From an uncultured virus (IMG/VR IMGVR_UViG_2061766007_000739) (lineage: Duplodnaviria; Heunggongvirae; Uroviricota; Caudoviricetes): a DNA stretch of 64,000 nucleotides. The translations under genes were made by a program, and so were the position numbers. Position 1 is the first letter of the stretch. The number at the start of each line of letters is the position of its first letter. Under the pieces are notes generated by a model that worked only from the letters and a program-made list of their open reading frames with translations, was not told the DNA's origin and did no database searches. The DNA lies in the IMG/VR virus record IMGVR_UViG_2061766007_000739, one strand, 5' to 3'. Below are positions 1 to 64,000 of this stretch, in pieces.

Positions 1-4
1 TACT

Positions 5-304
5 TTGGCCGAGATGGTGGAGAAGTACAATGACATGGGCCGACTGGCGGTTAGCCTGGATTGGCAATGCACTCCAAGGACTTCATTACACATGGACACC
101 ACTATATACGATGTGGACCGTACTGGCAAAATGACCTTTGAAAAGGTGATGAAGGCTATTGAGGAAGAAGACAGCGCAGAATACTGCGTCACTTTCATTG
201 ATGAAATTTTGTTGCAACTGCCTGATTTGTCGCAGTTGCAGATAGATGAGATTATGGGATTGCGGAAGCATTATGAGGAGTTAGCCAATGCAGTTCAGCC
301 GTGA
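5..304 (+). CDS. Partial ORF, probably the C-terminal part of the glycosyltransferase at 2352-3053 (variant copy, inverted by scaffolding)
   Basis: A near-identical reverse-complement copy at about 1696-1962 lies downstream of the GT gene on the minus strand. GT end NRVRQAC plus VRRMSDEDLKLYV...LAEMVEKY reads as one plausible protein. Confidence 0.5.
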   Translation: MAEMVEKYNDMGRLAVSLDWQCTPRTSLHMDTTIYDVDRTGKMTFEKVMKAIEEEDSAEYCVTFIDEILLQLPDLSQLQIDEIMGLRKHYEELANAVQP

Positions 305-1001
305 TTTTCTAGTACCTGACTGGCATAGTAAATTTAATGTTCTGGCGAGAATGTGCGCCATGTATGACCACCGTTCCTGCTGGGTAAATGCGGAATGTAG
401 GGAACCGGTTGCGGTACAGTGCGGCGATGGTAGAATACTTGGACCGGATGGAATTGAGCGTAANNNNNNNNNNNNNNNNNNNNNNNNNNNNNNNNNNNNN
501 NNNNNNNNNNNNNNNNNNNNNNNNNNNNNNNNNNNNNNNAGAGCTGTCGTACTTGACAGCTTCCCGCTTCCGGATTTACCCGAGCACCCCATGCATCCGG
601 ATAACAATATCTTGATTGCCGGGCAATGTGCAGGCAATGAAACTCTTGATTTCGTGAATACCGTGCTGGATGGCCTTGACCATACGCTGTCGGTCACGAT
701 TGCCTTGTATGACAAGGAATCGTACAAGACCGAACGGATGATTTCTGGACTAGTTTATGGGGAGACATTGACAACTTTTGAGAAGGTGTCGTGGAAGAAA
801 CGTCAGTCATATTCAATGATTACCGCGCTTTATCTCACTGCAGGACAGGTGATTCACTGTGGATCGGGAAAGCGCGGTTTCTTGCATGCATTGGCGGTGA
901 AGGCAGCATCCCGAGGCTCCGGTCTGATAACCCGGAGAGGGGACAATGACTTCGAGCCGACGACGATACATCAATTTTTGGATGTCATTGGTGGAAGGTA
1001 A
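288..1001 (+). CDS. Hypothetical protein (about 237 aa, internal gap); possibly a glycan-modifying enzyme in the GT operon
   Basis: Open frame overlapping the previous stop; a variant copy of its 5' part lies at 1445-1712 (-). No firm motif. Confidence 0.5.
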   Translation: MQFSRDFLVPDWHSKFNVLARMCAMYDHRSCWVNAECREPVAVQCGDGRILGPDGIERXXXXXXXXXXXXXXXXXXXXXXXXXXRAVVLDSFPLPDLPEHPMHPDNNILIAGQCAGNETLDFVNTVLDGLDHTLSVTIALYDKESYKTERMISGLVYGETLTTFEKVSWKKRQSYSMITALYLTAGQVIHCGSGKRGFLHALAVKAASRGSGLITRRGDNDFEPTTIHQFLDVIGGR

Positions 1002-1189
1002 AGAAGATTTTACAATTTTCACCAAACCCTACAGAACCGCCATATCTAGTGTAAAAACGCCAGAAAATGTACAATATGCTGTATTTATGTTCACTATGTG
1101 TCGGTTCGCGGAGGATATAAACACTACTTGCCTTATTACAAAGCGACTGAGGAATGGTCACCGTTGTAAGGTAAAAATGAGGAAAATGT

Positions 1190-1422
1190 ATGAGTAATGT
1201 AAGCGAATCTGCTGAACCTATTGCCGCACCGAAACTTGCCAAAGTGAACAAGCGCGACGGAAGACCACAGACTTTTAATCCAAGCAAGATTGAACACGCG
1301 ATGAAGACCGCGTTCTATGCTACCAAGACTTCTGTTAGTGACGAGGAACTTGATGAGGCAACCAACCGGGTTATTGAAGAAATCCAAAGTTACAACACCG
1401 CGTCGGTCTCTGCCGACAAGGT
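1190..1422 (+). CDS. ATP-cone domain, likely the N-terminus of a ribonucleotide reductase (NrdD/NrdA); truncated by gap
   Basis: KVNKRDGRPQTFNPSKIEHAMKTAF matches the ATP-cone pattern V-x-KRDG-x3-F-x3-KI-x2-A. Confidence 0.75.
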
Positions 1423-2351
1423 NNNNNNNNNNCGTCCGGGGCGCCATCCAGCTTACCAAACGTAATGATCTTGGTAGCCCTGTTTACCATAGGAGCGTAC
1501 TTTTCATCCCAGTCATGCAATATCAAAATGTGCGGTTTACGCTCAATTCCATCCGGTCCAAGTATTCTACCATCGCCGCACTGTACTGCAACCGGTTCCC
1601 TACATTCTGCATTTACCCAACATGAACGGTGGTCATACATGGCGCACATTCTCGCCAGAACATTAAACTTACTGTGCCAGTCAGGTACTAGAAAATCACG
1701 GCTGAACTGCATTGGCTAACTCCTNNNNNNNNNNCGCACTGTCTTCTTCCTCGATGGCCTTCATCACCTTTTCGAAGGTCATTTTGCCAGTACGGTCCAC
1801 ATCGTATATAGTGGTGTCCATGTGCAGTGAAGACCTTGGAGTGCATTGCCAATCCAGGCTAACTGCCAGCCGGCCCATGTCATTGTACTTCTCCACCATC
1901 TCGGCCAGCGTGCGCCTGCCGGACACGTACAGTTTAAGGTCTTCGTCGCTCATGCGCCTTACNNNNNNNNNNNNNNNNNNNNNNNNNNNNNNNNNNNNNN
2001 NNNNNNNNNNNNNNNNNNNNNNNNNNNNNNNNNNNNNNNNNGCATCCCGGTTCTCTGCTGCGCACAATCGGCCCGACCAGGCGTTTGCATTTAGTAAGAA
2101 AAGCATCGTCCTCGGCACCCCAGTTTACAAATTCTTCATCATATTTGCCAACTTGTTTCCATGTATCCCGTGTAAACACATTGCACAGGCCGGTCTGACG
2201 CTCGATATTGACCCCGTGATCCTTTGGACCCGGAAGCAGCGGCATACCTTTAACCAGCATTCGGGTATCGGTTTCCTTCAAGTACATTGCTTCTGAATAC
2301 GGGAACACCAGTGAACCATCATTCCAGTGTTTGCGTATATANNNNNNNNNN

Positions 2352-3053
2352 GCATGCCTGTCTTACACGGTTAGCAAGGTACAGCGGACTGCTTTTCAGA
2401 TATTCGGGCGTGTTAGCAGCCGGATGGAACAAATGGTACGCCACACATCCAGGTTCTTTACTGCGCACAATCGGCCCGACCAGACGCTTGCATTTTGTAA
2501 GGAAAGCATCGTCCTCGGCACCCCAGTTTACAAATTCTTCATCATACTTGCCAACTCGTTTCCATGTATCCCGTGTAAACACATTGCACAGACCGGTCTG
2601 ACGGTCGATATTTACCCCGTGGTCCTTTGGACCCGGAAGCAGCGGCATACCTTTAACCAGGAATCGGGTATCGGTTTCCTTCAAGTACACCGCCTCTGAA
2701 TACGGGAACACCAGTGAACCATCATTCCAGTGTTTGCGTATATAGTCAACTACCTTTTCGTTAAGATACACATCGCCATCAACCATTGCGATAGCTTCCA
2801 CGTCCGGGACAGCTTCGATTGCCGCATTTAACAGTGCAGTCTTGCAAAAACCGCCGTCAATATTCAATGTAACGTGGCGAACCCTGGACGGATCCAAATT
2901 AAGCGTATCGAACCACCCAGTTGGATTCTGCTCGGCTACGCAAAAAATAGCTTCCGGGAACAATTTCATGTTGTTCTCAAGTGTCGCCTCCAGGTTCCTT
3001 CGGCGATAGCGGTCACCCTTGTCACAAAATGCAGTAATCACAAGAAACTTCAT
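2352..3053 (-). CDS. GT-A fold glycosyltransferase (GT2/GT7 galactosyltransferase-like); 3' end broken by gap
   Basis: MVDGDV DxD motif, YDEEFVNWGAEDDAF (GT7 C-terminal WGxEDD) and YHLFH. ATG at 3053 lies 6 nt after a TATATT element. Confidence 0.85.
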
Positions 3054-3149
3054 GCCAAAAATATAGCAAAAAATTTCCCAATTTCTGTCCAAAATCCAAA
3101 AATCCCGATAAGCGTCCACAAATCAAGACCTTATAAACTGCTTTGTACT

Positions 3150-5521
3150 ATGCCATTCAACGGGATACATAATCTAAGGTCTGCAAGCGAGTCTGTGAAG
3201 CTCGAAATGTGGCAGCTGCAAGAAATCGAGCGCTGCACTAAGGACCCTATTTACTTCATCCGCCACTACGTCTACATCAACACAAAGGACGAGGGCACCC
3301 AGCTGATGAAGACGTACCCGTTCCAGGACGAGGCAATTCGGCGTTTTCTCAAATACAGGTTCAACATCAACCGATGGTCCCGACAGGTGGGTAAATCCAC
3401 TATTGTCCGCGCCTTTATCCTTTGGTACGCAATGTTCCACGAAGACCAGCTCATAGCAATGCTGGCAAACAAGCTCATGCTTGCCAAGGAACAGTTGCAG
3501 CTCCTGAGAGAATCCTACCTGAACCTCCCCTACTGGCTACAGCCCGGCGTAAAACTGTGGAACAAGATGTCCATCCAGTTCGCCAACGGCTGGCNNNNNN
3601 NNNNTTGGTACCGGAAGCTGCTAAGACACCGAACCGTGGTTCGCTTACTACCGAAGACATTCGCCTGATTGCTCATTCCGGGATTCCTGGAATAACGATG
3701 GAAACTGATGTAGACGGTAATGACAACGACCGTATTATCATAGGCGACGGCCGGTCCATGAGTATTGACAGCCCGGTTGCTAAGATGCAGATGAGTGTCT
3801 TGGTTAACAAGGCTGAAGATAAGATTGGTAGATCAGTCTTTGATGAAAACGGTGGTTTAACCGAAGAGGGTATTGCTGCACTGGGTGAAGTTGCCCAAGG
3901 CAATACAGCCCCGATTGACCCGATTGTTCCAACTGAACGTATCGTACCGGCTGTGGTTCGTCTGGTGAAGGATTCGATGGATTCCGGCACTGGTCGTAAA
4001 TGGGCGACGAGCGACGATGATGGTAACTTTACCCATGCATTCACCGATGGTGATAAGAACCAGTTTGTCGTAACCTTCGGTATTTCGAAGATTTCCAGTA
4101 TCGTCAACAGCTTGTTCGGAGGAAAGTTCACTGATGGNNNNNNNNNNTCTCCCCGAATCTACTGTACCTTGACGAATTTGCGTTCTTGCGTCCGGGCATG
4201 GCCGATGAATTCATGGCTTCCGTGTTCCCGACTATCTCATCAGGTAAGAAGACACGAGTCATCATTACGTCAACGCCGGCGGGTATGAACCACTTCTATA
4301 GAATGTGGGAAGATGCAGTCGATGAATCTACGGCAACCGCACACGAATTGCAGGCGAAGTACGTCAGGTCCACAGTGCTCTGGAAGGAAGTGCCCGGTCG
4401 TGACGAACAGTGGGGCATTGACGAAAAACTCCGCTGTGGCGAAGAAAGATTCCGCCAGGAATACGAATGCGAATTCATCGGTTCCGCAGTCACTCTTATC
4501 GACTACCACACCTTGCAGCATCTGCATCCGGACAAGCCGATGGCCCATCCGAGAATCCCGGACGAATACCAGCTCCGCGTTTATCGGCGACCGCTCAATC
4601 CACAACAGATGGAATTCGACAAGTCAGTCTACATTGCTGCGCTGGATACCGGCTACGGTATGCGTCAGGACTACCACGTCCTCCAAATCCTCTATGCAAA
4701 GACCAGCACCAAGCTGGAGCAGGTGCTCACGCTGTCCTCGAACAGCGTGACTGTGGAAGACTTCTGTGCNNNNNNNNNNCAAGACCAGCACCAAGCTGGA
4801 ACAGGTGCTCACGCTGTCCTCGAACAGCGTGACTGTGGAAGACTTCTGTGCAGTGTCATTTGCCCTGCTCAGAAAATACAATTTCCCTGCACTTACAATC
4901 GAATATAATGGCGGATCCGGCTCGCTTGCCTACCAGACNNNNNNNNNNCGCCCTGCTCCGGAAATACAATTTCCCCGCACTTACAATCGAATATAATGGC
5001 GGATCCGGCTCGCTTGCCTACCAGACAATGACTGCCGCAATGCAGTACCCGAATATCGTTGACTACGATAGCTACTTCCGTGGTATGTACTCCACTGCTA
5101 CTACCAAGAACCAGGCCGTCATGTTGCTGAAGACTTACATCCAGAAGAACTACCTCATTCTCCATGACGAGAAGACAATCAACGAGCTCATGTCGTTCAC
5201 GCGACCCACCAAGAGCACCTGGGGTGCTTCCGGCGGTAACCATGACGACCACGTTACGAGCTTGTACTGGGCCGTCTACCACGCCTACTCGCCGTACTTC
5301 CAGGGTGAAATGGAAGAAATCTCTTGGGACGACGTAATCAGGGCGGTGTTCGCACCGGCTGCTCAGATTGCCGACATGCGCAACGCGGCAGAGCAGGTCC
5401 ACAACCCGCAAATTTCGCAGGAACAGCGCGGCATGATGGAACTTGCCGGCAACCAGCGCATGTTGCCGCCTGTACAGCGCCCGTCGCAGCAGCAACAGCC
5501 GGTTCAGGCCACTGTCTATTC
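3150..5521 (+). CDS. gp17: Terminase large subunit (T4 gp17-like), in pieces 3150-3594, 4148-4769 and 4949-5521 because of gaps and misplaced contigs
   Basis: EIERCTKDPIYFIRHY, YPFQ (Q motif), WSRQVGKST (Walker A), LYLDEFAF (Walker B), IITSTPAG, FRQEYECEF, nuclease ALDTGYG and NHDDHV. Confidence 0.93.
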
Positions 5522-6011
5522 NNNNNNNNNNNNNNNNNNNNNNNNNNNNNNNNNNNNNNNNNNNNNNNNNNNNNNNNNNNNNNNNNNNNNNNNNNNNNNN
5601 NNNNNNNNNNNNNNNNNNNNNNNNNNNNNNNNNNNNNNNNNNNNNNNNNNNNNNNNNNNNNNNNNNNNNNNNNNNNNNNNNNNNNNNNNNNNNNNNNNNN
5701 NNNNNNNNNNNNNNNNNNNNNNNNNNNNNNNNNNNNNNNNNNNNNNNNNNNNNNNNNNNNNNNNNNNNNNNNNNNNNNNNNNNNNNNNNNNNNNNNNNNN
5801 NNNNNNNNNNNNNNNNNNNNNNNNNNNNNNNNNNNNNNNNNNNNNNNNNNNNNNNNNNNNNNNNNNNNNNNNNNNNNNNNNNNNNNNNNNNNNNNNNNNN
5901 NNNNNNNNNNNNNNNNNNNNNNNNNNNNNNNNNNNNNNNNNNNNNNNNNNNNNNNNNNNNNNNNNNNNNNNNNNNNNNNNNNNNNNNNNNNNNNNNNNNN
6001 NNNNNNNNNNA

Positions 6012-6674
6012 CTAAAGGAAGGCGTGCAGACATTCGTAGACTCGACAGAAAACGAGGAAACTCCGGTCCAGGAAAGCATGGGTCTCAAGCTGTCCCTCGA
6101 CGAATGCGTTGAACGCGGCATGGGCCGCAACTTCATGCGCATGTACCAGCTCGAATGCGCTGGCCAGTGCTGCCCACAGCAGGGCGGTTTCCATCTTGGT
6201 GACGTGGTTCACTGTGGAAACACCCCGGCACTGTTTGTCGTAAAGAAAGCTGACGGCCAGATGGTTACTGCTGCAAAACCGACTTCCAATCCGAATGAAC
6301 TTCTTACCTCCTGTGACGGCGAATGGCCTACTTTCACCTTCCGTGCAACCGACATCCAGCCAATGCTCAACGCATCCATTGACGATGTTCAAAATATTGT
6401 CGGCTTCAATGACCAGGCAATGCCATTTGACGGTAGCACCATTGATGACAACCCGATGAAGGTTGCCCAGAATGATGCCAAGTGCAACATGCTCGACCGG
6501 ATTTCGGACAACCTTGATGAAATTCTCGGCATGCCGTATCAGGACATCTGTTCCGGCAAGGATCCAAGCTGCAATGTAATGACCCAGCCTACCGAAGTGG
6601 TCATCATCAACCCGGATGGCTCGTTCGGCACAGCTCCACAAATGGGCGGCTACAAAGTAAAGATAGGTGACTAA
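6012..6674 (+). CDS. Hypothetical protein, 5' end in gap; probable virion or head protein
   Basis: Open frame with phage-like codon usage; contains QES/LDE-type motifs like other putative head proteins. Confidence 0.55.
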   Translation, partial: LKEGVQTFVDSTENEETPVQESMGLKLSLDECVERGMGRNFMRMYQLECAGQCCPQQGGFHLGDVVHCGNTPALFVVKKADGQMVTAAKPTSNPNELLTSCDGEWPTFTFRATDIQPMLNASIDDVQNIVGFNDQAMPFDGSTIDDNPMKVAQNDAKCNMLDRISDNLDEILGMPYQDICSGKDPSCNVMTQPTEVVIINPDGSFGTAPQMGGYKVKIGD

Positions 6675-7006
6675 TGGCGCTTCCCAGAATTATATACGAC
6701 TCCAGCTGCTCCGTGTGCACGAACTTCATGCACATGATTAGGGCCAAGGTTAAGGACCGTGCGGAATACTACAAGGCCGACGAAAACGCACGTGATTTCA
6801 AGTACGTCGACGCAAAGGGCGCAACGTATTCCGGTACGGCAGCGGTTGACAAGATGGCGACCGATTTTCCTGAAATCGGCGACTACCTGTTCATCCTCCC
6901 GGAAAAATTCAGAAAGGCTGGCTTGAAGGCTGTCTACAAGGTAGCCAAACCCATCAGAAAAGTTATTGGCGCAGTGAAGAAAGGATGCAACTGCGGAAAA
7001 CATTAA
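6674..7006 (+). CDS. DCC1-like thiol-disulfide oxidoreductase family protein
   Basis: N-terminal IIYDSSCSVC (DxxCxxC) motif; C-terminal GCNCG. Confidence 0.65.
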   Translation: MALPRIIYDSSCSVCTNFMHMIRAKVKDRAEYYKADENARDFKYVDAKGATYSGTAAVDKMATDFPEIGDYLFILPEKFRKAGLKAVYKVAKPIRKVIGAVKKGCNCGKH

Positions 7007-7019
7007 GGAGACAAACCCT

Positions 7020-7811
7020 ATGAATAAAACACAACAGAAATATACAGCTTTCATGGAAAGTGTATGCAAACAGTTCAGCTGCCCAGAAATGCTTCCTGCG
7101 CTTAATGCAGGTTTCAAGGCTTTCTGCGAAGCTAGTGATACCCTTATGGAAGGCACAGGTTATGACCGTCGCATAACTGGTCTTGATTATCCAAATACTT
7201 CGAGAACTAGTCGAAGAGTGGAAGATGCCATGGAACGCAGTGACAATCCCAACATAGGTAAACAGCGTTTACAGTGGGCTAATGAGTGGGGGGATCGCGA
7301 ACACCTGTTCAATACAAGAAATAATCTCTGTAACTACATGAACAAGCTGTTATCTCAGCGCATTGGCAATGCAGATCTTCATGTTGAACTTGATAAAACT
7401 GGTGTATGGGATTCCGAGGCGTTTAATGTTATATATAAAGGCAGCTGTATCGGTGCGTTTAAATCACCGGCAGAATTTGTTTGGTGGGGTAGTAAATTTG
7501 ACAACCACCATACCGGACTGGATTATATCTCAATCCCGGATATGCTAGAGTATGAACGTCAGAAAGCGAAAAAGGACAATTATCGATACTACTTTGAAGA
7601 TGACCTCTTTTATCGAGTAGCCAAGGCATATGCAGAAACAGGTACAATCCCACTTAAAGTTGCTGGTTTATTTGAAGGAGAATTTACCGAACGCAATTGC
7701 ACACCAGAAGAATGTTGTGACCTTATTGTTCACGATATGCAAACGTTTGACGCAGGTCTCAATTTGCCATCTCCAGAACAATTCACAAGAATAAGCGCAA
7801 CTGAACTGTAA
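7020..7811 (+). CDS. Hypothetical protein, possible internal head protein with cleavable N-terminal leader
   Basis: RBS AAGGAG; N-terminus FMES...FCEA...LMEG, followed by a more AT-rich body. Confidence 0.7.
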   Translation: MNKTQQKYTAFMESVCKQFSCPEMLPALNAGFKAFCEASDTLMEGTGYDRRITGLDYPNTSRTSRRVEDAMERSDNPNIGKQRLQWANEWGDREHLFNTRNNLCNYMNKLLSQRIGNADLHVELDKTGVWDSEAFNVIYKGSCIGAFKSPAEFVWWGSKFDNHHTGLDYISIPDMLEYERQKAKKDNYRYYFEDDLFYRVAKAYAETGTIPLKVAGLFEGEFTERNCTPEECCDLIVHDMQTFDAGLNLPSPEQFTRISATEL

Positions 7812-7828
7812 TTAACATTATCACGCAT

Positions 7829-7856
7829 TAAAAAGGCGGCCATTCGGTCGCCTTTC
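7829..7856. terminator. Probable bidirectional intrinsic terminator
   Basis: AAAAAGGCGGCC-ATTC-GGTCGCCTTT hairpin between convergent genes. Confidence 0.7.
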
Positions 7857-7894
7857 ATGCATTCTGAGTTTCTGTCGTTGAACCACGGTTCATA

Positions 7895-8201
7895 TTACTG
7901 CTCTATGCTGTCAATGAATACACGGGCACGATTGGTCAAGTGGCCATCATCATCCATAAGGTGAATGACATCTTTCTTCATGAAGTTGTGNNNNNNNNNN
8001 TGCGAGCGTAAATATAATCGCGTCCGCCCGGGCATCGGTCAAATCGGCACCACTCATATTGGAAAGAACCTGATTCAGTTCCGGCTTGCACTCGGCATTG
8101 AACCGAGTGTATTGCCGGGATGAACCCGGAGTACTTTCAGCATCATCGATGGTCTCGACATGGATACGGTCATCAGTCAATACAAGGTCAAACTTTACCA
8201 T
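7895..8201 (-). CDS. Small hypothetical protein (about 100 aa, gap inside)
   Basis: Starts 4 nt after the Hsp20 stop; after the 10-N gap the frame continues HNFMKKDVIHL...SIEQ* to 7895. Confidence 0.5.
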
Positions 8202-8204
8202 ACT

Positions 8205-9170
8205 TTACCCCAATCCAATTGAAATTCCAGTGTCCACACCAGCCACCTTCATCTCGATATGAAGGATGCCATCGGCCAGGTTTGCCTTGAACGAATCCTG
8301 GGAAGTGTCTACAGGCTTCGGGAAGTAGAACGGGAAGCTGAAATCCCCGAGCAAGTGGCGCCCGACACCGATAAGCGCCTCGTACTGCGGCTTCTTGCCC
8401 TTGTTTCCCTTGCCCTTTCCCTTCGGACGGTACTTCTCGCACATGAGTTCACGGTGCCCGCTGACATACAGGCTTCCACCGGAGAAGTTCATTTTAAGTT
8501 CACCCTTCTTCACACCCGGAAGGTCGATGTACAAGTGATACACGCCGTTCACCTCAATCATCTCGTATGCCGGGAAGTTCGGGGCGATTGCGATGCGTTC
8601 ACCCTGCACCAGCTTGATTTCATCATCGCCCTGCGGCTGTGGTTGCTGCTGGGGCATCGGCTGCTGGTAATACTGTGGCTGTTGATAATATTGTGGCTGC
8701 TGGTAATACTGCTGTTGTGGATATACTGGTTGCTGATACATAGGCTGCTGATACACCGGTTGCTGGTAGACGGGTTGCGGTTGCGGCTGCGGCTGTGGGG
8801 CTGGCNNNNNNNNNNNNNNNNNNNNNNNNNNNNNNNNNNNNNNNNNNNNNTGCTGGACAGGCTGCTGCACCGGTTGCTGCACGGGGCGCTGCATCGGCCT
8901 TTGCGCCGGCCTGCGTTGCCTAACGACCTGCCCGGGGACAATCATTGACGCATTCGCCCTGGCGACCCTTTCCAGGTCCGCCCTTGCGCTAGTGGAAGCG
9001 TGGCCAACCATGCGACCGCTATTCGCATCGTACACGGCATCCGACAAGTTGGGCTCGTCACTATAAATAAGGGTAGGACCGTCATCTACATTATACATAC
9101 TGCGCTCCTCGGAGCCGTCATCGTCCGGCTTCGACTTGAAAAAGTTGACAATTTTGGACCAGATGCCCAC
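8205..9170 (-). CDS. Hsp20/alpha-crystallin small heat-shock protein with long Gln/Pro/Tyr-rich N-terminal region
   Basis: YHLYIDLPGVKKGELKM...LYVSGHRE...FSFPFYFPKPVD...KANLADGILHIEM alpha-crystallin motifs; GGAGG RBS. Confidence 0.85.
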   Translation of the reverse strand: MGIWSKIVNFFKSKPDDDGSEERSMYNVDDGPTLIYSDEPNLSDAVYDANSGRMVGHASTSARADLERVARANASMIVPGQVVRQRRPAQRPMQRPVQQPVQQPVQXXXXXXXXXXXXXXXXPAPQPQPQPQPVYQQPVYQQPMYQQPVYPQQQYYQQPQYYQQPQYYQQPMPQQQPQPQGDDEIKLVQGERIAIAPNFPAYEMIEVNGVYHLYIDLPGVKKGELKMNFSGGSLYVSGHRELMCEKYRPKGKGKGNKGKKPQYEALIGVGRHLLGDFSFPFYFPKPVDTSQDSFKANLADGILHIEMKVAGVDTGISIGLG

Positions 9171-9266
9171 ATTAAGTGAACCTCCATATTTTTACATTAT
9201 CAAAACTATATTAAAATTTATATCTTGCAATTTCCAAGAAAAAATACTAAATATATAAGCTGTAGA

Positions 9267-9358
9267 ACGAAGGCAACTGGTCCTTGCCATCGTGGATATG
9301 TTTAAAAATGTGCCAAGGCACATTTAATCCTATCGGAAGGACCAGTTCCGATAGGATT
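9267..9358 (+). promoter_or_regulatory. Structured 5' leader of tnpB: three hairpins with a loop-loop (kissing) pairing
   Basis: Hairpins at 9267-9293, 9306-9325 and 9326-9358; loops CTGGTCC and GGACCAG are exact reverse complements. Confidence 0.75.
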
Positions 9359-9365
9359 TCTATAT

Positions 9366-10508
9366 ATGAAGAAGTCATTCGAAATACGACTATATCCAAA
9401 CCGAGATCAACAGGTATTTTTCAACCGGACATTCGGTTGTTGTCGTTTCGTATATAACCACTGCCTTTGGATGAAATCCAGTATATATGAAGAAACCTAC
9501 ATGAATTTCACTCCGAACCTTCGCTCATTTAAGGAGGAATGGCCATGGTTAAAAGAAGCTGACTCGCAGGGTCTCGCCAATGCCTATATGGATATGAAAA
9601 GAGCATATCAAAGCTTCTTCAATGGAAAGACCGGCTACCCACAATATAAGAAGAAATCTGGCCGGCAATCATACCGGAATGCAATGATGCATTCCGATAT
9701 CAACAGACTGATAGTCGGAAACAAAATACTTATTCCAAAGGCGGGACCAGTCAATTTCCGGCAAGGATATGACTTTCATAACCTGAATATCATCAAAGTA
9801 TGGAACATCACCATAAAGCGAACACCAACGAATAAGTATTTCTGTTCAATATGTTGCGAAGTGAATGAACCTAAACCTCTGCCACACACAGTCAACGATA
9901 TTGCTTTCGACCTAGGAATAAAGGACTTCCTGATTGATTCCGATGGATGTGTAATCACAAATCCAAGGTATTTTAAAACATCACAATCCAAGCTTGAAAA
10001 AGAACAAAGAAAATTAAGCCATTGCATCAAAGGTTCCCGCAACTACAGGAAACAACAGTTAAAGATAGCCAAGGTGCATGAAAAAATTACAAATCAGCGT
10101 AACGACTTCCAACACAAGGTATCATGGAAACTAGTTGCAGAAAACCAATGCATCTATTCAGAAGACCTTAAAGTGAAGAACTTGTTGCAAAACCACAATC
10201 TGGCAAAATCCATAGCGGATGTGGCTTGGAGTTCATTCCTAGCTAAGGTGGAATACAAAGCCGCTTGGTACGGAAGAACCTACATCAAAATCAGCACCTT
10301 CTTCCCATCAACAAAACTATGCCATAAATGCCATTACAAAAACGACGAGCTCACGCTTGAAGATCGCAAGTGGACTTGTCCGAATTGTGGTGAACCACTG
10401 GATAGGGACAAAAACTCGGCAATAAATATACTCAGAGAAGGACGCCGAATCCACATTTCAAGTACCCCAGGAACTGAGGGAGACCGTAAATTCGGTCAAG
10501 CCTGTTGA
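9366..10508 (+). CDS. tnpB: RNA-guided endonuclease TnpB
   Basis: IRLYPN...TFGCCRFVYN helix-turn-helix start; RuvC I AFDLGIKD, RuvC II SEDLKV, Zn finger CHKC/CPNC and RuvC III DRDKNSAINI all intact. Confidence 0.95.
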   Translation: MKKSFEIRLYPNRDQQVFFNRTFGCCRFVYNHCLWMKSSIYEETYMNFTPNLRSFKEEWPWLKEADSQGLANAYMDMKRAYQSFFNGKTGYPQYKKKSGRQSYRNAMMHSDINRLIVGNKILIPKAGPVNFRQGYDFHNLNIIKVWNITIKRTPTNKYFCSICCEVNEPKPLPHTVNDIAFDLGIKDFLIDSDGCVITNPRYFKTSQSKLEKEQRKLSHCIKGSRNYRKQQLKIAKVHEKITNQRNDFQHKVSWKLVAENQCIYSEDLKVKNLLQNHNLAKSIADVAWSSFLAKVEYKAAWYGRTYIKISTFFPSTKLCHKCHYKNDELTLEDRKWTCPNCGEPLDRDKNSAINILREGRRIHISSTPGTEGDRKFGQAC

Positions 10509-10588
10509 TACTGACAGCAATAGCTGCCTTGAGCAGGAAGTTACACCGTCACCGGTTGTGCAGTTCATTCCATATAGCAGTCGCGTAG
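10461..10588 (+). ncRNA. Putative TnpB omega-RNA (reRNA) scaffold plus guide
   Basis: AGTACCCCAGGAACTGAGGG...AAGCCTG...GAGCAGGAAG...GCAGTTCA layout overlapping the tnpB 3' end, typical of IS605-type right ends; guide is the flanking DNA from about 10569. Confidence 0.65.
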
Positions 10589-11377
10589 GACATTGAGGCG
10601 CTTGCTGTCTCTCAGCTTCTCTATTGCCTGGTTTTTGATCTTGCGAATCCAGTCCTTGCTCATGCCGGTATTCGCCGCCTCTTCCTCAAAACTACTCCCA
10701 TCTCCGTCAAGGCCGTACAGGGAACGCAACAATTTGTTCTCTATCGGTGTAAGGACGCGATTCATTTCGGCAACAAGGCCATCTCGCATGTCTTCCATGA
10801 TAGCGTTCTTTTCCGGATTGACATCAGTAGATTCATCGGGTATGACATCGTGCAACAGGAACGTGGAATTTTCACCATCCTCGCCCACTGGCATGTCGAG
10901 TGAATCCGGGCCCAGGATGGCATTCATGGCTTCCGTCCCGTAATTCATGTCCATCGGGAGGCCGTCTCGTATAGCCTTCAATACGCGCTTGCGCTGCCGC
11001 ACGGGGACATGGACCAAATCGCGTCCCTGGACAACCATAGACATATGGCGCCTGACTTCCCAGATGGCAAATGAGCCGAATTTTACGCCTTTACGATAAT
11101 CGTATTTGTAAAACGACTCCATGAGTCCCAGTTTGCCCTCGGTATAAAAGTCGGTAATGGGCAATCCGGTGACGTTGTGATAGTCCATTGCAAGCTTCAG
11201 CACCAGCCTGAGGTTCGATTTGATGATTTTGAGCTTGGCAGCTTCCCTCACTCCCTCATTCTTGCTCGTATGATAGGTCTGAAAACAGGCGTTTTCCGCC
11301 CGTTGGCCTATAATTTCATAACCGGCAACCTCGGCGAAGAGCTCTTGCACTCCTGGTTCAATTGAAATTGCGGGCAA
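10565..11377 (-). CDS. Sigma70-family RNA polymerase sigma factor (regions 2-4)
   Basis: SNLRLVLKLA, EGKLGLMES.YKYD..KGVKFGSFAIWEVR, VHVP, SLDMPVGED and region 4 HTH GMSKDWIRKIKNQAIEKLR; TTG start. Confidence 0.88.
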   Translation of the reverse strand: MPAISIEPGVQELFAEVAGYEIIGQRAENACFQTYHTSKNEGVREAAKLKIIKSNLRLVLKLAMDYHNVTGLPITDFYTEGKLGLMESFYKYDYRKGVKFGSFAIWEVRRHMSMVVQGRDLVHVPVRQRKRVLKAIRDGLPMDMNYGTEAMNAILGPDSLDMPVGEDGENSTFLLHDVIPDESTDVNPEKNAIMEDMRDGLVAEMNRVLTPIENKLLRSLYGLDGDGSSFEEEAANTGMSKDWIRKIKNQAIEKLRDSKRLNVLRDCYME

Positions 11378-11406
11378 AACACACCCCTTTGTATATTGTT
11401 AACCTT

Positions 11407-11435
11407 AATATAACAACTTATCAACACTCTGTCAA
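11407..11435 (-). promoter_or_regulatory. Host sigma70-type promoter of the phage sigma gene
   Basis: TTGACA-N17-TATATT on the minus strand, about 30 nt upstream of the start. Confidence 0.7.
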
Positions 11436-11530
11436 CACTTAATTGACGAAAATGTAAGAAAAGTTTATACAATCGCAAGCTAAAAAACCGTGGCCAACCG
11501 CTAAAGCTTTGGAAAATAGGAGATTTTCCA

Positions 11531-12394
11531 ATGAAAAGACTAGCAATCAGCGTTTCCGGTGGCGGTGCCCTCGGTATCGGCCCACTCGCATTCATGACCA
11601 GGATGGAACAAGATTTCGGTAAGAAGCTCTGCGACATGAGTTTTGCCTACGGAGGCACCTCTACAGGCTCGATTATCGCAGCAGGCCTCGCACAAGGCCT
11701 GTCGGCGCACGAAATCTTCGACCTGTACAAGGGAAACTTGAAGAATATCTTCAAAAAGTACCCTGCATATAAGGTTTTTGACATCAAATGCCCGACATAC
11801 AACAATTCCAAGCTCAAGACGATCCTTCAAAAGACCTTTCCGGGCAAGATAGGCGACTGGAAAAAGTCCGTGTACATCCCGGCTACCTTCATGAACGGCA
11901 AGAGCGTCGAAAAGGTCTGGGACCTTGGGGATAAGGATACCGAAAAGTGGTTCGCGGTACTCACAAGCTGCTCCGCACCGACCTATTTTGACGTGATTGT
12001 GCAGGATGGCAAGAGCTACTGTGATGGTGGCATGTGGGCCAATGACCCTATTGAAACCCTCGAATCCGGCTTGACCAAGGCAGGACATAGAGATTTCAAG
12101 ATTCTGTCGTTCAATACCGGCATGGACACCCCGCACACAGCCTGTGGCAACATGTCCAAGCTCGGATGGCTTGAATACATCCTGGACGAATGGGTTGCAA
12201 GAAGCGGCATGGCCAATTACTATGAAGCATGCGCCCATCTTGGCGAGGAAAACGTGTTCCGTGCATCCCCATCCCATAACAAGAAGATTAAGATGGACAA
12301 GACGGACGACAAGACCGTCAACGAGGTCATCGATATCTGGCAGAAATATTATGAGAGTGTCAAGGGCAAGCTGAAAAAGTTCATAGAGCGCTAA
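11531..12394 (+). CDS. Patatin-like phospholipase
   Basis: SGGGALG oxyanion motif, GTSTG nucleophile, SAPTYF and DGG catalytic Asp. Confidence 0.9.
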   Translation: MKRLAISVSGGGALGIGPLAFMTRMEQDFGKKLCDMSFAYGGTSTGSIIAAGLAQGLSAHEIFDLYKGNLKNIFKKYPAYKVFDIKCPTYNNSKLKTILQKTFPGKIGDWKKSVYIPATFMNGKSVEKVWDLGDKDTEKWFAVLTSCSAPTYFDVIVQDGKSYCDGGMWANDPIETLESGLTKAGHRDFKILSFNTGMDTPHTACGNMSKLGWLEYILDEWVARSGMANYYEACAHLGEENVFRASPSHNKKIKMDKTDDKTVNEVIDIWQKYYESVKGKLKKFIER

Positions 12395-12704
12395 ACTTGC
12401 GCTTCATGTGCTCCGTAACGAAATCAATTTCGTAATCGGCAGCGACAACCTTGCCATTAAGCATTGCAAATATGAGTGTACCGGTTCTGTTCCGGTACAC
12501 TTCGCATGTACGGCGGTCCTGAGAGCATTTAACTGTAATGACAAAATCGGAATACATGTTGCCTGGACCCGGCTTTAACATCATGCCGGTTTCCTGAACA
12601 TGCTTACATTCCTTTTTCATCATTTTAAGGAGTATGCCCATGAACTCCGCCTGTGAAGGCGTGAGTATAAGCGAACCCTTTATGTCTTTTGCCTGAGATG
12701 CCAT
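12381..12704 (-). CDS. Hypothetical protein
   Basis: 107 aa ORF following the fibre gene on the same strand. Confidence 0.55.
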   Translation of the reverse strand: MASQAKDIKGSLILTPSQAEFMGILLKMMKKECKHVQETGMMLKPGPGNMYSDFVITVKCSQDRRTCEVYRNRTGTLIFAMLNGKVVAADYEIDFVTEHMKRKFSAL

Positions 12705-12744
12705 AGATTAACCTTAACTCATCCACAGTAGCCAGTTATTTCTT

Positions 12745-14025
12745 TTACCAGCTCTGGCATTCCAGATACATTATACCTGTTTCCTCATCAGTAATATTAT
12801 TGAACCATTTACTTTGAAGCGTACCGCTGTCGTAGCGAACCGCGTTAAGGTTTGTACAATACCAATCACCGTTTCCGTCTTTAACCGCCTGATATTCGGT
12901 TATCCACAACGGATATCCGTCACCCCAAGGGTCATTGGAAACTTCCTTACCCAGTTCAAAACTATCACCACGGTTGTACCAATACGCATAAAGCTTTGGG
13001 TCGATGGGTTTGAACTGGATAGATTCACCGGGGCCAGAATTCTCGGCATAATCTTGTTTATCACATAAGATATTACGTGGAACAGTCTGACCATTGAGTT
13101 TAAGATACTTTATCTGTATAATCATCTTGTGGTGCGTTCCAGCAATCGGGAGCCAACCGCGTTCTGTACCAAGATATTCATACATAGTCTTTGAAGCAGG
13201 ACAATACGCATGCTGACCAAGAAAAGCACCGGGACTAATAGGGCTCTTGTATCCAGTCCCATATACAACACATGCATCAGACGGATTGATATAACTAACT
13301 GTCCCACCAGCTGTTATCTTATAATGAGAACCCGGTTTGATAGGAACCGATTCTCCCGAGAAACTAATCTCGGAAATAGACGTTAAATGTGTATGGTTAC
13401 CGCTTGCAAATTCACCTGCAGCAGTGCCAAATGCACCCGTAGTAATTAGGCCATCAGTCGTTGTCACCAAAGGTAGACCCGATGCGTTACCAATTTTACC
13501 ATCAGTACTAATATTACCATGTGTATGGTTACCGCTCGCAAATTCACCTGCACCGGTACCAAATGCGCCTGTAGTAACTAGACCATCGGTCGTTGTCAGC
13601 AAAGGAAGACCTGATGCACTGCCAATTTTGCCATCAGTACTAATATTACCATGTGTATGGTTACCGCTTGCAAATTGACCTGCAGAAGTTCCAAATGCAC
13701 CCGTAGTAATGAGACCACCGGTCGTTGTCACCAAAGGAAGCCCTGATGTGCTACCAATTTTACCATCATTAGTAATATTGCCGTGTGTATGTGCAGGCAA
13801 ATCAGGCAAACAAATGGAAGGAATCTTACCTTCCGTATCTAGCGGAGCAATACCACAAGTTTTCTTTCCATATGCATCGGTCGTAGTAGCCTTACCAATG
13901 ACACCTCCATTTTCAAGATCATCATCCAAGCCAATATTATGACGAGCCATCCAAAGCCAGCCATTCTCGGCAACATTAGCAGCCCGTTGGTCTACGTTAT
14001 AGAGAACCTTATTAATCTTGCTCAT
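12745..14025 (-). CDS. Putative tail fibre or spike protein with HxH repeats
   Basis: Three 44-aa Gly/Thr-rich repeats delimited by HTH (His-x-His) motifs typical of trimeric metal-binding fibres. Confidence 0.65.
   Translation of the reverse strand: MSKINKVLYNVDQRAANVAENGWLWMARHNIGLDDDLENGGVIGKATTTDAYGKKTCGIAPLDTEGKIPSICLPDLPAHTHGNITNDGKIGSTSGLPLVTTTGGLITTGAFGTSAGQFASGNHTHGNISTDGKIGSASGLPLLTTTDGLVTTGAFGTGAGEFASGNHTHGNISTDGKIGNASGLPLVTTTDGLITTGAFGTAAGEFASGNHTHLTSISEISFSGESVPIKPGSHYKITAGGTVSYINPSDACVVYGTGYKSPISPGAFLGQHAYCPASKTMYEYLGTERGWLPIAGTHHKMIIQIKYLKLNGQTVPRNILCDKQDYAENSGPGESIQFKPIDPKLYAYWYNRGDSFELGKEVSNDPWGDGYPLWITEYQAVKDGNGDWYCTNLNAVRYDSGTLQSKWFNNITDEETGIMYLECQSW
13387..13791 (-). repeat. 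Three tandem 132-bp coding repeats
   Basis: ATGTGTATGGTTACCGC recurs at 13387, 13519 and 13651, with a partial copy at 13783. Confidence 0.9.
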
Positions 14026-14680
14026 CAGAAGCTACCTTTTCCTTTGCCGGGGACACCCACAGCTCCATTTCGTTACCCGAGCCATCTATTTTCATGTGGC
14101 CCACTTTCTTGTATCCGCTTTCCTGCACATTCTTCACGGTCGGCGCATCCATCGGGTCAACCACGATGAAACATGGCGAACCGTTGACATTCAGTTGCAG
14201 GAACAATTCCTTTGCTACGCCGGATGAGCGAAAATCTTCCTCAATGGAAAAGAAAGACTGTTGCAGACGGCCATCCAGGTTATACCCGGTTTTCAATGAA
14301 TAGAACCTGATGGGCACATATCCATGATAGTCTTCCATTGACGGGTCCACTACATTCGTAACAGCCACGGGCGCATCGTCGCATGTGATGTAGAGGACAA
14401 GTATGCTGTTCATCAGCTGGTCAATCGTCCTTGGCGTCGCCATCGGTTCACGCCCGGATGCCTGTTGCGCAGCAATCACGTTCTTTGCATCATGAGCACG
14501 GTCAACCATGTCAGCAAGTTCAGCCAGCGTATTCTGGTCGAGTTCACTTGGATTCTTGGCATATGCCTTGTAATGAGATGCATCCAATGCCCCAGCATTG
14601 CCTGTCATGTCCACTGACGCCATTTCGCACAGCGGAAGCATACTTTCAAGCGATTCAAACATGTCCATCATAATAAACAC
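14012..14680 (-). CDS. Putative GNAT-fold acetyltransferase
   Basis: FSIEEDFRSSGVAKELF resembles acetyl-CoA motif A; C-terminal ESGYKKVG; TATAAACT upstream. Confidence 0.55.
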   Translation of the reverse strand: MFIMMDMFESLESMLPLCEMASVDMTGNAGALDASHYKAYAKNPSELDQNTLAELADMVDRAHDAKNVIAAQQASGREPMATPRTIDQLMNSILVLYITCDDAPVAVTNVVDPSMEDYHGYVPIRFYSLKTGYNLDGRLQQSFFSIEEDFRSSGVAKELFLQLNVNGSPCFIVVDPMDAPTVKNVQESGYKKVGHMKIDGSGNEMELWVSPAKEKVASDEQD

Positions 14681-14734
14681 ACCAGCCGGTAAAAATCTTT
14701 CATGGTACAGTTTATAATTTTTAAATCATTGCCA

Positions 14735-14767
14735 AACAAAAATAGGAGCGGGTTTTCACCCACTCCC
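14735..14767 (-). terminator. Intrinsic terminator after the major capsid gene
   Basis: GGGAGTGGGT-GAAA-ACCCGCTCCT followed by a T-run. Confidence 0.8.
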
Positions 14768-14807
14768 ATTCATTTCCGTTTCCCCTTTCGGGCAAGACCG
14801 GTAAAGA

Positions 14808-16298
14808 TTACCAGTGCTTGTCTTCGAAGGTCATGCCACCCGGAGCGTTGTAGAGCTCGCTGGAAGTGTCATGGTAGGAGAGACCCGGTTCGAGGTTGTC
14901 ACCCGTGAAGGAACCGTTAGATTCCCACGGAGCCTGGTTAAGGTCAATGCCAGTGATGACATTGTTGACATTCTTGAACTGGATGATACGGTAGAACTGG
15001 CCAGCGCCAAGGAGGTTAGCCACAATGGCGTAACGAGACTTGACGATCAAGCGCGGGCTACCATCTTCCTGACCGGCGGTCTTCGTGAAGATGTACGGGA
15101 TGTACGGCATGAAAATAATGCCGGACTCACCCTGGCGAGGACCCTTGAAGCCAACGAGGGCGTAGGAGGCGTTCGCGTAGATGTCCTGGTACAGCTTGAT
15201 CTGACCGTTGAGGAGAGAACCAGCATCAGCAACACCACCAGCCGGCTGCATAGTAGCATCAGTACCGAGGTAGCCGTTCGGGATGTAGATACCGTTGTTC
15301 AACGTAGCGATAGCAGCGCCGATGTCCGGGGAGACGATGGCGAAGTTACCGGAGCCCATACGAGTCGTAAGAGCGATCTTACGAGAAACAGCGATGATGG
15401 TGTTCACGATGCCAGCTGCGATGGATTCAGCAGGCCAGCGACCCTTTGCCGGACCAGTTTCAGTGTTGGCGAGGTCAACAACGATGACCTTTTCACCACC
15501 GAGGCGTTCGTTCTGAGCAACCATGATCATAGCCATGAGAATTTCTCTGTCTATGTTCTGCTGGATTTCGAACTGGAGGCCTTCGAGCAAGAGAGCTTCA
15601 ACATCCTGGCCGTGTGCTGCAGCCATGTCCTGCTGGAGTTCGAGCGTGTAATGGCTCTTGATAGCGCGAGTACCGACGCGGATAGCACCAGAAATCACCT
15701 TGATGGAGGCTTTCTTGATGTTGTATGCGTAGCCACCGAGGTCATCGTCACCGTCGTTGGTGAGACCACCGAAGTTGTTGTAGAGCTGACCCGGAGCACC
15801 AAAGCCGTTCGGACCATAAGCGAGGCCGGTACGTTCCTGCGTACCTTCGGAGTAGTTGGAGAGCATTTCGCCAGCACCCGTGCTGTACGGGTTGAAGGAC
15901 GTTGCAAAGCCGGTGTGGTCAGCGATCAAATCGTAACCAATTTCCTGCTTCTGGCCATAACGGAAGGCAGTCGTCTTGAGCGGTTCGTTATCGTACAGAT
16001 AACGCAACGCGAAGTAAATTCCCTGTGGAGTAGTCGTCGGGATGACGGCCACAGTGTTCATAGCCAACAGTTCAGGGAACTGACGGCGAATGAGCGGAAG
16101 GGCATACTGTTGGTACTGAGCCACATCAGCGGTGATGTTGGCAGATTCGAACTTGGCACCACGGTTGACCAAGTTCTGGTTTTCAAGAAGCACTGCGATT
16201 GCAGAAGCTTCCCCACGGTTGCGGAGCGGGCGACCGAGATTGGATTCAAGGACGGCCTTCCACTTACGTGTATTGGACTTGTTCTGGATAACCTGCAT
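14808..16298 (-). CDS. gp23: Major capsid protein (T4 gp23-like)
   Basis: LPLIRRQFPELLA, GIYFALRYLY, RAIKSHYTLELQQDMAAAHGQDVEA, EIQQNIDREI, GNFAIVSP, GIIFMPYIP and KSRYAIVAN; highly biased codons. Confidence 0.95.
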   Translation of the reverse strand: MQVIQNKSNTRKWKAVLESNLGRPLRNRGEASAIAVLLENQNLVNRGAKFESANITADVAQYQQYALPLIRRQFPELLAMNTVAVIPTTTPQGIYFALRYLYDNEPLKTTAFRYGQKQEIGYDLIADHTGFATSFNPYSTGAGEMLSNYSEGTQERTGLAYGPNGFGAPGQLYNNFGGLTNDGDDDLGGYAYNIKKASIKVISGAIRVGTRAIKSHYTLELQQDMAAAHGQDVEALLLEGLQFEIQQNIDREILMAMIMVAQNERLGGEKVIVVDLANTETGPAKGRWPAESIAAGIVNTIIAVSRKIALTTRMGSGNFAIVSPDIGAAIATLNNGIYIPNGYLGTDATMQPAGGVADAGSLLNGQIKLYQDIYANASYALVGFKGPRQGESGIIFMPYIPYIFTKTAGQEDGSPRLIVKSRYAIVANLLGAGQFYRIIQFKNVNNVITGIDLNQAPWESNGSFTGDNLEPGLSYHDTSSELYNAPGGMTFEDKHW

Positions 16299-16450
16299 TG
16301 TTTGTTACCTTTTGTTGAGTTAGTGTTCCGTTCGCATATCATGTGCTCCGAACGGAAGCACTCTCGAACGTTTTCTGCCATAATGTTTAGAGTTTTCATT
16401 TTTTAACATGAAAAACAGGCCAAAAACGTGCACTGAAACCGCTAAAGTCA

Positions 16451-16477
16451 GAAAAATCCCGGGGTTACCGGGATTTT
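16451..16477 (-). terminator. Intrinsic terminator after the portal gene
   Basis: AAAATCCCGG-GGTTA-CCGGGATTTT inverted repeat. Confidence 0.7.
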
Positions 16478-16492
16478 CCATACATTTTCGGG

Positions 16493-18211
16493 CTACATCA
16501 GGCCTCCGAGACCGCCACCGGCATCACCGCCAGCGCCACCACCGGCACCACCGCCCGCATCGCCACCACTAGACGAAGAACCGGTTTCACCATAAAGCTC
16601 ATCGTTCTTTTCTTCCTGGAGCCACTGGCGAATCTGGTTGTACTCTTCATTGCTGACACGAAGACCCTTCATGAGGGCAAACTTCCTCGGAAGCATGCCG
16701 GTCGGGTTATCCTTGGAACGGCAATGCTTGGCCATGAGGTCAAACGTATTGAGCCTGGTGTTCCAGATTTCGCTTTCGATGAAGTTTTGGAAACCGTTGG
16801 AACGTTTGAACCTGACCGAGAAGTTGACTTCACTCTTGATGGAGTTGTCCACGTTCTTCATCGTGTTGAGCACCATGACAAACAGACGAATCATGATTGC
16901 TTCAAGCGGAGTCTGGTAACGCTGAACCAGCGCGGCAAACGATACTTCGGACTGGGTAACTTCACCAATCTTGCCCTGCGTGTAGTTCTGGTTATCGCCA
17001 GCAAGCGCAGTGATACGGCCAGGAGGCACCATGAGGGAATTGACGAGGTTGCGCTTGAAGAACTTCAAGTCGTCAATGTTCTGAAGGTTGTTACCGGCAT
17101 TCATTCGTTCAATGGATGAACCTGTACGGCCCTGGGAAAGACTGATGATATAATGCTCGGTCAAGCCGATTGCCTTGCCAAAGTTCGTCACTTCGCCAGT
17201 CTGCGAATTGTAATCCAGCTTACGGGAGAAGACCTTAGCCTGGTCCTTCATGTACTTCTCGGCCTTATCCTTCGGCATGTTACCCGTATCGACCTTCATG
17301 ACCAGTTTTTCCTGACCCCAGAGAATACGGTACATGACAACGCTATCCTCAATGGTATTGAGTTGGTTATATGGCTTCATTGCCGGTTCCAGAATAGAAC
17401 GCGGGTCATTGATGCCACCAGGGCCTGTCATGTCGAGAGATGCGTACAAAATCTGGTTCGGGGAGAAGTCCTTGTAGTTCTTGCCACCGTTACGCATGTT
17501 CGTCCAGCCCGACTGCATCTGGCGATAGCCGATAATCAAGTCGTCATGGTAGATGACAATCATGTTCTCTTCACGAAGCATCTTCAAGCCAAGAATCTGG
17601 CTCTTGTTCTCGTCAAACTCGATTTCAAAGAAGATACGGCCATGAATGCACAGATAGCGCATGTAGTTCCAGCCGTTAATTCGGAAATTGAGAAGCTCGC
17701 GAAGAACCTTGCGACGGAAAGTTGAATGAAGGATATCCTGGGTAGCATCACCAATCTTTGCATCCGGGTCGATTTCAAGGGAACATGATTCGCCCATGTC
17801 ATCCTTATACGCAGCCTCGTTACAAATCTGGATGATTGACTCGTTCACTTCGGAACGTCCGGCAACCGTTTCATATTTCAATGAACGCTCGACGTTCTTT
17901 CGCCAGTACAGGTCGCATTCCTTCTGGGCAATCGAGTCCTGAACCTTGTCCGGATCCAGCGACTCCGTGGATATGCCGAGCATCGGCGTGAACGTGCTGT
18001 ATCCGTCCGGGGTAGTCCCGTTCGGAAACATCATGTCATTCATGCCCTGCGCGACCGAGTTCCGGGAAGCATTGACCTTGCGTTCCGTGTCTATTCGATT
18101 AAAAATTCGGTCAAAATACGGCCCTTTCGGGTTTCCGATACCGTAATTACGCTCGTAGTTGAGAAGTCTCGACGAGAGGGTTTCCGGTGTCTTGTTTTTC
18201 TTGAAAAGCAT
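16493..18211 (-). CDS. gp20: Portal protein (T4 gp20-like)
   Basis: SILEPAMKPYNQLNTIEDSVVMYRI, VDTGNMPKDKAEKYM, IDDLKFFKRNL and EVTQSEVSF match gp20 blocks. Confidence 0.93.
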   Translation of the reverse strand: MLFKKNKTPETLSSRLLNYERNYGIGNPKGPYFDRIFNRIDTERKVNASRNSVAQGMNDMMFPNGTTPDGYSTFTPMLGISTESLDPDKVQDSIAQKECDLYWRKNVERSLKYETVAGRSEVNESIIQICNEAAYKDDMGESCSLEIDPDAKIGDATQDILHSTFRRKVLRELLNFRINGWNYMRYLCIHGRIFFEIEFDENKSQILGLKMLREENMIVIYHDDLIIGYRQMQSGWTNMRNGGKNYKDFSPNQILYASLDMTGPGGINDPRSILEPAMKPYNQLNTIEDSVVMYRILWGQEKLVMKVDTGNMPKDKAEKYMKDQAKVFSRKLDYNSQTGEVTNFGKAIGLTEHYIISLSQGRTGSSIERMNAGNNLQNIDDLKFFKRNLVNSLMVPPGRITALAGDNQNYTQGKIGEVTQSEVSFAALVQRYQTPLEAIMIRLFVMVLNTMKNVDNSIKSEVNFSVRFKRSNGFQNFIESEIWNTRLNTFDLMAKHCRSKDNPTGMLPRKFALMKGLRVSNEEYNQIRQWLQEEKNDELYGETGSSSSGGDAGGGAGGGAGGDAGGGLGGLM

Positions 18212-18215
18212 AACT

Positions 18216-18425
18216 CTACCTTCCGTAAATTATAACCGTGCCCCCGTAGGTCGCGGCAAAGTTCGCACGCCGCACGGTATTGAAATATTCCTTCAATCCA
18301 TTGTCAGAGATATTGCGGGCCAACATGCGCTTACCATGCATAACGCATTCGACTATATAGGAGAAGTCCCCGAAATCCACCTCGAACAGTGGCAATCCGT
18401 TGTACATCCTATGCATTCGCAACAA
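18216..18425 (-). CDS. Small hypothetical protein
   Basis: 69 aa ORF tightly packed between 18409-19134 and the portal. Confidence 0.55.
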   Translation of the reverse strand: MLRMHRMYNGLPLFEVDFGDFSYIVECVMHGKRMLARNISDNGLKEYFNTVRRANFAATYGGTVIIYGR

Positions 18426-19134
18426 TCCTCCATTGCTCGCTCTGATTGTGCTCGCCGAAATTGCGCGGCTTCAATATGTCAGAAGACACAATCTTCCTGG
18501 CAGCCCGCACAAGGAGCACATACCCATTGTTGTTCAGTCCGCGCCCGTCGGTAATCTTGGCATTCCTTGCGTAATCAAGAAATTCCTGCTGCGAACCAAG
18601 TGCACGAACACCAAACGTCGATTCTACAGACGGGAGCACTTCGTCATCAATTTCGACCGTATTCGGAAAACGGCTAAATCTTGCCGAGAACAGTAGGAAA
18701 TTCGCCACAGACAGCGCGAATGAAATACGGTCACTCATCGGAAGGTCACTGGTTTCGTCAGCTTCCCCGGCCTGTCCACGCAATGCTGGAGGAATGTAGG
18801 CAGCTTCCTCGATAATCGAAAGCACCTGATGGTATTTTTCCGTGTACTTCCCCGCGTCAACCTTCCCGTTCATCAAGGCATAAGAATCAACATCCGCATA
18901 GGATTCCGCAATATTGTTCACCCGGTCACCAAGGATTGCCTTCAGGTCAAACACCAAACGATCAAGCCTTGTATATGACCAGTCGTCAGGAGCCTTCATT
19001 TCATTGCCCTTTTCGTCAACATGACCAGTGTGATATGCATCGCTATCCGTAATGGGCGTAGTCAACCGTTTCACCAGATAGCCAAATACGGTGTCATCAA
19101 ATTCCTGTTTCTTTTTCGTGTACAGCTTGGACAT
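18409..19134 (-). CDS. Hypothetical protein resembling a conserved T4-like phage family
   Basis: YLVKRLTTP..SDAY..G.VDEKG...YTRLDRLVFDLK pattern recalled from T4-like phages; not verified. Confidence 0.55.
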   Translation of the reverse strand: MSKLYTKKKQEFDDTVFGYLVKRLTTPITDSDAYHTGHVDEKGNEMKAPDDWSYTRLDRLVFDLKAILGDRVNNIAESYADVDSYALMNGKVDAGKYTEKYHQVLSIIEEAAYIPPALRGQAGEADETSDLPMSDRISFALSVANFLLFSARFSRFPNTVEIDDEVLPSVESTFGVRALGSQQEFLDYARNAKITDGRGLNNNGYVLLVRAARKIVSSDILKPRNFGEHNQSEQWRIVANA

Positions 19135-19141
19135 GTTCTAC

Positions 19142-21370
19142 CTACGCATTCTTGTTGTCAACGCAGTCCTTTACAAAGACCGCATCCAATGCGCCCTTGC
19201 TTGTAAGGTTCTCGTTGTAAATTCTTATTTGGATATCTTTTCCCGGTGTCGGCGCAAGTGCGGACGGATCCTCTCCTGCCATCGGAATTGCCGGGTCGGT
19301 CCTGCGCGGGTCAACTTCGATGTGGAGTGCCGGTTCACCAGTCTTTGCCGGTGGAGAACCCCACCCATCAGGAAGAATAAGACCCTGCAAAATCTTTCTG
19401 TTCTTGGCATCTTCGCATACCGCAACAGCCTTGTCGCATATCGCCCTACCGTATCTCGCCAGATGGGTAGCGCTAATATCGACCGCCTGGTAAATGGTCG
19501 GGTCACAGCAATGGTTTGATACCTTTATTCCGCTCGCGACAACCTCGTTTGCCTTCTTCTTCATCAGTTCCCTGACTTTCGGGAGGTCAGCATCATTCAC
19601 CTTCAGCAGCGTGTCGTACGGAAGATGCTTGGCACAGTTAATCTCGGTGCCGCCATGCTTCTTGGTCCAGTCCACATACACCATGTTGACTGCGGTACCG
19701 CCCTTTCCATAGGAAATTCGCTTGCCCATGTGCCAGTTGTCGCACATGATGCGTCCCTGGACATCCGGCTCACGGATAAGGGATGAAACCTGGATAGTAT
19801 CGACACCGATTTGTGCACCAAGCCACTGAAGCACCTGTTTGGTTCTCGGCTGGAGGCGGGTACCATCCGGGTCGATGTTCTTCGACTGCATCTCGATTTT
19901 CACATTGGCACCGGAACCATAGTTGCCCGACTTGTTCGGGAATACGTAAATCGTGGAGCGCATCAGATCAAGGAATCCACGCTTCACCAGTGCATCAGCC
20001 TTCAGTTCCGAAGGAATGGAAGCCGGCGACATGCCGTATTCCACCTTAGGCAACCCACAGTAGTCATAAATCAGGTTGGCTTCGTCAATACGGCGCTTTC
20101 TCAGTTCAGTATCGTATTCGGACGACCCGTTCGTAAGCCTAACCAAGATGTCGGCTATATAGGTAAAATGCAGCTTGGCCAGTCTCGAATCCTTCGGGAC
20201 TCCTCCGTTGTAACGGACAGCCTTGCCCGTTTCTGTCAAAAATTCAACATCCTTGGAACCCTTTTCAGGAATAGCCTTCAAGCCCTGATCAGGGAGACCG
20301 ACGATTGTAACCGGATTCCTGCGACCAATCAGATAAGCCATGCCGATATTCAAGCAATAGCTAATCATCGCCGCAGGGCCATTAATATTGGCGTCCAATG
20401 CCAAGCCGTTTGTCTTCAGGAAGCTACATACAGCAGTCTTGACCGGTTCCGGCATTGAGTTATGCGAAAGGATGCCCCAGTGCAGATACGCCCAGTTGTT
20501 CTTGTTGCACACGGCATCCCACAATACCATGTTGACATATCGGAAGTATGATGCGCGGGACTGTTCGGCTGTCAGACTAAAATTCTTTTCTTCATCAGTC
20601 AAGTCGCTCATGACGCGCTTGTCCATTACGCGCTTGACAATTTCGAACTGTTCCTCGCTTAACCCACCTTCCATGTCACCCACCGGATTCCCGTGGTCAT
20701 CGACAGTCGGTACAGCAAAAATAGCCTTCAATACAAGAATCTTGGCCTTTCCGCCAAGAGATAGCGGGATGCCCGGGCCAACCATCAAATAGCCGTCATC
20801 ACCCTCATAGAACCCGGTTTCTTTCCGAACTTCGTGCTCATAAAGGAAAGGCCAGTTAGGCTGTGAAAAGCCGGGCTTGTAATAGTTGGACAGGGAAATC
20901 GGAAGGCCGTTAAGGCCAATGGATATTGGCGGAAGCACATCAGGGTCGAACTTGTTGCCCTGCATAGCCGCAGCGATTGCAGAAGAAAGGCTTTGGCGAG
21001 CCGATTCACTCGCACCACCCGTCAATCCGCCTACAACGCCACCGATAACATCCATTTCACCGGCAGTCTGGGCACCTCTCTGGTCCAGCTTGTTGACAAT
21101 ATCTTCCATGGCGGTAGTCAAGACGCCATATTCATCATTGGCAAGGAAGTCCTCAATCATATCGGCAAACGCGCTACAAAATGCGCTCATCCTATGTTGG
21201 TTCGCTTCCGGGACTCCAGCCCGCTGCCAATCAGTCAGTCCATTATCAGTATCGGCGACATCAAAAAACTTATAAAATTTGAGGATATCATAAAACGAGC
21301 CCTCCTGCCCCCTAGCCTTCTCGGCAGCGGCCTGTATAGCTTCTTTAAGTCGTCCGTTGAAATGTCCCAT
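19142..21370 (-). CDS. Putative virion-associated peptidoglycan hydrolase (lysozyme-like plus M15-type Zn peptidase)
   Basis: YEHE...Y.GDDGYLMVGPGI and RKRRIDEANL (phage lysozyme/pesticin-like); SSLIR...SNH...AVD...LHIE (M15 pattern). Confidence 0.6.
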   Translation of the reverse strand: MGHFNGRLKEAIQAAAEKARGQEGSFYDILKFYKFFDVADTDNGLTDWQRAGVPEANQHRMSAFCSAFADMIEDFLANDEYGVLTTAMEDIVNKLDQRGAQTAGEMDVIGGVVGGLTGGASESARQSLSSAIAAAMQGNKFDPDVLPPISIGLNGLPISLSNYYKPGFSQPNWPFLYEHEVRKETGFYEGDDGYLMVGPGIPLSLGGKAKILVLKAIFAVPTVDDHGNPVGDMEGGLSEEQFEIVKRVMDKRVMSDLTDEEKNFSLTAEQSRASYFRYVNMVLWDAVCNKNNWAYLHWGILSHNSMPEPVKTAVCSFLKTNGLALDANINGPAAMISYCLNIGMAYLIGRRNPVTIVGLPDQGLKAIPEKGSKDVEFLTETGKAVRYNGGVPKDSRLAKLHFTYIADILVRLTNGSSEYDTELRKRRIDEANLIYDYCGLPKVEYGMSPASIPSELKADALVKRGFLDLMRSTIYVFPNKSGNYGSGANVKIEMQSKNIDPDGTRLQPRTKQVLQWLGAQIGVDTIQVSSLIREPDVQGRIMCDNWHMGKRISYGKGGTAVNMVYVDWTKKHGGTEINCAKHLPYDTLLKVNDADLPKVRELMKKKANEVVASGIKVSNHCCDPTIYQAVDISATHLARYGRAICDKAVAVCEDAKNRKILQGLILPDGWGSPPAKTGEPALHIEVDPRRTDPAIPMAGEDPSALAPTPGKDIQIRIYNENLTSKGALDAVFVKDCVDNKNA

Positions 21371-21467
21371 GTTCTGCAGTTTATCAAGTTTGATGTAAAA
21401 CTATCTTCTTCTAGCAAACAGAAAGACACCACCCAAAGGGCGGTGTCTATTCAAATTTCAATCCAGA

Positions 21468-23198
21468 TTACTTAGCCGCAGCAATCTTCTGCTTGGTCGA
21501 AGCAATGATGGATTCAAGCTTGGCATCAAGCGGAGCCTTAGCCGGTGCAGCCTTCGGAGCCTTCACGGATTCCACGATGGCGGCGAGCTTTGCATCGACT
21601 GCCTTGTCAGCAGAAACCTTGTTGACGATGGATTCAAGCTTGGCGTCGAGAGCCTTGCTTGCCTTCACCTTGCCAAGAATGGATTCGAGCTTGGCATCCA
21701 AGACATCGGACGAAGACCGAACACTCGGTTTATTGGAACCACTCAAAATGGATTCGAGCTTGGCATCGAGCGTCTTGCCTTTCTTCACATTGTTAAGAAT
21801 GGATTCAAGCTTGGCATCGAGGCCCTTGTCCTTGGAAGCGTTTTCACAAAGCGTGGCCACCTTGTCACCAAGTTCAGATAACTTTTCGCCCATGGTAGAT
21901 TCTACCACAGTCTTGCGTTCCTTGGCAGCCTCATTTTCCTGATAATTACTGATGATGCTTTCGCAAAGGGCACGCTTTTCAGCCAAAGCACGCTTACGGT
22001 CATAAGCTTCCGTAATTGCACGGACACGTTCCTTAGCAAGGTTGGCTACGTAGTTAGCCTTGATGGATTCAAGCTGAATGTCGGTGTTGTCAGCCGGAAC
22101 TTCACCACATTCGGTTTTAACAGGTGCAGATGCGCATTCGGTTTCAGCAGGCTTCTCATCTTCGGAACCGCCTTCACCTTCGCCACCAAGTTCGCCAGCA
22201 TCACCAGTGTCACCGGTGTCGCCAGTGTCACCTTCTTCGCCACCCAAATCAGAACCATCATCGAGTTCTTCATCGCTCATGCCATCAAGGGCACTGAAAA
22301 GGTCGTCTTCACTGGAACCGCCTTCGGTAGAAGCATCGCCACCTTCCGGTGCGCCTTCACCGCCTTCACCGCCTTCATCGCCAAAGTCCAATTCGCCAAT
22401 TGTGTCAGTGTCATCACCAGCCGGAGCTTCGCCACCTTCATCACCGATGTCAAGATTGAAGGTATCATCGCCACCAGCAGAGGCATCCTCGGCACCCGGT
22501 TCGGGCACATCAAGATTGAAGTCACCTTCGGCACCCGGTGCAGCAGAATCATTTCCCCACAGTTCATCGCCGTTGAGGGAGTCGCCAGCGTTGGCATCGA
22601 GAGCAGGAGCTTCAGTCGGGGCAGCAAGGCCGCCCGGAGCTTCCGGCGGGAGTGCACCCGTACCAGCAGCCGGGTCAGCGACCGCAGGTGCAGCAGGAGC
22701 AGCACCGTTACCGCCATTCCTAAGGTCAGTAGCAACACCATTTGGCTGAGCTTCAGAAACGTTCTGAGTAGCAAGACGGTTGTTTGTGTTACCAGTAATC
22801 TGGTCAATGAACGGAGTCAAGTCCTGGGAAATGCTGTTTTCGCCCTTGATTTTCACCATGAACGGAACAAGGTCTTCGTCATTAAGGGATTCACGGCCAT
22901 CAGCCTGCAATTCCTTAGCAAGTTCATCGACAACGAATGCCTGTGTTTCGCTATCCATTTCCTTCGGGGCGAACTGCGGAAGTGCCGGCATACCATCAGG
23001 ATTTTCATTCACTGTCACATCCAGGATATTGTCCGGAGTGTATTCCAGTGGATCATCGGTAGCCTGATTGTCGGTATTGAGGCCAAGACCGCCAATGGCT
23101 TCACATACGGCCCTTGCATCTTCCATGCAAAATAGGTCCGCAACAGCTTTCTTGTTCTTTTCTTGTGTCATATAGATTTGTTCCTTTTGAGCAGCCAT
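21468..23198 (-). CDS. Probable prohead core/scaffolding protein
   Basis: Very acidic Gly-rich middle, helical C-terminus with repeated LDAKLESI, highly expressed codon usage and TATAAACT upstream. Confidence 0.55.
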   Translation of the reverse strand: MAAQKEQIYMTQEKNKKAVADLFCMEDARAVCEAIGGLGLNTDNQATDDPLEYTPDNILDVTVNENPDGMPALPQFAPKEMDSETQAFVVDELAKELQADGRESLNDEDLVPFMVKIKGENSISQDLTPFIDQITGNTNNRLATQNVSEAQPNGVATDLRNGGNGAAPAAPAVADPAAGTGALPPEAPGGLAAPTEAPALDANAGDSLNGDELWGNDSAAPGAEGDFNLDVPEPGAEDASAGGDDTFNLDIGDEGGEAPAGDDTDTIGELDFGDEGGEGGEGAPEGGDASTEGGSSEDDLFSALDGMSDEELDDGSDLGGEEGDTGDTGDTGDAGELGGEGEGGSEDEKPAETECASAPVKTECGEVPADNTDIQLESIKANYVANLAKERVRAITEAYDRKRALAEKRALCESIISNYQENEAAKERKTVVESTMGEKLSELGDKVATLCENASKDKGLDAKLESILNNVKKGKTLDAKLESILSGSNKPSVRSSSDVLDAKLESILGKVKASKALDAKLESIVNKVSADKAVDAKLAAIVESVKAPKAAPAKAPLDAKLESIIASTKQKIAAAK

Positions 23199-23240
23199 TG
23201 GGGCTGATTTGACAGAAAGTTTATAAGTGTTTCAAAAATT

Positions 23241-24827
23241 TTAAACCTCGTCGTATTCCATCTTGATATTCGGAATACAGCTTCCTGGATCGGTATCCCC
23301 GTCCACTTCGAGTTGCAAGTAAACATAGTCGGTTTCGCCCGCCATAAGAGGATTGTAGATGCCCCCGCCAACGCGGCACATATTGTAGCTTCCGCACATG
23401 GCCAACGGATGGTTGTAGACCACATTGCCAAGTCCAGGTGCACACACGCTCTGATATGCATTAATCCTGGCGCCTGACTTCAAAATCAGTTCCGGATTAA
23501 CAAAAAGCTCTTCCATGTCAGTATTTCCACGGAGGACCACAACACCCGCAGACACGACATCCTCAGGAATGATTGCCTGCGGAGCAAACATGTTTCCTAT
23601 GAACCGCATTGGGAACTTGGAACCGCTCTTGTTGAAGAAATGGTATGTCTTGTGGATATCGAAAATCAACTGGGGACGTTCAACCCCATTCAGGAAATAG
23701 GTCGGGCATCCATTTGAGCCAGGACGAACCTCGACATCATAGTACTCGGTCGGCTTGTTTTTGAAGTGGTCAGGCAAATCTTCTTCCTTCACCGTACCAT
23801 CGCTCAAAGTGTAAACGCGCTTGAACCAGCGATTTGGAACATAAGCCGTTTCGACAAGCTTAGAATCGCCGGAATCAGTAGACTGCCATCCCGGCTCTCC
23901 CCAGTACAGAGGCATCCATGCCACCACATATCCAGACCCGCGATAGTCGCATTCCCTATCAGGCGGAATCTGGTAGATAAGGCCGGACGGGAACATGTTC
24001 ATCAGGTTCCATTCTTTCGTTTTTACACGAAGTTCAACAACAGGACCATCGCTTGGATAAATAACCCCATCAGCGGCTTTCTTGTCATCAGGGACAACAA
24101 CCTGATAGAACGGTTCCATGCCAGATTCCTGTGCAATCGTGTTGATGTCCTTTCCTGTTTTCGGATCGACAAATATCAAGCAAGGAGTGTACTTGTGAGT
24201 GTTGGCAGCAAATGTACGGTCCTCGAAGGTGATAGTAATGTCTTTCTCGTCATCAGTGTAAACGCCGACTGGGACTACCGGTTGGCGCATCCCATCAAGA
24301 AAAACAACGTTCCCTGCACCGACATCACGGTACTCCGTGATGAAATGGGTATGACCCAGCTGCTGTTGCGGCATCTGGCCATACAATCCAGAAACTGTAA
24401 GATAAAACGGATGTTCCGGACTAAATTCCCAAATATCGTGAATTGCAATAAGCGACTTACTGTTTGTCGGACGGGAATATGAAATCGAGTTTCCTATTCT
24501 CAAAATGGCCGGATGTTCGCCACGCGGCCTCGGGCCAGTCGGATAAAGACGAATGTTGGTCAATTGGCGGTCAGGCGGGGCAACGAGGTGTACCTTGAAC
24601 ACGCATTCCATCGAGTATGCCTTGCATTTAGGATCGTCCGGTCGATAGATGCAATAAAATTGGCTTTCACTGCCATCGTCGGCAGGTACGGTACGCCCAC
24701 CGAGACGCTCCGAGCTATACACGGACGGGACACACGTGTCAACTCGCTTGATACCCAAGGATGACACCAGTGTCCCAAACTCAGAATCCTTTCCGGTATA
24801 TTTTTTAATCGCTACTTGTGCAGGCAT
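23241..24827 (-). CDS. Hypothetical structural protein (beta-rich)
   Basis: 528 aa ORF in the late-gene cluster with a TATAAGCT element upstream. Confidence 0.65.
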   Translation of the reverse strand: MPAQVAIKKYTGKDSEFGTLVSSLGIKRVDTCVPSVYSSERLGGRTVPADDGSESQFYCIYRPDDPKCKAYSMECVFKVHLVAPPDRQLTNIRLYPTGPRPRGEHPAILRIGNSISYSRPTNSKSLIAIHDIWEFSPEHPFYLTVSGLYGQMPQQQLGHTHFITEYRDVGAGNVVFLDGMRQPVVPVGVYTDDEKDITITFEDRTFAANTHKYTPCLIFVDPKTGKDINTIAQESGMEPFYQVVVPDDKKAADGVIYPSDGPVVELRVKTKEWNLMNMFPSGLIYQIPPDRECDYRGSGYVVAWMPLYWGEPGWQSTDSGDSKLVETAYVPNRWFKRVYTLSDGTVKEEDLPDHFKNKPTEYYDVEVRPGSNGCPTYFLNGVERPQLIFDIHKTYHFFNKSGSKFPMRFIGNMFAPQAIIPEDVVSAGVVVLRGNTDMEELFVNPELILKSGARINAYQSVCAPGLGNVVYNHPLAMCGSYNMCRVGGGIYNPLMAGETDYVYLQLEVDGDTDPGSCIPNIKMEYDEV

Positions 24828-24868
24828 CGGGCTACCAAATTCCTTTTCTCCTGCAGCTTATATGAAAA

Positions 24869-27800
24869 CTACCTTCTGGACATCAAATCGTTAGCCCCCG
24901 GAGCCCGTCCTTCCATTACGGCGCGGTATATTTCACCCGGAGTCAACCCGTTACCCTTATCGGTGATATGTATGCGCTCATTGGTCTTGACCGCCTTGCG
25001 CATACCGGCAAGCTGTGCATTATTTACGACCTTTTCGTAAATACTTCCGTCAATGAGGCCATTCCTGTCCCCATTGGATTCAATGTCCGCACGCTTGTTG
25101 ATGTCATCCTGCGCGAGCATCGCTTCCAGTTCGCCAAAGTCCATCAAGTCCTGTGCGGCAATGGCACCGAATTCGTTTTCCAGCTGATTGAACCGGGAAG
25201 CATTCGGACCATCCTGGAAACGGTCATACATGACAGCACCCTGGTAGCGCTCAAACATGTCACGGATGTTCAGGAAAGCCTCATGTAAAGCGGACGCAAC
25301 GGACTTATGTAAGAAGATTGCCTCCCCATAAGACGCCACGCCATCCACATACCCTTCTATTACCGGGCCATCGCTTTCCGTGTAAGGAATCTCAATCTCA
25401 TCCAGACCGTAGAACACGCCATTGCGCCACACACCGCGCTTGATATGGCTGCTATCCACCCTTTGCTGGCCATGCATGTCAATCATTGTAGGAACATTGT
25501 CGGGTATCTGGTCATGGACCTTGATATACATCTTTCCATTGCTAAGGGAAATAAACCCGGCATCGTTCATGGAATCGATTGTAATGTACACATCCTCATA
25601 ATGTTCGCCAAGCATGTTCTTCACATAATCTACCGTAGATGTCGAATAGAAAGCATCCTCGATTGCCTGGTACTTTTCAACGAAATCACCGGCAATCAAG
25701 GCCTTGGCCGATTTGATGTTGTTTGTCAGTGCAAAATACCTAATCAACTGGGAGCATGCGGAATCGTTCAAGGCCTTCCATTCATAGATGTTTCCTCGAT
25801 CGCCAAGCGTGTTGCCGTTGGCATTCATCTTAAGGTTAATCAGGTCTATGTATTCAACCAGATCGTATAGGACAATGTCTTCCGGCGTATGGTAATTGAC
25901 GATACGGTCCGGGGAAACATAATGATGCCCATTGACAATCTTCGCATTCCGATAAGTTGCGGATGTCTTTAGGACATACGGTTCATTTCCCTCCGGCGCC
26001 TTGCCGGTAACCATTCCGGCAGCGTCAACGTCCACGTATGCATATTCCTTAATCGGATCGCGCTGTGCAAGTATCGCCTCGCGGAACTTGAAGGCATCCT
26101 TGTGGCCAAGTCCCATTGGCAAGAATTCCCAGTCAAACAAGCTCGGGTTGACCACAAGACGGCCACACCACACCACGTTGCACGGAACCCCAGCCCTTCC
26201 ATCGGCGCATATTTCAGTAAACGCCTTGGCCACCTTCACCAAGCGCTTCATATCGTCGCTCTTGTCTTCAATGGGAGTAGTACGGTCAGCCTGATAAATT
26301 AAAATTTTCGCAGCCATACCGTAGTTATGCCACGAAAGCATGCTGCTTTCTGGGCCGCCTGTACAAATACTCTTCTGATCGTCAGCGGAACGCCACGTGT
26401 TAATCAATTCGACGCGCCCTGCGCCAAATTCATGTGTAAGAATGGACATCAGGAAGGCAACCTTGTCATAAAGTCCAAACCCTTCTCGCATGTCTTCAAT
26501 CTTGCGCGAGGTCGGCCTAAACACCTTCCATCCATCAAATCGCTGGTCTTCAGGAACATTCGGGAAACCACCGTTTCCATAGCGAACCACTTCAAACAAT
26601 TTATCCTGTGAGAACGGACCGTATTCAACAAACGCCTGTTTGCGAATTTCTTCGTCATACGGGAGCCCCGGAGCCTTCATGTGAACTGTGACCGGAGTCT
26701 TATTTTCACTGTCGTTGCGGCTGCGTTCCGGCGGAACCTTCACGGATACGACCACATGCTCTCCGATCAACGTTGGCGGGTCAGCGTCTTCCGGTACATG
26801 CGCCGACATGTCGCCATCAAACACAACCCGCAAGGTCGATTTTGCAATATCATCAAATGTCACTTCACCGCTGCCGGCATTCCAGATATCTTCGGGCAGA
26901 GGTTCGTCAAAATTCAGGTACCAAACATTTCCAACCCGTTCGATGGTTGCCGGCTTATCAAGCTGAATAGTGTTGCCCGGCGTTTCAGCAATCTGCGGAT
27001 ATTCTCCGTACACATTCAAGTCATAGAACCGAACTTCTGCCCAACGTACGCCATCAAACACCTTGACGGTTTTATGACGGGTACGTCCAAACCATGTGCG
27101 ATACTTTTTCCTAACCTTCCGGTACATCGCAACCGGAACCATGAATCTGGCAGGCAGAGACCAGACGGAGAACGGAATCTTGACATAATCGTCATCGTTT
27201 CCATCGCCACGGTTAAGCCAGTTGGCAAAATTGAGATACATGGACCGGTTAGTAAAGACCGATTCATTTACAAACGCCTGATACCAGATTACTTTGTCGA
27301 TTGATTCCTGCAATGCCGAAATAGCATCAGACGCATCCTCAAGCGCAAGCCATGCCCTGGCCACACGAACCGGATTCATTAGGAACGCACGGGTTACCAA
27401 CTGGCTGCGCATTTCCTTGTACGCGCTCACCATTACCGACGCGGCACGCATTGCATCGTCAATGTCGGTTTCGCTTTCCGGATCGATACCCCATTCCGGT
27501 GTAAATGCCGGAACAAAGTTGGCATAGTCGGTAGCGCCGGAACTTGAACTAGAAGATGATTCCCAGTCGATTATGTCATAGCTATCCTTCAAGCTCCATG
27601 TCATGTATCCCGCAACAACCATACGGTTCAGCCATGACATGATATTCTCTCCCGGATGGAATGGGTGCGCGGTCAGGAATATTTGGACACCTTCCTTGGA
27701 ACCACATTTCTTGAAGAGGTTCATCCATCCACCAATCAACTCGATAAGACGCTTGCATTGTTTTACCCTGGTGTCGGCATCGACACTACTATCATAACCG

Positions 27801-29500
27801 CCATCGAACGTATTATCATTCACCTTGATGTCGGTTTCATAATCAAGCAATTGTTTTCCATCCGTCTTAAGAATCCAGTTGTACGCATCTACAATCGCTT
27901 CGCGCACTTCCTGGCCGGTCATTGACACCACTTTCTTGTTCAGGGTATAATCCGACGCCCGATAAAAACCGGTTCCGCCGGTAACCCAGGCCCTGCCGAT
28001 AAACGTCGGATTGTCCGGTGGAGTCAGCGCCACCCAGGAAGCCGGGATGTTCCCAGCATCCGGTTCATATTTTCCGTTAATCTGAAACACTCTTGGATAT
28101 GCGGTTATGTATTCCGGTATATTCTGAACATTACCGGTAGCATATTCACCATTCCCTGTACCGACGGCATTGTAATTTGTCTGGAATGAATTGATTAATG
28201 AATCCAGGTCAAATGCCAGCCCGCCATTATTGGACGGGTAATGGGTAAATTTTGCATCGAGCTGCGTTATCTTTCTCTTAATCTTCCTGCTAAGATACCG
28301 CCTCATAATACTCAGGGCATCCCTGATTTCATCATACACATTTTCAAAATTCTCATAAAACTCGGTTTCAATCTCCTCTCTCGGATAAAACATGCCTTTC
28401 ACGGCATCTTTCACCGGGGGAATGAGGGCAGTCACGCCATCACCGGACGGTGTCAAGTCATCGACCAGTGGGGATATCTTAGGATTATCCAGGAATGCCG
28501 GTAGATGTATCTGATATGCTTCATCGAAACTTGTTCGTTTCTGCATGGAAGTCTTGGTCTTATCGGCATTAGCAACTGCATTCAGATAAGCCTGGTGTTT
28601 CACGCGGGCTGCCTGGGGATTCTTCCTGTAATCTGCGTCGGTAGCATCCTCGACACTTTCCGGCAACGGGTCAGACATACTCTGGTCATAGTACTTTACA
28701 TCGACACCGTAATTGTTCTCCGCGCACCAGTCAGAAATCTGGTTCATTCTTTTCCGGAACAGGTCGTAGCCGATTACAGCGTTATATCGCGCAGCCTTGC
28801 TTTCCAATCCCTTCCTAAACGCCTTAAGCGATATCTTGCGCTTGCCGTTAAGGCCAAGCATCATATAAATCGCACGCATCGACTCGGACAAATTCGCGGC
28901 TGACTCGGACAAATTCGCGGCTGGCATTGAATGATGTGAAATCACGTTCTGGTTGACCAGTGTCGGATTCAGCGAGCCGGATGTCAAACGGGCAATCACA
29001 TCATCACCGCCAATACCGGTAATGAACTCATAACGCGGTGCGACATACGCCCGGGCGTAAGAGTAATTGACCGAAGGTATGGACGTACCATCATGCAACG
29101 GTGTATATGTTATGACAGCACCCCCATTGCTGGAATCAAGAGTCAAGGAATTCTCCCTCTCCTTGCCCGGATTCCACAGGCTAGTCACATTTGCCTCAAC
29201 CAAATCAGCCATCGGGTGCATGAGTGCGACGCAATGGACTGTGGTGGAACTACCCTCTTCAATCGTAATCTTCAACCTGTCGTTAATTCCAACCGAAACA
29301 TACGACCCAAAATTCGGATCATTCGACAGGATAATGCCGGTTATGAAATATACGACATTGTTGGTGACATATTCGTTCGGATTTCCCTGGGGATTCTCAA
29401 TTTGTACACCGCTCAGGTCGATATTGGCTTCGGCCTTAACGTCCATGTCAGCATAGTATTTTTCAAAATCGTACATAGGGAATCCCGTCTTATTTTCCAT
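24869..29500 (-). CDS. Large virion protein (1543 aa) with an M15 L-Ala-D-Glu peptidase-like segment
   Basis: TWRSADDQ...SWHNYGMAAKI...VVWCG resembles the M15C pattern R-S-x3-Q / S-x-H-N-Y-G-x-A-x-D; TATAAACT upstream. Confidence 0.6.
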   Translation of the reverse strand: MENKTGFPMYDFEKYYADMDVKAEANIDLSGVQIENPQGNPNEYVTNNVVYFITGIILSNDPNFGSYVSVGINDRLKITIEEGSSTTVHCVALMHPMADLVEANVTSLWNPGKERENSLTLDSSNGGAVITYTPLHDGTSIPSVNYSYARAYVAPRYEFITGIGGDDVIARLTSGSLNPTLVNQNVISHHSMPAANLSESAANLSESMRAIYMMLGLNGKRKISLKAFRKGLESKAARYNAVIGYDLFRKRMNQISDWCAENNYGVDVKYYDQSMSDPLPESVEDATDADYRKNPQAARVKHQAYLNAVANADKTKTSMQKRTSFDEAYQIHLPAFLDNPKISPLVDDLTPSGDGVTALIPPVKDAVKGMFYPREEIETEFYENFENVYDEIRDALSIMRRYLSRKIKRKITQLDAKFTHYPSNNGGLAFDLDSLINSFQTNYNAVGTGNGEYATGNVQNIPEYITAYPRVFQINGKYEPDAGNIPASWVALTPPDNPTFIGRAWVTGGTGFYRASDYTLNKKVVSMTGQEVREAIVDAYNWILKTDGKQLLDYETDIKVNDNTFDGGYDSSVDADTRVKQCKRLIELIGGWMNLFKKCGSKEGVQIFLTAHPFHPGENIMSWLNRMVVAGYMTWSLKDSYDIIDWESSSSSSSGATDYANFVPAFTPEWGIDPESETDIDDAMRAASVMVSAYKEMRSQLVTRAFLMNPVRVARAWLALEDASDAISALQESIDKVIWYQAFVNESVFTNRSMYLNFANWLNRGDGNDDDYVKIPFSVWSLPARFMVPVAMYRKVRKKYRTWFGRTRHKTVKVFDGVRWAEVRFYDLNVYGEYPQIAETPGNTIQLDKPATIERVGNVWYLNFDEPLPEDIWNAGSGEVTFDDIAKSTLRVVFDGDMSAHVPEDADPPTLIGEHVVVSVKVPPERSRNDSENKTPVTVHMKAPGLPYDEEIRKQAFVEYGPFSQDKLFEVVRYGNGGFPNVPEDQRFDGWKVFRPTSRKIEDMREGFGLYDKVAFLMSILTHEFGAGRVELINTWRSADDQKSICTGGPESSMLSWHNYGMAAKILIYQADRTTPIEDKSDDMKRLVKVAKAFTEICADGRAGVPCNVVWCGRLVVNPSLFDWEFLPMGLGHKDAFKFREAILAQRDPIKEYAYVDVDAAGMVTGKAPEGNEPYVLKTSATYRNAKIVNGHHYVSPDRIVNYHTPEDIVLYDLVEYIDLINLKMNANGNTLGDRGNIYEWKALNDSACSQLIRYFALTNNIKSAKALIAGDFVEKYQAIEDAFYSTSTVDYVKNMLGEHYEDVYITIDSMNDAGFISLSNGKMYIKVHDQIPDNVPTMIDMHGQQRVDSSHIKRGVWRNGVFYGLDEIEIPYTESDGPVIEGYVDGVASYGEAIFLHKSVASALHEAFLNIRDMFERYQGAVMYDRFQDGPNASRFNQLENEFGAIAAQDLMDFGELEAMLAQDDINKRADIESNGDRNGLIDGSIYEKVVNNAQLAGMRKAVKTNERIHITDKGNGLTPGEIYRAVMEGRAPGANDLMSRR

Positions 29501-29539
29501 AAAACTACATCGGTCTGCAGTTTATAGGATTTGGGACCC

Positions 29540-32462
29540 CTAAACGAATGCACGAACCTTCTTGGTTTCGTCGTATTCGAGTTCCTTCGGCCACCCGACA
29601 GCTTCGAAAAGACGGCCAAGTATCTGAGCAACAGAGACATGCCACTGTTCTTCCCAGTCGGCATGGAACAGTTGCAGAAGGCGTTCCGGGCACTTCTCAC
29701 CACTATAACAGATAATCGATACGCCATAGCGCTCATCAGCCTTCTTGATGAACTTCATCTTGTCACCGGCATAGATAGGCTCGTACGGTTCCTGTGCAAG
29801 AACCGGGTCATTTTCAATGAGGTAGTTCCACACGGAAGCGGCCCTACGACGCCAGTCAATATCGGAAATATCGGACTTAGGCATAGTAATCATCTTCAAG
29901 TAAGGAATCGGTTCTTCTTTCATACCCGATGGACATGCTATGTAAGAGTAATTCTTATCCCTTACTGCATCAAAGAATTCTTTTTTCATGATAAGAAGCC
30001 TACGCCGCACTTCATCCCTATCCATAGTCTTCAACATAAGCTTAACCATATCAAGCATACGTTCCCTACTGAACAGTGTGGTTGAACTACGCACGATTTC
30101 AAGACCGGTAATAGCAAAATGTGGTTCAAGTTCGAGTGTACCCGGAGCCCAATTACCATCATCACCCTTATGCCCAAGGTCAAGATAAACGATATCCTCG
30201 TTGGATTCAGCTTCGCAGATGTACTTTTTCTTTGCAGTGACGATTGCCTTATAAATACACTTTTCTCGCTTTAAGAACAGTTCGTTAGTTAGGAAGTTCC
30301 ATTTCTTCGCGTAGGCAAGCATGAACTCGTCAAGCTTCTCTTCGAGCATGGCCGCATCCATAATGCGGCAGAAGTCCGTAAGGCGGAAACGGTTGTAAAT
30401 GACACGGTAGCGCTTTCCCATGACAATACCGTCATGGAACATAATCTGCACCTTTGTCAGCCCGGTCTTCTTGTCAACGGAACGGTTCTCCGGGTCATGC
30501 CACACATCATGCAGGTACTGGTTACACGCCGCATTGAACATCTTCTTGGATTCGAGAATGTGGTCATTGTCGAAGCCCTGCCGGAAGATTTCCTTATGTT
30601 CATCGAACACGATGACTTCCACGCCGGTACCGGCCTTGACACCGAATTCCTTGAAGATATCACCAATCTTGCAGTAGAAGGAGTCAGTATCACCATGGGA
30701 CATGCGACGATAGAGCACCTGTCCATCCTCCTTGTCCTTGATAGTACCGAGGAACGACGGGTCAATCGTCGGTTTGTATCCGAATGCATCATAGAAGCGC
30801 TTATCATTAACCAGTTCCTCATTGAGGTACTTGGCAAGTTCGGCAATAGTAAACTTAATGAGCCTCTGGCCGTAACCGGTAATGGAGGCAGCATTATCGA
30901 CATCATAGAACGGGAAGAAATTAGAACCGAGAAGACCATACAGAGAGTTACCGAGGACCTTATAGACCTTCTGCATCATGTCGTATATGTCCTTCATTTC
31001 CATATCGCCAGCCTTTTCGGCGGCCTTCTTCTTGTTCTTCAACTTGGCACGACCATCAAACAGCTTCCTGGTCACCTGCGGGACGATGCCTTCCTTGTCA
31101 CGACGGAAATACACCTTGTATTGGCCGTTGTGGGTCCACGGGCTCTCGATGAGAAGATCCTTCTCTTCCGGGGTAAGAACGTAGTCAATGGGCTTGATGA
31201 CCTTCGTCTCCGGAGAGGTATTGAAAGTCATCATGATAGACGGGTATAGTGAACGGTAGTCATAGGAAACCAAGAACTCATAGTAGCCGGGGATCGAGTA
31301 CACGAATGCACCCGGATATTCTTCCTTGTTCTTGGCCTGCATCGGGGGGAACACGAGATGCTGTTCGTGAAGCATGTTCATCACAAACCCGACCAGCATC
31401 TTCTTGGATTCAAACACGGAAGAGAACGGAACGCGGGCTTCCGAAGCAGCCATGACGGCAAGCTGGAACATGCGTACCTTCAATTCAATCTTTTTCAGCA
31501 GCCTAACGTCCTGGAAGTTATACAGGATGAACTCATCCCAGTAGTTCTTCCATGACTTGTAGCCATCAGGCAGCGGTGCCTTGTGTTCACCGACAACAAG
31601 TCCGCCAATGTAGTCGAGTTTGTAGGACGGCTCTTCCGAGAATGTGTACTTGCGGTAGAGTGCAAGGAAGTCGATAACTTCCGTACCGGCAATCTGCAGG
31701 TTGCCCTCGCGGTCAAAGTAGGCNNNNNNNNNNGGGAAGCCTGGACATGAGCTTCAAGTCCACCTTCAACTTGGCGGCACGGTTGACCATGTAGGTGGTA
31801 TCGTACGAGAAGTTCCACCCCGACAGGATATCAACCTGGTTTCGTCCAATCTCGGAGAACAGTTTTTCGAGGAGTTCCTTCTCGGTGTAGCAGAGAACGT
31901 ATCTCCCGTTCTCTTTCGCCATCTCTTCCTTGACATAATCGGAAACGTCGCGACCGAGCCCATAAGTCACATAATTGTCGGTCTTCGAGAAGTAAACGGT
32001 AACACAGTTAATCGGGTACTCAGCACGGTGGGCCGCGGGGAAGCGACCCACCGTCTCCACTTCAATATCGAGGAAGCACAGGTTGATCTTCTTCATATCC
32101 GGCTTCAGCATGCCGGATTTAGAATAATGCTTCGCTAAAAATCTAGCCCTGGGGTCAATATCGATTTCACATAGCTGGTTGTTTGGGCCGCGCCGGTTAT
32201 TGTATATTTCCCTTTCCAGCTTAGACTTACATGTAACCGAGTACATCTCCCTGCCAAAGATGTCCTTCATCCCACAAGGTATCGAGTTAAACTCTCCCCG
32301 ATTAGGCGTATAGAATGTATTGGTAATGACCTTGGTTTCCAGTTTCCCGGTGTCGTACCATAGGAACAACTGGTCGGTATCCACATCATGGTATATCGCG
32401 GTCCACATCGGGTGGACATCTTGTGAGTCTACTACCTTGTTATCTTCTAACGCTAAAGCCAT
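29540..32462 (-). CDS. gp43: Family B DNA polymerase (T4 gp43-like), split only by the 10-N gap at 31724-31733
   Basis: Exo I LDIEVE, Exo II SGWNFSYD, motif A DYRSLYPSIM, motif B KVLGNSLYG, motif C HGDTDS, KKKY and GLEIVRSST. Confidence 0.95.
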
Positions 32463-32480
32463 TTCGTTTGGAAATATAGC

Positions 32481-32508
32481 AAAAAATCCACCCGGCGGGT
32501 GGATTTTT
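32481..32508 (-). terminator. Intrinsic terminator abutting the polymerase promoter
   Basis: AAAAATCCACCCG-G-CGGGTGGATTTTT inverted repeat. Confidence 0.75.
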
Positions 32509-32533
32509 ACGAAAATATTACCGGATAAAATGC

Positions 32534-33145
32534 TTATTCGGCTTTCTGTTCATCGGCGATATTTTCGACAGACTCGAACTGGGCCTTAAAGACCTTTTCG
32601 GCTTCGGCGAGGACGGTATCAGCAGCCTTGCGAGAAGCTTCGTCAACTACGAGGCTTTCGATGAAAGCCTTGAACTTCTTCTGCTTCTTGGCCACTTCGG
32701 CGAAGTGCTTTTCCTTCTCGGCACCGGAACGGTTGGATTCTGCGGCGGACTTAGCCTTGCTGTCAAAGTTCTTGACCTCAGGTGCCGGTTTGGCCTTGTC
32801 GCCATCAGATTCCTGCTTGGCTTCAACCACCTGGTCCTTCTTCTTGGTCATTTCGACATTCTTGACTTCTGTCACCTTGCCATCTTCCTTCTTTTCCTCG
32901 ACAGTGTCGTTCTTGGTGATGGGCTTGGCGGAACCGGTGTTGACGGTCTTGGCCTTGTTCACCTTCTTGTTGTCGCTGGTCCACTTGTTAAAGTCAACCT
33001 TCACGTCATCAAAGACAGCCATCGATTCAACAATGGGCTTACCCCCATGACGAACCGCTGTGTACTGACTTTCATTGACGGGTTCCTGGGAAATTCGTTC
33101 AATTTCCTTCATGATTTCCAAATCTTGGTCAATAGAGTATCCCAT
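32534..33145 (-). CDS. Hypothetical Lys/Glu-rich protein, probable head protein
   Basis: TATAAACT promoter; multiple xES motifs (VNES, IVES, FIES, QFES). Confidence 0.65.
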   Translation of the reverse strand: MGYSIDQDLEIMKEIERISQEPVNESQYTAVRHGGKPIVESMAVFDDVKVDFNKWTSDNKKVNKAKTVNTGSAKPITKNDTVEEKKEDGKVTEVKNVEMTKKKDQVVEAKQESDGDKAKPAPEVKNFDSKAKSAAESNRSGAEKEKHFAEVAKKQKKFKAFIESLVVDEASRKAADTVLAEAEKVFKAQFESVENIADEQKAE

Positions 33146-33257
33146 TTTAAATCCTCTGGAGATTTTTTCTTATGCTGTAAGTTTATAGTGTGTATCAAAA
33201 TAAAATTCCCATTTGCTATGATAAATCTATAACTAGCATCAAAAAGGCATTAAAATT

Positions 33258-33878
33258 ATGGAACTCAATGTACCCACATCAGGCACAGCAAGTCACGAAT
33301 CCCCCGCAGTAGTCCAACTTCATGAAGACACCAAGGTGCCGGTGAGTGAAATCAAGGCCAAATTACATGATAAAATTATGGAACTTAACAAAGAACGCCT
33401 CTCAAAACCATCTGATTTGCCGTTCAACAACACGACCGAAGATATGAAGGAACAAGGATACAAGGAAGTCGAAAACGAACTGTTGCATCCAGAAGAAACC
33501 CAAAGCAGTCAGGATGAAGAGTTTAAGAATTTCTTCGGTGACTCATATCCAGGCTCGGAAGCATTCGATGCTCCCGTAGATGATAACGAAATGCTCGGTG
33601 GAATGGGTGATGCAGGAGGCTTCGGGGGTGGCGACTTCGGTGGTGGAATCGACAACAATGCAATGGGCTTTAGTGACGAAGACATGGGTACGCTTAACGA
33701 CACTGCCGATAATGCATTTGATGACTTCACTTCTGAGGATGGTGCGGAAAGTGCATCCGATGTCAATAATATTTCATCGGAAGAACCCGGTGCCGATGAA
33801 AATGCAACTGTCACTGCAACTGATGCCGTATCCGACGGCACGGAAGAACTCGCTACGGAAGAACCTACCGAACCATAA
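33258..33878 (+). CDS. Hypothetical acidic low-complexity protein
   Basis: 206 aa ORF, Asp/Glu/Gly-rich, ending at twin hairpins. Confidence 0.65.
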   Translation: MELNVPTSGTASHESPAVVQLHEDTKVPVSEIKAKLHDKIMELNKERLSKPSDLPFNNTTEDMKEQGYKEVENELLHPEETQSSQDEEFKNFFGDSYPGSEAFDAPVDDNEMLGGMGDAGGFGGGDFGGGIDNNAMGFSDEDMGTLNDTADNAFDDFTSEDGAESASDVNNISSEEPGADENATVTATDAVSDGTEELATEEPTEP

Positions 33879-33880
33879 AA

Positions 33881-33947
33881 ATAACCGGTGCATTTGCACC
33901 GGTTATCGAGAAAATATGTACATAGCCGTTGCATTTGCAACGGTTAT
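33881..33947. terminator. Twin homologous hairpins between convergent genes
   Basis: ATAACCGGTGCA-TT-TGCACCGGTTAT and ATAGCCGTTGCA-TT-TGCAACGGTTAT. Confidence 0.7.
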
Positions 33948-33949
33948 TT

Positions 33950-35092
33950 TTAGTTGCCGAGGTAATAGACCTTCCTGGCAAATAGCTTGTTGCTGAAACA
34001 AAGCATTAATTTGCCATCAGGCGCCATCTTCAACAGAAGAACCTTGCAGTTGGCATTGCGGATCATCATTGTGATAATATCCATCGATAGTTCAATCGGC
34101 TTTGTCAAATCGAACATATGTACCTCAGCCATAGTGACAGTGGCACCATAACGCCCATCAACATTGAATTCAATGGATGCATGTCCTTCATCCAACGGCG
34201 TAATTTTCACCTTTGCACTTGGGTCTTTGTAATTCACCCGGTAAATCGTGTCAATTGTTGCAATCATCGCCGCAGTATCAAACTTCATGTAATCAACGAA
34301 CCCTTCTGATGACATCGACGGAAATTCAGCATCCTTATATGAATAATCAATGCGCATGTTTTCACCGGCGATTCTAATGCGCTTGTTTGTATAATCAAAA
34401 TTGAGGGTACATTCCTGGGAAATTTCGAGCATAGGTATGATACGGAAAATGTCGCACGGAATCCTAATAGCAAAATCCGGCAATTCCTTGTTCACGGCGA
34501 GCGCATTGGCTGTATCAAGCGACGACACAACAGTTGCGAGCACGATACGCTCATTCCCTGACCGATAGGATACCAATCCCTCATGACGGTGTATTTCCAT
34601 CCATTCGAAATCAAATGAACTATCCGTTACAATCGAGAAAGAGCCTTGATCTACCTTGATGGTTTCATCAATATTGTCACCCATGCCAAGATATTCAAAT
34701 GGTTTAACTGCTTCACAGTAACATTCCAGTTCAAACCCCTCAATATCGTCGTTGAACGACGATGCTACATAGAGCCGTCCATCATCCACCCACAAGGTCA
34801 CATTATTTTCCTGTGAAACTTCTCGGCACAGTACACAAAAATCATGTAAATTGACCCACGCATCACCATCGAGAAGCTCGGACTTCAAGGTAGAGTCCGA
34901 GTTTACATACACACCATGTTCGGTCTGGACATGGAGGATTACAATGCCGTCGTCATCCTTGTCAGTCCATACATGTGCACGCATGTTATCATCCCTTGAT
35001 GATGAATAGAGGAATGAAATTGCTGATCGGAAACGAGTTGCTGTATTAAACATTACGAGAGATGGAGTTTTTTCTGACATATCTAACCTCAT
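33950..35092 (-). CDS. Hypothetical protein, possibly a DnaN (beta-clamp)-like processivity factor
   Basis: 380 aa acidic protein with three apparent repeats of a strand-helix-strands-helix pattern; linker EFP. Confidence 0.45.
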   Translation of the reverse strand: MRLDMSEKTPSLVMFNTATRFRSAISFLYSSSRDDNMRAHVWTDKDDDGIVILHVQTEHGVYVNSDSTLKSELLDGDAWVNLHDFCVLCREVSQENNVTLWVDDGRLYVASSFNDDIEGFELECYCEAVKPFEYLGMGDNIDETIKVDQGSFSIVTDSSFDFEWMEIHRHEGLVSYRSGNERIVLATVVSSLDTANALAVNKELPDFAIRIPCDIFRIIPMLEISQECTLNFDYTNKRIRIAGENMRIDYSYKDAEFPSMSSEGFVDYMKFDTAAMIATIDTIYRVNYKDPSAKVKITPLDEGHASIEFNVDGRYGATVTMAEVHMFDLTKPIELSMDIITMMIRNANCKVLLLKMAPDGKLMLCFSNKLFARKVYYLGN

Positions 35093-35151
35093 CCGAAAAC
35101 TATAACAAAAAGGCGCCCAATGGACGCCTTGTATAATTATTCATATCCAAG

Positions 35152-36678
35152 TTAATAGATATTATCAAGTGATGCGATGTCAAAGTCCACATTATCGTAG
35201 CCTTCATCCGCAGCACCTTCCTTCATTTCGGTACCGGGTTCCCCAAACATTTCATCCGCACGCGCCATCATGTCAGCAGTGCCGCCACTACCACCGTTTG
35301 GTTCACCAATCGGCGCATTTGGCGAAAATCCTACGCCGGTGCCTGTCGTGTCTTCGCCAGGCAACGTCATCGCAGCCGTTTGTGCATCAACGTCATTGAT
35401 ACTGGTACCATCTTCATTGTATACCGTTGGGAACCACATTCCAAGCCGCTGGTCAAATGTCTTAGGGTCGATGCCATCGTCAAGTGCCTGGGCCATTTTG
35501 TCAAGGCCATCCTTGGGCAACGGTTGCATTCCGAGCGCGGCATATTTCCTAAATTTCAAGAATGTAGAAACGGCGATGTCACGCGGTTGTGCTAACGTGC
35601 CAGCCCAGCCATTTGCAATTTCGTCCGCACCCGGGCGAACACCTGAACTGTCATTTTGCAAATCTTTAGTATAGGCATCCGCAATAATCTTGTTAAGCGT
35701 GTCAACAGCCTTCTGGGAGAGTCCGTTGGTTTTTGGGTCATTTGGACCAGGATCGCAGTACGCTGTGAATTCAAATGTATTTGGGGCACCATCCGCAGTA
35801 CCACCCGCATTTGCATTCACATCGCCGGCGTTTTGCATCCCTCCATTCATGTCCGGCTCAGGGTTACCACCTGCATCATTACCACCAGCGGCATTTTCCG
35901 GGGCAGCAGCAAAATCGTCCGCAGTAAAATCACCTTCGGCTTCGAGTGCGGCCTTATTGCACATCCCAAGAAGTGCATTAAGCTGCCAGTCAACCGATTC
36001 CTGGCGAACCAAGGCACTCGGGCCCATTTCGGCAGTGTTCAGGTTATCAAAATTCACGTCACCAAAATTGTCATTCCCTGCAAATCCGGAAACCGCACCG
36101 ACACCACTGGTCATCTGGTCAAGGTTCGAAGCGGAATCGCCATTTTTCACAAGGTCTATCGCCATCCTCTTGATAACCAAATCCAGTCGCCCCTTCAATT
36201 CGTCGGAATCCGGAGACAGGTTGCGCTGTGTGCTGTTGCCAGTGTTGGTATCATCAAGAATAATTGTAACTTCGCCTTCATCGTTTGGTGCCATCATCTG
36301 AATCCTGATATCATGACCAAGACACCGCATCTTTCCGGATGTCACCTGCTGATTCATGACCGGCATATCAAGCTTGAAAGTCATGTTGCTAGCTTCATTC
36401 AAAGCATGCAGTCTGGACTCGGTCATGACCTTGATGCCGATATCCTTCAAGTTCAGATAATTCTTATTCAGTGTAAGTGGATTGTTGTCATACTTGCGGT
36501 GATCCCACTTTTCCTTGGTTTGGTCACCCACGGGTTTGGGGACATTTTTCGTAATTGTGTCAATAAGTTCTTTCTTAGCCGGAACGACCGGGCCACTCTG
36601 GGTCTTGACATAGCCCATTTTACCCAATTTTTCCAGGAGTTCCTTACGAGATATGATAGTCGCCACGGTTAACCTCAA
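35152..36678 (-). CDS. Hypothetical protein, probable head or internal protein
   Basis: TATAAACT upstream; MTES, LNEA, RQES and LEAE motifs; acidic Gly-rich linkers. Confidence 0.65.
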   Translation of the reverse strand: MRLTVATIISRKELLEKLGKMGYVKTQSGPVVPAKKELIDTITKNVPKPVGDQTKEKWDHRKYDNNPLTLNKNYLNLKDIGIKVMTESRLHALNEASNMTFKLDMPVMNQQVTSGKMRCLGHDIRIQMMAPNDEGEVTIILDDTNTGNSTQRNLSPDSDELKGRLDLVIKRMAIDLVKNGDSASNLDQMTSGVGAVSGFAGNDNFGDVNFDNLNTAEMGPSALVRQESVDWQLNALLGMCNKAALEAEGDFTADDFAAAPENAAGGNDAGGNPEPDMNGGMQNAGDVNANAGGTADGAPNTFEFTAYCDPGPNDPKTNGLSQKAVDTLNKIIADAYTKDLQNDSSGVRPGADEIANGWAGTLAQPRDIAVSTFLKFRKYAALGMQPLPKDGLDKMAQALDDGIDPKTFDQRLGMWFPTVYNEDGTSINDVDAQTAAMTLPGEDTTGTGVGFSPNAPIGEPNGGSGGTADMMARADEMFGEPGTEMKEGAADEGYDNVDFDIASLDNIY

Positions 36679-36736
36679 AATTCTTCTTTTGGAGAAGTTT
36701 ATATGGGCGGCCGCGGCGACTACTAGTTAACAATAA

Positions 36737-37600
36737 CTATTCAACAAGTTCTTCCACATTTTCTTCTGCACCAGAGCATTCTACCATCATGGCATATATA
36801 GCAATGGGGTAACGCTGATCCATACCCTGCAAGTTAGCAAAGGCCTTCAATGCGATAGAGTCGTATTCAGATGCAACATAGCGTATCTCCATGTCGTATT
36901 CTTCGCAACCCAATCCCTTCAAAATAGTGAATAGACTGGTCGGAATCTTTCGATATCGTTGTTTGGAATTTTTTCCATAAGCAACTTCAATCGCTTGGGC
37001 GTCGCCCGGGAGTGTCATAGTATAGTCTATCTTGCTAGTAATCTGCTGACCGACTCGCCCCTTGAAATAGAACTTGACTTCGCCCTTCTCGTTGACATTC
37101 ACACTAAAGAACTGACATCCAGGAACAAGTTTCAACTTCTGGACATACTTTTCCAAGTCCTTCTTATTCAGCTTGATGGTGCCCAACAGGCTCATCGGGT
37201 CGGTTTCACGGGAACTTGGCACCTTGGTGTCATCCTCGTTAAAGAAGGAAGGTTCGGCAGTGAGACTACGGGCAGTTTCTGTACCATTGGTAAACCTAAT
37301 GAATTCGTACACATGGCCAGCAAGGGTTTCTTCGTTATCAACAACAATGTTTCCAGTTTCAGGAAATCCAATAAGTTCGGAAAATTGAATGAATTCACGA
37401 AACGATGATGAATTCACATCCAGACCATCGAACGAAAAATCGGCAGGTCCGGCACTTACATGAATGAAACTCTTTTCATCATGGATATTCAGACATGATT
37501 TTTCACCATCATGGAAGAACTTGACAGTCTTTGCCTTAGTCACCATGCAAATCTGCTTGATGACATTGAAGAACGGCCTACTGAACCTTATTTCTTGCAT
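36737..37600 (-). CDS. gp45: Probable sliding clamp (T4 gp45-like)
   Basis: IRFSRPFFNVIKQI start resembles gp45 MKLSKDT..LLKNF; two-domain size; replication cluster context. Confidence 0.55.
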   Translation of the reverse strand: MQEIRFSRPFFNVIKQICMVTKAKTVKFFHDGEKSCLNIHDEKSFIHVSAGPADFSFDGLDVNSSSFREFIQFSELIGFPETGNIVVDNEETLAGHVYEFIRFTNGTETARSLTAEPSFFNEDDTKVPSSRETDPMSLLGTIKLNKKDLEKYVQKLKLVPGCQFFSVNVNEKGEVKFYFKGRVGQQITSKIDYTMTLPGDAQAIEVAYGKNSKQRYRKIPTSLFTILKGLGCEEYDMEIRYVASEYDSIALKAFANLQGMDQRYPIAIYAMMVECSGAEENVEELVE

Positions 37601-39624
37601 ATCTCTTTCCTGCGGTTAAATGCTATGGCCTGCTCAGTGGCCGACACATAGTTGATTATCCTGTCCTCGATTTCGTGCCATTTCGGGCTATTGAACGGAA
37701 TGACGTATCCAGCAGCACACGAGGAGCTGACCGGTACCTGCATCATTCCGAGCCGATATCTCCGGCAAATTGCGGAAACAATCGGACCCATAGCGCCTCG
37801 GCATTCACCCAAGACATTAAAATAGTGAATTTCTTTGAGTTTGTCAAGCATTTCGCCGCGAACTGCGACAAATGGACCATCAAGGACCTCGACCCGATGG
37901 TACCCGTTCACCTCGGCAGTCCCCAGTATCATCTGGTTGGATGCCGGCGACAGGTTGTATGCCTGATAATATCCGTATGTTCGGGTGCACCTTGACCAGG
38001 TGCCATCGAACTGGGTATATTCGTATCCGAACGGGGCGACAGCCATGATTTCCTTCGGAACATTGTGTAAGGTTTCATACAAGTTGATATCGTTGATTAT
38101 CGACGTACCCGGCACGATGATAATCCATTCAGGTAGCATTTTGACTTTTGACACGATAGAATGCTCGATACCGCGCATTACTAGACGAGTCGATGAATTT
38201 GGTGTCACGCGCCGTCTCAAGCGAAAATCCTGGTCGCGCACGAATACAGCCAGGTCATACTTTGTCAATGACCTATCCTTGTATATGTTGCACCCGGAAT
38301 GGGTATAAACCAGCGAAATAATCTCACGGTTCTCCGAATACTTCAATACATTATCGCGGCGAAGAAGCAATTCCCTCGTCGGTTCAAACCCAAGCTCAAT
38401 GCGCATAGCCTCGCGCTCACGCTTCTTGTCATTTTTCGACTTGATGATGTCGCGGGCATGTTGTTCCTTTGCAAATTCACGCTCGGAATACGCATTATCA
38501 AATGCACTCTCGATGATGTCAACAACGTTGTGAGTAATGACGGTCTTCGGCTTCGGAGTGGTAAAGCGTTTCGGTTCAGGGTTCTTGATTGTCTTACCCA
38601 TGCGAATGACCGGGCAATACTCTACACCTGAATCGATGATTTCCTCAACCGCCTTCTTCTCCCACCCACATATCTTGTTAAAGGCTTCCTTCTTTTCCAC
38701 GCGGTCGCCATACTTATCCACCAGAGGACACTTACCTCGAATAAAGGTGTCGATCCATGCCTGGGTCTTTCCAAATATGAACTCGATTTGCCTGGCATTG
38801 TAGTAGGGCTGCTTTCCACTACCGTAGCAACGTCCGCGCCAGCACTTACTAATCAGGGAATCCAGTTTTGCCTTGCTTATTCCCCATTTCACCTTCCCTT
38901 CCGGGGTTGTGTACTGTTCGCACTTGACCAGCTTTCCGCGGACGGCATTACGGGCCTCGGGAACTGCAGCACAATAGATTTCGGCTATACTGCGCGGCAT
39001 ATATTCCGGGATTGGGTTACGTCTGAACTTATGCCCATTTGCCACCCTATCCTGCGCGAATTTTAACAGAGTCTCATGACTAACCTTTCGCACCTCGTAC
39101 TTCTTGCGTGGTTCAGTTTCAATCCGTTTGGCTTTGATCATGAACTTCATGTTGCTTAGCTTGAAACCGAACAGGATAGCGGCATCCGTAAATAGCAACG
39201 GGTTGCGCACATATTTCAATAGATATAGACGGTCAAAGGTGCGAAGGAACTCATCAGCATCCTCACGATACACGCGTTTCTTACCGTTGGCATTGAGGTG
39301 AACCTTTATATCCCCCGCTCGCACATGCTTCATGTACTTGGCGGGACTGTGGATATTGAGGTAGACCATGGCCTCCTCCTGGGTCATCTCGAACAATGGA
39401 TGCTCGTTGGAGGGAGGCATCAACCTGTACTTCATGACACGATGCTTGATTACCGAGGTCTTGTAAATCTTGTGTCCCTTCTCATCAAGGCGGAACGGGA
39501 CCATTTCACACAGCTTGATTTTATGGACGTACTCCACGTCCTTCTGGATGTAGTCGGCCACCCACTTCTCGCTCACGAACTCCGGTTCGGGCTCGTTCAT
39601 TTTCTTGATGAGCCTATCCAGCAT
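37588..39624 (-). CDS. Multi-HTH (excisionase/MerR-like) DNA-binding protein fused to a degenerate GT-A-like domain
   Basis: MTQEEAMVYL...VRAGDIK...RVYREDADEF and LLFTDAAILFG...IKAKRI-type repeats; C-terminal VEVLDGPFVAVR...ICRRYR. Confidence 0.5.
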   Translation of the reverse strand: MLDRLIKKMNEPEPEFVSEKWVADYIQKDVEYVHKIKLCEMVPFRLDEKGHKIYKTSVIKHRVMKYRLMPPSNEHPLFEMTQEEAMVYLNIHSPAKYMKHVRAGDIKVHLNANGKKRVYREDADEFLRTFDRLYLLKYVRNPLLFTDAAILFGFKLSNMKFMIKAKRIETEPRKKYEVRKVSHETLLKFAQDRVANGHKFRRNPIPEYMPRSIAEIYCAAVPEARNAVRGKLVKCEQYTTPEGKVKWGISKAKLDSLISKCWRGRCYGSGKQPYYNARQIEFIFGKTQAWIDTFIRGKCPLVDKYGDRVEKKEAFNKICGWEKKAVEEIIDSGVEYCPVIRMGKTIKNPEPKRFTTPKPKTVITHNVVDIIESAFDNAYSEREFAKEQHARDIIKSKNDKKREREAMRIELGFEPTRELLLRRDNVLKYSENREIISLVYTHSGCNIYKDRSLTKYDLAVFVRDQDFRLRRRVTPNSSTRLVMRGIEHSIVSKVKMLPEWIIIVPGTSIINDINLYETLHNVPKEIMAVAPFGYEYTQFDGTWSRCTRTYGYYQAYNLSPASNQMILGTAEVNGYHRVEVLDGPFVAVRGEMLDKLKEIHYFNVLGECRGAMGPIVSAICRRYRLGMMQVPVSSSCAAGYVIPFNSPKWHEIEDRIINYVSATEQAIAFNRRKEICKK

Positions 39625-40796
39625 TAGAAATAGACCTCCGGGGTCATGGCTGCCTCACGTCTTGCATTAGCTTCACGACGTGTTTTCATTGAAGCCTTAA
39701 ACTTCTCCTTGGCCACGTTTCCATATTTCAACATGAATAGGATATCGGACCCACCCGGTTGGCGGGTACGTGCATCTATGTACTCCTGTCGCACGTACCC
39801 ATCTTCGCCAAGGGGAAGATTGCATCCATGAAGGACTTCGCCATTGATGTCCTTCTCAGCGATGCCATCCCAATCAAACCACTTATACCCATCGTGGCAG
39901 GTGGCCGTGCGGCCATCTCTACCCGCTTCGTCATTATCCCAAATGAACACGCAGTTTTCCTTGTGCTGGGCAATCTTTGGGTTGTCCATCAAAATCTCGT
40001 GAAGATGCTGGACACCCCCAATCCCTATCGCATTGGGGATAAACGTAGAGTCGATGGTGCCTTCCAGAACATAGAAGGGCTGGTCAAATCGGATAAAGTC
40101 GATGTTGTAGGCTTCCCTGCGGACATTTTTCAGGTTCAGATAGCGCATCGGGTTGTTCCTGTCGATTGCGCGGGCATCGAACTGTGTCCACTTGCCACCG
40201 AAATGATAGAACGGCATGATGATACGGTTCTTGTACTCATTGCCGACCGGCCTTCCAGTTTCCGGGTTGATAATCAGGTTGCCATTGGCATCCCTGTGCA
40301 GGAACTGATTTCCTTCAAGACACACGAACCACTTCTCGAAAACCTCCGGACGGATCTTTCTCCTCTTGCACTCATCCAGGCCGGCACGGGCCAACGGGTG
40401 GTTTGCCGTAATGGATATCAGTTCCCCATCGACGAAAGGGGAGCCCGGTGGGAGTGCGGGACGGTCATCCTTGACTTCCTCCTTGCGCTTCCTCTGACCC
40501 GACATCGCGCCAAACGCGGAATAGATGAGCTTGGAGTATGTCTCAGGTTCAGTCTGCTTCAAATACGACGCAAACGGCATGGAGCATGGACACTTGAAGC
40601 AGATGTACTTCCAGGTATCCTTGTAAATCCACGCCTTCCTCTTGTTCGGGAAGCGCATATCGCCGCATACCGGGCACACAAACTCGTAATGGTCAGAACG
40701 CTCTTTCAGGTTCTGGGCGCCATACAGTTCATGAATGACCTGGTCATAGACACTGGCAGGTATTTCGGAATAATCGATAGCCATGAACACCACCAA
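39624..40796 (-). CDS. gp61: DNA primase (T4 gp61-like)
   Basis: Zn finger CPVCGD...CFKC, RIIMPF, FDARA, and TOPRIM motifs VLEGTIDSTF and WDNDEAG. Confidence 0.92.
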   Translation of the reverse strand: MVVFMAIDYSEIPASVYDQVIHELYGAQNLKERSDHYEFVCPVCGDMRFPNKRKAWIYKDTWKYICFKCPCSMPFASYLKQTEPETYSKLIYSAFGAMSGQRKRKEEVKDDRPALPPGSPFVDGELISITANHPLARAGLDECKRRKIRPEVFEKWFVCLEGNQFLHRDANGNLIINPETGRPVGNEYKNRIIMPFYHFGGKWTQFDARAIDRNNPMRYLNLKNVRREAYNIDFIRFDQPFYVLEGTIDSTFIPNAIGIGGVQHLHEILMDNPKIAQHKENCVFIWDNDEAGRDGRTATCHDGYKWFDWDGIAEKDINGEVLHGCNLPLGEDGYVRQEYIDARTRQPGGSDILFMLKYGNVAKEKFKASMKTRREANARREAAMTPEVYF

Positions 40797-40847
40797 AGCT
40801 ATTCACCCGGTAAAAATGTACCGGGTGAATAGTCGAACTAGAATTGG

Positions 40848-41360
40848 TTAATCACAATCAATGTATTCGTATGGTTCACCGGGCATTGCAATTTGCAAAA
40901 CTTTTTCATGCGCATCCTTTGTCAGCAGGACCATTGAATTATAAATAAAGCATTGCGTGTCGGCATCAAATTGTATTAGCTTATGCAATCTAGCATGATG
41001 TCTCCTGCTAAGCACAAATACTTTATGCGGATAATTGTAATTCCAGTGATGAAGCTCCACTCCCTCAGGAAATTTACCATATCGTCTTTCAAGAAAAGCC
41101 CTGGTCTTCCGTTCACTATGCGACTGGGTATGCTTCTTTCCTTTATACAATCGTTCCCATTTATCTCGACCACGTTTACGTTCGCGTTCAATAAAATCTT
41201 GGTCTTCGATATTTTCCATGTATTTGGCATGGACATCTTTCTTGGTGCATTCCTTACATTTGTTAAGATGCCCGTCAGCCATTCGAGGGTGAGAATAAAA
41301 GGCTTCTAATGGTAGAAGCCTTCCACACTTAAAACATACCTTTTCGTGTATTTCGCTCAT
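40848..41360 (-). CDS. Putative HNH (homing) endonuclease with N-terminal Zn ribbon
   Basis: KVCFKC...AFY.H..MADGHLNKCKEC and ELHHWNYNYPHKVFVLSRRHHARLH; visibly more AT-rich than its neighbours. Confidence 0.7.
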   Translation of the reverse strand: MSEIHEKVCFKCGRLLPLEAFYSHPRMADGHLNKCKECTKKDVHAKYMENIEDQDFIERERKRGRDKWERLYKGKKHTQSHSERKTRAFLERRYGKFPEGVELHHWNYNYPHKVFVLSRRHHARLHKLIQFDADTQCFIYNSMVLLTKDAHEKVLQIAMPGEPYEYIDCD

Positions 41361-41371
41361 CTACGAACACT

Positions 41372-42883
41372 TTAAAAAGGTAAATCCGAGTCATCATCCA
41401 CTTGGACCGTGACTCCCGCCGGAGTTCCGCCTACCCCCGGTGCACCAGCGAACTGGTTAGGCTGCGGGGTCGGTGCTGCAGGCGGTACATACTGCGGAGC
41501 CGGCTGAGTAGCAGGTGTCGCGAACTGCGGATTAACCTGTTGCGGTGTCATGGTGCCGAAGTTAGCCTGAGGCGCTGCCGGGGTAGCAAATGTACTCTGC
41601 GGTACAGGTGCTGCACCAGGGACGGCACCCGGGGTAGCAAATGCACTCTGCGGAGCAGGGGCTGCACCTGGAGTAGCGAAAGCACTCTGTTGGACAGGGA
41701 TACTCGCGTTCGGAGTTACATATGCGCTCTGCGGCTGAGGCTGGGCATAGTTAGGTGCTGCCGGGTTGTTGAAGAATGCACCGGCGTTACCGACAGTGGT
41801 CTTCGGCTGAGGAGGAACGTAGGCGCTCGGAGTAGAGGCCGGCATCGTGCCACCCTGGCCCGGCTGAGCATACTGCGGCTGACCGTACGGGGCTGGCTGC
41901 TGATAGGACGGATAGCCGTTGGCAGCGATGTTGTTATTGTTGTCAGCGGCCATGGCGGGAGCGCCATCGTAGGCAGCATAGAAGCTACGGGTGACACCTT
42001 CCAATTCCTCGACGGTCTTCGGCTGAAGTTCGTACTTGGAGAGGTCATGACACTGGTTGAGAATCTGCATGATGCCTTCGTCATTCTGGGCAAGCGGTGT
42101 TGCCATCGGCTCGAATTCTGAAGCATCCCACACTGCTGCACCCTTATGAGTACCCCATGCCTTGGTGGTGTCCCATGTGCCTCTCAAGTGGAAGACTGCA
42201 CCGGAAAGAACATGCCAAGGAATGCCGACATACTTGGGCGTACTGGTATACTGCTGTTTGGCCTGGCCATTCTTGTTGACGTTGCGTTCAGGCAACGCGG
42301 CCATGACCTTGTCCCACTGCTTAGTCTTGGCGTGCCAAATCTTAATCTGGCCATTGTTTTCCGGGTGAACGAAGTCATTGAGGATGAGGACGTTCACATA
42401 TATGTCGTCAACGGACAGGTTTCCGGAAATACCGGAATCCTTAGCCTGCTGCTCGCCGTAAGTGTTCTTGATTTTATAGTAACGGTCCCATGTTTCCTTG
42501 CAGAGCGGGCAATAGGACTTGCCGTACTTTGCGTTCGGATCGGGAATGTTTCCGCGACAGATGACCGGGCCTTCGCCCCAACGCTGACCATCGCGCTTTT
42601 TGAGATAATGTTTTCTGCAATTTACGTGGGGCCAGAGGTTGCCCTGCACGCCCGCGAGTCCTCTCGGAAGGATGCGGATGATGGCTTCAACGCTTTCGTG
42701 CTGTGCATCGCACTGGAGCTGCCATTCGTTCGGGTCTGCCGGGGCGGCTTGTCCACCTGCCGGGGTTTCCGGGACGCCCATGTTTGCGAACATGGAGTTA
42801 AACTGGGTAGCGGCACCTGGTTGGGTAAACTGAGGCTGTCCACCAATGCCAAACTGATTCTGCTGAGGGATATTCTGATCCAT
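41372..42883 (-). CDS. gp32: Single-stranded DNA-binding protein (T4 gp32-like) with long disordered tail
   Basis: AIIRILP, C...CPLC Zn ligands, YVNVLILNDFVHPENNGQIKIW and WDASEF; ends DDDSDLPF. Confidence 0.85.
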   Translation of the reverse strand: MDQNIPQQNQFGIGGQPQFTQPGAATQFNSMFANMGVPETPAGGQAAPADPNEWQLQCDAQHESVEAIIRILPRGLAGVQGNLWPHVNCRKHYLKKRDGQRWGEGPVICRGNIPDPNAKYGKSYCPLCKETWDRYYKIKNTYGEQQAKDSGISGNLSVDDIYVNVLILNDFVHPENNGQIKIWHAKTKQWDKVMAALPERNVNKNGQAKQQYTSTPKYVGIPWHVLSGAVFHLRGTWDTTKAWGTHKGAAVWDASEFEPMATPLAQNDEGIMQILNQCHDLSKYELQPKTVEELEGVTRSFYAAYDGAPAMAADNNNNIAANGYPSYQQPAPYGQPQYAQPGQGGTMPASTPSAYVPPQPKTTVGNAGAFFNNPAAPNYAQPQPQSAYVTPNASIPVQQSAFATPGAAPAPQSAFATPGAVPGAAPVPQSTFATPAAPQANFGTMTPQQVNPQFATPATQPAPQYVPPAAPTPQPNQFAGAPGVGGTPAGVTVQVDDDSDLPF

Positions 42884-43055
42884 TTTACTATCCTTTGTTT
42901 CTAGTTCTTGATGCTAAGTAGCTGCTAGTATCTGTTAATATCTGCTATCCACAGTTTATAAGTAGGAGCACTTCTTCGCACCCGTCATAAAATGTAGCAA
43001 AAGAAAAGGCGGTTTGGAAGCCGCCTTTCAAAAATTTTTGATTGTAAAGATTATT

Positions 43056-43688
43056 TTACGTTTCTTCAGGCTTCTTGTAGGTAATCCTGGCCTTCATCTC
43101 GGCATCGTTTACCGCCGCGGTCACTATTTCGTCCATATTGTCCGGAAGCACGAAGTCCTCGCCATATTCTTCCTCGAAGGCCATGGCGCATTCCTTCATG
43201 ACATCCTCGAATTCCCAGCCGATGCACTTGGCAGCGACATTCTGGATAATGGCCAAGTCGATAACCTTCTTGGCCTCGTCATCCAAGTCGGATGTCTGAG
43301 AATCGTCCACATTGGGGTTATAGGTTTCCGGAATGTACTTGTTACCGTTCTCATCAGTAACAAACATATCCTTAGTTTCCTGATCGGAAAGTTCGTGTGC
43401 CTCAGTGACAACATCGGCATCGGTTTCGTACTCGGGTGCACGGGAAATATAGCTCTTGCCGAGCATCGGGTTGTCACGTTCCTCACGCAACTTCGCGAGC
43501 CACTTCTCCCTATATACTGTCGGGAGGTTCTGGTGGCTACCGTAGACACCATCCTGTGCATTGAGGAGCATCAGGCTTGTGCTCTTGATTTCCTTGTTAC
43601 GTTCTTCGGCCTCTCGTTCCAGGGTCTCCTGAATTTCCTTGACAACTGCGCCGTGTCCAGGGAAATGAAATCTACTCATCGTCGTCAT
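43056..43688 (-). CDS. Hypothetical acidic protein
   Basis: 210 aa ORF coupled to the upstream gene in the replication operon. Confidence 0.6.
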   Translation of the reverse strand: MTTMSRFHFPGHGAVVKEIQETLEREAEERNKEIKSTSLMLLNAQDGVYGSHQNLPTVYREKWLAKLREERDNPMLGKSYISRAPEYETDADVVTEAHELSDQETKDMFVTDENGNKYIPETYNPNVDDSQTSDLDDEAKKVIDLAIIQNVAAKCIGWEFEDVMKECAMAFEEEYGEDFVLPDNMDEIVTAAVNDAEMKARITYKKPEET

Positions 43689-44178
43689 CCTCCGCTACCA
43701 TATCCATCATGGCGGTGAATTCAGCATCATCATCTTCTTCCGGTTCCGCCTGGGGTTGTGGTCTAGGTGCGTCAAAATTCAACTCCCCACGCCGTACCTG
43801 TTCATTCACCCGTTCAAGTTCGTCCACGGAAATCTCGATGCCTTTATCCGCAGCAATCATCAGCTTGATATCGTTATCCACGAGAGGACCGAGCTTAGCG
43901 GATTCCACCACGCTCTCGATAGCGCACAGGATGGTCAACATAGTCACGCCATAATCCTTGTACCGATCGTAGACAACATGGATGGCCTCGTTCAACTTTG
44001 CACGGGCCTTTTTGAGGTAGGATTCCGGCATAGTGAGCACGACAGCCATGTCGCCCTCGTATCTGGGAGGGGCACTGAGGAACTTGTTGATTTCGCTGAC
44101 AAGGAGTTCGGTTTCGGCTTCCTTGCTCAGGTTGACTGCACTTGACGGATCATTAGAATCGGTGTTCAGATGAAGCAT
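43672..44178 (-). CDS. Hypothetical protein; weak resemblance to late-transcription coactivator gp33
   Basis: Helical core TMLTILCAIESVVESAKLGPLVDNDIKLMI and position near gp32; the resemblance is weak. Confidence 0.45.
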   Translation of the reverse strand: MLHLNTDSNDPSSAVNLSKEAETELLVSEINKFLSAPPRYEGDMAVVLTMPESYLKKARAKLNEAIHVVYDRYKDYGVTMLTILCAIESVVESAKLGPLVDNDIKLMIAADKGIEISVDELERVNEQVRRGELNFDAPRPQPQAEPEEDDDAEFTAMMDMVAEDDDDE

Positions 44179-44212
44179 AATTGATTCCTAAATTATTACC
44201 TTCGAAAAACTA

Positions 44213-44983
44213 CTACATTTGACCACTATCTTTCTTCCGGGCACTCTTCCTGCGCTTTGCCGCGGCTTCCTGATCGAACATCATGTCCGAGCGGAGGGCA
44301 AGGTCGTAATCCAATAAGCACCTTGACTTCTTTTTCTTGCTTCCGGAACCCTTGACGGTGTATCGCATGAGGGCGAGAATGTCTGGGGGAATGGAATCCG
44401 GTCCGAGAACATCGAACTTGATATGGTTGCGCAATATCTCGCACATCCAGAACGCATCACAAAAGTCCGAATGGGGGCTCTCGTACTGTTTCAGTGTGTC
44501 AAAGTATGGGTAATAGAACTGGGGGTAAAAATCCTTCACGGCCTGGCACATGGCCGGCTTCTGCGCACCACCGTTGCCGGTAGCAAAATGCTTAATCTGG
44601 GGAATGCCGTAGGTTATGATGCCCTTTCCCTGCATGAAGAAATGGTATCGCACACCACCGCAGAACTCACCAATCTGGAAAATCGCATTACTCCCCTGCT
44701 TCTCAGCCTCGCCATAGGCATAGTCCTCGAACGAGATGTACTTCACATCCTCCATATCCTTGCTCAACAGGGTATATGCGCGTTCCATCCTGGCCATCAT
44801 CGGCAGCTTGGTATAGTCCGTTCCGAGGGCATAGATGTGAACATGCTCCTCGTCATGCAGGTAGCACAACTTGGAGCTATATCCGTAGTAGTCCACTGAC
44901 TTGATGTCAAGCGTAACGTCGTCAAGGTCCATGATGACCTTGCCCGACGAATTCATGGATGGGTCTATTCCGGCAATCTTCAT
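44213..44983 (-). CDS. ruvC: RuvC-like Holliday junction resolvase
   Basis: IAGIDPSMNSSG, SFEDYAYG, IKHFATGNGGAQK and SDFCDAF. Confidence 0.85.
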   Translation of the reverse strand: MKIAGIDPSMNSSGKVIMDLDDVTLDIKSVDYYGYSSKLCYLHDEEHVHIYALGTDYTKLPMMARMERAYTLLSKDMEDVKYISFEDYAYGEAEKQGSNAIFQIGEFCGGVRYHFFMQGKGIITYGIPQIKHFATGNGGAQKPAMCQAVKDFYPQFYYPYFDTLKQYESPHSDFCDAFWMCEILRNHIKFDVLGPDSIPPDILALMRYTVKGSGSKKKKSRCLLDYDLALRSDMMFDQEAAAKRRKSARKKDSGQM

Positions 44984-44992
44984 GCCGAAAAA

Positions 44993-46621
44993 CTATATCA
45001 TACTTGCCACTCGTTCACCGGGCCTCGACGGCAACTGTTCCGGGGGAGGCGCCTTCGGTGGCTGGGTGTTGTCCTTCTTGGGGGCACGCGGGCCACGGGC
45101 GGGCGACTGGTTCGCCATGTAGGCTTCCTGTTCAGTGCGGAGTTCCTGATAATGGGTGAGTTCTTCTTGCGTCGCATCAAACCACTTCATCTTCATGAAG
45201 TCGCATCTTGTCTGGAAGGTATCGGAGTTACGTCCGAAACGGTTCTTCAAGAAGGTATGGTAGAACATGCCGCATTCGCGCAGGACGGAGTCGGATGTAA
45301 TGGAAATCATCACGTCGGAGGTTTCCGAGTAACCGGAAGAACCCTGCACCGCCTCGATACCCGCATCAAGAGAATTGTAACCCATACGGTTGAACTGCAC
45401 TGCGGAAAGACCGGCGATATTGCGTTCAATCAGGAAGTCACGAATCTGTTCGGCCTTGGCCACGCCATCAAGATACATGCTGCGCTGCTCGGCGGCGGAG
45501 AGGCCAGGCTTCATGATACCGATGTAGTCGATGACTAGAAGATCGAGCTTGCCGAAAGTAGCCTCGAACTGGTCAACATACATTTCGATGTCAGCCGGAG
45601 TGGTGGTGGTCTTCAAGCGCTTAATCTGGAAGTTGCCATGGACACCATCACCTTGGTTTGCACGGAGCGTTGCGTCAATCTTTGCGCGGCATTCTTCCTC
45701 GGTCATCTGCAGGATGTCGGGCATTGCCGCATCGCACAGGTTGGCTGCCAAACGCTGCCACAGGTAGTCTTCGGCAAGTTCAAGGGAGATGTAAAGGACA
45801 TTGTATCCGTAGGAGTATGCGAACACGGCCTCGTTACCTAGTATAAGGCTCTTACCGACGTTCGGCTGACCGACAAAGAGGGTAAGGGTCTTGCGGTAAT
45901 ATCCTCCGCCCCTGATGGAGCCATCCTTCTCGACAGTACCTGTCTTGGCGCGGATTTCGTTGATGGACGACGGGATGCATTCCTTGCGTTCCTTCAGCAA
46001 GGCAAGTGCGGCACCAATGTCATTGTAGACATTGAGACCAAGGTTCGTATGTAAAGAGAAATTTACCGCTTCTTTGAGTTTCGGTATCAGGTTGTTAATC
46101 CCATCGACATGCCGGTCATGGACATTCTCCGCGGCGCTGATGAGGATATTCTCGGTCATCCTTTCACGGAAATGACCTTCAATCAAATCTATGAGGTATT
46201 CCTGTCGAACGCCTACCATCGGCGTATTGCAGATATACCCGAGTTTCTGGACAAGCTGTTCGGAGAAACCAGTGGAGCCCATGCCAAGGATAAGTTCCTG
46301 CGCAGTCGGGCTACGCTTGTATTTCTTCTCGAACTTCCCGATTACTTTCGTGAGCGCCTGGTTTACAGGGTCCACAAACATCTTCGGGTTCATATATGCC
46401 CTCAGTTTTGGGCCGATTACATTGTCGTTAAAATATGTCCTAAGAACAAGGTCTTCCTTACTGAGTTGGATGACCGGTACGGTTCTTGATGTTGGGTCCC
46501 AGGCTGGAGGTAGGGCTGCCGCCAAGGCATCCTGAGTCACCCCCTGCTGTGCTGGAATCTGTGCCGTCACTACCGGTTGGAAAGGGGGTGGTACTGTGTT
46601 ATCGATTACGGTGTCTGACAT
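44993..46621 (-). CDS. gp41: Replicative DnaB-like helicase (T4 gp41-like)
   Basis: Walker A GQPNVGKS, YISLEL, VIDYIGIM, SAVQFNR and LKNRFG. Confidence 0.92.
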   Translation of the reverse strand: MSDTVIDNTVPPPFQPVVTAQIPAQQGVTQDALAAALPPAWDPTSRTVPVIQLSKEDLVLRTYFNDNVIGPKLRAYMNPKMFVDPVNQALTKVIGKFEKKYKRSPTAQELILGMGSTGFSEQLVQKLGYICNTPMVGVRQEYLIDLIEGHFRERMTENILISAAENVHDRHVDGINNLIPKLKEAVNFSLHTNLGLNVYNDIGAALALLKERKECIPSSINEIRAKTGTVEKDGSIRGGGYYRKTLTLFVGQPNVGKSLILGNEAVFAYSYGYNVLYISLELAEDYLWQRLAANLCDAAMPDILQMTEEECRAKIDATLRANQGDGVHGNFQIKRLKTTTTPADIEMYVDQFEATFGKLDLLVIDYIGIMKPGLSAAEQRSMYLDGVAKAEQIRDFLIERNIAGLSAVQFNRMGYNSLDAGIEAVQGSSGYSETSDVMISITSDSVLRECGMFYHTFLKNRFGRNSDTFQTRCDFMKMKWFDATQEELTHYQELRTEQEAYMANQSPARGPRAPKKDNTQPPKAPPPEQLPSRPGERVASMI

Positions 46622-46733
46622 AATAATTGGGAACTAAAATTCTGTATGCTGAAAATATAGCAAAAAATATCTTCCTTTAAAGGAAAAATAAAAGAAAAAG
46701 TCGGGAAGTTCCCGACTCTTTTAGACTTATGTC

Positions 46734-48044
46734 TTATTCAGCATCGGCTGAATCCGGCGAATCCGTCTCCCCCTCATCCTCGCCGAGTGCCTTTGCCATG
46801 CTGGCAGCCTTCTTCTTTGCTTCCTTTTCGGCCTTCTTCAAGTTGCGGTCCACCTCTTCCTCGTTTACTTCGAGACTTACGCTGTCGTCGATGCCATTCT
46901 GACCAAGCTTGTCCGAAAGCGACTTGTTCTTGTAGGTTTCATGGACATAGTCATTGATCGGATCGAGGATGGTTCCAATAGTCTCGGCCTTGTGAAGGTC
47001 CTTGTTCAAGCAAGTAATCCATTCGGAGCGAGGCTTGCGCGGATCCTTGATAACCCAAGCGCCGGCATTGCCAACACGACCGGCCGGGGGCGGAACATCC
47101 GGAAACTTATTGGCTGTATATGCTTCCAGAAGGCCAGCTTCCTTAGCAATTTCATGGAGACCATAGTATGGATTCAGGCCCGTCTTCCAGTCAAGGTACA
47201 TCTTGACCTTGGTGCCCACGTGAACAAAACAACTCTTCTTGATAAGTACGTTAAGAATAAGTCCAAGCTTGGTCTTGTCATCCTTGGACACCACCTCAAA
47301 CCCAACGGTAAGGTCGAATATAATACGGGCAAAATACTTGGAGCCTTCGCCACCAGCAATCTCTTCGGGGTTTCCGTAACTGGTTGGCTTCAGGTACTTG
47401 TGGTTGGTGAAGTAAGCCGGAATGCCGAGCTCACCGCAACGGAAAGTCATGTCGGTGAAGAGAGCCTTCAGCTTCTTGGCCTTTGTCATGTCAGCGCTAT
47501 CTGCACCCTTCTGAGCATCATCCACACCCTTGTTAGTAAAGAGACCACCAAGCGAGTCAATAACGATGGCGCATTTACGCTTATTCTCAAACCTTTCACC
47601 CTTGTCTTCTTCCAACTGGGTAACCAAGGTAGAAAGACTGTGATGCAACTGTTCGACAGTGTGCATCCTGACAATTTCAAACTGCCCCTCGATAAATCCA
47701 AAATCGTTGATGAGACTTTCCTCGGTAGTTTCGTTTTCCGTGTCATACCAGAAAATGTAATATCCCAGCCTCATTAGTCCTAGAGCAAAGTTCAGCTTGG
47801 CGATGAGGGACTTACCGGTTCCGAAGAAGCCAACCGCCATAAAGAACTTGTTCATGTTGAAGCCCTGGTATACGTCACCTGACAGTGCCGCATTGAACGC
47901 GTATGAACCGCTTGGGATGAATCCATACTCGGGACGCTTCTTATTGTGGTCAAGATATTTGTCGCCGGTCTTCAACTTACGGAAATATCCGAAATCCGGT
48001 GCCACCTGGACACCTGCTGTTGTTGCTGCTGCTTTCTTTGCCAT
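46734..48044 (-). CDS. uvsX: RecA-like recombinase (UvsX)
   Basis: SGSYAFNAALSG, GFFGTGKS, YDTE, VIDSLG, ADMTKAKKLKALF, TNHKY, GGEG and GLNPYYGL. Confidence 0.92.
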   Translation of the reverse strand: MAKKAAATTAGVQVAPDFGYFRKLKTGDKYLDHNKKRPEYGFIPSGSYAFNAALSGDVYQGFNMNKFFMAVGFFGTGKSLIAKLNFALGLMRLGYYIFWYDTENETTEESLINDFGFIEGQFEIVRMHTVEQLHHSLSTLVTQLEEDKGERFENKRKCAIVIDSLGGLFTNKGVDDAQKGADSADMTKAKKLKALFTDMTFRCGELGIPAYFTNHKYLKPTSYGNPEEIAGGEGSKYFARIIFDLTVGFEVVSKDDKTKLGLILNVLIKKSCFVHVGTKVKMYLDWKTGLNPYYGLHEIAKEAGLLEAYTANKFPDVPPPAGRVGNAGAWVIKDPRKPRSEWITCLNKDLHKAETIGTILDPINDYVHETYKNKSLSDKLGQNGIDDSVSLEVNEEEVDRNLKKAEKEAKKKAASMAKALGEDEGETDSPDSADAE

Positions 48045-48142
48045 GATATACCTCTCTTTTCAACTGAAATTTAACTATTACTAATCTGCTTGTCAACTGC
48101 TTAATAACAAAAATATCCACATTATCAACAATTTATCAACAC

Positions 48143-49069
48143 CTATGTCATTCTGGACAGTAGGTTCACCCCTCCCTGGACACGTTCCCACATGTCCATC
48201 TTGCCCATCATGGGGGTGCAAAATACCTTGAACTTTCCATAGGTCACCTTGTGCCACGGGAAGTTGGAACTTTCCGGCAGCTTGAACGGGGACATGCTCA
48301 TAACGACGATTGGGTGGAACGAATTGGCCTTCTTCACATCAAGTACCGACTTAAAGCCTTCGAGGGCCAGCATGCAAGTTCCGTTCTCCGCGATATCCCG
48401 CAGCACGACCCGACCCGGTGTTTCTGCAGTTTCTATGAACATGAGCGCACTGGTCGGCCCCTCGGGATGGAACATTGCCGACCTGGGGTCCCTCATTATG
48501 GAGAGGTATTCTTCAAGGTCAAAATATCCAAACACCGGAATGCCACGGTTCTTCTTGTTCGGCATCTGGCTCACGGTATATATGTAACGGCTCAGAAGTG
48601 GTTCCATGAACTTGCCATCATCAAAGTCTATCCGAACCATCAGGTCATGAATGCCCCGGAGATCCTTCAATCGGTTAGCATTAAAGGTGATGCCTCGATG
48701 CATCTTGTCATATACCATATTGGGTTTGCTGATAACTGTAGAAAACTTGCCGGAAAACTTGTAGGCTCCGAAATCCAGAGTAGGCACATGAAAATGGTTG
48801 AGCGCGGCCGCCAGGGTAACCGGGTCCCTCACATTTCCGACTACCCCGTCAACAACATATACCTCGATACTCTTACCATCAAGTTTCATCGCCGGCATGA
48901 TAACGCCATTGGAGTTATGGTAGCTAGCTTCCATAATATACGTACCGTCATTCGGCGTGCCATCCTCTCGGCATATTCCGAGGCGTATCCCAACTTCTTT
49001 CCACCCGGTCTTGTAGTCATCCACGTAAACCAGATGGGTATTGGTGGCGACCTGCTGTCCCAACATCAT
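48143..49069 (-). CDS. Hypothetical protein
   Basis: 308 aa ORF overlapping the stop of the gp25 fusion. Confidence 0.65.
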   Translation of the reverse strand: MMLGQQVATNTHLVYVDDYKTGWKEVGIRLGICREDGTPNDGTYIMEASYHNSNGVIMPAMKLDGKSIEVYVVDGVVGNVRDPVTLAAALNHFHVPTLDFGAYKFSGKFSTVISKPNMVYDKMHRGITFNANRLKDLRGIHDLMVRIDFDDGKFMEPLLSRYIYTVSQMPNKKNRGIPVFGYFDLEEYLSIMRDPRSAMFHPEGPTSALMFIETAETPGRVVLRDIAENGTCMLALEGFKSVLDVKKANSFHPIVVMSMSPFKLPESSNFPWHKVTYGKFKVFCTPMMGKMDMWERVQGGVNLLSRMT

Positions 49070-50313
49070 CTGACTAATTTACCCCTGCTTTTGAACGGGA
49101 GGACAATGTACTCGGAGTTTCCGTTTGGCAGTACAACAGCAATGATAATGCGGATTGTATTCGCATCATAATCTATGTCTACCTTGCTTTCTTCATAGTC
49201 AACCGACACGCGGGGCTCATATTCGTTAATTGCGGTGAAACATTCTTGAAGAATGCTCGTCTCATCATCTTCGTTCATTATACTGAATACGCGTTCCTCG
49301 ATTGTCGTACCAAAATCAGGATTGAAGAGGCGCTCACCTTTCCTTGTAAGCAAGATGTTATATATGTTTTGTATCAAGCTGTTCTCGTCGGTAATTTCGA
49401 CAAAATTATTAAATCCAAGGTCACGATTATACACTGCCGAACGACTCAGCCATTCATCGTCAACACCCGATCTAGCTGGATTGGCAAACACTTTGTTTCG
49501 CTTAGTCGCACTCGCATCATAATATACCTTGGCCGGATTACTCAGGACGTTACCTTCGATATCATAGATAAGCAATTCCGTCATCCCTTCAATCTTATCC
49601 GGGATATCGGGTACTACGATTTTCATTGAATGTTCGTTACCGGATACGATAGTTACATTCTCTCCATCAAGGGTAACCACCATTTCATTAACATTAGCAT
49701 CAAACGTGCGGTTCGGTGTCATTATTGTAATCGATGCGCGTCCACCAGGGGATAACGTACCTGGGTTCGTAACCACGTCGTATGGTGGTACGGCCACTGG
49801 ATGGTCCTCGATATGCAGTTTAGGATGACCTAACATTAACACGCCACCCTGTTCGAAGTCTCCGTATGTAGCAATCACCAGTGACACCTGTGACAGATGA
49901 TGTCTGCGCCAGTGCTTAACCACGGACTCGGGAATATCAAATGTCACCTCAATCGGATTTATCAGGGACTCATCATTGCAATGCCAACCAGGCGAACTTA
50001 TTGGGTCGCTGATGGCAATCGGACTTACATTAACCCTATCATTAACGGCATGATAAGTATCTGTTCCAATCCAGTTGGAATCACTCATTTCGTAAACACC
50101 GATTATGCCGATTTCATTGCCCAGAATATTTGAAGAATGCACATCAACACTTAATGTTATTATCGGGTTAGTAAGTTCATCCAGACCAGACAACGCAAAC
50201 TTACATGCCACAAAGGATGTTTCGGAAACTGGCAATGAAGTAGCATCACTGTGCGTAACGCCATTCTCGCCTGCCTTGAAATAGGTGTCATATATCGGAT
50301 GAATGTCAATCAC
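49066..50313 (-). CDS. gp25: Baseplate wedge gp25-like domain fused to N-terminal beta-sandwich (IPT/TIG-like) domains
   Basis: C-terminal SLIQNIYNILLTRKGERLFNPDFGT...AINEYEPRV; upstream PGTLSPGGRASITI...VTLDGE..TIVS...MKIVVP is IPT-like. Confidence 0.8.
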   Translation of the reverse strand: MIDIHPIYDTYFKAGENGVTHSDATSLPVSETSFVACKFALSGLDELTNPIITLSVDVHSSNILGNEIGIIGVYEMSDSNWIGTDTYHAVNDRVNVSPIAISDPISSPGWHCNDESLINPIEVTFDIPESVVKHWRRHHLSQVSLVIATYGDFEQGGVLMLGHPKLHIEDHPVAVPPYDVVTNPGTLSPGGRASITIMTPNRTFDANVNEMVVTLDGENVTIVSGNEHSMKIVVPDIPDKIEGMTELLIYDIEGNVLSNPAKVYYDASATKRNKVFANPARSGVDDEWLSRSAVYNRDLGFNNFVEITDENSLIQNIYNILLTRKGERLFNPDFGTTIEERVFSIMNEDDETSILQECFTAINEYEPRVSVDYEESKVDIDYDANTIRIIIAVVLPNGNSEYIVLPFKSRGKLVR

Positions 50314-50324
50314 TGACGCCTCAC

Positions 50325-52958
50325 TTAGAAACGACCCCGCCCAACACGCCTAGGTGTTACCCCGGTGACCTTGTTTACTTGTTTCGTCGGAGCCGGCTTG
50401 GGGATTACTTGCCTAATAGTTTCCTTACCGGCATCGGTCATCGGGATGTCTATCATCCCATCACCGTTATTTTTAATGAACCTAGCGTCTTCAGTAATGA
50501 GTTCCTTGTTTACGCCGTGCTCCAGCTCACTGTAATATTTCAGTATAGTCCCATCAGGCATTCCAGTCAACTGTTCAATCGTCCTACATAGGCATTCCAT
50601 CGGCTCCATGTTCGAGATGAATGAAATGGATTGAAGTAATCCACTTTGGGTGATATCGTCCAAGCGTATCGAGTCATCGATGAAGAACGATATATCACCA
50701 ATTTCCTTGTTGCCAACGTCCATTTCGGATGCGATGCTTTCGAGACGATTGGCCATACTCACAACATCCCCCGCACTCATTTCATGCAAGCGCAAACCGA
50801 TCATCTTAACATTAGAAAACTTAGGCGCATTTTCGTCCCCAATGACATAACGTTTGAACGCATTCACACTTGCCACCAAGGGAAGATCGCGAGTATCAAT
50901 ACCAAACAACGCGCCCATGCGATAAACCAAGTATCCCTTTCCGAAAATAGTCAGCACGTCATCGGTACCGGCATTTCCAAACTCTCTACCATATTCTTTG
51001 TTCAATGTATTGTAACAACGTTCAGCAAGATCGCCAAGTTGGACAGTTGGCATTGCTTTCTTGCGGATATCAACTGGATTCATTGTCAAAATGTCCCCGA
51101 TATCACCGCTTTCTGTCGCCTTCACAAACCGACGTTGCATGGCATTGTTGAATAGCATGGCGGCATCAACTACAGCACGTTTACCCCCACCCAAATCAAC
51201 TACTTTCTTCAGCAAAGCAGTCAACGACTTATCAGTCTCGGGTTTTACTATGGGAACACCCTTCGCACTAGACATAGAATATTTTACGCCAACGGTATCA
51301 CATGCCCACTTCATCAAACCTGCCGAAAATGCAGCCAGTTTTCCGGTTTCCCCTGGGTTGTTTAATGCATCGGATAACTCTGTTTCGAGATTGCACATTC
51401 TTGCAACTTCATGGGCACTTGGTGTATTCAATACCCGCATCAATCCATTTGCGGTCATCTGTTCACCAAAGGAGGAACTAAATTCGAGCATGCCATCATC
51501 AGCCTTGTGCGACACCAATCCTTCAGCCGCGGACGCCCCATGTTTATCATCCTTACCACCACCAATCGTATCAGTGTTTACTACACCAACCCCTAATGCA
51601 ATAGGGATAATCAACTTGCTTGACTTTAACTCATTGAGGATTGAAATAAACTTTGGAGCGTTCATCTTGACACACATAACACCACCATGTGTCTTTCTAC
51701 CCAAAACAGAACCGCATGGTCCAATTTTAAGTCCAATCTGTTCAATATTCAAATCCGAATCCTTTAGATACGGATCAATAAGTTCATTAAGCTTACCAAG
51801 AAAATCAATGCTTCCAATAACCACGGCATCTTCACCGGAAGAACAAATGCTCCCAAACTTTGGGTTGTATAGCGAACGAGGAATATCCCGGTTTCCACCC
51901 AATTTTGCAATAACATCGTCCTTGTTTGCGCCCTTGGCTAGGATTTCCAATGCCAATGATTCAATTGCATCATCCGGAACATTATATCCATCAAACCGCC
52001 CCCGTATCCAGGATTTGCAATTTTCGAGATCCGAGGCCAGAATAAACTGATTAAGCACATCAGTCTTCTCTCCAGCAGTCGTATGTTCTATGATGCCAAG
52101 AGTGGCAGTATTCCTTAAAACAATCGTTCTACCAATCTTAGACAGGGTCGCGACGCGATACAAATACTTCATGAGAGAACCTTCCCTCATGAAATCGCCA
52201 ATCCCATGAAGTCGTTCATCAATTTTTTTAAGAATCCACGCGATCTTTTCTTTAAAAACATCTTGCACAGCGCTTACTGTCGCATCGGTGGCATCGCCAT
52301 GGTTACGGTCCGTATAATTCCTATACTCAGCAGCGAATAACGACCTGAGTTCATCTTCAGTAATAAGTGTTCCAGCGTCCTTCAAATATTCCTTGTTTTC
52401 GGCAGCATATGAAAACAAGCTTTTCCACTGTTCTGATATTTCAGCAACAGAATAGATATTTTCAGCATCAATTTGACGCTTGTACTCGCGAAGACGACGC
52501 TCTTCTTCTTCACGCTCTGCACTGGTAAGACGTTTCGAACGCTTGGGCAATGACACCTGTGCAGTAGCTGGTTGTGTAGGGGCTGGCCGTTCACCACCAA
52601 TTACACCCGTAAGAACGCGCTTGGGAACTGGTGTTTTTACCGAGGTTTCATCCCCGGAGCCATCGCCAAATACAGATTCCTCACCCAAATCAATGGATGA
52701 TGATTTGTCATCTTCTTCATGATTGGAATCGGGAATGGGCTCTCTAGTATCATCGGCATGTTCCTCAGCAGGGTCACCAAATATGCTTTCTTCGCCCAAA
52801 TCGAACATGTCAAAACCACCGTTGCCCGAGGCTTCCATAATGGATTCAAAAATACCAGCCTTTTCCTTGCCTTCCTTTACTGCATTTTCCAAACGATTCC
52901 TAATACTAGAAAAAGCCGCTTTCGGGCTCATGGTGGTGGATCTTTTGTTATCGGCCAT
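50325..52958 (-). CDS. Large hypothetical protein (877 aa), probable virion or internal protein
   Basis: TATAAATC element upstream; N-terminal LEN/IFES/IMEA motifs and a duplicated DLGEES(I/V)FGD. Confidence 0.7.
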   Translation of the reverse strand: MADNKRSTTMSPKAAFSSIRNRLENAVKEGKEKAGIFESIMEASGNGGFDMFDLGEESIFGDPAEEHADDTREPIPDSNHEEDDKSSSIDLGEESVFGDGSGDETSVKTPVPKRVLTGVIGGERPAPTQPATAQVSLPKRSKRLTSAEREEEERRLREYKRQIDAENIYSVAEISEQWKSLFSYAAENKEYLKDAGTLITEDELRSLFAAEYRNYTDRNHGDATDATVSAVQDVFKEKIAWILKKIDERLHGIGDFMREGSLMKYLYRVATLSKIGRTIVLRNTATLGIIEHTTAGEKTDVLNQFILASDLENCKSWIRGRFDGYNVPDDAIESLALEILAKGANKDDVIAKLGGNRDIPRSLYNPKFGSICSSGEDAVVIGSIDFLGKLNELIDPYLKDSDLNIEQIGLKIGPCGSVLGRKTHGGVMCVKMNAPKFISILNELKSSKLIIPIALGVGVVNTDTIGGGKDDKHGASAAEGLVSHKADDGMLEFSSSFGEQMTANGLMRVLNTPSAHEVARMCNLETELSDALNNPGETGKLAAFSAGLMKWACDTVGVKYSMSSAKGVPIVKPETDKSLTALLKKVVDLGGGKRAVVDAAMLFNNAMQRRFVKATESGDIGDILTMNPVDIRKKAMPTVQLGDLAERCYNTLNKEYGREFGNAGTDDVLTIFGKGYLVYRMGALFGIDTRDLPLVASVNAFKRYVIGDENAPKFSNVKMIGLRLHEMSAGDVVSMANRLESIASEMDVGNKEIGDISFFIDDSIRLDDITQSGLLQSISFISNMEPMECLCRTIEQLTGMPDGTILKYYSELEHGVNKELITEDARFIKNNGDGMIDIPMTDAGKETIRQVIPKPAPTKQVNKVTGVTPRRVGRGRF

Positions 52959-53039
52959 ATTCAGTTTCCAAGTTTTTCCTTTAGCTACAGATTTATAGCC
53001 GATACATCAAAAAATGCACACATAATAGGTGCATTCACA

Positions 53040-53969
53040 TTATTCTTCATCTTCCGGTATGGTCGGTGGCATTTCTTCATCAGTTTCGGCTTCCAATTCC
53101 TTCTGCATGACTTCATCCTCCATCTCACGCAGTTTTTTATGGAACGTGGCATAACATTCCTCGACGCCGTCCGCATCAAGTGTCAAAGAATCTATCGGAA
53201 GCAATTCATCCTCGAATATGGACCTAGCAACCCGAGTCAATTTAGGCACATTAGGTACCCACACTTCAAATACAGAACCGTCCGTGGTGCAGATATTACC
53301 GATGGATATGATACTAGGTATTCCCCCGTAGGCTATTACCTCCATCATTCCGGTTGGTATACCCCGCTCGCTGTTCGGATCATCGCCGAAATCCTTATGC
53401 GCCCGTATCATCCGGCTTTCATCAGTATCAAGCGCAAAAATTTCAAGACGGGTCCCACCATCCTTCGATATCACGCCTTTCCGCTCATTCAACTTGGCAT
53501 TGACCAAATGCTCCTCAGTAATGTTTGGATCAATATCAGGAGACGGGATCGGTGGGTTATGCATGAGATATTCCTTGGCATATTCCAATGCATTATCACC
53601 GACCTGGATGAACCCGAGTGAGAACACCTGCCTATTATTTTCTGCATAAAGCTGAGAAACCAGACGGCCGCCATCGTTTGTGAACATGGCATCTTTCAAT
53701 CCGGCACCATCTATCGAACACGATGACGAAAATATGAATGGGATTCCTGCATACAGGAATAGAATTAGAAATTCCGCATGTATGCTGCCTATCGTTCCTG
53801 TAGATACATAAACCGGCACCGGCATGTAGAATAATTCCGGGTTACCCATCATGCCGTCAATTTCGTCCTTGAACAACTGTAAAATGTCTTCACCATCCTC
53901 GTCAGACAGCACGACACTATATTGTGCAAAGCACGAACTCAACCCAAGTTGACAAGGTACTGAAACCAT
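53040..53969 (-). CDS. Hypothetical acidic protein
   Basis: 309 aa ORF coupled to the upstream gene. Confidence 0.65.
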   Translation of the reverse strand: MVSVPCQLGLSSCFAQYSVVLSDEDGEDILQLFKDEIDGMMGNPELFYMPVPVYVSTGTIGSIHAEFLILFLYAGIPFIFSSSCSIDGAGLKDAMFTNDGGRLVSQLYAENNRQVFSLGFIQVGDNALEYAKEYLMHNPPIPSPDIDPNITEEHLVNAKLNERKGVISKDGGTRLEIFALDTDESRMIRAHKDFGDDPNSERGIPTGMMEVIAYGGIPSIISIGNICTTDGSVFEVWVPNVPKLTRVARSIFEDELLPIDSLTLDADGVEECYATFHKKLREMEDEVMQKELEAETDEEMPPTIPEDEE

Positions 53970-54331
53970 TAGAGAATCTTGGAAAGGGATGCAACAATCT
54001 TCTCATACAACGGAGAAGCGCTGTGGTCCGGTGTATTCTTCTTTTGCTCGTCAATCTCTTCCTGGACTTCCTTGACATATTCCGCAATCGTATCCATGAT
54101 TGGCTTGGGGAAGCTGGCGGTGTCATACTCGAACTTGCGTTCGGGACAGTTGCATTCGACCTTGCCATCAACGACCTTCACATCAAATTCCTTAGCCTCG
54201 TCATCCGTAATCTGGATAACTTCCAAGAATTCGGGAAAGGAAAAGTACGTCACCATGGTGGAAGGAATTTGGTGCGCATACTTGACGATATCATAGCGTT
54301 CAGGAATCGTAAGACTAATCTTCTTGCTCAT
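53969..54331 (-). CDS. Hypothetical protein
   Basis: 120 aa ORF with GAGG RBS downstream of dnaJ. Confidence 0.65.
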   Translation of the reverse strand: MSKKISLTIPERYDIVKYAHQIPSTMVTYFSFPEFLEVIQITDDEAKEFDVKVVDGKVECNCPERKFEYDTASFPKPIMDTIAEYVKEVQEEIDEQKKNTPDHSASPLYEKIVASLSKIL

Positions 54332-54343
54332 ATTATTAACCTC

Positions 54344-55330
54344 TTAACCAGAAACTATATCTTTTCGATGGTTTGAAAGTTCTTCCATGATACCCCTGAT
54401 AACATCAGGGTTAGGCTCATCAGCAGGAATGAACAGGAACTCACATGGATACGGCAATCCCATGAAATTTTCCATAGTTTCGGCATATCTGTATGTGCTT
54501 CCTGCCGGTATCTTCTTGACCATCAACGGACCAGGGTATTCCACTTCTAGAGTGGTTCCCAAAATGAAACTTTCCACTGGTAACCTTTGAACATATAAGA
54601 ACCTATCGCCATCAAAACTAAGGTAATCAGTTGCCTTTGGATGAAATTTCATCACCAAGTTGCCATTCTTCCCACCATATCGGCCACCGTTCCCCTTGCC
54701 TGGAACAGTCATATCGACTATTCCTTTCTTGTAATGGAATGAATGACTAACTTGTTTTCCCGTTACGCCAGTTCCATTGCATACCACACATTGTCCCACC
54801 GGTACCATGCCAGTACCTGCGCATTTCAGGCATCTGACAACCTTGTCACCTTCGTTGGTAACAGTGCGCACGTTCCGTTCCCCATGGCAATGCGGGCAGG
54901 TTTCCAGATGGTCACCACCTGTACCTGAACATTCAAGACATTCATGTTCGACCTTGTATTGCACGGTCATCAAAGCTGTTCCCTTCATGAAAGTTTCCAG
55001 TGAAATTTCCACATTTACACACGCATCAGTCCCATCGACCTTGCGCGGATCAGACGACATCGGGGAATTACCGAAATTCTTCGCAACATCAGATTTGCCC
55101 ATTGCTGCACTCCAAGTTGCCATTGTGCTTGAAAATGAATGCGATGCATCATATTTGCGGCGCAGTTCAGGTGTCTTAATCTTGGCATAAGCCTCGTTCA
55201 GTTCTGACATCTGTTCCAAGCTACCTCCGTGATCCGGATGCAATTCACGCGCACGCTTCTTATATGCACTCTGAATTTCCTCGTCACTGGATTTTCTGGT
55301 TACTCCTAGAATTGTATATACGTCTTTCAT
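54344..55330 (-). CDS. dnaJ: DnaJ/Hsp40 co-chaperone (class A)
   Basis: J domain with LHPD, four CxxCxG motifs (CLECSGTG, CPHCHGE, CLKCAGTG, CVVCNGTG) and GKGNGG..GG.NGNL. Confidence 0.92.
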   Translation of the reverse strand: MKDVYTILGVTRKSSDEEIQSAYKKRARELHPDHGGSLEQMSELNEAYAKIKTPELRRKYDASHSFSSTMATWSAAMGKSDVAKNFGNSPMSSDPRKVDGTDACVNVEISLETFMKGTALMTVQYKVEHECLECSGTGGDHLETCPHCHGERNVRTVTNEGDKVVRCLKCAGTGMVPVGQCVVCNGTGVTGKQVSHSFHYKKGIVDMTVPGKGNGGRYGGKNGNLVMKFHPKATDYLSFDGDRFLYVQRLPVESFILGTTLEVEYPGPLMVKKIPAGSTYRYAETMENFMGLPYPCEFLFIPADEPNPDVIRGIMEELSNHRKDIVSG

Positions 55331-55374
55331 GGTATTCCTCTCGATATTATAAACTATTTCCTAGAGGGTTTACC

Positions 55375-55893
55375 ATGGCCAAAAAAGATACATTTGTCAA
55401 TAGCGTAGTCAATGCGGGTAAGAAATCCGCCGGAATTACCCACCCAATCGAAACCAATGGCCCACAGAAGAGACGTGCTGGCTTCTATGGCTATGCGATG
55501 GGTAGTGCATTGAATGATATTCCGGGCAACGAAGCAAATGCAGCTGCCGATGTTGGTTATGCGACTTCCGGCGGATGTGACAGTGGTGCACCGGCAGCAG
55601 GAGAATCAATTGACCTTAAATCATTCAATTCATGTCTTGAAGCAGTCCGAGCACAAATGGAAAACAATCCCATTGCAGAACAAATGGCCGATATTTTCAA
55701 TCGCGCCCGTCAAGGTCAATGCAATACGGCTTTGTATGCAGGACCAGATGGCTACCAAAGTATGGGAAACGGTTCCCCAGTGGATATGGTAAAAGAAAAC
55801 CTTATAGCAACTGCCGCAGCCAACTGCGAGAGCGCACTCAAACTATTTAAGGCAGTCGCTGGTGTGGATTACTGGGTATTTCGCCGCTGCTGA
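55375..55893 (+). CDS. Hypothetical protein, probable late gene
   Basis: TATAAACT at 55348 and GAGGG RBS; ATG at 55375. Confidence 0.65.
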   Translation: MAKKDTFVNSVVNAGKKSAGITHPIETNGPQKRRAGFYGYAMGSALNDIPGNEANAAADVGYATSGGCDSGAPAAGESIDLKSFNSCLEAVRAQMENNPIAEQMADIFNRARQGQCNTALYAGPDGYQSMGNGSPVDMVKENLIATAAANCESALKLFKAVAGVDYWVFRRC

Positions 55894-55942
55894 ATCACAT
55901 TTTAGTATAGTTTAACCTCGGAAATTACCCGAGGTTTTTATT

Positions 55943-56734
55943 ATGGAACAAGAAGTAACACAGCCAGTCACCCCAGTCAAACGTATAGTTGATATCCTGG
56001 TTGACGAAAACGGAAACCCAAAGGAAGGGGAAGTGAGCAAAAAGACTCTTACATTCGAGTCAATTGACATGCCGACTTACGACGAAGTCGTTGGAAAGAC
56101 CCTGCCCGACTATGACGATTTCGAGGTACTCCGCGGAAAGATGGGTGCATGCGACGAACTTGCCGAGTTTACCAAGGTGTTCTATTACAAGGTGAAGGTA
56201 GACCCTCCGGTCAACGGCAAGGATTACCGTATTGAACAATTGCCGAAATACCCAAAGTTCCTTGCACTCTTTGAAGGGAAAAAGACAATTAACGAGATCA
56301 CCCTATTCGATGTCAACAATAAATTCAACAAGGAAGCGTTCGAAGAAGCTATCCAGGAAGATGAATTCAACAACAATCTGGCCGAGGCGGCAGCCGAAAT
56401 CATGAAGAACATGAAGCATGAACACCGCTTCTCGTTCGATGCCGAATTGAAGGAAAGTGACCGTGTTATCCTCAAAAAGTGGATTAAGGACACTGATGGC
56501 TTCACTACATATCGTGACCTTTTGTCGGACTCCTTCCGTGACATGCTCCCTGATTTTGCCAAGTTGGGCGAAGCATGCGAAAACCCGATTGACTTCAACA
56601 TGAATCCAAATATATTCTTCGCGCCACAAACGGATGAAGGTGCAGAAGGTGAATATGAGGAAGACGAAACACCCACCAATGATTTGGGCGGTTTTATGCC
56701 TACAGCCGGTGGATGGAGTGTTGAAGAAAATTAA
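55943..56734 (+). CDS. Hypothetical acidic protein
   Basis: 263 aa ORF with GAGG RBS, followed by a terminator hairpin at about 56756-56783. Confidence 0.7.
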   Translation: MEQEVTQPVTPVKRIVDILVDENGNPKEGEVSKKTLTFESIDMPTYDEVVGKTLPDYDDFEVLRGKMGACDELAEFTKVFYYKVKVDPPVNGKDYRIEQLPKYPKFLALFEGKKTINEITLFDVNNKFNKEAFEEAIQEDEFNNNLAEAAAEIMKNMKHEHRFSFDAELKESDRVILKKWIKDTDGFTTYRDLLSDSFRDMLPDFAKLGEACENPIDFNMNPNIFFAPQTDEGAEGEYEEDETPTNDLGGFMPTAGGWSVEEN

Positions 56735-56784
56735 CCGTCCCCCTCCATTTGGACGAAAAATCCCACCGAATGGCGGGATTTTGT

Positions 56785-59700
56785 TTATACAGTTTCTTCC
56801 TTATCGGCAGGGTGCGGAGCTACCGGAGATACCTGCGGTGCGGGAGCCGGCGCCGTCTGTGGCTTTTTGATGGCACTAGGCTTCTTCGACGTGGGTGCCG
56901 GAGCTTCCGGAGCTGGGGCGGAAATCGGTTTCTTTCCAACCGGACCACGGCGTCTTACCGGTGGGGGAGGCGTATTGTCAGCCGGCGGGTTCAACCACTT
57001 TACAGTAACACCATATTCACTGTGTACGGTATCGCCATCAGCAACCATCTTCTTAGCAACATTCGCAGCCACCTTCGATATATCGGACTTCACTTTACCC
57101 TCAATCATAATGATAGCGTTTTCCGGAATTGCCTTCTTCTTATGGCTAAGATATTCCATAATTTCACGCTTAAATTCGGCCTGAGATCCATCAGTGAACT
57201 TTCCTCCGAACAAGCTGTTGACGATACTGGAAATCTTAGACACACCGAAGGTTACGGCAAACTGGTTCTTAGCGCCATCGGTGAATGCATGGGTAAAGTT
57301 ACCATCATCGTCACTCGTCGCCCATTTACGACCAGTGCCGGAATCCATCGAATCCTTCACCAGNNNNNNNNNNNNNNNNNNNNNNNNNNNNNNNNNNNNN
57401 NNNNNNNNNNNNNNNNNNNNNNNNNNNNNNNNNNNNNNNNNNNNNNNNNNNNNNNNNNNNNNNNNNNNNNNNNNNNNNNNNNNNNNNNNNNNNNNNNNNN
57501 NNNNNNNNNNNNNNNNNNNNNNNNNNNNNNNNNNNNNNNNNNNNNNNNNNNNNNNNNNNNNNNNNNNNNNNNNNNNNNNNNNNNNNNNNNNNNNNNNNNN
57601 NNNNNNNNNNNNNNNNNNNNNNNNNNNNNNNNNNNNNNNTCTTCTCGTTGAAAGCATACTTTTCGGCCAAGGTTTTCTGAGACTCCATGCCATCCTGCAC
57701 TTCCTTACAGAAATCACGCACACTACCTTCAAATCCAGTGCCCGTCTTCAACATTTCAAATGTATCGTTCATCTGAGCGATATCACGACGGGTCATAGCT
57801 GACCTAGATGGAACAGGATACTGTTCCAACACCTTACGAACGGTGTTTTTAATGCTGTCAAATGATTTGGTGTTAGCTTGAGTAACATAGCTAGTACCGA
57901 AATTGCCACCAACCGCCCTGGTACGAGCGTTAGCGGCATTGATGGAACCAGTTACATTTCCACTAATACCATTGAGTTCCTGCTCAAACTCACGCAATGC
58001 ACTTCTCTGGTGACGACGAGCAGCGGCCCCACGAGCCGGAGTACCGGTCTGTTGAGACTGCTTTGCCGCATAATCAATCAACCGAGAATACCAACCACCG
58101 CCACCAGATGTACGAAGTTTAGACATCAAATCCTTGATAGATTCAAGATCATATGAAGTGTCACCCTTCGACTCCAGTGAAAGACGGCAAATTTCCACGA
58201 ACTTAGCATATTCAGCACCTTCAACATCCTTGATGTAGGCNNNNNNNNNNGCCACCACCAGATGTACGAAGTTTAGACATCAAATCCTTGATAGATTCAA
58301 GGTCATATGAAGTGTCACCCTTCGACTCCAGTGAAAGCCGGCAGATTTCCACGAACTTAGCATATTCAGCACCTTCAACATCCTTGATGTAGGCAAGCTT
58401 CGGGCCAACAGTCTTTGCAATCTGAGCCAGGTTTGCTGCATTAGCTGTGCGAATACCGTTTGTGTTGAGCCAATCAGCGATGCCAGTAGGTGTTTGCATG
58501 GATGAATCGTTGCCCAAGTCGGAAATGAACTTAGCAGTCTTAGTACCAAGAATCATGGAAGCGTTTTTACGACCAACCAACACTGTATGCAATGCAGCAG
58601 AAAGTTGTGCATCTGCTTTGGCGATAGCGCTATCTATCTTGGTACCACGATCAAGCACACCCCTCGGGTCGGTGCCAAATAAGGTAATGATTTTGTCGCA
58701 AAGAAGGTTGCTTATTTCGTTCCGCTCACCAACACTGGGCGAATTCATAGCCTGACCCGCAGCCTCAGAATTTAGCGCAGCCTTGACGAAGTTAACAGCA
58801 TCTTCACCTGCCATTTCCTGCAATTTATCAAATGCAGCGTTACGAGACGCAATGCGAGCATCATTATTCTTGCCGGTTGGATTAATAATACCATCGACCA
58901 CACCCTTAAGTGCAGACTTGTCGGCAATCTCACGATTAGGATATTCACCGGTGAGCGCCTTAGTGAATTCATCCGAGTCATAAGCGGCACCAACCGTTTC
59001 ATCCGCATTGATTTCGTTACGGATGTTTTCAGTAAATGCAGCATGCGCAGCATTTCGCTCAGCCGGGTCCAGAGCAGCACAGATTGCAGCAGTCTTACCG
59101 CCATCAAGGTTACCCGCAAGGTCGAAGAATGTGTCAGCCACCTTCTTCATCAATTCCGGTTCATTTTTACGCATGACATCAAACGAACGGTTGCTGAGTA
59201 AGCTATCGGTAATCTGATAACGAACTGCGCGAATGAATGCATCAGTTACCTGCGGTTTTTGAATCAAGTTGATTGCACGATTGGCAAATGCAGCAGATTT
59301 ACCACCGAATGCCATATCAGCATAGCTAGTGCCCGCATTGGAACCAGTCTTAATCAAATCGGTGAGAGCAAGCTTTTCAAAAACTTCACCGAAGTTCTGA
59401 CCGAGCTCGATAATAGCCGCTTTCACTGACTTGTACTCGCGGTCATTAGCCGCTTCCGAAGTAATAATCTTTTCGCCGATTGCAGCTGCATCATTGTTCG
59501 GCATGAGGCCTACATTGATTTCGGTATCAAGACGGTGCAACTTGTTATCAACATCATGCGCAGTCCGGACAAAATAATCCAAGGTGCGGCGAGCACCGGC
59601 ATTGACGCCCATATCAAAATCCTGATACAGGCTCTCCAACGAATGCGCAAGATTCTTGTCAGTTACACTATCACGAGCATTATTCAGTATGTAATGTGCG

Positions 59701-62700
59701 GATTGAGTGCTCGGGAATCGACGGGACACATCCTCATCTTCACCCGGCTTACTGTACATACGCTCCTTTGCAACTCGCTGCATTGCACCCGGAATCGTCG
59801 AATCAGGGGTATCAATTCCACGCAGTGGGTTAGGTGTGGCAGAAGTCTTGGTCATGTCGCCAACACGGAGAATAATATGCGCAAATGCGGTACTGATACG
59901 GGAGATTGTTTCATAGTTATACGGAGGTGCACCAATGATAGGAACCTTTGTTAGGAAGTTCATGAGCTCGTAACGCATAGCAGCGGCACCACCAAGGAGA
60001 ATAGTACCCACGCCACAACGGTCCTGTAAACTTGCAATCACTTCCTTGGCCAACGATATCCATTCTTCTACACTGCGATTGGTCATTTCAGGATGTCCCG
60101 AAGCAGGAGTCAATTCCGCTTTCAAACGGGATTCCATATATTTTGAACCAATTACGTTGATGATGTCATCAGCCCAGAACAACGGCACTTCTGTTTTAGC
60201 AGCTTCTGCCTTTGTTGCCCCAACCCGATCTTCAAGCTCAGCAAGCTCTTCTTTAGCCGATTGAATATAATCGGCGCATGCCATAAGGGCTTGCTTATCC
60301 AAACCATCAAACGCGCTTTCGCCGTCAGTCAGTGGCTTAATAGAGGCACTATTTTGATCAACCGTACCTGCTTTAACTGTATCGAGGCCAAAGTGGCCAC
60401 TCATGCCAGCATAAGTAGTTCCAGTTGGTTTCCATGTACTCATTCGTTCGGCAATTTCTTCACCAAAGCCATGTTGTTCCTGGCCGGTGGAAAGCTGTTC
60501 TTCGGGCACATCACCAAAACCAACCGTTTCCACATTTTCTTTGGACAGGTCGCGAGGAGCAGTCTTGAAGAACTGTGCAATGCTATTCTTCAGCTGTTCG
60601 GCATCCCGAGAACTCTGTACCACGTTGACCGCGGACGATAGCAGGTTAGCATAAGCCATGCGTTCGGCTTCATCACCAACACTTTTACCCCTGAATGCAT
60701 TGTAAATCGGCTCAAGCAACTTGCCGTTGCATGACAATATCTTCACATTTTTACGGCAAATATCCATGTTATGAAGGAGCCCACTATTGTTTACGGTAAA
60801 CTTCCTAAGATGTTCTTCAGCATTATGAAGCTTGTCGAAATTAGCCGGGAGTTTAGACATGAGCATTGGTTGCACGCCGCGACGTACCATTCCATTCACA
60901 ATAATACTAGCTATCGATGCATACACGCAAGCGTACACTTGTACTAGTCTATTATATTCACGCCCAACATTCTCGAATGCATCAAACACCTCGCGGATAT
61001 ACTTTTTATCAACATTCGGAATGCTATTCATGATACTTGCTGCACGACGATACAGTTCCTCGTTGATACTAGGAAGCATTGTTCGAGCAGATTTAATACG
61101 CTCAGTTGGAGCCATCTGTTCAGTCGCTCCTGGCACCATAGTAATCTCAGAAACAACATCCAACAATTCTTTAATCTTGTCAATTTCGACACGGCGTTCC
61201 TGGTCAATGCGCTGCAACCTTGTTGCATTAACACCGACACGGCCAATAGGCTCATTAGTATCGGCATCATAGTTCACCAGCATTCGGTTACCAACATCAT
61301 ACTTACCACCAATGTAAGTATTGGCATCGTTAAGATTCTGATACCCATATCCCTCAATGAAATTCATCCCGGATGTAGCAACATCCTGCAGGAACACATT
61401 AAATGTTTTAAGCTTTGTATGTACATCATCACCATATGCATCAGAAATCTCTTGTGGAAGATTGCGTTTTTCTAAGGCATCAATGAAGTCAATACACATT
61501 TCCTTGGACAGATTCTTTACATCACCCATAATAGCATCAGTAAGTTGGATGATGTCAGAAAATCCCTGAGCAGATGCTATATCCGAGGTAACAAGAACAT
61601 TCAACTCCGGGTTGTTATATATGATTGCTCCATATGCCCGAGCCTTATCAATAACTTGCTTCCTCAAATCTTCGATCGATACATTAGAAAGTAAGTTCCT
61701 GATACTACCAAAGACATCGTTGAACGCACAACGATATGCACTCTGCGCCGGAGCTGTTTCCGGAACAGTAAGCGCCTTATGCAAGAAAGTCTTTAATGAC
61801 GCATTGTAGTTCACAATATTCTGAGACATTGCATACGCCTGCAATTCGCCATCAGACAACTTACTCACTTCCGGATCATTCGCTAATTTTGGGGAAATAG
61901 TAGACATCGTGGTGTTTCGATCAAGAATTTCTCCCTTGAACGTATCACCCCCACCGGTAATTGCAGCAGCGGAAGTCTTATTTGGTGCCGACATGATAAC
62001 ATCTCCAGCAATATCTGGGCCTTCTGTCTTTCTGGCATCGTTAAGTTCCGCACTTTCATCGTTTAAGAATTCCAACCTGTTATCAACTACTCTACTATAT
62101 GGGACAACACCCATCCATTCGGTATAGGTCGTAAAGGAGGAATTGCTGTCAATGTATGGGAAAAGGACCGGTAAAATGTACCGTTCAGCATCATTGGGAG
62201 AACTGGAGTCAAATGTAACCTGTTCGCCATTAAGATCAACGGTTACCTTTCCAGATTCCTTGTCATCGCCAACAATCTTAAACTTATTTGGAAATTTCTT
62301 CACTGCTTCCAGAATACGAGAAGTGATTTCACCCTTTTCCACGCTAGTCTTACGAAGCAAGATTTCATCACCCGTACCAGAAACACCCGGATAGACCTTA
62401 TCCTTTCCATCCGGATTCAACTGGAAGAAACGACGAAGAACCATGTCCTTCAACTGGAGCGTACGATTATCACCACCCAAAGTTCTCAATTTAGCAATAG
62501 CTTCATCACGTTTGCTGGATGCCGTCTGTGCATCGCTTGCCAATTTTGCAACATAATTGTTGATTGTTGTACGGAGGTCATCCAGCACTTCTTCCGTAGG
62601 AACCTTAGTCTCGGGAACTTTAAGTCCAAATGCATAAGCAATCATCGAATAGCCACGGAAAATGTCAGCATCGCTTATGTCTGGGTCACCACCACGCTTC

Positions 62701-63665
62701 TTGGTGAAACTATAACAGTCCTTAGCAAACATTGAACGCAAATACGCCGGCGCAACCGATGCCCCACGCATATCCACGTCATTGTTAAACATGTCAAGCG
62801 CACGATACTCCGAACGGCCTTCGCCTGTCTGGTATTCAGTAGTATCATCTACACCTTCACCTTCAATCCAGTCACGCACAAAGCCAACCGTATCCTGAAT
62901 AACCGATGGCGAATTAGTATCCACATCATCAGCATATTTTTCAGCCATGGAGCAAGCAATGTAAGCATACACTTCAGCATCTGAAATTTTAACATCGCGT
63001 CTGGGTTCCAAATAGTGCTTAATTCCATCGGCATCGGCAGAAATTGGTTTTGGAGACTTGAGCTCAGTTACATACTTGGCATGATATTTCTTAATCATTG
63101 CAGACATATCATCCAGCAACGCTTTGTGAGTTCGCTTGTCTTCAATATGGTCTTCCAAGTCAAAAAGATATTCACCAAACTTTTCGCCAATAGCCTTCAA
63201 TCGTTCAGGGTTATTCAACTGTCCAACCACAATCTTGCGAGCTTTTGTCAAATCAGGCTTATCGTGAATGCCCACCTTTTCTTGAACATTCCGTTTCCAC
63301 CCTTCTTGTCCAGCGTACGGAACAATTCGACCAGTTTCAGGATCATGTCGTACGCCAGCCTGCTTAGATGCATCTTTATGAACACCCCCGTCAGCCAAGC
63401 GACCAATGTCATCAGTTACAGCCTCCGCAATGACAGTGAAATATTCCGGGTCATCCTCCTTATGGCAAGCAGCATAGATAACAGATGCCAGGCTTGGTGG
63501 AAAACGCAAGGTCTTGTTGTGCCGGTCCAGGCTATAAAACGGAGAATCTTCACGGATGGCAGGGAACACCAACGCCAAATCCTTCATCGCAATGAGAGAA
63601 GACCTAACCCCCTGGATGTCCTGTTCCGCATTATGCAAACTTTCAAACAGTGGACTAACACTCAT
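56785..63665 (-). CDS. Giant hypothetical protein (about 2,250 aa once gaps and duplication are resolved), probable internal head or ejection protein
   Basis: The 1814 aa ORF continues via overlapping variant sequence at 58100-58240 and across the 57364-57639 gap. The missing part seems to sit at 3605-4137. N-terminal PLFES; TATAAACT upstream. Confidence 0.7.
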
Positions 63666-63719
63666 ACTGTAACCTTTGAAACATAGTTATATGCCGGTAG
63701 TTTATAGGCATACCGAGTT

Positions 63720-63984
63720 TTATAATGCATCATTCCATGCAAATACGGTAGGTCTTAATCTATAAACTACAGTCGTTAACGATATCGAGGTAATTATGGC
63801 AACTATAGCACCGTTTGTACAGCTAAGTGATCCAGCGGACGATCCACTTGTAGAAACTTCGTTCCCCTCGGATATATGCCCAGACACCAAATCAGCGATG
63901 TCCCTATATGCCCAGATGACCCAACCAATGTGCCCACAGAACTGTATCAACGACACCTTTTCCGAGTCATTGAACAATCCAGCA
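63720..63984 (-). CDS. 3' part of a hypothetical gene
   Basis: Open frame running from the gap at the window end. Confidence 0.35.
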
Positions 63985-64000
63985 NNNNNNNNNNAATCCA

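What the first reader, a model, noticed from the sequence alone, without database searches (positions are those of the whole stretch)
9267..9365. Three-hairpin kissing-loop RNA in the tnpB leader that buries the putative RBS
Seen: P1 is ACGA-A-GGCAA-[CTGGTCC]-TTGCC-A-TCGT (9267-9293), P2 is AAATGTGCC-AA-GGCACATTT (9306-9325), and P3 is a perfect 13-bp stem AATCCTATCGGAA-[GGACCAG]-TTCCGATAGGATT (9326-9358). The P1 and P3 loops are exact 7-nt complements, extendable to 11 bp (9275-9285 with 9337-9347). The only SD-like sequence (AGGA, 9353-9356, 9 nt before ATG) lies in the 3' strand of P3. A TTGCAA-N17-TAAATA promoter-like element (9225-9253) sits just upstream. Known: T4 homing endonuclease genes are repressed by RBS-sequestering hairpins. 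Inference: a cis-regulatory pseudoknot controlling nuclease translation or attenuation, more elaborate than the usual single IS605 left-end hairpin.
Basis: partly seen in the sequence, partly recalled or inferred. Interest (0 to 1): 0.75.

Follow-up and report, generated by a model that had tools for sequence, protein, structure and literature searches.

The report
Kissing-loop leader RNA before phage tnpB
The 100 bases in front of this rumen phage's tnpB nuclease gene fold into a conserved, uncatalogued leader RNA whose first and third hairpin tips always pair with each other, and whose third hairpin buries the ribosome-binding site, so it most likely keeps the nuclease scarce.

Summary
P1, P2 and P3 lie where stated, and this is the only hairpin pair with complementary loops in the window (0 in 20 shuffles).

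Eighteen of 18 related leaders examined keep the P1/P3 loop pairing, through six different loop sequences. This holds even though the scans left the loops free. All three stems show compensatory changes, and G·U pairs fit the + strand, so the fold is an RNA fold.

P1-P3 are not the transposase hairpins. In relatives that role falls to a separate left-end hairpin (P0) that matches the right-end hairpin. The window copy has lost both but keeps the leader.

The same leader precedes two TnpB lineages, a NUMOD3/I-TevI-type endonuclease gene and two unknown genes.

Best reading: a portable 5' leader that throttles selfish nuclease genes. P3 hides the SD and is terminator-like in relatives, and the loop pairing locks or switches it. 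The regulation itself is inferred, not shown.

Rfam has no match, and four literature searches found no description. Earlier notes of this scan already describe such leaders on other phage DNA.

The parts
9178..10568 (+). Inserted tnpB-only element (IS200/IS605 type), immobilised or remodelled. Contigs of related phages join 9177 to 10567 with one T between. By alignment the right end is ...GTTCAT at 10568.
   Evidence: read laying joint 9177->10567 in contigs of runs X15 and X17. Right-end alignment. Sequence.
9225..9261 (+). Promoter-like region: TTGCAA (9225-9230), N17, TAAATA (9248-9253), overlapping TATAAGCT (9254-9261). The predicted start lies between about 9259 and 9268, upstream of the P1 inner stem.
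   Evidence: Sequence. TTG and TATAA are invariant in 14 aligned leaders while the spacer varies. TATAAAC is the only upstream motif shared with L160 and L185. Not scored by the consensus scan. The start site is not mapped.
9267..9293 (+). P1 hairpin. Inner stem GGCAA/TTGCC (9272-9276 with 9284-9288). Loop CTGGTCC (9277-9283). The outer stem ACGA/TCGT is poorly conserved.
9306..9325 (+). P2 spacer hairpin, 8 bp with a CAAG loop.
   Evidence: In 6 of 7 pairs some sequence has a change on both sides, and G·U pairs occur on the + strand.
9326..9358 (+). P3 hairpin, 13 bp, loop GGACCAG (9339-9345). Its 3' arm holds the SD-like AGGA (9353-9356).
9277..9345 (+). Loop-loop (kissing) pairing, 9277-9283 with 9339-9345. 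It can extend to 11 bp (9275-9285 with 9337-9347) if the two apical A-U pairs of each stem melt.
   Evidence: duplex -11.3 and -16.4 kcal/mol; 100% paired, 3 covarying pairs.
9366..10508 (+). tnpB, 380 aa. In the printed alignment to ISDra2 TnpB, acidic residues stand in the motifs that I recall as the RuvC catalytic positions.
10349..10591 (+). The 3' end of tnpB, the right-end remnant and 23 nt of flank. This is the expected place of the omega-RNA scaffold and guide. The right-end hairpin is missing here (about a 30-nt gap against relatives, near 10556-10560).
   Evidence: Right-end alignment. A 243-nt contig of RNA-library run X16 covers exactly 10349-10591. That is a weak hint only.

Best explanation
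P1-P2-P3 is a structured 5' leader RNA of the + strand. It is transcribed from the element's own promoter and travels as a portable cassette in front of selfish nuclease genes of T4-like rumen jumbo phages.

Its third hairpin (P3) hides the SD-like AGGA 9 nt before the tnpB start codon. In most relatives P3 is followed by 5-7 U, so it also looks like an intrinsic terminator. Either way, little TnpB is made.

The 7-nt loops of P1 and P3 pair with each other. This kissing contact locks the closed fold, or sets how easily it opens.

Shown: the fold, its conservation, the covariation of all four helices including the loop-loop helix, strand polarity, and independence from the transposase hairpins.

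Inferred: that it is transcribed from just upstream of P1, that it lowers expression, and whether translation, termination or both are affected.
For: 1. Conservation ahead of unrelated cargo. Leader homologues were found in viral and metagenome contigs. They stand directly before a 422-aa TnpB that is 50-52% identical to the window's over the best segment. One stands before an unknown ORF (L144) and one before a NUMOD3/I-TevI zinc-finger protein (L160). Covariance-model hits add L171 (160-aa unknown ORF) and L185 (the L144-type ORF).

2. Covariation. On 17 rows (16 distinct), 95% of 575 cells are paired. Thirteen pairs have changes on both sides, against 2.9 +/- 1.2 in shuffles (0 of 500 reach it). 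Slid controls give 1-4 such pairs. The loop-loop helix is paired in 112 of 112 cells, with 3 covarying pairs.

3. Six loop versions. CTGGTCC/GGACCAG, CTGGTAC/GTACCAG, CTGGAAC/GTTCCAG, CTCGCAC/GTGCGAG, CTAGCCC/GGGCTAG and TGGACGAGA/TCTCGTCCA. The scans left the loops as N, and the covariance model does not score loop-loop pairing.

4. RNA of the + strand. There are 13 G·U cells in 6 pairs, against 5 A·C cells, all in the outermost P1 pair. GCAA and TTCG tetraloops occur in P2 variants.

5. Not the transposase sites. Relatives have a separate subterminal hairpin P0 (CTCACCCA-TCTTTAG-TGGGTGAG). It matches the right-end hairpin (CCCACCGG-TCTTTAG-CCGGTGGG). The window copy lacks both yet keeps P1-P3 at 74-84% identity to the TnpB-element leaders.

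6. SD burial and terminator likeness. SD unpaired probability is 0.004 and P3 is -18.2 kcal/mol. P3 in L134 scores as terminator-like. Of the 16 other aligned leaders, 15 show at least five T right after TAGGA or TAGGT, and L142 is cut after four.

7. No third partner. No other conserved site for either loop was found inside 9 full or near-full elements.

8. Precedents. T-even homing endonuclease genes (PMC2988022, passages read) and the IS200 tnpA leader (PMC4513863, passages read) use SD-sequestering leader hairpins.
Against: - No transcription start, 3' end or expression datum covers the leader.
- In L171 the gene has its own AAGGAG SD downstream of P3 and a U-rich run. SD burial is therefore not universal, and attenuation or another role may be the common denominator.
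- In the window the tail after P3 is UUUCUAUAU and is not scored as a terminator.
- The window's promoter hexamers fail the sigma-70 scan, and L134's do too.
- The same covariation fits an alternative 11-bp long-range helix instead of a kissing contact. By nearest-neighbour energies that state is only 2.7-7.4 kcal/mol above the three-hairpin state in 14 of 16 sequences, and it is lower in 2.
- SD-like motifs precede only part of this phage's genes in a crude look.
- The sequence set is small and related. A tree of the flanking coding sequence was unresolved, so the number of independent compensatory events is uncertain, and recombination could move both loops together.
Confidence: 0.6

Rival explanations
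1. Bistable switch. The complementarity between the P1 and P3 loop regions serves an alternative long-range helix of 11-13 bp that encloses P2. This helix melts the tops of P1 and P3 and frees the 3' arm of P3, so the SD is exposed and no terminator forms (ON). The three-hairpin state is OFF. A signal such as temperature, a protein, a trans RNA or folding kinetics would choose between them.
For: - AA...UU flanks on both loops are invariant in 16 of 16 aligned leaders and are kept in the divergent L185, giving 11-13 contiguous complementary bases.
- The minimum-free-energy fold of L185 and L159 is this long-range helix.
- The energy gap between the two states is small, -2.7 to +7.4 kcal/mol.
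Against: - The three-hairpin state is lower in 14 of 16 sequences even without any kissing bonus.
- The stems of P1 and P3 themselves show compensatory changes, so the hairpins form.
- L171 has only 7 complementary bases, with G-C pairs flanking its P3 loop.
- No ligand or factor is known.
Confidence: 0.2
2. Stand-alone small RNA. Promoter, three hairpins and the P3 terminator make a roughly 100-nt sRNA that acts in trans. It might pair through its loops with sister copies or other targets. The downstream gene would be expressed only by read-through.
For: - The anatomy is that of an sRNA gene in relatives. L171 has TTGACA-N17-TATATT, then the leader, then a U-rich tail before a separate SD.
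- P3 scores as terminator-like.
- The IS200 tnpA 5'UTR is processed into regulatory RNAs (PMC5435999, abstract only).
- In the two phage records that hold two copies, the loop pairs differ between the copies.
Against: - In all 18 leaders whose downstream sequence is held (L142 is cut), the leader lies just ahead of a start codon.
- No third conserved partner site for the loops was found in the elements.
- The loops are complementary to each other within one molecule.
- No RNA-end data are available.
Confidence: 0.1
3. DNA-level element. The hairpins form in single-stranded DNA as transposase (TnpA) recognition or synapsis sites of the IS200/IS605 left end. Alternatively, the two 11-bp inverted half-sites are a protein operator in duplex DNA.
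For: - IS200/IS605 elements transpose as single strands and use subterminal hairpins (recalled knowledge).
- The hairpins also fold with DNA parameters: -6.4, -6.1 and -11.6 kcal/mol.
Against: - The hairpin that matches the right end is P0, not P1-P3.
- The window copy lost P0 and the right-end hairpin but keeps P1-P3.
- The leader also precedes a NUMOD3 endonuclease gene with no IS ends.
- G·U pairs outnumber A·C pairs 13 to 5 on the + strand.
- An operator model does not explain the local stems or their compensatory changes.
Confidence: 0.05

Closest known systems
RBS-sequestering leader hairpins of T-even phage homing endonuclease genes (I-TevI, I-TevII, I-TevIII, segB, Aeh1 mobE); PMC2988022, passages read
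   Same: A stable RNA hairpin just before a selfish nuclease gene of a T4-like phage buries the SD about 8-9 nt before the AUG. The presumed purpose is to keep the nuclease low. One copy of this leader (L160) precedes a gene with NUMOD3 and I-TevI-type zinc-finger motifs.
   Different: In T4, a late promoter placed inside the structure gives late transcripts that lack the inhibitory arm. Here the conserved promoter motifs lie upstream of P1, so every transcript should carry the whole leader. T4 uses single hairpins. This leader has three, with a covarying loop-loop contact. There is no sequence similarity.
IS200 left end and tnpA 5'UTR (PMC4513863, passages read)
   Same: An element of the same superfamily. 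The left end carries a subterminal hairpin that is also terminator-like, as P0 is in relatives. Next comes a weak promoter, then a 5'UTR stem-loop that sequesters the SD. In IS200, repression by the antisense RNA art200 depends on pairing between terminal loops.
   Different: IS200 regulates tnpA, and this leader regulates tnpB and other nucleases. In IS200 the loop pairing is with a separate antisense RNA, whereas here the partner loop (P1) is built into the same leader. No sequence or Rfam similarity was found.
Kissing complexes of antisense control systems (ColE1 RNA I/RNA II, R1 CopA/CopT); recalled knowledge
   Same: Seven-nucleotide hairpin loops are fully complementary. Single-base changes in both loops give new matched pairs.
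   Different: Those complexes form between two molecules and control plasmid replication. Here both loops sit 62 nt apart in one leader.
Intrinsic-terminator attenuators in leaders
   Same: P3 in relatives is a 12-bp stem with 6 G-C pairs followed by 5-7 U, directly before the gene.
   Different: There is no leader peptide and no known ligand or protein. The candidate competing helix overlaps only the loop and two apical pairs of the terminator. The window copy has an interrupted U run.

Membership tests
T-even homing-endonuclease RBS-sequestering leader hairpins | A stable hairpin contains the SD just upstream of the nuclease start codon | tested here: met
   AGGA 9353-9356 lies in the 3' arm of the 13-bp P3. 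Unpaired probability is 0.004 and P3 is -18.2 kcal/mol.
T-even homing-endonuclease RBS-sequestering leader hairpins | A late promoter lies inside or after the 5' arm, so that late transcripts lack the inhibitory structure | tested here: not met
   By inspection of the alignments, the conserved TTGAC and TATAA(A/G)C motifs lie upstream of P1. I saw no TATAAATA-like motif between P1 and the P3 3' arm. This is inspection only, with no start-site data.
IS200-type left-end regulatory architecture | A subterminal left-end hairpin (transposase site, terminator-like) is followed by an SD-sequestering 5'UTR stem-loop | tested here: inconclusive
   Relatives have P0 plus the leader. The window copy has the leader but no P0.
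IS200-type left-end regulatory architecture | A cis-encoded antisense sRNA (art200) lies opposite the 5'UTR | not testable with these tools
   No strand-specific RNA data cover the leader. The only Rfam match near it is a sub-threshold rliA hit on the - strand (22.6 bits against a gathering score of 50).
IS200/IS605 TnpA-recognised end hairpins | Similar imperfect hairpins lie near both the left and the right end | tested here: not met
   The right-end hairpin (loop TCTTTAG) matches P0, not P1-P3. P1-P3 also occur without IS ends in L160.
Intrinsic terminator | A G+C-rich stem is followed directly by a U run | tested here: inconclusive
   Scored in relative L134. Of the 16 other aligned leaders, 15 have at least 5 T after P3. 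The window's own tail TTTCTATA is not scored.
Any Rfam 15 family | A match at or near the gathering score | tested here: not met
   Window 8000-12000 searched at E up to 1 gave only chance-level hits. L134, L171, L185 and L160 at E up to 0.1 gave none.
Kissing-loop (loop-loop pseudoknot) RNA motifs | Complementary hairpin loops whose pairing is kept by compensatory change | tested here: met
   112 of 112 cells are paired and 3 of 7 pairs change on both sides. L171 and L185 also keep the pairing. The physical contact itself cannot be tested here.

The most novel reading that the evidence does not exclude
The leader is a new class of portable, bistable RNA lock for selfish nucleases. Its loop pair would act as a private key, differing between cassettes of one phage genome. 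Each nuclease gene could then be opened, cross-regulated or timed separately. The opening could come from a trans RNA, from a sister copy, or from a switch into the 11-13-bp long-range helix. The ~100-nt terminated leader might itself be a trans-acting phage sRNA.
Probability: 0.2. Interest if true: 0.8.

Novelty: new variant of a known kind. Interest (0 to 1): 0.65.

Why it matters
TnpB nucleases are the ancestors of Cas12 and are now genome-editing tools. I found no account of how their own expression is held in check at the 5' end.

This leader gives a concrete candidate control element backed by covariation. The same module is shared with a gene carrying homing-endonuclease motifs (NUMOD3, I-TevI-type zinc finger). 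That suggests phage selfish nucleases of unrelated families exchange a common regulatory cassette.

It is a ready candidate for a new RNA family. It is also a compact natural example of an intramolecular kissing loop whose specificity has been re-coded at least six times.

Tried and rejected
**Searches that gave nothing useful**
- Own-genome search: no genome is held for this window.
- blastn of the element against GenBank phages: no match.
- Other tnpB or leader copies in the window: none by repeats, and none by covariance model with filters off beyond the antisense self-hit. The remaining hits have E 0.08 or worse.
- The first loop-fixed pattern scan gave 39 loci. Only 8 were real leaders by BLAST, and the other 31 were taken as chance.

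**Leader before more distant TnpB genes**
- Model R1 over 94 sources hit only the window, L001, L002 and L003 on the + strand. There was also a weak L012 hit (E 0.004) that I did not examine.

**RNA evidence for the leader**
- The four RNA-library runs laid are assembled contigs, and none covers 9235-10306. This shows nothing either way.

**Ideas rejected**
- A coding uORF or N-terminal extension from the ATG inside P2. It is in frame with tnpB in 4 of 9 copies only.
- Pairing of the loops with the omega-RNA or 3' region. No conserved 6-7-mer partner was found in 9 elements.

**Left unresolved**
- A 5'-end to start-codon closing helix (ATACGAA with TTCGTAT) is present in one subgroup only.
- A tree to count independent covariation events was unresolved.
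- Identity of the L144/L185 cargo: no Pfam or PHROG family, no PDB sequence match, and BLASTP to the window TnpB is insignificant.

**Papers**
- Four literature searches that named TnpB or IS200 found no description of this leader. The terms were IS200 + stem-loop + Shine-Dalgarno + transposase, TnpB + UTR + hairpin + left end + promoter, TnpB + kissing, and TnpB + jumbo phage. A fifth search served only to find the T4 review.
- Supplements were not consulted.

Full report
**What is there**

- P1 is 9267-9293, with loop CTGGTCC.
- P2 is 9306-9325. Realistically it is 8 bp with a CAAG loop.
- P3 is 9326-9358, a perfect 13-bp stem with loop GGACCAG.
- AGGA at 9353-9356 lies 9 nt before the ATG at 9366.

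As RNA, the stretch 9255-9380 folds into just these three hairpins. The energy is -42.6 kcal/mol, z = -4.97, and 0 of 200 shuffles fold as well. A script found no other hairpin pair with complementary loops in the 64-kb window, and none in 20 shuffles.

The ORF 9366-10508 is a TnpB by Pfam. It matches ISDra2 TnpB with E 2e-81. In the printed alignment, acidic residues stand in the motifs that I recall as the RuvC catalytic positions. The residue numbering is from memory.

The window is a T4-like phage. It encodes a T4-type portal, a T4-type terminase domain, family B DNA polymerase, primase, a DnaB-like helicase, a UvsX-like recombinase, a baseplate wedge protein and a sigma factor. Related contigs are 198-355 kb long.

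**The element around it**

Contigs from two RNA-library runs join 9177 to 10567 with a single T between them. They are an allele without the insert. The tnpB unit is therefore an insertion of about 1.39 kb. It lies between the stop codon of the sigma-factor gene (10565-11377, - strand) and the start of an Hsp20-like gene (8205-9170, - strand).

Relatives of the leader sit in tnpB-only elements of about 1475 bp, found in different flanks. From left to right these elements have:
- a left end that begins after TTTAT,
- a subterminal hairpin P0 (CTCACCCA-TCTTTAG-TGGGTGAG),
- TTGAC-N17-TAnnnT overlapping an invariant TATAA(A/G)C,
- P1, P2 and P3,
- the ATG of tnpB.

Their right end carries CCCACCGG-TCTTTAG-CCGGTGGG and ends in GTAGTTCAT. 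P0 and the right-end hairpin share loop and shape. They are therefore the likely transposase sites. That is an inference from what is known of IS200/IS605 elements. P1-P3 are something else.

The window copy lacks P0, and about 30 nt covering the right-end hairpin are missing. It still keeps P1-P3 at 74-84% identity to the leaders of the TnpB elements and 65% to L160. Its TnpB is only 50-52% identical to theirs over the best segment.

The closest TnpB relative is the first gene of L001, at 82% identity. It shares the right end but has no such leader.

**Comparative evidence for the fold**

I ran pattern scans that fixed only stem bases and left both loops as N.
- 11 of 11 metagenome matches were leaders.
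- 8 of 8 viral matches were leaders.
- A scan on P3 alone gave 12 viral loci, all leaders, 4 of them new.

On the combined alignment (17 rows, 16 distinct):
- 95% of 575 cells form standard pairs.
- 13 of 36 pairs change on both sides, against 2.9 +/- 1.2 in shuffles (0 of 500 reach it). Slid controls give 1-4.
- The loop-loop helix is paired in 112 of 112 cells, with 3 of 7 pairs covarying.

A covariance model ignores loop-loop pairing. Run over ten viral records, it found two further divergent copies.
- L171 has a different P3 stem. Its 9-nt loop contains GTACCAG, opposite a P1 loop CTGGTAC.
- L185 was a weak hit (E 4e-4). Its 9-nt loops TGGACGAGA and TCTCGTCCA are fully complementary, with polarity swapped.

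In all, 18 of 18 leaders examined keep the pairing, through six loop versions.

G·U pairs (13 cells in 6 pairs) outnumber A·C cells (5, all in the outermost P1 pair). P2 variants carry GCAA and TTCG tetraloops. Both points indicate RNA of the + strand.

Limits of this evidence:
- The inner stems were fixed by the scans, so their invariance says nothing.
- The set is small and related.
- A tree of flanking coding sequence was unresolved, so the number of independent events is unknown. Both loops could also move together by recombination.

**A portable module**

The leader precedes several different genes:
- the 422-aa TnpB lineage,
- the window's 380-aa TnpB,
- an ORF of unknown family, in L144 behind the complete left end and in L185 behind a divergent leader. 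It has no Pfam or PHROG match, and tblastn finds relatives in Lak megaphages.
- a protein with NUMOD3 and I-TevI zinc-finger motifs in L160, with no IS end upstream,
- a 160-aa unknown ORF in L171.

Upstream, L160 and L185 share only TATAAAC with the IS copies. L171 has a near-consensus TTGACA-N17-TATATT. The leader is therefore used with at least two promoter types. In each reading the predicted start lies upstream of the P1 inner stem. No start site is mapped.

**How it most likely works**

P3 buries the SD-like AGGA. The unpaired probability is 0.004 and P3 is -18.2 kcal/mol.

In relatives P3 is followed by 5-7 T and scores as an intrinsic terminator. Of the 16 other aligned leaders, 15 have at least five T there. 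The window's tail, TTTCTATA, does not score.

I therefore read the leader as a throttle on nuclease expression, acting on translation, termination or both. The P1-P3 loop contact would lock the closed fold.

This parallels two known systems:
- The IS200 left end has an end hairpin and terminator, a weak promoter and an SD-sequestering 5'UTR stem-loop. Its antisense RNA acts through terminal-loop pairing (PMC4513863, passages read).
- T-even homing endonuclease genes have leader hairpins that bury the RBS (PMC2988022, passages read).

Unlike T4, I saw no late promoter inside the structure.

Two results cut against a purely translational lock:
- L171 has its own AAGGAG SD after P3 and a U-rich run.
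- The same complementarity can form an 11-13-bp long-range helix that would open P3. That state is only 2.7-7.4 kcal/mol above the three-hairpin state in 14 of 16 sequences. It is lower in L159 and L160, and it is the predicted minimum for L185 and L159.

Covariation cannot tell a kiss from this helix, so a bistable switch remains a serious rival. A stand-alone ~100-nt sRNA is a weaker one. A DNA-level role is unlikely, for the reasons given above.

**Novelty**

Rfam 15 has no match. Four literature searches that named TnpB or IS200 found no description of such a leader.

Earlier AI notes of this scan already describe kissing-loop leaders before phage tnpB and homing endonuclease genes on other DNA. 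I used them as leads only. My own scans confirm that the leader precedes non-TnpB genes.

The kind of element, an SD-hiding or attenuating leader on a selfish nuclease gene, is known. The three-hairpin form with a re-coded loop-loop pair is a new variant.

Noticed in passing
window 9177/10567: Contigs of runs X15 and X17 join 9177 to 10567 with one T between. They are an allele of a related phage without the tnpB insert. The right end of the insert supplies the TGA stop of the sigma-factor gene (10565-10567, - strand). In the empty allele the same frame ends in TAA. The empty allele reads ...GTTAT|TCCATATAG.... This looks like a TTTAT-type target motif next to the sequence that follows the right end, as expected for a TnpB guide target.
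   Followed up: partly
window 9178-9224: The leftmost 47 nt of the insert are AT-rich, unrelated to the left end of the relatives, and lack hairpin P0. On the - strand they supply a GGAGG about 8 nt before the GTG start of the Hsp20-like gene (8205-9170). The empty allele has only a weak SD-like sequence there.
   Followed up: partly
window 10349-10591: A 243-nt contig of RNA-library run X16 covers only the 3' end of tnpB, the right-end remnant and 23 nt of flank, which is where an omega-RNA with its guide would lie. Contig ends are not RNA ends, so this is a weak hint. The right-end hairpin is missing in the window (about a 30-nt gap against relatives near 10556-10560).
   Followed up: partly
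L001 1498-2724 and 3982-4076: One 253-kb phage contig holds two tnpB genes 1.3 kb apart. The first is 82% identical to the window's TnpB and has the same right-end sequence but no kissing-loop leader. The second is a 422-aa TnpB with the leader.
   Followed up: partly
L144 595-1083; L185 about 1-200 (- strand); L153 1801-3123: An ORF family (MIKTIVLDIV...) stands behind the leader in two contigs. It has no Pfam, PHROG or PDB sequence match, and has relatives in Lak megaphages and Campylobacter phages. The 440-aa relative has GIDLN and NPAYSS motifs that remind me of the RuvC motifs of TnpB-like proteins. That is recalled, not tested.
   Followed up: partly
L134-type leaders (for example L136, L150, L159): In one subgroup the 5' end of the leader (ATACGAA) is complementary to TTCGTAT, which spans the end of the U run and the GUAUG start region. 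This is absent or broken in other subgroups.
   Followed up: partly
window about 464-1538, with 276-463 / 1537-1724 and 6-177 / 1736-1907: A run of 1075 N (masked) is flanked by two pairs of long inverted repeats, 188 nt at 97% and 172 nt at 95%.
   Followed up: no
window 29540-31483 and 31713-32462; 3422-6674: The family B DNA polymerase is split into separate polymerase and exonuclease ORFs with a 230-nt gap. A Terminase_6N fragment (4186-4908) lies among overlapping ORFs with direct repeats of 71-77 nt at 4699-5026. These may be introns, inteins or mobile inserts.
   Followed up: no
window 3962-4137 and 57188-57363; 13387-13791; 58098-58394: A 176-nt inverted repeat (96%) lies 53 kb apart. 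Three tandem 141-nt copies (period 132) lie inside ORF 12745-14025. Two 143-nt direct repeats lie inside the 1814-aa ORF.
   Followed up: no
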